Positions 1 to 63,722 are shown, numbered from the whole stretch's first letter. The stretch is DNA of 63,722 bases, filler included, from Reclinomonas americana ATCC 50394 (GCA_048213135.1; 16 parts of 16 records of this genome joined end to end with filler, not necessarily neighbours in it); one strand, 5' to 3'. The notes: generated by a model not told the origin, from the letters alone. Made by a program: numbers and translations.

Positions 1-56
<56 letters not shown>

Positions 57-112
57 ACACTGCCCTGTCACAATGCCCACCATGGCCGTGCTGCTGATTT
101 ATTGCCTTGCAG

Positions 113-3100
113 ACCGAGCAGTGCCAGCACATCAGGTGAGGAACTGCCATGTCGCGTTTCGCTGTTTGGTCTTCCGCTGCATCGTCTCACTCTCTTCACA
201 TCGCCTTCCACCACAATGTCCAGCCGGCCGCTCCATTGACCGACAAGGACGAGTTGATCGCTCTGCTCCAGCGAGACCTTGCCGCGGCGCAGCAGGAGCG
301 ACGGGCATACGAACAATCCGTGGCACGACTGCAGCAAGTCAATGCAGAGTCGCAACAACAAGTCATCCAACTGCGCGGCCAGCTTGTCGTCGCGAAGCAG
401 CAAGTGGAACAACAGAATGCCACTGTGGTGCAGCAGCAGCAAGTTAATGCGGAGTGGCAGCAACAAGTCAACCATCTGCGCGGCGAGCTTGTCGTCGCGC
501 AGCAGCAAGTGGAGCGACAGAGTGCCACTGTGGCGCAGCTGCAGCAAGTCAATGTGGAATGCCAGCGCACTGCCGACGAGCAACGGCGGCTGGTGGTTGA
601 GTGGCGGGATCGATCTGTCCAGCTGCAGCAGGCACTCACCGTCGCCAACGAGGAACCGAGGCAGTTGCGAGAAGAATTTGGGGCCTCGCTGGAACGCATG
701 GACGAGCTGCGGCAGGCGGAGCATGATCGAGCAGAGCGTCTTGCCGTCGATTTGCGACTGGTGCACGCGCAGCTCAATGAGCGAGGTGATTTTCAAGGTT
801 GCAGTCTGTGTCATTTTTACCGCAGATGTGTTATTTGACCGTCTCTTCGTCAGTGCCGCTGACGGTGTTTACGTGGGAGCAAGTGCGCGCGATGAGCGAC
901 AACTTTCGACAGCGAATTGGGGGTGGTGGTCAAGCGGAGGTGTACGCTGGTCGGTGGATGGAGGCGGAGGTGGCGGTGAAGGTGTTTGACCTTGCAGCCG
1001 AGTGGTGCATTGACTCGTTTGCCGATGAGGTGGGTGGTGGAGAAGGAGAAGGGGGGAGAAGGGGGGAGAAGGGGGGGAAGGGGGAGGGGAAGGGGAAGGG
1101 GGAGGGGGAGGGGAAGGGGGAGAAGGGGAAGGGAAGAAGGGGAAGGGAAGAAGGGGAAGGGGAAGGAGAAGGGGGAGATGAAACGGAAGAAGATGAAGCA
1201 GGAGGAGGAGGAGGAGGATGAGAAGAAGGAGAAGAAGAAGACGAAGAAGAAGNNNNNNNNNNNNNNNNNNNNNNNNNNNNNNNNNNNNNNNNNNNNTTAA
1301 TTAATTAANNNNNNNNNNNNNNNNNNNNNNNNNNNNNNNNNNNNNNNNNNNNAAGAAGAAAAGGAGGTAGGAGGAGGAAAAGAAGTAGAACAAGAACAAG
1401 GAGAAGAAGAACCAGAAGAAGGAGAAGGAGGAGAGAACAAGGAGAAGAAGAAGAAGAAGAAGAAGAGGAAGACCAAGAAAAGGAGGAGAAGAGGAAGAAG
1501 AAGAAGAAGAAGAGGAAGAAGAAGAGGAAGAGGAAGAGGAAGAAGAAGAACAAGAAGTGGAGGTGGAGGTGGAGAAAAACAAAAGAAGAATAAGAAGAAG
1601 AAGGAGAAGAATAAAAAAGATGTATGGGAAGAAGAAGAAGAAAGAGGAGGAGGAGGAAAAGAAGAGAAGAAGAAGGAAGAGGAAGAAGAAGAACAAGAAC
1701 AAGAAAAAGAAGAAGAAAGAACAAGAAGAACAAGAAGAAGACGAGCAAGAAGACGTAGGAGGCGGAGAAGGAGGATAAGGGGAAGGAGAGGAGGAGAAGA
1801 AGAAGAGCTGAAGGGAAGTGCGTTATTCTCACTTGATTGACGACGCAGTTGGAGAAGCTCCACAAGTTGGCGGTTCCCGGCGTGGTGCGAATGATTGGGT
1901 TCGCGGAGGCCCACCATGGCGAGCGGTGCATTGTGCTGGAGGGAATGAGGTGAGTGAGAACTGGCAGAGAAGAGAGGAGAAGAGAGAAAGTAATGACGAA
2001 TATGAGTGATGAGAGACGTAGCAGAGCCAGATCGCCAGCGCGCTCGAAACAATGTGGGATTCTCATCCTCGTCCTGCGTTCCGCCAGTCCACACAACCTG
2101 GAGCATCGGCTGCTGGAGCATGAGATGCATGGACTGCCGGTGATGTCGATTGAGGATCGCATAAGTTGCATTCTGCGCTGTGCGGAGGTGGTGGACGCCA
2201 TGCACAAGTTGCGTGATTTACGAAGGGAAATCTTGCCTCCTCGCTTGCCACACTGACTGATTGTCTCTCTCCCCCTTTTGTGTGTGCATGTGTTATCACA
2301 GACTGGACAAGGTGCGATTGCTTGCGAAGCATTGTGAATCGTTGTGTATTGATCGCTGCTGATATATTTGTGTGTCCATGCTACCTTGCTTGCATATTGC
2401 TGGTGCATCCGGAGCAGCCCCGTGCGTTTTCCTCGATGATGAACATCAAGCTCTTGCATCGTGTCGCTGATTTCCCATTCTGTGATTCGCACAGTGGTTC
2501 ATCGCGATCTGAAGCCAGCCAACATCCTGTTTGACCGGCACAACCGAGCATTCGTCTCGGACATGGGAGTGGCGCACTGGTTCCCGGTGCACAAGGTGCG
2601 ATGCCTCTTCTCTCTCCACTCCTCCTGCTTTCGTGGTGCCAACAATCTCTTTGTGTGAAGACGCACGACAGCGTTGGCTACGCAGGCGACCCCAAGTACG
2701 CCGACCCAAAGGCGCTGCGCGGTCAACTGCGTCCGAGTGCCGATGTGTACTCCCTCGGTCTGCTTATGCTGCAGCTCTTTTGTGGCAAGCCGATCAACGA
2801 GGTGCACACGATGCTGGAGGAGATGCTGGAGATGGACGATGAGGATGCGGGTGATTTTGCGCTGGAGATTGCGGATAGAAGTGATGGTCGCATGTGGCCT
2901 GATTCGATGTGCGAGCAAATCGTGCGACTGTGTTTGCGGTGCGCGTGTCGATTGAGATCCAACTGCTACTGCTTCGCCAACTCATTGTCTCTGTGTTGTT
3001 GTTGGTTGCAGGTGCGTGGATCAGCGAGATGCACGGCGTCCCACTGCCGCGCAGCTGGTGGTCTGGTTGCGCGATTTGCCGGCACTGTGGGGGCGTCGAT

Positions 3101-3291
3101 CGTGCATGGCGTGCGATAGTTTGCGCACCACGTGCCTGCATCCGTGCTGGCATCAAGTGTTGTGCCGCGGGTGTGCGCAAGAGTTGGTGACGGCGCGTGG
3201 CCAGTGCCCGGTGTGTCGAGTGGTGGTCGAGCGATTTGACGAGGGCGAGGATTTTGGATACTGCGTGTATGAGGGGCCGCCGCCGCAGTGA
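113..3291 (+). CDS. Multi-exon coiled-coil / RLK-Pelle(IRAK)-like protein kinase / C-terminal RING finger protein (5' end probably outside the window; spans a gap inside an intron)
   Basis: Q-rich coiled-coil exon 224-787. Kinase motifs in spliced order: FTWEQVRAMSDNF..IGGGGQAEVY, VAVK, HRDLKPANILFD, SDMG, SADVYSLGLLMLQL, WP..C..RP. RING CMAC..HPCWHQVLCRGC..CPVC at ~3100-3220. GT-AG phases are consistent. Confidence 0.85.
1253..1352. other. Artificial assembly-gap linker N-TTAATTAATTAA-N (representative; others at approx. 6592, 14958, 17569, 22092, 25356, 26825, 29059, 35231, 37588, 41017, 43706, 57634, 59799, 62246)
   Basis: Identical ~100-nt cassette each time, carrying stops in all six frames; usually flanked by low-complexity repeats. 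Confidence 0.97.
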
Positions 3292-3968
3292 AGGGAGGAG
3301 GAGAGGAGGAGGAGGAGGAGGAGGGAGAAGGGAGGAGGGAGGGGGAGGTCATAGGCAAGTCTGTGGGGATGGCGTATCGCAATGACGAGGATCGTGTGTC
3401 CTTGTATTGTAATTCTTGTTTCTGTCTTCCGCCTTCATCTCTTTTTTGTAAATTCGCACGTTCGCTGAGTTTGTCTTGATGCTGCGAGGGTTCTGCGCTC
3501 ACTGTGTGTACAGCTTGCGATATTCAAGCTGCTTGTCGTTGAAGCTGCGCGCCCCACGGAGTTTGTGGATGTCGACGGAGCAGAATCCGTGTGTGGACGA
3601 TGGACACTTGGTGCAGGAGGTGAATTCTCTTCCTGCAATAATTGCAGTTGCTCGATTGGACAGAGGAAGCAGGCCAGTGGCGATCATGCAAGATTTGTGA
3701 AAACGTCGTGTCTGGAGGTTGCCGGATTCGCCAAACCTGTCGCAGCTTGTCAGAAACCGAAATAATTCTTGAATCTCACCCTTCGTTGCAGCCTGCATTG
3801 CTTCCGTGGCTCAGTGGGCACTCTCCTCACAGTGATAGGCTTGCGACGAGGGTCACCACCGCTTGAAGACAACACTTGCCGGATTCCTTCCATGAGACAG
3901 GACTGGCTCTGCCGTATTCACTCATTTTTCTGCCAAGTCGGAGAGGAGAGCGGAACACCGTGTCGCCC

Positions 3969-4125
3969 ATGTCGGCCGGCGAGGTGGCGGAGCTGAAGGC
4001 CCTCATAGACGCCCTCCTTGTGCCTGCATCGCTGCCTCGAGACGAACGCTCGCGAGGGGCGTATGGTCTCAAGTTGGCGATGGCCAAGGTCAACAGCGTG
4101 GCGAGGATGATCGTCAAGGTGCTGT

Positions 4126-4163
<38 letters not shown>

Positions 4164-5152
4164 GTGTGCGTGCATGCGCAAGTGTTGGCGCGTCTAGATC
4201 TGTCAGGTTCACTCCTTGTCATGAATCCTTTTTGGACCATTCCTTCCCCTCTCTCTCCCTTTCTCACTCTCTCGTCTCTCTCGCACACACGCACACGCAC
4301 ATACAGTCTTGCTACTGCGCACAGTCCTTTTTTGTGCATGTGCCCTTTTTGGACTCTCACACGCCTTCTTTTTCTCTCTCTCTCTCTCTGTTGATGTTGT
4401 CGCGTGCAATCATCTGATTACTTGTTGGCGTCTCTGATGTGCTGCACATGCGTCCTCTCTCTGGCATTCGCGACATGTGATCGAGAGAGACCTGCCATTT
4501 GCCACATACAGAGAGAGGGAGGAGAGAGAGAGAGGGAGAGAGAGAGAGCACACTGTTTGAGTCGTCCCTATTGTCGCATGCGTCCTTGTGGTGCTCTCTC
4601 AGCTAATCTTTGTTTCTTTCCTCCTCCATCCCCTCTCCTCTGCAATCCCTCCCCTCCTCAATCCTACTCTATCCTCCTCCTCCTCCTTCTCCTCCTCCTC
4701 CTCCTTCTCCTCCTCCTTCTCCTCTTCTCCCCCCGCCTCGATCCTTCTTCCTCCTCTTCCTTATTAATCCTTTCGTCCTCTCCTTGTTCTTCCACTCTCG
4801 ATCACTTGTCCTTGCCTTTCGAATTCCTTCTCCCCCCGCCCCCCTCTCACTTGTCCCTGCCCGCCGCTGTGCACAGATCCGACAGCTGCGCATTGTGCTC
4901 ACGCGTACGGGGCCGGGGAGCACTTACGCCCAGCTACTGGGTTTCTCTGGCGATGGCCTCAGCGACAGGCGGTACATTCCATCGGAACTCGCTATGCGCT
5001 CTGGCATCTCGCTTCTCGCTCGCGACAGCGACTCCAAGCGTCAGCAACGCGCACGCATTGGTCTGTCTGCCGACTACGATATCGAATCCGAGCCGAGCGA
5101 GGACGCGGTGCGCAGTTTCTTGACCAACTTCCCCCCTGTTGCGATAAGTTAG
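3969..5152 (+). CDS. Hypothetical protein (two exons, 3969-4118 and 4878-5152; upstream exons possible)
   Basis: MSAGEVAELKAL..ARMIVK joins in phase 0 to IRQLRIVLTR..PPVAIS* across a CT-rich GT-AG intron; no recognisable domain. Confidence 0.4.
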
Positions 5153-5222
5153 TGCAGCAGGGGATGAGGGAGGTCATGGGACTGTGCGTTGCGTTCCTTG
5201 CTTCGGCGCCGGTGACGAGCGT

Positions 5223-5690
5223 ATGTCGGCGGGTGGATCAGGGAGTGGCGTGGCGATGGAGGAGGGAGGGCATGAGGATCCGGAGGAGGATGAGGATGAG
5301 GAGGAGAATGATGATGATAATGAGGAGGAGGAGGAGGAGGAGGACGACGAGACTGAGGAGGGTGAGATGGAGGTAGATCACTGGCCGGTATTCAGCAGCA
5401 GCGGCATGCTGCGTGGGGGCAGATACCATTCTCAGTGCTGGGACGGTAATACCCCTTCCCCGTTCCGGAGCCCCAGCCACTTGCCGCACTTGTTCGAGGG
5501 CCCATCTCCTCTCCCACGCAGCTGCTTCGCTTCGCCCTCGAGTGAGCGCGGCGGCTATCGTTCGCCCTTCGATGATGACGACGACGAGATGCTGTCGCCT
5601 GCAATGCTGCTGAAACAGCTTCCCGACCAGATCATGTGGGTCTCGATTGCGTCTAATATTCCGCTGTTTGAGGGTAGCGAGGCGTGGTGA
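5223..5690 (+). CDS. Hypothetical acidic protein or exon
   Basis: Open frame with a D/E tract and an S/P-rich segment; coding-like composition; no recognised homology. Confidence 0.35.
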   Translation: MSAGGSGSGVAMEEGGHEDPEEDEDEEENDDDNEEEEEEEDDETEEGEMEVDHWPVFSSSGMLRGGRYHSQCWDGNTPSPFRSPSHLPHLFEGPSPLPRSCFASPSSERGGYRSPFDDDDDEMLSPAMLLKQLPDQIMWVSIASNIPLFEGSEAW

Positions 5691-5880
5691 TTAGGAAGAT
5701 TGTGAGTGGCAGTGTGTGTGCTACAACCGTGCGGCAATATTAAGCCTCCTTTTGCAAGCTGAATGAATTCTCCATCCAATTTTTTCATGTAGAAACTCAC
5801 AACACACATTCCTCCTCCTTCGACCATCACCCAGCACGGTACGCCGCAAGAGAATCCGCTCACCACGACAAACGTGCCCT

Positions 5881-6913
5881 CTACCGGCGTGGCGGACCGC
5901 CACGGCCACCTCGGAAACCACCGCCTCCGCGACCACCACGGCCGCCACGACCACCACGTGCTCCTCGTCCACGGCCACCGCCTGCAGAGGGAAGAGGAAA
6001 GGGTGTGAGGGAGAGAGGGAGAGGGAGAAATCATTGAGCAGGGCACTGTGAGCGAAGCATTAGAGAGGAGCCTCTCTAGCTTCTTACAACAGAGACGAGA
6101 GAAGAGCACAATGACAGAAGCAAACGATGCAAGAGTGGATGGATGACAGATTTAAGAGAGTAGAATAACATACAAGAGTATGAAATCTCGACAGACGTCA
6201 GAAGAGAATGAAAAATCGAAACAATGTGCTGCGCGTGCAATCGTAAGATCGCAGAAAGATTGCGGGGCAGAATGGAAGAAGCACACACACTGCAGTTCTA
6301 CACCGGAGGCAAGGATGCAGTGAACTGAGAGAGCGAGAAAGAACAAGAGAGTGTTGAGCTTGTGGAAACCAAACACAAGAGGCTGCAGAGGGAAGAGAAA
6401 AGGGTGCCGAGGTCGATCAATATGCAGGATGATAGGATTACACGAACTGAGCACTGAACACCGCGTTCTGGATCGCAAGAGGCTGCACCAGACAAACAGA
6501 AAGAGAGAAAGAGAGAGAGAGAGAAGAGAGAGAGAGAGACGAAGAGCGCGATGCGTGAGAAGAGAACACAACAGGCTTCAGAGAAAGAGGANNNNNNNNN
6601 NNNNNNNNNNNNNNNNNNNNNNNNNNNNNNNNNNNTTAATTAATTAANNNNNNNNNNNNNNNNNNNNNNNNNNNNNNNNNNNNNNNNNNNNCAAAGGGAG
6701 AGTGAGTGCTGAGTGGACATGGCCGACATGACACGCACTTTTTTGTGACACACAGCGAGAGGCGGGAGAGGGAAAGGGAGGGAAAGGCGTGCTCTATTGT
6801 GTGCAACTGTCACGATGTGCGTGATGAGTGGCAAAATGACAATGAGGCCAATTGCACAATGACATGCAAGTGGTGACTGCCGTGTCGTGCATGCTCTCTC
6901 ACTTGCGCGCGCG

Positions 6914-6946
<33 letters not shown>

Positions 6947-8300
6947 TCTCACACAGTGCGCGTATGAGCATGCACGCAACGGGCGCGCTCGTGTGAGTCC
7001 AATTGAAGTGTGCACACAAAAGTGACTCTCACATGCACAAGCATTCTCTCTTGTGCGCGCACACGCTCTCTCTCTCACATACACAAACACACACACATAC
7101 ACACACTCTCACACTGTGCACGCACACAAGGAGCGCGCACACGTGAGCCCAGTTGAACACGAAAGTGACTTTCACGTGCACAAGCGTTCTTGCGCGCGTA
7201 CACGCTCTCTCTCTCACACTCACAAACACACACACATACACACTCACACAGTGAATGCACGCAAGGAGCGCGCACACGTGAGCCCAGTTGAACACGAAAG
7301 TGACTTTCACATACACAAGCGTTCTCACTTGCGCGCGCGTTCACGAATACTCTCCCTCTCTCTCTCACAGACACACGCACACACACACACTCACTCACTC
7401 ACACAGAACACGCACGCAAGGAGTGCGGACGAGTGAGCCCAATTGCACAAAAGTGACTTTCACATACACAAGCATTCTCACTAGCGCGCGCGTACACGAA
7501 TGCTCTCCCTCTCTCTCTCACACAGATACACACACACACACACACACACTCTCACATTATGAACGCACGCAAGGAGCGCGCACACGTGAGCCCAATTGCA
7601 CAAAAGTGACTTCAACGTGCACAAGCCTCACTCACGCACGCGCGCACGCACGCTCTTTCTCTCTCTCTCTCACACACACACTCACTTTCTCACTATGCAC
7701 ACGTATGCGCACACGGGTGCATCGTGGCACGAGTCATTACAACGTCGACCACACACACAAAGACATGCAAATTGCAAGTGCGCGCTCTTCTCACTCACTG
7801 CCTTATATGCGCGCGCGCTCTTTGCCTCTGTGCGTGCGTGCCTGTCTGAGTGAGAGAGAGAAAGAGTGTCTGTGCACAGTGAGACAATCGTCTGAGAGGC
7901 AACATGCAGCAAGACATGCATGCGCGTTGTGCTGTCTCACTGCTGCCACTTGCTTGCTCTCAGGCTCTGTGTGTGTGTCTCTCTGTGCGCAGATGCATGT
8001 GTGTGTGTGTCTTTCTCTCAGTGTGTAAGAGTGTGTGACTCACCAACAATCGTTCCATGCACAGTGGTGCCGTTCTTCAGCTCCAGCGTGACTGTCTCGT
8101 TGGACAGCTTCATCAAAAACCTGTGAGTGCGTGACATGAGTGAGTGAGTGAGCAAGAAGGGAGAGACAGTGAGAGAAAGAAGAAGAGAGACATGTCACAC
8201 TAGACGCTTACTGCAAAACCGTACGCATGCATGTGTCTGTCTATGTGTAGGTGAGTGCGTGTGTGTTCTATGTGAGCGAGACGCACCGCACGAGCTTCAT
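5881..8300 (-). CDS. SNRPD1: Small nuclear ribonucleoprotein Sm D1 (middle exon(s) not found, probably in the gap at ~6592-6691)
   Basis: Exon 1 MKLVR (ATG at 8300), exon 2 [26 protein letters not shown] (8043-8121), last exon [19 protein letters not shown] (5881-5981), matching the SmD1 N-terminus and RG tail. Confidence 0.92.
6880..7700. repeat. Intronic minisatellite, ~120-bp unit with embedded CT/CA tracts
   Basis: Recurrent gcacgcaaggagcgcgcacacgtgagcccarttg..aaagtgactttcaca units within a SmD1 intron. Confidence 0.85.
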
Positions 8301-8392
8301 TGTCGCGTGTTTGTGTCAAGAGTGCGTGTGCAGTGCGTGGACAATGGTGCGTGGGACGGTGGGATTGCATTGATTTCTTCGTGCGTGAGAGA

Positions 8393-10129
8393 ATGGGGTG
8401 GATTTCGCTTGTGTTGACGGTGATTATCACGGCGGCGTCGACGAGGTATACGCTGCGGACGGTGGATCGTGTGAAGGTGTGAGAGGGGAGGAGAAGGGGG
8501 AGGAGGAGAGGGGGGAGAGGGGAGGGGAAGGGGAAGAGAAGGGGAGGAGAGGGGGAGGAGAGGGGAGGAGAAGGAGAGAGAGGGGAAGAGAAAGGGGCGA
8601 CACAGAGAGAGAGGAGGGAGGGAGAGAGAGGAGAGAGAGAGAGAGGAGGAGAGAGAGAAGAGAGAGAGAGAATGACTGAGTCACAGAGTTGGCTCAATAA
8701 TGAAGGAAGCAAGGGAAAGAGAATGAGAAGAGGGAGGGGACACAGAGGGGTTGAGACAACTTGCAGAGACTGAGAGGGATCAAGCAATAAGAAGCAAGAA
8801 AGGCAGACATGCAGTCAGAGAGAGAGAGAGAGAGAGAGAGGATACTGAAGACAGAGAGAGACTGAGACAGCTGCAGTCACCGAGAAGGATCAAGAAGAGA
8901 AGGAAGCAAGGGAGAGACTAACAGTCAGAGAGAGTGGGAGAGTGATTGAGACAGCTGCAGAAACAGTGAAGGAAGCGAAGCAAAACATGCAGTCAGCGAG
9001 AGAGAGAGAGAGGGAGAGGACCAAAGACAAAGAGAAAGACTGAGAAAGCTGCAGCCGCAGAGCAGGATCAGGAAGAGAGACTTGCAGTCCGAGAGAGAGA
9101 GAAAGAGTGGGAGAGTGCTTGAGACAGCTGCAGACAGAGCAGATCAGGAAGTGGAGAGAGCAACGTACAGTCAGCGAGAGAGAGAGAAGAGATTGCACTC
9201 TCTCCAGTTGTGGTTTCATGCTCTGCTTTGCTCTTGACCCTGCGATCGTCGTATTTGCGTCACGTGTTGCCCTTCTCGCTTGTTATCTCTCTCTCTCTCT
9301 CACTCTCAGTGCTCTTCACTGACTGCTCTCACACTGCCTCGATCTCGCTCCCTGCACGCTGGTTGACTTTGTCTGTTTTCCTCTCTCGTACACGCGCTGA
9401 CTTGCTTCTGCACTGTCTCTCCCTCCTCTCCCTCCTCTCTCTCTCTCTCCCTTCTCCCCCTCACCCCTACACCCTCTCCACAGGAAAAATACCTGGCCTC
9501 CCCCCTTACCATCGTTCGCGCTCTGCTTGGGTTCCCCGTTCGCGCTGGTTCGTCTCCACCCCTCTTCCTTCTCCTTTCACCGCTCACACCCCATCACAGC
9601 AATCAAAGACCGCAGCTCCTCGTCGGCCCCTTCGACCACGACGGAGGTGTTGAGTTGCGTGACCACTCTCTGCGCAATGATCTTGCACGTATGTAACGAT
9701 TTGCTCTTTCCAGACGCCGCTTCGAGCCGCTTGCTGAACATGGCCGAGCGAGTCACTCGTCGTTGCGTTCCTCGTCGCTTTTCTCCGTCAATGTGCATGC
9801 ACTCACCGCGAGCAGGCGTGGAGGAGACACTGCAGTCGCGTCCTTCTCCCGTCACCGGTGCTGCCTCTGTCGCACCGCGCGTGGTCATCGAGGAAGTGGA
9901 CGATGATGACGATGTCGAAGAGGAGGTGATTGTGCAACAGCAGTCGCGGAGACAGCAGCCCGCGGCGGCTACAGCACCGAGTGTGAATGTGGGCGCGCTG
10001 TTTGCGCGACTGCGCGACTTTGTCACGGCGGACGACTTGGTGCCGCCAGTGCCGCGCGGATCGCAGCGGCCGACGCCGGCGAGGGGAGTGGTTGATGGGA
10101 GTGCCATTCCGTCGTTGCGAAGGAGGTGA
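8393..10129 (+). CDS. Hypothetical multi-exon protein, divergent from SmD1
   Basis: MGWISLVLTVII..DRVK | EKYLASPLTIVRALLG | NQRPQLLVGPFDHDG | DAASSRLLNMAERV.. | ..VVIEEVDDDDD..SLRRR*; GT-AG phases are consistent for the first exons; start uncertain. Confidence 0.55.
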
Positions 10130-10679
10130 TTGAGAAGGGGGAAGGGGGAAAGGGTGGGGAAGGTAAAGGGCATGTGTACGCGTTATTGGGATGCGGTGCG
10201 TGCGTACATGGGAAGCTGCACTGATTGTGGGAAGAGGTGACTGTACATCGGAATAGGTACATTCGTTAGGGAGAGGAGCGTAATTGGGAAGCTGTGCGTA
10301 GGTTGGGGAGATGCTTATGCATTTGGGATGTGGTGCGTGACTGCACGTATCTGGAAAGCGGTGCAAATACTAAGAAGAGGTGCCTATGTATGTGGGAATG
10401 GCGCGTAACCGGGAAGCGGGGCATGCGTATTTGGGGAGCGGCGCAGATACAAAGAAGAGATGCATTTATTGGGAAGCGGTGCATATTGTGAAGAGATGCT
10501 TGTGCATGTGGGATGTGGGAAACGGAGCGTACACACGAAGAGGTGCAAGTGGCTCTCTCTCGTGTGCACTTGCCAGAGAGAGCCTGTCGACTGATATCTC
10601 CACTGGAGCGGCATCTGTCCCGTTCCTCACCTCCCCAGAAGCGAGTTCATGCAAGCTGTCACTTTGCCATTCGTGGCAC

Positions 10680-13285
10680 TTACATTCTCATAAACACATG
10701 GAGGAACGCAAAGGAGATGTTGCAGGCGATGCCTGTGAGGATGCCCATTTTCATGCGGTGCGACACGCTGCGGTGGAAGATCTGCGACGGGGGAGGTGAG
10801 CGCGACGTAGGAGAAGATAAGGAGAAAGAGGACGCACCCACAGCAGCATGAAAAAGTTGAGCAGAAATCCCAGCACAATGCCAAAGAAGAGGTCCTTTTG
10901 CGAGCCGTACATGGTGCGCGGTGAGGCGCTGCTGGCCATCTGTTGTTCCTCGCGGATGCGCTGGAGGCGTTGGGCCATGGGGTGGGCTGCAGAAAGGGAA
11001 GGGAAAGGGTGAGGGAAGGGGTCAAGGGGAAAGGGAGAGGGGAAGAGGAGCAACCGTGTGAGTAGAGGAGGGACGAGAGGAATAAATAAGGAACAGGAGG
11101 AGACAATATTTGCAGCTGACGAACAGAAAGGATGTCGACAGAGAGAAAATGGAGGAGGGTCAATGATATCCATCTCCAGATAGAGCATCGGATGCTGAGA
11201 GAGGAAGAAGTACGCAACAGGAGGAGACTGTATTCGCAGTTGACGAACAGAGCAAGTAATGGAAGGATGTCAAGAGAAAATGGAGGAGGGTCAATGGTAT
11301 TCATCTCCAGATAGAGCATCGGATGGTGAGAGAGGTAGAAGTAACCAACAGGAGGAGACTGTATTCGCAGTTGACGAACAGAGCAAGTAAAGGAAGGAAG
11401 TCGACAGAGAGAAAATGGAGGAGGGTCAATGACATCCATCTCCAGATGGAGCAGCGGATGATGAGAGAGGAAGTAGTACGCAACAGGAGGAGACTGTATT
11501 CGCAGTTGACGAACAGAGCAAGTAAAGGAAGGATGTCGACTAGGTAGAAGTAACCAACAGGAGGAGACTGTATTCGCAGTTGACGAACAGAGCAAGTAAA
11601 GGAAGGATGTCGACTGAGAGAAAATGGAGGAGGGTCAATGATATCGATCTCCAGATAGAGCATCGGATAATGAGAGAGGAAGAAGTACGCAACAGGAGGA
11701 GACTGTATTCGCAGTTGACGAACAGAGCATGTAAAGGAAGGATGTCGACTAAGGAGGGTCAATGATATCCATCTCCAGATGGAGCATCGAGATACACATG
11801 GATGCAGCAAGAACGATGGTGTGGAAACGATGGCCGTAGGATATTAAGGAGGACCATCCGAAGCGGGACAAAAAACGAGGAACAGGGAGAGAGAGAGGGA
11901 GAGCACGATGCAAGATTATGAGTGTGGAGGATTACAGAAGAGAGACAACAATAAAAATAAAAGCGAGAAGCGTGAGGAACACAGAGAGTGGTGAATAAGT
12001 TAACACAGAGGTGAGCGACGAAGGCAAGGCGACGAGAAGCGTCCGAGTTGAGGAGCAGAGGAGGGATGGCATTGGAATGTTGAATAATGTGACGCAACTG
12101 AGGCGAGATCTTGCGTCACTGTTGGCACCGTTGCTGCCGCCCGACTCGATGTCGGCGTTGGAGAACCATTGTTCCTCGATTTCCAGGAGCCATGGGCTCA
12201 CCTGTGATCAAGGAAGAGATGAGAGAACTGGAGACGAGAGAAAGGAAGGAGTCTGGATCAATGGATCATTGCCAGCTTTCTCTTCATCCTCTCACCCTCC
12301 TCGCCTTTCGCTCTCTCTCTCTCTCTCTCCCTCCCCATTTCCCCTCCTCCTCCCCCACTCACCGGCCCTCCACTATACACCGGCCTCCCATGAAAGCGTA
12401 TCCTCGTCGCCAACACCTCCGCCGGCGTCGATCCATAGTCGAGCAGGCGATCCAGTCCACGCGGCCCCACATTCTCCCTCTGCTGCTGCTGCTGTTGCTG
12501 ACCAGCGGCCGGTGCGGGTGGCGGTGGAGGTGCATCAGACACGGCGCAGTGCAGTGCCTGGCCCTCGCGCACACCCGTTGCCGCGAGTGTGTCGTGATCC
12601 GAGGCGCCACCGCGGAGGATGCGGCCGTTGAGGATCACGCGGAGGTGCTTGGTGGATGGGAGAGAGGCGGCGAGGCGGATCTGTGGGGGAAGGAGAAGGG
12701 AGGAAGAAGGAGAAGGGAGAAGGGGGTGAGGGGAGTGATGGAGAAGGGAGAAGGGAGAAGGGAGTGAGGGAGGAAGAAGAGAGCGAGAGAAGGGGGTGAG
12801 GGAGGAAGAAGGAGAAGGGAGAAGGGGGTGAGGGGGAAGGAGAAGGGACGAGAGAGAAAGGGAGAAGGGAGTGATGGAGAAGGAGAAGGGAGAAGGGGGG
12901 AAGGGGGGAAGGGGGGGAAGAAGGGGGAGACGGAGACAAGAGGAGAGACGACAGAGAGCAGCATGAGGAGTGAAGAGTGAGGAAGAGAGGAAGAAAAGAG
13001 TGAGAGAGAGTGAGAGAGAGAGAATAGAAGAAAGGAGAAGGGGAGACGGAGACATGAGGAGAGACGACGGAGAGCAGCACGAGGAGAGAAGAGTGAGGAA
13101 GAAGAGAGTGAGAGAGGAAGATTGAGAGAAGAAAGGAGAGGACGCGGGAGCAAGGGAAGCATGAGAGGGAGCGAGGAGAAGAGGAAGAAGACATTGAGAG
13201 AGAGAGAGAGAGTGAGAGCAACAAGAGGAGAGAAGGAGGGAGAAGAAGCGGGAGCAAGAGGGAGCGAGGAGAAGAGGAAGAAGAC

Positions 13286-13334
<49 letters not shown>

Positions 13335-13922
13335 AGAGACACAAGAGGAGAGAAGAGAGGAAGCGGGAGCAAGAGTGAGTGACGAGGAGAGGAAGAAGAG
13401 ACTGAGAGAGAGAGAGAGGAGGAAGGGAGAGAGCAACAAGAGGAGAGACGAGGGAAGATAGAGAGTGAGTGGAGAAGAGAGGGGAGGGAGGGTGATAGGG
13501 GAGAAGCACAGCGAGTGAGAGAGACAGAGGCGAATGAGCGATGAGAGAGTGAGAGAAGAGAGAAGATAAAGAGTGAGTGGAGAAGAGAGGGGAGGGAGGT
13601 GATAGGGGAGAAGCACACAAGCGCGAGAGACAGAGAGGTGAGACAGTGACTGAGCGATGAGTGAGAGTGAGAGAGAGCAGACAACTGTCACATTTCCTCT
13701 CTCTTCCTCTCGCCCTCGAACACCTTCTCTCTCACACACATGCACACATAAACACCCACTTCTCTCTCGCTCTCTTCCTCTCTCACTCTCCCTCTTCCCT
13801 TCCCCTCTCTCCCACGCAACTGCTTCAATCAGATCATTCACACTATCTCTCTGCAGCACCACTTCAACAGTCACTGTTGCTCCAGTCGACAAGTGCACAG
13901 TGAGCGCGCACGCAGCACTCAT
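10680..13922 (-). CDS. Dsc3-like (DUF2407) ubiquitin-like/transmembrane subunit of the DSC E3 ligase complex
   Basis: N-terminal UBL (LRVILNGRIL..LHCAVSD), then PRGLDRLLDYG..RIRFH, LEIEEQW, and two C-terminal hydrophobic segments (DLFFGIVLGFLLNFFMLLW; MKMGILTGIACNISFAFL). Confidence 0.8.
11115..11790. repeat. Intronic minisatellite, ~130-bp unit, 5-6 copies (one truncated)
   Basis: gacgaacagagcaagtaaaggaaggatgtcgac..aacaggaggagactgtattcgcagtt repeated in tandem inside a Dsc3 intron. Confidence 0.9.
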
Positions 13923-14735
13923 TCTTTCAACAGGACAGTTTTCAGCAATGACTCACCTGGTTTTGGCGCGCTCAAGCTCGAAGAGAAGTGAACGGCAGCT
14001 GTGGAGAAAGTGCGCTGTAAGGTCACGTATGCTTGTGGCATGCAGCGGGGAAGCCATTGTTTCCGTGCACCAGAATTCGAACCGATTTATCGATATCGAT
14101 CGCAATATCGGCACTGCACGTTGAAAGCTCCAACAGACACTCAAAGCAAAAGCCTACGACTCCCAGGTACTGCTGTGCTTGGTGGGCAAGCCAGATGCTG
14201 CGCGCTGGAGACTGAACTCAAATACGAACTGCGCTTGCAATATTGTCGTCCTCGCAGCCGCTGCTCTGTAGCTCCGTTTTCTTTCGCACTTCGTCAGCAA
14301 GTCCTACTTTCCAGCCACCACGTGAAATTAGAACTCACCACTTGACTTGGCCTTTCTATGTGCTTGGGAATTCGAACTGCAATCTCGATATTATCGTCCA
14401 TGCAGACGCTGCTTGGCAATTGCGTTTTCTTTCACAGTTTGTCAGTACACCCTCCTAATTAGCTGCTACATGATGCGAAAACTCACCACTCGACTTTGCC
14501 TTTCTTCGTGCCCGAAACCTGATATCGATACTGATCACCGAATCGATTTGCAATTGTTGAACCTTGCAGGCGCCTCCTTGTAATTGCGGTTTTTTTATGT
14601 CGCCCTCGCTAATACTTCACACTCAACTACTCAGCGGGAAGCGCAACCTTCCTCACCATGGACATTTCTTGGCGATGACTCACGACGATCTGTCCATGTA
14701 CGTTGATTGTTGCGTGATTTTGAAGGTGAAGTCAC

Positions 14736-14888
14736 ATGGCAGCTGCGGCCTCGAATGTGCTGCGAGTGCCTGCGCGGTTGTATCAACAACGAGAGCGCGT
14801 GGTGGTTCCTGATCCGTTGAAGAAGAAGGGTGAGGCAAACAGAGAGAGGGAGGGAGGGAGAGGGAAGGGGGAAGGAGGGGTGAGGGTG

Positions 14889-14957
<69 letters not shown>

Positions 14958-17900
14958 NNNNNNNNNNNNNNNNNNNNNNNNNNNNNNNNNNNNNNNNNNN
15001 NTTAATTAATTAANNNNNNNNNNNNNNNNNNNNNNNNNNNNNNNNNNNNNNNNNNNNCTGTGCGCCTGCTCAACATCTCCGCCAAGGGCACTCGCGTTCA
15101 CATTGTGGCCCCGGAGACACCGTATTTCGTGCTCGAGTATGACAAGAAGGGAGTGGTGCGCAAGCAGGGGAGGGGGAAAGGGGCGAAAGAGTGGGTTGTG
15201 TGCCGTGTCTCTTTGTATCTGTTATGGGTGAGCGTGTCAAGAAGTGAGAGTCTTCGAGAACGAGAGTGTGTGCCTGCAAGAAACATCTCCTGAGTCCACG
15301 ATTGCTGTCTCCTTGTGTATCTGTTCATCGTGTGCTGCGTAACGAAGTGGTGCGCAAGCAGGGAAGGGGAAAGGGTGACGCTCAGAATGCAGATGTTAAC
15401 CTGTACTTCCCCCTTTTCCCAGATCCAACCCGGCATGTCCGAGGAAATCTCTGTCGTTTTCCTGCCCGCCGAGCACCGCTACTACTACGACTGCATTCGT
15501 GTGCACACCGAGGGCGATGACGACACGAACATGGTGATTCCGCTGCACGCGTACCCTGTGGTGAACCAGGGCGAGGTCTTCCCCAAGCGTGTGGATCTCG
15601 GCAAGTGTGCGCTGGGTGAAACGTTGCGTGTCGAGGGAGGGACTGTCTGCGAGAGAGAGAAGGGTCAAGTGCGAGTGCTTCCGCTCCGTTTGTCTGAATG
15701 ACGACTGCTTGCATTTGAGGTGTTGCTCCCGTGACTTGCACTCATTCATCCTTCTCCTCACCCACCCTTTCCCTCTATCACCCTTTCCCTCTATCACCCT
15801 TCCCCTCACTCACCCTTTCCCCTCGCTCCCGCAGTGTCACCCGCGTCATCCCGATCCACTGCGAAGTCCCCGTGGAATTCGAGTTCGAAATCGCCGTCCT
15901 GCAGTCCTCCATCGACATGGACATTACGCCACTGCGCGGCACGGTGCCGCCCAACGGCACGGCCGAGATCACTGTGCAGTTCACGCCCTCGCGTCTCGCC
16001 ACGTGCATGAGCAAAATCGAGCTAAGTTTGAGCCAGTTCGAGTCCGAGCCGATTGTGTGCACCATTGTGGGGACGGCGGCGGCGCAGGAGGTGGGTGTGA
16101 TGGGGGAGAAGGGAGGGAGATGGGCTGAGAGAGAGATTGAGGGAAAGGGAAAGGCAACGGAAGTAGAAGTGAGAGTGGGAAGAGGAACAAGAGGGGAAAC
16201 GGAGAGAAGGAGAGCGAGAAAGATCAACAGCTGAAAGAGAGAGAAGGATGGGGAGAAACGGCGGAACAGATAGTACACACGAACTGCGTCGCTCTTTGTG
16301 CATCTCTCGACCTGTTGCTCGTTCTCTCTCTTTCTTGCTGTTGTTCTTTCTCGCTCTTATTGCCACTCTTCCCTTGTTTCTCGCAGTCTGTCTTTTTCTC
16401 ATGTTTCTGCTTCGTTCTCCCCCCCCCTAACTCTCTCTCTCACTCTCTCGCAGTTGTGTTTTCGATTTGTCTCTCTTGCCTTCCACTTTCTCTCTCTTTC
16501 TTGGGGTTGATTGTTTGTTATCATTCCTGCTCTTTTTCTTACTCTTTCTAGCAGTCTCTCCTTCTCTCTCTTGTTGCTGTTATTCATAATCCATTCTCGC
16601 TCTCATTGTCACTCTTTCTTGTTCTTTGTTTCCGCCTCCCGCTTCCTTGCTTTTGCTTCAACTGTTTTACTTCTCATTGACTCTCTCTCTCTCTCTCTCT
16701 CGCACACACACTTGCCATCTCACAATCTCTCTCGCTTCATTTGTTATACTTGTCGCTTTTCTCTCTCTCATACACACTTCTCCTTCTCTCACACACTTTT
16801 CCTTCTCTTTCTCTGTTTCACTTATCTTTCTCGCTGTATGATTGTTATCATTCCCGCTCTTGTTCTTACTCCTTCTCCCCATCTTTGCTATCACTCTCAT
16901 TTAACTCTCACCCCCCCCCTCCTCTCTCTCTTCTCTCGCTTCAGTTCTGTCGTCATCGGTATTCAGTCTCAAGTTTCTTTACTCTCCTACTCATTTCCTG
17001 CTGTCATCTGCTTGAGGCAGTCGTCCTCGTTTCCCCACTCTTCTATCACCGTTGTTGTTTCCTCTTTGCTTCCGTCCACGTTTTTTTCTCTCATTATTTA
17101 TCGCTCCTCTTTGCCCTCTCTCTCCTCCTCCTGTTTGCATTCCTTAATTTACTTCCCTTCCCTTTCACTTTCTTCTTCACCGTTCCCTTCAACATTCCCT
17201 TCTCCTTTCCCTCACCCTTTCCCTTCCCCATCACGAAGGTCCGCCGCCGTGAACTCAACAAAGCCACCCAACGCCTGGCCCGCGAGCTCGCCGGCAACCC
17301 CGCCCGCGATCCCACCGTCCGCGAAGACGGCGCCGACGCCAAGGCCGTCACCGTGGTGCGCAGCGGCGGCGGTGCCGGCGGCGGCGACCTGGTGACACAG
17401 ATGAAGCACGAGGAGCTGAAGCGCACTCGCGGCACACGGAAGGACAGGGTGTGTTGTCTCCTCTCCTGTGTAGCACTCTGGGTGTCACCTGACTCCGTCT
17501 CCTCTTGCGCAGGAATTCAAACTCCCCCCTCCACCACCTGCCGAGCGCGAGGTCGACGGCCTCATTGTNNNNNNNNNNNNNNNNNNNNNNNNNNNNNNNN
17601 NNNNNNNNNNNNTTAATTAATTAANNNNNNNNNNNNNNNNNNNNNNNNNNNNNNNNNNNNNNNNNNNNCAGAAGTGGTGAGGAAGGGGAAAGGGGGTAAA
17701 GGAGAAGGGGAAGAGAGAAGGGGAAGGGAGAAGAGGAGAAAGGGGGGAAGGGGAAGGGAAGAGAGGAGAAACGTGGAAGAGAACACGAGAGAGAGAGAGA
17801 GAGAGTAGAAGGGAAGAGGATGTGTGACATGGTATGAGGACGAGGGACAAGCTTGGAGAGAGAAAGAGGGTGCATGAAACCGAGAGTCGTAAGAGCGTTC

Positions 17901-20900
17901 CATGCCCCGTTAGAATGCTCACCAGAGACATACAAGAGGAGGAGCGACGTGTGTCGATGTGTACGCAGTCACCAGCGAAAAACGAAGACTGTGTGTTGAA
18001 GGGAGAAAGTGATGAAGAAATGGAGGGAGATTGTCAATTAGGTGAGGACAGGGAGTACGCAGCATGATGACTGGGAAGCGAGTGAAGAAGAGAGGCGAAG
18101 GAAGAGATCAATGACTCGCGCTGCTGTCGTTTCTATCTCGGAAAAATGACTGGCGGTCTCTGTCATCGGTCATGTCCATCTCCACTGCATCGAAGAGAGT
18201 GAGTGATAGAAAGAGCGTACCGTACTCTGGTGATGTTACGCCATTGCCACTTCGAGATGAGAGAGAGAGAGAGTGATTGCCTCGTAACACACTGCTGTCA
18301 TTTTCACCAAAAAATGAGTGACGACGTCACCGCACATTCTTCGATGAGAGACTGAATGAGAGAGAGAGAGAGAGCAGAATGATCGAGATTTAAAGAAATG
18401 AGAAGGCGTAGAACGCACTGCGGAGTGCCTCTGTCCATTGCTGACGGTCTTCACTCTCCTTCCTGCCAATCCCTTCTCCATATCTCACCCCTTTCCCGCC
18501 TCCCGCAGGTTCACATGCGTCGGCGACAACGTCATGACGCAGGAAAACATCGATGCCGTGCTGCGCGCGCGTCGCGAAGCTGAAGAGCGCGCGGATGCCG
18601 ATCGCCGCCAGCAGCGACGAGAGCGGAGGGAGACAGTGGAGCGGCAGGATCGTGTGGTGGTGTATGCCGATGGAGAGCATCAAGAAGGTGCGGAGGCGAA
18701 GGGAAAGGGCGGGAAGGGGGACGAGAGGGACAGAGAGAATATGGCGAGGGACAAGTTCAGCGTTGTGCGAAGAGTTGCACTTGTAGGTAGAGAATGCGCG
18801 AGAGGATAATGGGAAAGAGATGTGAGGGTTGAAAGAGAATGTGATAGGTAAGAAGGCAAATTCCGAGCAACAAGGCGAGACGACGAATAGAGTGAGGGGA
18901 GATAACAGAAGAGAGTATGGATGAAGAATACAAGTGAGAGAAAAAAAGAAGGGAGTCATGCAGAGGAAGAGAACAGTGCACGAGAGAGAGAGAGAGGAGA
19001 AGCGATAAAGAAGACTTGGGTGAAGGAAAAGATGAGAAGATGAGAAGAATGGTGGAGAAGTCACATAGATGACGAGCAGAGCAGAAGAGAAGAGACAGAT
19101 GGATGAACTCTAAGAAGAAGGGGCAGAAGACAAGGCACTTAATGAATCGAGCGAAGAGACAGAAGAGAAAAGACGGCGGAAAGGTCTTGGGTATAGAGAA
19201 AGAGTGACAAGATGAGAAAGAAAATCTCAAAGAAGAGACGGAAAAGTCAAGCAAACGAAGACTTGCGAGAGAGGAGGAAGAATGGATAGAGAAAAAGAAA
19301 TGAGAAAGGAACTGGGGCATTCCAGGAGATGAAAGATGCACGCGATGGTCCGCTCTGACCACTTTCCCTTTCGTCTCTCCCCTTCAATCCCCTCTCCCTT
19401 CCCCTCTAACCCTTCCCCAATCGCAGAATCACTCCCCACGCCAAACTTCGTACCCAAAGGCGGCGACACGCTGTTTGCGCAAATGGAGTTGTTTGAGAAA
19501 TTCGCCTCGGCCGTGCGACGACGCATGGTGCAGCAGCGTGTGATGCGACGCATGCGTGCGATTGGACGGGCCATGACAGCGCAGACCAAGAGTTGCGCCT
19601 TGTGAGGGTTGTGGAGAAAGATGCGTTGGAGGCTCACTGTGATTTCTTCGTGACAGGCGGCGGTGATCTGGCGGGCAAGCTGGCGTTGGTGCGTTTATTG
19701 CCCCGCTTCTCTCCTTCTCCTTTCGCTTACCTTGCCCGCTTTTGCAGGAATCGCCACTCGCCAACTTTTTCGAGCAACCGAGTCCAGGTTCGCCCTCTCC
19801 ACTCCTGCCCTCACTTCCTCTCGTTCCTTGACTCATGTCCTCCTTGTAGATGACGATGCCATCCGCAAGAGAATACCGCGCACCGAGGGACACCGTCTGA
19901 TTGGCGCGTACATTCCAGTGTACATGCCGGAGAACTTCCAGACGAGCAGCCGCCTGGCCGACCCGCCGTTCCCCGAGTTTCACGATTTTGATTTCACGGC
20001 GCTGCAGGTGCGAGCGAGTGTGATCGAGAGTGGCTTCATCTCAACCGTCGTTGGCGTCTTCGCTCCTCAACCCTCGTTCTTCAACCCTCGCTCGTCAACC
20101 CTCAACCCTCGTTCCCCAACCCTGCTTTCTCAACCCTTAACCCTCAACCCTCGTTCTTCAACCCTCACTCCTGTACCCTCAACCCCAGCTCCTTAACCCT
20201 CGACCCTCGTTCTTCGACCCTCAACCCTCGTTCTTCAACCCTAAACCCTCGTTCTTCAACCCTCAACCCTCTTTCTTCAACCCTCGACTCTCAACCCTCG
20301 TTCTTCAACCCTCATGTCTCGCTCCTCAACCCTCGTTCCTCAACCCTCGTTCTTCAACCCTCGTTCCTCAACCCTCGTTCTTCAACCCTCAACCCTCGCT
20401 CCTCAACCCTCGCTCCTCAACCCTCGTTCCCCAACCCTCAACCCTCGTCCTTCAACCCTCAACCCTCGTTCTTCAACCCTCGTTCTTCAACCCTCGTTCT
20501 TCAACCCTCGTTCCTCCCAACCCTTGTTCCTCAACTCTCGTTCCCTAGCCCTCAACCCTCCTTCCCAACCCTCAACCCTCGCTCCTCAACCCTCAACCCT
20601 CGTTCCTCAACCGTCGATCCTCGCTCCTCAACCCTCAACCCTCGTTCTTCAACCCTCGATCCTCAACCCTCGTTCTTCGACCCTTTTTCTTCCACGCATT
20701 CGTTCTCCTCACGTTGCCTTCCATTCTCCCACTTCCCGTTCTCATTGTCTCTTCTCTTCTTCATTCTCCTTCCGCCTTCTCCCCCTTTTCTCACCCTCTC
20801 CCCCCTCGCAGGTCCCCCTGGAATACAAACTGATGGACTACCAACCGGAAGCACTCATCACGTACCCCACCTTTGTGCCCGACGAGTCGCACCGCCAGCT

Positions 20901-23900
20901 GCTGATCGGCGCCGAGACCGAGCTCATCACCATGGGACCGGCCGGCTTGCAAAAGGAGGAGGCGGCTGTTGATTTGCGGCTGAATGATGCTGCGCGGTCG
21001 CACCAGGCGTGCGTGCTGCGCCGTGCCATGCTGCCGTATCCGTCGATGACGCCACAGGTGTGTGTGGGGCAAAGGGTGACGGAGAAGTACAGCGTTACCC
21101 CGTAAGGCACTCCACTTCTCTCCTCTCTCCACGTGTGCCCTTTCCCGTGATGGTTTCTTTTGGGACGCGATGCTATGCAGTCCTAGTCTGTGAGCAAGTC
21201 TGTGCACCTTCTCTCTTTCTGCCTATTTTCGCGTCACATTGAAGCGCACTTTGCGCTCTGACTCTGTCTGTTGCTCGCTGTATGTATGTCAGCCGAAGCA
21301 AGTGAGAAACAAAACTGCTGCGAAAGAACCTAAGTGTTTCTCTTTCTTCTCTTTCTTCTCTCTCTCGTGTACGTGTTCGGCGCGATAGCGTTGACACGAC
21401 TTGCGGTGCGTGCATTTAGCGAGTTTGTGTCTCGATTCTTTCTCATTTTCTGTCTTGACCTTGTGTGATGTGAGAATGCGACTTTGCTGAAAAAGGAGTG
21501 AGCAAATAAGTGCGCGCTTTTCCATCTCTCTCTCCCTCTGAGTGCGATGGAGATAGAGAGAGAGTGAGAGAGTTGCCTGTGCTCTCGTTCTCATTCTTCC
21601 ATTTCGCCCTCTATCTCTCTCTCTCTCTTGTGTGATGTGAGAATGCGACCTAGCTGAAGAAAGAGTGAGCAAATAATGCGCGCTTTCCATCTCTCCCTTT
21701 CTGAGTGTGTACGTGATAAAGAGAAAGAGAGAGAGAGAGAGCTGCCTGCGTTTGTGGAAATACATTCACTTCTCTCGATCTCTCTCGCCTTCTCATCTTC
21801 TTCTCTCTGACCCTTGTATTGCACAGTCATCCCTCCTCCCCTGGACCGAGGCCGACGCCTCCTACGGTGCCATTCGCGCCACTCTGCTGCGCCCCTGGAA
21901 ATCAATCGTCGCCAGCGGTAACAAGCGCAGTGCCGGACAGGCCTCTGCGGATCCTACTGTTGCGTCATCTCTCCCTCGTTCTCTCTCTCTCTCTGCTGTA
22001 CGGCCAAGGCGGATGTACGGTACAGCAGACTTCCAGACGAGCAGCCGCCTGGCCCGACCCGTCCCGTTCCCCGAGTTTCACGTATTTTGATNNNNNNNNN
22101 NNNNNNNNNNNNNNNNNNNNNNNNNNNNNNNNNNNTTAATTAATTAANNNNNNNNNNNNNNNNNNNNNNNNNNNNNNNNNNNNNNNNNNNNTCCTCCCTT
22201 CTCTCCCCTCCTTTCCCTCCTTTCCCCTCCTTTTCCCTCACTTCCCCTCCTCTCCCTCCCGTTCCCTCCCTATTCCCCTCCTTTTCCCCCCTTTTCCCTC
22301 ACTTCCCCTTTGACCTCCACAGAGCTGGCTCGACTCGCTTCCACCCCCCGCCCAGCACTCGTTCCGCCGCATCCAGCCCGACAACATACTCTGCGGCACC
22401 ACCGCGCTCTTTAGCATGAGCAAGGCCAAGACGCTGACCGATGTGTTCGCCGACGCGCACGTGGACACGCTAAAGACGGGCGCCAATGCCGACGATGCCC
22501 TGAAGGCCTCGTCGTCGCGCTTCGCCATGACGCCGCCGGCTCGATTGTGCGCCGAGGCCGTGCACGAGCGGCGCGCTCTGGCCATTGAGCGTCGCGAGAA
22601 GGAGCAGCAGCGCAAGGAGGAGAAGAGGAAGTTGAACCCGGCCACAGGTGAGCCTGTCCAAGAGAAGAAAAAAAGGCAAGGCTGAAAAGTCACTCACTTT
22701 CCCTCCCGCCTCTCAGCCACCATGTCGGCCACTGCGGTCGGCAGCGCCACCAAGCACAACGCGTCGGCGCTGTTGAGTGCGAGCCTGCTGCCGGCGGGAG
22801 CTGCGGCTGCGGGCGCCAGCAATCTGCTGCAGTATCGCGGGATTGCGGCGGCGTTGGACACGCAGCGGTCGGGTGGGGTGGGTTTCTCCACTCCGTTTTT
22901 GCCGTTTAGTGCGCTGCATCCGTCGGCGGCCACAGCGGAAGGTCGGTTAGGGAAAGGCGAAGAGAAGGGAAAGGGAGAGGGAAAGGGAGAGGGCAAGGGT
23001 GAAGGGGGAGGAGAAGGGGAAGGAGGAAAGAAAAGGGTGGAAGATGAGGGCTTGCGTGTGTTTACGTCTTGTAGTGTCGAGGGGGCCAGATACATGCATA
23101 GATCCTGTAGGATTTGTTGCGTTTCATGTGTTTGTGTTCCTCCTTTTATTCTTGCGAGCGGGTGTGCGCAAGTGTGTGTGGTTTGTGAAGGAGAAGAGGT
23201 TGAGATTGCATGACAGTCTGTATTTGGTAAGCTCAAGATTAGGAAGAGTATCAAACAAAACAGACATGACTGTTGAGGGTGCAGGAGAAGGGAGGGGCGA
23301 AAACGGTGCACAGATATCTGCATGGGTGCAAGGATTTCAGTGCACATACAGAGCAGAGCGCTTGATCAGCAGGCGAGTTCTCGTAGGGGACTGAAGTCAT
23401 CCTTCCTTTTGAACGTGGTTGAGATTTCAGTGTGCTGTTTTCTTGCACTCTTTCTCATCTGTCATTTGGTTGGATCTGGCTGCAAGCAAGATCACTCTCG
23501 TGCATTCTCATCTCACATCTGTCTAGTGATGAGGTGCAAGTGCAGCCTGTAATCAGGCATGCTCTTTTTCATCGGAGAGAGGAAACAGCAGATTGCAAGT
23601 AACATTGATCCTGCATGTTCATCTGTCATTTGGTTAGATGAAGGATCTGACTGCAAGCAAGATCTCTTGTGCATTCTCATCTCACATCTGCCATGTGGTG
23701 CCTGTAATCTGGCTTGCTCTCTTAAGATTGCTCTTGTTTGTGCTCGCATCAGTGAGGAGCTGAAATAGCAGATTCTTGTCAATCAAGTTTGCTCTTGCGT
23801 TCTCCTCTCTTCTCTGTGTGATTTGCCAAGCTGATCTCTTCTCATCTCTCCTCTCTTTTCTCTTTACTCACACATGCCTATGCCCTCCCTTCCCCCTCTC

Positions 23901-24206
23901 CGCACAGACCGCGGCTTCCCCGTCATCATGTCCTCCCCCGACGACTCCCACCTGCTGTCGGACTCGGACGAGGAGGCTCGCGACGAGGCCGCACAGCGCG
24001 GAGTGCGCCTGGAGGACGCGCTGCCGAGACCGACAGACGCGTTTTTGGCTGCCAACTTTTTCATTCCGCCGGCCGGTGTGCCGCGACCGACGGCTTACGA
24101 GCGGGGCGTCAGTGCGTTGGAGTCGGCGTTGCAGTCGCGACGCGCCAAGCGCATGCAGGCGTTGGTGTCGGCAGTGGATACTCTCTCCCATCAGTTGAAG
24201 GACCCG
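14736..24206 (+). CDS. CFAP221: Cilia- and flagella-associated protein 221 (PCDP1); multi-exon, spans three gaps, 3' end missing
   Basis: PYFVLEYDKKG-IQPGMSEEISVVFLPAEHRYYYDCIRVHTEGDDDTNMVIPLHAYPVVN..FPKRVDLGKCALGET and IPIHCEVPVEFEF match the PCDP1 N-terminal region. Later exons (FEKFASAVRRRMVQQRVMRR, VPLEYKLMDYQP, acidic C-terminal part) follow in order. First-exon assignment is tentative. Confidence 0.85.
20064..20685. repeat. Intronic 7/14-bp tandem array (CAACCCT / CAACCCTCGTTCTT), telomere-like
   Basis: Dozens of aaccct-containing units read directly from the sequence. Confidence 0.9.
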
Positions 24207-24524
24207 GTGCGTAGGGGGAAAGGGGGGAGGGGGGAGGGGGAAGGGGGGAGGGGGAAGGGGGGTAGGAGAGAGAGAGAAGGGAAAGACGAGCTGCTTTTGT
24301 TTGTGTTCTTGTGTTTTATCTGCGCATGCGCGTGGATTGTGTTTCTGTTGGTTTGCAGCAGCTGCGTTGAATGAGTGTTTGAATCTCGCTCTGAGGTTGC
24401 AGGCGATAGAATACTGGTGGAAAGAGAGAGATTTTGCCTGTTCTCAGTTGTGCGAATGTGTTCTGTGAGCGAGAGAGGAGAAAGAGATAAATGAGGAAAG
24501 GGAGATGTTTCCTGCGTGTCCGTG

Positions 24525-24930
24525 TATCTCAGAGAGTGGAGTGTGGAAAGAAGAAGTCTGCTCGTTATCACCTTTCCGTTTCAGTGGGCGTGGTCGTGCG
24601 ATTGTGAGGCAGTGAGAGCGAGAGAGAGAGAGGAGGGAGGGAGAGAGAAAAGAAGGAAGAGCGAGAAATTGTCGTTTGTGTGTCCACTGAAAGTGGGGCG
24701 TGGAAAGAAGAAGTCTGCTCATTATCTTCCTTCTGTCTCAGTTTGCATGTTCGTACGAGTGAGAGGCAGTGAGAGCGAGAGAGAGAAGAGAGGGAGAAGG
24801 AAGAGCGAGAAATTGTCGTTTGTGTGTCCACTGAAAGTGGGGCGTGGAAAGAAGAAGTCTGCTCATTATCTTCCTTCTGTCTCAGTTTGCATGTTCGTAC
24901 GAGTGAGAGGCAGTGAGAGCGAGAGCGAGA
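24525..24930. repeat. Near-perfect ~130-bp tandem duplication plus a degenerate third copy
   Basis: gagcgagaaattgtcgtttgtgtgtccactgaaagtggggcgtggaaagaagaagtctgctcattatc.. occurs twice. Confidence 0.85.
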
Positions 24931-25579
24931 GCGAGAGAGAGAGAATGATTAGGATGACTCGGTTCACCTGTGGAGGTGTGATTTGCTTCCTTTGTGTCAT
25001 TCATTTCGCAATCGTAAGAAGGGGAAGAGAGCACATGGTGATGTTTCTTTGTCCTTTCTACCTCGCTCAACACAGTTCGCAGTGAGAAGTGAGGTGAGCT
25101 CGAGATATTTTTGTGTACATTCTATTCTGCGTTTTTTGTTGCAAGAACGTGCAGTTGTGAGATGGGAAGGGATGCTGCTTTGTCTGCTTCGGAACAAGTG
25201 CATATGCGAGCAATCTGTGCACGGCTGTGCGCGTTTTAATTCAACAAGAGATGGGGATATGGAGAGAGAAGTCTGAATGTGATCTTTCTATTGTGCTTTT
25301 TAGTGACTTGGAAAGCACATCTCTTTCCTCCCCCCTTCCTCTCCCTCTCCCCCTANNNNNNNNNNNNNNNNNNNNNNNNNNNNNNNNNNNNNNNNNNNNT
25401 TAATTAATTAANNNNNNNNNNNNNNNNNNNNNNNNNNNNNNNNNNNNNNNNNNNNCCTCCTCTCTCCTCCTCCCTCCCCTCCTCCCTCTCCCTCTCCCTC
25501 TCCCTCTCCCTCTCCCTCCCCTCCCCCCCTGTTCCTCTCCCTCCCCTCTCCCTCCCTTCCCTTATATCACACTCCTCAC

Positions 25580-26742
25580 CTTCTGCACCATCTTCTTCGG
25601 ATCAATGTAAATCAATCGCGGCTTGTCGGTGAGAATCATTTGCCGCTTCTTGGCCGTCAGCTTCCGCCTCTTGACGACGAGGCCCTGATGCAGCACCTCC
25701 TCGCCCGGCAGCAGGAATTCGCTCCATATTGACGGACTGGCGGCCTCGGGCACGTGTTGCTCGGGGTTCATGCGCTCGCCCGGCAGCACCAGCGCTGGCA
25801 TGTCCTCCAGGTACAGGCTCTCAAAGTGGATGCCCTCGAAGAAGGGGTGGGAGCGGATCTCGTCGTAGCCGCCGGGGCCCATGCCGAGGCGTTGGAGGGG
25901 GTCGATGCGCTGCAAGGGGGGAGATGAGGGGAAGGGGGATGGGGGGGGTAAGGGAGGGGCGTATGTACCAGGAGGCTGGTGATAATGTCGCGGGCCACGG
26001 GCGATACTTCGACGGTGGAGGGGTATTGGTAGTCGAGGGTGAGGATCTGGTGGGGAGGGGAAGTAAGGGAAGGGAAGGGGAAGGGGAAGGGGAAGGGGTA
26101 GAAAGGGGAAGGGGAAGGGGGAAAGTGCGAGGGGACAGCAAGCATAGAGAGAGAGAGAGAGAGAGAGAGAGAAGGAGGAGAGGACTGAAGTGACTCTTGT
26201 CCGACAGCGCTCATAAAGAGGGAAAGAGAGAGACGATGCGGAAAGAAAAAAAAACTCATTTGCATCCAGAATGACAGTGCTGGCTGCGACAACGAAGCCG
26301 CGTGCGCGAGTATGTCCGAGAGAAAGCGAGAAGAAGTTTGAAACTTATCACCAAGCCTGTTCTATGTGTAACTGCTGTTGTGGACGCGTGCAGTTCAAAT
26401 TGGGAGAGAGCGCACCGTTGCGGTTGGCTGATTGCCAGGAGGACTGCCTCTCCGATCTCTCTCCTATCTCCTTGTGCATGTACGACTTCTCTCGCGTTGC
26501 TCACTTTTCTGCCACTCTTTATTCTGTGTTATCTCTCTTCGGTTCTCTCCCTCATGCATGCAAACACTCAGTCCCTCTAGAATACACAAACCGCCCACAA
26601 ACAAGTGTATCCGCTCTGCGCGTTCAGTTTGTCCTCTCGCTCTTCTCTCCTTGCTCATGCGCACATGCGGCAAACAAACATACTCGATTCCTCTCTCACA
26701 TGCGTGCATTTCACTCAGGCACCGTCTGTCTCCGTCATTTGA

Positions 26743-26777
<35 letters not shown>

Positions 26778-37747: not shown

Positions 37748-40700
37748 TTACTGTACCTGCGCAGCCGCTGAGGAGCCACTCGCGCTCTGACCACCGGCCT
37801 CCTTGGCCTGTCGAAGCACAGAGATCATGCGCAACACACGACCTTTCGGGATCGGGTTTCCGTTGGGCAGGCGCAGCTCGCCGAGAATCTCCTTGGTCAT
37901 ACTCAGATCCTCTGAGAGGGTCTGCGGATCGAGCTTCTCCGAGGAGAGCATCTCAATCATACTGTCGCGCTCGGCAGTCGAGTCCGTCTTCAGCGCATCG
38001 ACAAAGCTGGCAATCGACGACAGCGGATCATCGACTGATCGACCGTCCTTGAGTGTGGAGCCGCCGAAATCACGCTCGAAAAAGTCTCGATAGAGGCTAC
38101 GCGCACGCACACGCACATGCATAGGCAAATGAGCAAGAGCAGCGACTCTGTGTGTGATCGCAGTGGCCACAGCGTGCGTACCCCGTAATGCCTTGCGGCA
38201 GAGCTTCCAACGACTCCATTGCAGCGAATTGCTCGTTGCGCACAGCCCGGATCAGTTCTGCGACAGAATCGTGGGGGAAGTATCAAACGGATGGTGCGTA
38301 TGGTCGCAGACGACACCCGAGCTCGTACCAGTGACATACAGAAAGTTGAACTCGGCCTTTTGGCACACAATCTCCACGCCGCGGGTGAGGCCCTCTGTGG
38401 AGTCGGTCTGCAAGGATGCCAGATTCAGGCAAGAGCCAAAACCGGCAGTAGAGGCATCCGCAGGCTCGCACACACCTGCATACTCCTGATGAAGAACTGG
38501 CGCAATGTGCTATCACGCTTGAGCTCGTGCATCACCAACGCTCGCACGTCGTCCTGCGGCGAACACAGAGGAGTAAACAACACACGAACACTGCGCCTAC
38601 TCTCGCATCACCACCACCATCACAGACAACGAACTCACCTTGTTGAGCTCGGTTCGCACATTGATTTCGACGGCGCGCGGAATTTGGACGCGATCACGCA
38701 CGTTTGCCTTTGGCCGACTGGTGCAGACCAGTCGCAAAAAGTGGGGGAACAAGCTGATCGAACCCTTCAACAACTCGATAATGCTGTCGGCACCACGCTC
38801 CTGCGGCAGTTCATCCAACGAGTCCACCACCAGCAGTTTGTGCTGCACGAATGCATACCACCAGTGAGACCACAAGCGCATATTCTCGTCGACATGAGTG
38901 CGAGCGCACACACCTCCACCGGTAGCCGCTTCAAGTTGCGCAGCGGCTGCAACACACCCAATGTCCACGCATGCAGAGCACCTCGCTTATCAATCTCCAA
39001 CAGCGCCGTGTACGCTTCCAGATCGGTACACAGCTGGTCGCGGTATTCGGCAAACGAGTGCAGCAACATCCACGCCACACTACGCACAAATGCGTTGACC
39101 TGCAAAAACACGTGTCACAAAACTATTGCGCAAGGGAGCGACGAGTACCGGCTGTACGAAACATCGTGTGTGCGTCGGACGTTCCATCGACAAATGTGGA
39201 ATGCGACAACACGGTTCTGGCAGGTTGCCACCGTCGCCTCGTGCGCGGCATCGAGTGCGGCCGCCGCTGACGACACGAACGGACGCGGTGACGAGGGTGA
39301 ACCAGGTGACGCCGGAGTCTCACACACCACCGACACGGCTCGTTGTTGCTGCAGAGTGCACGTGAGATCAGGGGAGAGAGACGGTGGAAACGACAACATC
39401 GAACACACCAACAACGCAGTGGCATAGTGGGAGACCAACTTGGCGACAAGCGATGTCTTGCCGACACCCGGATCAGCGTACAACATCATCGCACGCTCAC
39501 GCTGCGCAACATGCGTGAGAATAGGGCGGAAAGTCAAGTTGATGAACAGAGAAACACACACGCAACTACAGCCGGAGCGCAAAACGACTCAATCTGAGCA
39601 AACAACCATTCGCGGCCAACAAACTGCCTCTGCTTCTCCTCCAGGAACGCAGCATAGTCGTGCACCAAGCAATCACTCTCTAGCCGGCGGAACAAGTCGT
39701 CCGACTGGAACGATCTTGTGCTGCAAGCGCAAAAGATGAGGCCACTCGCACGCCCGTCATAAACACATGCACGCGCACACACACATACCTCGAAGTCTCC
39801 GACTGACGGAACGAGAGGTCCATGACAGAGTCCGACAATGGCAGCTCGGAACGCGTGCGCGCAACATTGACACCGCTCGATCGCCGCATGTCGCTTTCTG
39901 AGAGATTGCGCGAGAATGGCGGCAGGGTGGAGTCGATGCTGGACCCCGAACGCAGAGGCGGAGGCCGCCGTGAAGCACGCGACGAGCGCGCCACGAACGG
40001 ATGTGCCAACAGCATGCGTGCATCGGCACGACTCTCCGGGTCGCTGTGTGGCCACCAAGTGGATGAGGAGCTCGTCGCCAATCAGCAGGCAACAAGCAGC
40101 CAATCGACGACGACTCACCGAATAAAACACTTGGTGAGAAAGTCGCGCAGGTCGGATGTGACGTTGGCGGGGATTGGCGGCTGTGTGTTTTCTTGCGAAA
40201 TGTGCCACATGAATGCCAGCTGCATAAAGGGCATGAGGTGAAAGGAGGAGACGCGATGTGTGAACTCGACAAGGGACGAACATCGTTGGTGAACTCCGAA
40301 AATGGTCTCCTCCCAGTGATCATCTCCAGCACCGTGCATCCTACAGAGAAACAGGAGTGTCAGAGAAAGGGAACATGCGTTGTGACAGTCGTTGACCACC
40401 CACCCAGACTCCAAATGTCGGCCTTGGTGGTGTACCTGCCCTTGCACACCTCCGGAGCCATGAACCTACAGTAGGTAATCAGCGCATGAGAGAGAGTGTG
40501 TGTGTGACAACACCAATAAAGACGCACCCTGCTGTGCCCGTAAACGTGGTCGCCTGGCGATCTCCCTGCAGCACGTCTCGCGAGCACCCAAAGTCGGCCA
40601 GCTTCACCACCGTGTCGGTGCCTGCAGGAGAGGAGAGGGCAAATGAATTGGGCGAGGGGAGGGCAGGGGGAGGCAGTCGGCGATCGCACTCGAACGCACC

Positions 40701-40948
40701 TGAAGCCGAGAGGAGAACATTCGCACCCTTCAGATCGCGATGAATGATGCCCTGACTGCACGAGCGGCGACATCGTATCAGCAGCGATGCGAATTGAATG
40801 AAAGCACACGCAACGGACGCATACCTGTGCAGATAATCGAGTCCCTGCAGAATCTGGTACGTGTAGTTTGCCACAATGCCCTCGGTGAAACAGTACTTTT
40901 TCACATGTAGCTGATCCGTGATCGAGCCGCCGCTGCACAGCTCCATGC
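37748..40948 (-). CDS. STE/MAP3K-like kinase fused to a NACHT/NPHP3/TANC-like STAND NTPase and a C-terminal SAM-like domain (kinase N-lobe in the gap)
   Basis: Kinase: QILQGLDYLH, HRDLKGANVL, KLADFGCS, FMAPE, ADIWSLG. In-frame splice to FVGREWLF, Walker A ADPGVGKT, Walker B LLVVDSLDE, LVCTSRP, NFLYV..LPQGITGLYRDFFER. Then a SAM-like segment EKLDPQTL..MTKEILGEL..IPKGRVLRMI. Confidence 0.85.
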
Positions 40949-41203
40949 CTGTCCCCCCATGAGCATCGACAATGAGAGGGAGAGAGAGAGAGAGGGACCC
41001 TCTCCGACGGCAGCTTNNNNNNNNNNNNNNNNNNNNNNNNNNNNNNNNNNNNNNNNNNNNTTAATTAATTAANNNNNNNNNNNNNNNNNNNNNNNNNNNN
41101 NNNNNNNNNNNNNNNNGAGACAGTGATCCACCGACATAACACACTCCGACCAACGAAGAGATTCTCGTCGTGTGTTGTGTTGAAGCGCGCAACTGCAGGC
41201 AAC

Positions 41204-44200
41204 ATGAGTTCGCGCCCTGATGTGCAGCAGGTACGCACCACCCCCCTCTCCATTCATCCATCCACACACGAATACGCGCGGAGAGTGCGCCTCTCGGTTT
41301 CTCTGAAGCGTGTTGTCGCTGGACGACATTCCCGCGCTCGCACACTTACACTCACTCACGCGCACATTTGCGCGCTCTCTCTCTCTCGCAGTTGTTGACT
41401 GGGCTCGTCGACGACATTAGCGAGATGGAGCGGCAGATTATGACGGCGACGCGACGCGATGCACAGGCGTTCTCGGCACTGGGCGAGCGTGCGCGTGCGC
41501 TGCAGATTATGAAGCAGCGTGTGGCACCGCACTCAGAGTTGAGTGCACCTGGCGGGACAGGGAGGGAGGGAGGGAGAGAGAGAGAGAGTTGGAATGTGTG
41601 CGCTGTCTCTGATGCGGTTGTCCCTGTTTCGTCGTCGTCGTCTCTTGTCTCATTCTGTCGCTTACTGGTGCGTGTGGTAGGGCCGAGGCCGAGCTGTTTC
41701 GACAGGTGCAGGAGCTGGAGACGGCTGGGCAGGAGCAGATTGAGCAGCTGCGCAAGACGGAGCGCAAGCTGTTGCTGTTGGAGAGGTTTGGCGCGATTGT
41801 GTTACTGTTTTTTTCGGTGAGACAGCTGATCCACGCGCGCGTAGTGCCAAGAAGGAACTGGCCAACATTCAGCAGCAACTGGACCGCTTGCAGTCGCTGC
41901 GTGGCAGCTCGTTGGCCGCAGCGGCGGCCGCCACGGGTGCCACCGAGGCGCAGCTGTTGCAGTCGCTGGCCACGGCGAGCTCGTCGCTGAGTGCGGCGGG
42001 AGGTTCGCCACAGCCGCCAGCGCCGGCATCGCGATCGCCAGTGCCGTCGCCGAAGCCATCGCCAGGCGGCAGCGCCTCGGCGCAGTCGTTGTCGGTGGCG
42101 CCGCCGCCGGCAAACCGCAGCTCCCCCTCGCGTTCACCCGCTGGTCTGTCTCCCGCCGGCAGTGCTCGTGGATCGTCCAGCCCGCAGCCGGCGCAGGCGT
42201 CTCCGTCGTCGCTCAGGCCGCGCCAGCAGGGTGCGTATTCGTCACTCTGTGTGTGTGCGTGTCTGTTGTTGTTGGATATCGCTCATTTTTCTACCTGCCA
42301 GTGTTGACGGCGTCGCCGCACGATGTGGAGGAAGATGCGAATTCGATTGACACGAATGACTCGGTGCCGACAGGTTCGAGAGTGTCTCGCTTCTGTGTGT
42401 GGTGTGTGCGTGCGCATTTCTCTCACTGTACGATCGCAGAGGTGTTGGATATGAGTTCGCCAGAACGCAGTGGCCCCTCACTGCGCACAAACGACTTTAT
42501 GGCCCCGGGTGCACGCAAGTCGCCGGCTCGTTGCGTCCACCTGTCTGTCGGGCGACAGTTGTGCTGGGAATCATGACAATGTGTTGCAGAACTGGCACGA
42601 GATGTCAGCAGTCTGTCGCTGCTCAGCGATGACATGCGCCGATCGCCGCTGGTCGGTCGCGACGCCGCAGTAGCCTCCGCACCTCCGGCCCGCGCTGCTC
42701 CCATGTATCGACAGGAGAGTGTCGACTCTGACCAGTTCCCCAGCGCCGGCGGCCGTGGTGGCGGTGGTGACGACGATGACGACGATGACGTCGATGCTGA
42801 GGATGATGATGATGATGATGACGATGATGACGAGCAGGATGAGGATGGCGAGGGGCTGGAGGAAATCCTCATGAACATGACGCCGGAGGAGGTGGCTGTG
42901 ATGCCCCCAGAGATTCGCGACCTCTACGAACAGTACATGGAGCTGTCGCGTCAGAAGGCCGCGCTGCTGGCGGCGCAGCGCGAGCAGCGGAAACAGCAGA
43001 TGGAACTCGAGCAGCTGCAGCAGCTCAAGCGTCAATACGAGCAGCTGCGTGATTTGCAAATGCAGGAACAAATGTTGATTCGCCAGTCGGTAAGTGTGCG
43101 CGCATGTCGGTGACCATGGAGATGCTGTGTGGTGGGTGACACATCGCACACAGCGTGGACTGCAGCAATCGGAGAGCGAGAGCTCGTCGCGCCATGGCGA
43201 CGCATCGACGTTTGGTGGCGCGAGGTCGGTGTGCTGCTAGGCGATGTTTAAAAAAATGCGTGTTGTGGCACTGATTGAAGCGCACGGCAGCACCGAGGTG
43301 ATGGTCGACGAATCCGATGCCGACGACGAGCAGGAGGATGAGGAGGAAGGTGACGACGGTGACGATGAGGATGATGGCGGCGATGGCGACGAGGACGAGG
43401 AGGACGACGACGATGAAGAGAACCAGCAGCTGCAGGATCAGCGACTGGACGACGTGGACGACCCGGTGACGGAAGGTCTCGTTGTTGTTGTTGTGGATAC
43501 ATATGCACGTGTATGAGTGTGCATCTCAATCATGCGTATGCATATGTGGAGGCACAGCGAGCCGCATGGATGTCGACGACATCAAGCTGGCACTCCAGTT
43601 CTGTCGCGGACTGCCGAATCCAATGGACCGTCGTCGGTTCCTGGGTGCATTCTTCGAGTACTATCGTGTTGCGTGCAGCCCCCTGGCGTGCCTGTCGCGT
43701 CACCANNNNNNNNNNNNNNNNNNNNNNNNNNNNNNNNNNNNNNNNNNNNTTAATTAATTAANNNNNNNNNNNNNNNNNNNNNNNNNNNNNNNNNNNNNNN
43801 NNNNNGGCATCGTGCTGATTCGAAGAAACTGCTGCAGACAAGACTCGGAGATGACTGCGACGTCCACCGAGTCGGCCGGTCTCATGGAGGTGTCGTGGTT
43901 GTTGTCTGTGGCCTGTTGTTGACTCATCATGCATGATCTGCAGTCGAACGGGCGCTGACCGTGGCGATGCTTTGGTGGTACAGGGAAGCGTGGAGGAGGT
44001 GCTGCGTGAGCTTGGTGTGTTGGTGGAGCAGACACTGGATGTGCTGGCCAACGAGAGCAGTCCGGGCAGCTCGCAGCGCAATCGCTCGTCGCAGCGGTGA
44101 GTTTGTCTTTTGTGTGTGTGTCTTTTTTCCGTGCTGCTGCAAGACACTGACGTCGCTACAGTCGGCGTGAGCTCGTACAACTGACGTCGGCCATGCGGCA

Positions 44201-45872
44201 GCGGCTGACGGAGAAAGTGCTTGGTGCGATGCGACGAGATGTGTATGCGTATATATTTCTACTTGTTTCCTCACTTTGCTGTCGGCGCAGCCTTTGCACT
44301 CGGCAAGTTGCCGAACTTGTCGTCGGACTCGATCACGAGCATGCGCCGTTCGCTGCAGCAGTTTGACGGCAAGCCGCTCACAGCAGTTGCGTTGGGGTCT
44401 TGCTTCAGTTTTGTGCAGACTACTCGCTCACCGCGGCACTGGAACGCAGACGCTGCGCGAGGACATTGTGCAGGCGTTGAGCGAGCATCTCGAGGAGGAG
44501 ATTGTGTACAGCCAGGTCATGGAGCGTGTGAATCGTGCATATGAGGCCGACATGCGGAGTTGCGGGCGCCCGATTGTTACTTCCGCCCTGTGTGTCTTGT
44601 TCTCACGTGCGCGCCTGCTGCTGCAGAGTTGCAAAAGAAGCAGGAGAAGTTGGCGCGACAGGCTCGTCAGCTCGAGTTGCAGCGGCAGTCGGATATTAAG
44701 CAGCTGCGCTCGTCGCACCTTCAGCTGGAGCACGGCGGTGAGCCCGGCGACGTCGTCTACTCTCTCGCACGCACTCTCACTCCTCTCGCCTTGTCACGCA
44801 CCGACGCAGATGGCTATCCGTCCGTGTCGCCGCAGCAACGCGGTCTGGATGCCTTTGACAGTGAGGACGCCAGCTCCAGTGCCATGGACCGCTGGTCGGG
44901 GGCGAGCGAAGACGAAGATGCGAGCGAGGAGCTCGACACGGAGGAGGAGTTTTCCTTCCCCGAGCACTTCCAAGTACAGCGCCCCGACAGTGGACTGGCG
45001 GCCGCCAAGGCCCGTGCAGCCGCCGCCGCCGCGCAACAGCAGAGGCAACAGAGGCAGCAGCAGCAGCAGCAGCAATCGTCGTCGGCATCTGCCACGAATG
45101 CCACCTCCACCACTGATCGTCGTCGGTGGGAGAGACCGCAAGAGGAGGTTTGCTGTTATGCGGCCGTCGTCGCGTTTTGTTCTCCACATGTTGGCTAACT
45201 GATGTGTGTGTGATCGCAGTCGAGCGAGTGTGGCTCGGATGAACCGCCGGTGTGTACCAAGCATCTGTCTCCCATGTTTCCAAATGTGCTGATTGACCAG
45301 GTTCGCCGCACACAGTACACGACATCGGCGGTGGAACTGGACGATCTGCCGCCAGCCGGACTCAAGTTTACCAGCGAGCAGTGTTGCGTAGGGACTCCCG
45401 TGCCCATTCGTTTGCTTGGTAATCACACACGTGCGCGCAGTGCAACGGTGGAAGGAGCAGCAGAGAAAGGAGGAGGCTGCCATGGGCTCAGCCATGGCGT
45501 CCATTGCCAGCTCATACGGTGGTATGTTTGCACGCACTGCCTACTCCTTGTCGGCATTGGAGTTGCTGCTCACCAGTCATGTGATGGTAAGGTTTGGTGG
45601 GCGATCCAGAGGAGGGTCTCGGTACGGTGACCCGCCAGCGGGCAGCAGGGGCGGCACGAACAGCTGCCACCGGAGCCGCATCCAGGACTTCGCCCGGAAC
45701 AGCAGCGGCTGCGTCCGCTCAGGCCGCCCGTGTGGCCAAGTCGGTCGAGGACGATGTGCTCGACTCGTTCCGGCGCCAATTGTCGGAGCTGGAGCGATTG
45801 CACCAACAGTCGCGGGCACTGTCGGCCGCCGCCGCAGCCGCCGGCAACAGTCCCTCGCCCTCCAAGCGCTGA
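41204..45872 (+). CDS. Large coiled-coil/acidic protein with a PCM1 C-terminal-like segment (spans a gap)
   Basis: Many exons in consistent phase encoding coiled coils and D/E tracts; MRRSLQQFDGKPLTA|TLREDIVQALSEHLEEEIVYSQVME resembles the conserved PCM1 C-terminal helices as I recall them. Confidence 0.6.
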
Positions 45873-46322
45873 TTAATCTCTCTCTCTCTCAAACACACAC
45901 ACACATACCTATTCACTCACTCACTCACTATCCCTATTCAGCTACGGCGTGCGTTTCTCTGGTCCCCTCTCCCTTCTTGTTCATCCCCTTCTGTCTCTTT
46001 TATGAAAGTAACCCAACATGCGTTCCATTTTCGTTCCGCGTACACAACACACGATCGCAAAGGAGCACGAACAACAAAGATGCAGCTCTCTCGCTTGCTG
46101 CAATCAGCAGACAGGCGCTTCCGACGGACCCGATGCAAATGTACCGCAAAACAAACGCTGCATTGTGCCCCTCGCCACTCTCTCTCGCACGCACAACGAT
46201 CCCGTGTGACTAAAAAAACACAAACACGGAACGCGCCGGCACAGCTGGAGGAGCACCACGCCAATTAACAGAGAGGACTCTAACTTATAGTAACAACAAC
46301 AACACCAATCTCGCTCTCCCCA

Positions 46323-46849
46323 TCACATCCCCGACGCGCTACTCCGTCCCTTGCCCGACAGCACGGCCTTGGCCTCGTTGATCTTGGTGGAGAGGTACGC
46401 CGAGCCACCCGAGTCGGGATGATTCTGGCGCATCAATCGTCGATGAGCATCCGCAATTTCCTGCTTGGTGGCGCGCTCCTTGACCTCCAGAATCAACTGC
46501 GCCTCCTTCTTTGACATCTCCGCCTCGAAACCGCCCTCGTAGAACTTTTTCGCAAAGGGCCGTCGCATAGAACCCGCCATCTCCATGACGCCAGCAGCGA
46601 GGTTGGGATTGTTGGCCTTGTACGCACGCGCTGCACGCACAGCAATGCGCGCGCCTGTGGCCGCGGCCGCGATGGCAAGACCAGCGATGAGTGGTGTGGC
46701 CTGCGTGCACGTGAAAGAGAGTGAGTGTGAGTGCGTGAGTGTGCACATGCTGACGATGTACACAAAGACGCTCGCTCTGCTGCTCTGCCACTCAGCGTGT
46801 GTCTCCGCGCGCATAAGGTCTCTGTGTGTGTGTGTGTCCAACTCACCAT
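46323..46849 (-). CDS. PAM18: Mitochondrial import motor J-protein Tim14/Pam18 (DNAJC19 family)
   Basis: ATG-only first coding exon (46847-46849), intron 46701-46846, then ATPLIAGLAIAAAA..FYEGGFEAEMSKKEAQLIL..AHRRLMRQNHPDSGGSAYLSTKINEAK. Confidence 0.95.
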
Positions 46850-46940
46850 TCGACTTCGCTCCGACGTCGTTGTGTGCGTGTGTGATTGAGAGGACAGAAC
46901 TCGCGCATCACGTCTCTGTCCAATACACAATCAAGACGCA

Positions 46941-49504
<2,564 letters not shown>

Positions 49505-49723
49505 GAGGATGGGAGCGCACGACAGAGAGACACACTGATGAGAGAGAGCGTGTGTGTGTGTGTGTGTGCATCAGACACGCACGCTAGCGCTCACTCACCC
49601 TGTGCCCCTGCTGTTCTCATCTCCTCCCTCTGCTCTTTTTCTGCAAACTGTGTGAAGGCTTTTTTTCTTTACTGCGTTATGGAACCGCGCTTTTTCGTTG
49701 TTGCCCCTGCGCACACGCATCCG

Positions 49724-50285
49724 TTATTTGATGGTCGCTGACTTGGTGTTGGTCGCCACCCATTCGAGATATGGGGCGTTGCCGTCGGGCGAGAGTGGTG
49801 TGGAAATCACTTCGAATACCTCGTATGGGTGCAGTGAGCGCACCGCCTGCATCATCACCGTGAGTCGATGGTCACACCGAGAGTGGCGTGTGGGAAGTGA
49901 TCCGATTACCTCTGTAAGCTCCTTCACCAACTCTGCGCACGGCGAGTGCATGAGGAGACGAGAGGCAGCAAGAAATCGAGGCAGTGCGTGCCACTCACCA
50001 GTACGCGTCTTGATCATCAGCAGCAGCTCGGAACTCGTCTCCACCACGCCCTTCCACTCGTAGAAACTCGTGATGCCTGCCTTCTCCCTTGATTGAGTCA
50101 CTGCGAACTGCGTGCGTGTGTGTGTGGTGGTGGTGCGCGTGGTAACGACCTGGTATCATGTTGACGCATGCCGCCAGCTTGCGCTCGACCAGAGCGCGTG
50201 CGATTGTCGCGCCTGTGCTCTCATCTGGCACCGTCACATAACACACGGACAAGTTGGTTGACGACGACGCCGATGCCTCGCTCAT
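49724..50285 (-). CDS. CUTA: CutA divalent-cation tolerance protein (N-terminal extension possible)
   Basis: [72 protein letters not shown]. Confidence 0.93.
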
Positions 50286-51241
50286 GCGCACAACGGGAGT
50301 GGAGGAGGTGACAGTGGAGGCAGAGAAGGAGCCTGCATGCACGAGTGTGTGTGAGTGTGAGTTGGAAGAGGTCGATGTGCGGAAAAACAGTGAGGTGCAA
50401 CGCACCAATGACGAGAATGAGAAGGAGGACGGTGGAGAGTAGGAGCAGCAGTAGGGACGCACGTGTGTGGAGGGGAAGTTTGGAGAGCTGTGCCAGCGCG
50501 CGCCACAGCATGCAAGAAGCACAGTTTGTTGTCAACGTCGGTCCTCCGTTGCTCATGTCGCTCCCTGGCTTCAACGTATCTGTGACATGGCCATCGACGT
50601 TCAGACGAGAGGCGCCAGTGAGCCACAGACACAGTGAGCCTCGGGGCGAGGCACGTCTTGCACACTCTCCTCGACGTTCGCGAACGTCACCACGTGTGAG
50701 ACCAGGAAACATGATTGGTGCAAACAGAGATGCTCTCCACGGCAGACAAGGCTGATGCAAGAGAGTGCTCTTGCGCACGCCGCTCGTCCAACATGGGAAC
50801 GATCGTCAGTGGCGCCGCCCACATCGCGGGATTGCGAAAAATTTGCTGCAACCACTTCGCCACCTGTCGCGTCTCACCGCTCTCGACTCCCCGCCCCACT
50901 CCTCCCCTCCACCAACCACGCGCACGCGTTCTCCATCGCATTTTTGCCTGCGGGCGGCGCGCAACACAATTTTTCGTCATCGACACCCAAATCTGGAATT
51001 GCTCACACACTTTTTCGCCGCGTCCGCGAGAACTTTTCGTCACTCTTGTCTGTCTCTCGGTGCGCACGCACAGCCACCCCCAACTGACACAACCCAACTC
51101 GCCACTTATCACCCACACACAAGGCTCATCATGTTTCGGCAGAAGCGCTCTGTGTACAGGTGCGCATGTGCATTCTGCATCACAACCAACACATCATCAG
51201 TGTTCGCATCTGTCTTCTCGCTGACGCCAGGGGGGTTGCCG

Positions 51242-52474
51242 ATGCGCAGCGACCGCAAGTCGTGGTCTGCCGAGGAGCGCGAGCGACTGCTGGAGGCGGT
51301 GACCATGTTTGGCCGCGACTGGCATGTTGCGTGAGGCGCAGCGGGAGAGAGAAGATGGCACCAAGTCCACCAACTGACAGTGATTTGGTTTCATTGTTTT
51401 TTGTGATCCTTTCGTGCAGCGAGTGGCCGCCCACGTGGCCTCCCGCACTCCTGGACTGTGCCGTGGCTATGCTCATCAATGGGAAGGTGGGTGGCGGTGC
51501 CTGGAGTGTGAATCCCATTTCGGCTTTTGGCGCGCTTGCGCTCACTCGCACCAACTCCCCCGCACCCCGCCACTGTTTGCCGTGCTCGTGCGCAGAGGCT
51601 CGCAATCGGCTTCCACCACCGGTGCCTGCCAACGAGAGACCACACCTCAACGCGTGGCAGACCGACGAGAAGGAGCGGTTAATCGCCGCCGTCAAGCTCT
51701 TCGGGCGCGACTGGAAGCAGGTGTCAGAGTTTGTCGGCACTCGCGATTTCGAGCAATGTCAGGGTCACGCCTGTCGCTGGCCTGGTGAGCCCGAGGGTCA
51801 ACGTGCTTACGTGTCTCTGTCTTGCCGTCCGTTGAGGGCGACTTACACTTCAACTTGTGCTCTCGTCAGTTACGCGTGAACTGCTGCCACCAGCCAAACC
51901 CAAAGGTGGCGCAATTCGTGTGCCGGGCTGGACCGAGGAGGAACGCGAGCGCCTGCTGGCGGGTATTCGTCGATTCGGCTCCGAGTGGGAGCGAGTGGCG
52001 CAGGTGGTGCAGACGCGGACCTCCAAAGCCTCGCAGAATCAGGCCGCCATCATGTACAGAAAGGCGCTGGAGACTGGCGACGATGGTGAGCGTGCGCGCG
52101 AGTCACTTCGTCATTGTCGTGACAGCACATGGCTCATGCCTCATGCACAGGTACTGCAATGCTGCTGGACCCGTCTCGCCTGCGAAGACGCGGCATCAAG
52201 AATCCCAACAATGGCGAGCCGCTGGTGGACGATGCACACTTGTTGCTGACCTTCGGTATGTCAGCGCAGCGAGCAATCTGTGAAAAGCTGTGATGGACTG
52301 ACTGACTGTATGTGTGTGCGCGCTCGTAAAGCTGCGGCCACCTCAGCCGGTGAGGAGTCGCCCGAATCCGCGCTACTTCATCTCGGCAAGCGCCACCGCG
52401 AGTTCGATCGCGAGGCTGTGGAGGCCACGGATCCGGACATTATGCCGGCGCTGAAACGGACGCATGCGTCGTAA
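51242..52474 (+). CDS. Myb/SANT-domain protein with three repeats (start uncertain)
   Basis: WSAEERERLLEAVTMFGRDW, WQTDEKERLIAAVKLFGRDWKQVSEFVGTR, WTEEERERLLAGIRRFGSEWERVAQVVQTRT. Confidence 0.85.
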
Positions 52475-52808
52475 TACTGCAAGGGGGAGGGCAGCAACTG
52501 TTGCGTCGTGTCGTCATGTGCGCCGTCGCGACACGTCGTCATCTCACTCTGATATTGCGTGCGCAGCTGGTTTCTCGTGTCAACAAAATTACAATAATTC
52601 TCTTCAAATCAGCACCAGAAACAAGTGCATTCGCCGCTGGGGGTACTTCTTCGACGGGCAGTCGCTGCCTGTCTGGCTGCATGTTTATCAAATTTTTGTA
52701 TGTGTGATGTGTGTGTGTGTGTACGTAGTGCAAAAATACTGAACGTGGTAAATTATGAAACAATCACCCGTCTTGCATTTTTTCTCCAACACAGCCTTCT
52801 CCTCTCAA

Positions 52809-63722: not shown

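Follow-up and report, generated by a model that had tools for sequence, protein, structure and literature searches.

A partial gene for a probable kinase–STAND NTPase fusion in Reclinomonas

Fusions of protein kinases to NACHT-type NTPases are already known from fungi and bacteria, and the gene described here adds one real, partial case. In fungi, PKinase is among the annotated domains of NLRs (Dyrka et al. 2014, PMC4986451). A study of Sordariales describes PKinase as an N-terminal domain type that earlier work had considered canonical though rare, and reports that the kinase is C-terminal in 9 of 12 kinase-bearing NLRs (PMC12258605). For bacteria, Kibby et al. (bioRxiv 10.1101/2022.07.19.500537) name protein kinase as one of the domains fused to NACHT modules. 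Bacterial Ser/Thr kinase–STAND–TPR proteins follow the order seen in the present gene, a kinase and then a STAND ATPase, which in their case is followed by helical repeats. Animal NACHT proteins of the NPHP3/TANC/NWD1 type carry TPR, ANK or WD40 arrays and are not known to have a kinase.

The Reclinomonas locus shares with the fungal kinase NLRs the placement of a kinase effector upstream of a NACHT-type NOD. It differs from them in that its kinase is provisionally MEKK-like whereas theirs are unclassified, in that C-terminal repeats are unseen, and in its host, since Reclinomonas encodes the cilia protein CFAP65. The closest full-length relatives of the NTPase that were found are bacterial TIR-NPHP3_N-TPR proteins (the P0003/P0004 family introduced below), with named examples from Paraburkholderia, Nitrotoga and Methylotenera. 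The motifs FxGREWxF, GxGKS/T, hhhhDxLDE, TSRP and GLPGLYxxYF are common to both and occur in the same order, but identity is only 26–28%, and the effector of the bacterial proteins is a TIR domain where a kinase is found here. The bacterial proteins also have a clear winged helix and TPR arrays after the NTPase, neither of which is detectable in the present gene. With the animal NPHP3/TANC/NWD1-type proteins, the locus has in common the Pfam family NPHP3_N (PF24883), as judged from exon-level matches and from relatives, and the motifs of its NTPase presumably resemble those of TANC and NWD1. In a narrow search of the literature, no paper came to light that describes a protist protein combining a MEKK-like kinase with NPHP3_N.

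We interpret the locus as part of one intron-rich eukaryotic gene that encodes a STE11/MEKK-like Ser/Thr kinase, a disordered linker and an NPHP3_N/NACHT-type STAND NTPase, which together would constitute an NLR-like switch. We estimate the probability of this reading at roughly three in four.

Gene model and domain assignments

The window, by which we mean the whole stretch of 63,722 nucleotides that was analysed (filler included), is composed of 16 contigs of 1.25–13.8 kb with fifteen 100-bp linkers between them, each linker consisting of 44 N, TTAATTAATTAA and another 44 N. The kinase–NTPase gene is located on the minus strand of a 3329-bp contig (37688–41016), of which it is the sole gene, and which is flanked by linkers at 37588–37687 and 41017–41116. 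A hand-built and script-checked model places 16 exons between 37748 and 40948. All 15 introns are GT-AG and 60–85 nt in length, and the reading frame is open, without internal stop, across a product of 716 residues composed of the kinase C-lobe, the linker and the P-loop NTPase. The motifs named in an earlier, sequence-only reading of this DNA (FVGREWLF, ADPGVGKT, LLVVDSLDE, TSRP, NFLYV and LPQGITGLY) are all present on the minus strand where that reading had placed them, and the intron that it had proposed at about 39721–39788 is indeed GT-AG, 68 nt long and in frame. A tblastn search of the gene model against the window matched other kinases and identified no second copy of the NTPase, and scans of the whole window for Rfam families and tRNAs gave no matches.

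Exons 1–7 (40948–40825, 40755–40700, 40621–40528, 40465–40404, 40340–40282, 40219–40119 and 40043–39789) encode the kinase C-lobe and the linker, with kinase coding sequence from subdomain V onward. The HRDLKGAN, DFG and MAPE (APE) motifs are intact in exons 2–4, and exon 7 contributes the Ser/Arg/Pro-rich linker of about 70 residues. On exon 1, which is 40 aa long, the Pfam family Pkinase reaches 27.1 bits and covers profile positions 77–115 of 263; since the match opens only at position 77, both the N-lobe and the start codon are missing from the contig, and the kinase is represented here by its C-lobe only. On the 5′ side of exon 1, 68 bp of intron lead to the contig boundary, by which the gene is cut at this end.

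The kinase had been called MAP3K/STE11-like in the sequence-only reading. Using as query a 139-aa in-frame read-through of exons 1–3 only, the top match in the PDB was MAP3K2 at 31.9 bits, with ULK1 second at 24.5 bits and the next matches, at 20.9–24.0 bits, mostly from the STE group (MAP4K, TNIK, MST, PAK and ASK1). These matches uphold a STE-group kinase upstream of the NTPase. STE group, MEKK-like (STE11/MAP3K) is the best available label for the kinase, and the choice of MAP3K over other groups is not secure.

The NTPase begins in exon 8 (39720–39570), which encodes a pre-P-loop helix and the family motif FVGREWLF. Walker A is found in exon 9 (39501–39409), with ADPGVGKT at 39477–39454 and its GVGKT core at 39468–39454. 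Exons 10 (39348–39163) and 11 (39099–38914) together make up the block 38914–39348 and provide a low-complexity insert followed by a VVAFHIC motif and a helical region. Exon 12 (38842–38639) contains the Walker B motif LLVVDSLDE and the sensor-1-like TSRP. Exons 13–15 (38553–38476, 38407–38329 and 38257–38182) encode a helical domain with NFLYV (exon 14) and LPQGITG, and the motif LPQGITG/LY straddles the junction between exons 15 and 16.

Several lines of evidence assign this region to the NPHP3_N/NACHT-type STAND NTPases. When the exons were queried one by one, Pfam scores stayed below the cut-offs: the 31-aa exon 9 matched AAA_16 (19.9 bits), NPHP3_N (16.4 bits) and NACHT (14.8 bits), and exon 12 matched NACHT (20.7 bits) and NPHP3_N (16.8 bits). 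A profile built from 28 relatives, whose own Pfam NPHP3_N scores are 83.6–190 bits, matched the model at 93.3 bits (E 8.9e-31) over residues 281–330 and 375–608, aligning collinearly from FVGREWLF to GLYRDFFERDFG. In this alignment GVGKT of exon 9 lines up with the family P-loop, and the columns that are invariant among the 28 relatives comprise D, L, D and E of Walker B and T, S and R of TSRP. In the Atlas, exon 12 reached a top score of 0.93, and 28 of 30 matches carry the same NPHP3_N family set as the top one. The exon-level matches, the relatives' profile and the Atlas thus bear out the earlier call of a NACHT/NPHP3-type STAND NTPase.

When 1.84 billion representatives were searched exhaustively by phmmer with exon 12 as query, four matches reached E ≤ 0.001. 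P0001 (1342 aa) has two tandem NPHP3_N modules and no recognised repeats; P0002 is a 99-aa environmental fragment; P0003 (875 aa) has NPHP3_N and eight TPR_12 repeats; and P0004 (1021 aa) has, by Pfam, TIR, NPHP3_N and TPR-like repeats. The spliced model aligns over residues 283–612, with scores of 94 bits to P0004 (4e-23), 83 bits to P0003 and 69 bits to P0001. P0002 is 58% identical to the model and runs straight across the junction of exons 11 and 12. A search seeded with P0004 recovered at least 120 relatives, and those named to organism are all bacterial. Among the 120 relatives listed, 107 by our count have a TPR family, and the majority have TIR. One metagenome scan gave a sole locus with an intronless relative (NPHP3_N, 63.8 bits), in which about 480 residues without a Pfam family precede the NTPase and the sequence breaks off inside the NTPase. 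For exon 12, a word-index protein search, which covers longer proteins only, gave no match at E ≤ 0.01, and phmmer against the PDB gave only a chance-level match (E 0.58).

Six splice junctions are collinear with relatives, one in exons 11–12 (through P0002) and five in exons 10–16, and these collinear alignments validate the splice model from exon 8 to exon 16.

The last exon and the 3′ end of the gene

Exon 16 (38096–37748) starts with LYRDFFERDFG and continues through about 100 residues of predicted helices into a Gly/Ser/Ala tail, which is closed by TAA and then TAG. Codon usage shows the exon to be coding in the frame of the model, with log-odds per codon of +0.64 in this frame versus −0.21 and −0.04 in the other two, and its GC3 of 0.70 is the same as that of exons 1–15. 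Its first 13 residues belong to a conserved family motif in the alignments of relatives.

Searches with the exon as a whole returned little. No Pfam family was found at E ≤ 1 or at E ≤ 10 for either a 115-aa or an 85-aa version, phmmer against the PDB gave one irrelevant match (E 0.8), the Atlas gave no usable match, and a word-index search of longer proteins found no homologue at E ≤ 0.01. Single-sequence AlphaFold models consist of four to five helices with pLDDT values of 50.6 (115 aa) and 54.4 (85-aa core), so that the modelled folds cannot be trusted, and a Foldseek search with the 115-aa model returned nothing at E ≤ 0.001 and no sterile-alpha-motif domain among the 17 rows listed at E ≤ 10. 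Reading the exon as a winged helix was likewise rejected as unsupported: comparison with the relatives by hhalign gave a probability of 0.4, and the score against their winged-helix profile was −0.9 bits, which was equalled or exceeded by 412 of 2000 shuffled sequences. A winged-helix domain was not found after the helical domain, where a divergent or an off-contig one is possible.

The sequence-only reading had the protein end at this exon. The stop codon that it relied on (TAA, 37750–37748) is real, but the contig ends 60 bp further on, and the gene is possibly cut by a contig boundary at its 3′ end as well. Were 37748 the true end, the product would be a sensor-less kinase–NOD protein whose last 100 residues form a divergent winged helix or a new helical domain, and which would depend on a partner in trans for sensing; we regard this as a serious alternative, if a doubtful one. 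It is favoured by the tandem stop TAA TAG, by the length of exon 16 (at 349 nt the longest exon, versus at most 255 nt for the others; terminal exons are often the longest), and by the codon signal, which fades over the last 15 codons, in the low-complexity Gly/Ser/Ala tail. Some relatives also have no recognised repeats, namely P0001 and the 13 of the 120 listed for which no TPR family is precomputed. Against it stand the 107 of the 120 that carry TPR arrays after the NTPase and the contig break just beyond the stop, at a gap of unspecified size. STAND switches, moreover, need a winged-helix domain, and with none detectable the switch would be incomplete.

A candidate GT donor immediately before the stop (37756–37755) bears on the question from both sides, its position counting against a true end and its weakness in favour of one. 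Scored with a matrix derived from the gene's own 15 donors, it reaches 2.0, which is within the range of the true donors (−5.1 to 11.3) yet ranks 64 among 258 decoy GT sites, and it is therefore uninformative.

The order of contigs in the window is also relevant. A PDK1-like kinase piece (27118–27276; top PDB match PDK1, 64.6 bits) and a PDK1-type PH domain (25580–25729; PH_3, 64.1 bits) are located on adjacent contigs, on one strand and with gene order kept, a collinearity which suggests that the contig order may reflect real scaffolding. Pieces of CFAP65 occur on contig 15058–17568 only and on neither neighbour, and the rest of that contig is equally blank. The contig next to the stop codon (35331–37587) has an ORF on the plus strand, opposite to the gene, that ends at 37152. 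On this contig and on contig 41117–43705, which follows the 5′ linker, minus-strand ORFs of 45 aa or more yielded no repeat or kinase family. If the contig order is real at the junctions of the gene, then with no repeat domain on the minus strand of the next contig and with the opposing ORF that ends at 37152, further exons could lie only in the unsequenced gap, and to that extent the order favours a true end at 37748.

The upstream junction tempers this argument. The minus strand of 41117–42300 has no GxGxxG or VAIK that fits a kinase, and a candidate 25-aa exon (41118–41192) has no Pfam match at E ≤ 10. As the ORF, motif and candidate-exon searches all failed to find the kinase N-lobe on the upstream contig, either the gaps hide several hundred bases or adjacency fails at that junction; adjacency is accordingly unproven at the gene's own junctions, which weighs against a true end. 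The specific outcome in which the gene truly ends at 37748 and fuses a MEKK-like kinase to an NPHP3_N-type NOD, with the winged helix and TPR sensor replaced by a small new helical domain, seems to us unlikely.

Probable joining of the kinase and the NTPase

The preferred reading, a single gene for the kinase and the NTPase, requires that both be encoded on one mRNA, and this is very probably so. Intron 7 (39788–39721, 68 nt, GTATGT...CAG) lies between the kinase tail and the NTPase, and its removal keeps the two in frame. The two coding parts are only 68 nt apart, the splice is canonical, and the intron is of the usual size for this gene. Over the 219 residues that precede the conserved FVGREW, the frame of the NTPase contains no Met, and the first Met past that motif sits just before Walker A, so that a start there would delete FVGREW. 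The in-frame splice from kinase to NTPase proposed in the sequence-only reading is thereby sustained.

We consider it improbable that the kinase and the NTPase are instead two neighbouring genes or are carried on two mRNAs. The small gap, the canonical in-frame splice and the missing upstream Met argue against such an arrangement, while two observations lend it some weight. No relative retrieved has a kinase ahead of this NTPase; in the four significant matches that position is taken by TIR, by nothing or by a second NTPase. In addition, if intron 7 were retained the kinase frame would reach a stop 36 codons on, which makes a kinase-only isoform conceivable.

The suggestion that the C-terminus is a SAM domain through which the protein polymerises and so switches on the kinase is very improbable and its clustering role is conjecture, since the likeness of exon 16 to SAM domains amounts to a short, mostly helical segment at the protein end (four to five helices in the AlphaFold models and a hydrophobic pattern) and the Pfam, PDB, Atlas and Foldseek searches described above provided neither a sequence nor a fold match, with model confidence too low for the folds to count.

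Proposed mechanism and implications

For NLRs and Apaf-1, an established STAND model holds that ligand-triggered nucleotide exchange leads to oligomerisation, which in turn activates the effector by proximity. By analogy, the kinase–NTPase product would likely operate in the same manner. A signal would release the ADP-locked NTPase, and nucleotide exchange would then drive its oligomerisation. The N-terminal kinases clustered in this way could activate one another and go on to phosphorylate downstream targets, possibly those of a MAPK-type cascade.

Among full-length relatives of the NTPase, the nearest that were found are TIR-NOD-TPR proteins of bacteria, in keeping with the published view that NACHT modules have passed between bacteria and eukaryotes (bioRxiv 10.1101/2022.07.19.500537). 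The more striking picture of a sensor-less protein with a SAM tail stems from the end of a contig and from a domain assignment that found no support, and it offers the lesson that where genes end beside assembly linkers, their ends are no guide to the ends of proteins. Should 37748 prove to be the true end, a flagellate eukaryote would have in this gene a minimal NLR that lacks a sensor and feeds straight into a MAPK cascade, with bacterial TIR-NOD-TPR proteins as the nearest full-length kin found. If the fusion is expressed, it would be a case from a protist of an NLR-type ATP switch with a MAP3K-like kinase built in.

Contig joints and contig order

The window is made up of 16 contigs of 1.25–13.8 kb each, and the joints between them are identical 100-bp linkers composed of 44 N, TTAATTAATTAA and a further 44 N (1253–1352, 6592–6691, 14958–15057, 17569–17668, 22092–22191, 25356–25455, 26825–26924, 29059–29158, 35231–35330, 37588–37687, 41017–41116, 43706–43805, 57634–57733, 59799–59898 and 62246–62345). 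Gene ends and gene neighbourhoods that adjoin any of these linkers are suspect. A PDK1-type PH domain (25580–25729, minus strand; PH_3, 64.1 bits) and part of a kinase for which PDK1 is the top PDB match (27118–27276, minus strand; 64.6 bits) are situated on neighbouring contigs, share a strand and retain gene order, which suggests that the contig order reflects scaffolding and that the gap between the two pieces conceals at least the kinase C-lobe.

The extreme end of the contig upstream of the kinase–NTPase gene fragment contains a 25-codon open stretch on the minus strand that follows a CAG acceptor (41118–41192). The stretch bears a loose resemblance to kinase subdomain IV. Pfam returned no matches to it at E ≤ 10, and neither a Gly-loop nor a VAIK motif was found upstream of it.

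Relatives of the NTPase

An environmental relative, carried by metagenome locus L001, is intronless (4953–7139, plus strand); its NPHP3_N NTPase (63.8 bits) is preceded by ∼480 residues without a Pfam family, and its ORF remains open at the contig end. A second relative, the 1342-residue protein P0001, contains two NPHP3_N modules in tandem (190 bits across two stretches), with no recognised repeat domain. This double-NOD architecture is unusual.

Kinase-like stretches and CFAP65 in the window

Besides that of the model, four kinase-like stretches are present in 64 kb: two located by tblastn with the model (2494–2849 and 47839–48583, both plus strand), the PDK1-like piece and a kinase on an ankyrin-containing contig. 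None of the four adjoins an NTPase. On the ankyrin contig, the plus strand of 30468–34374 encodes Ank_2 repeats (69.7 bits), a coiled coil with weak similarity to CortBP2 (24 bits, under the family cut-off) and the protein kinase (47.6 and 51.3 bits). These may constitute a single large gene, the tail of which could lie on the following contig as an ORF rich in Ser, Pro and Gln (35833–37152, plus strand).

Pieces of CFAP65 Ig-like domains were also identified (15294–16231, plus strand; fourth Ig domain, 41.5 bits), so the organism encodes a cilia- and flagella-associated protein, and this suggests that it is flagellated.
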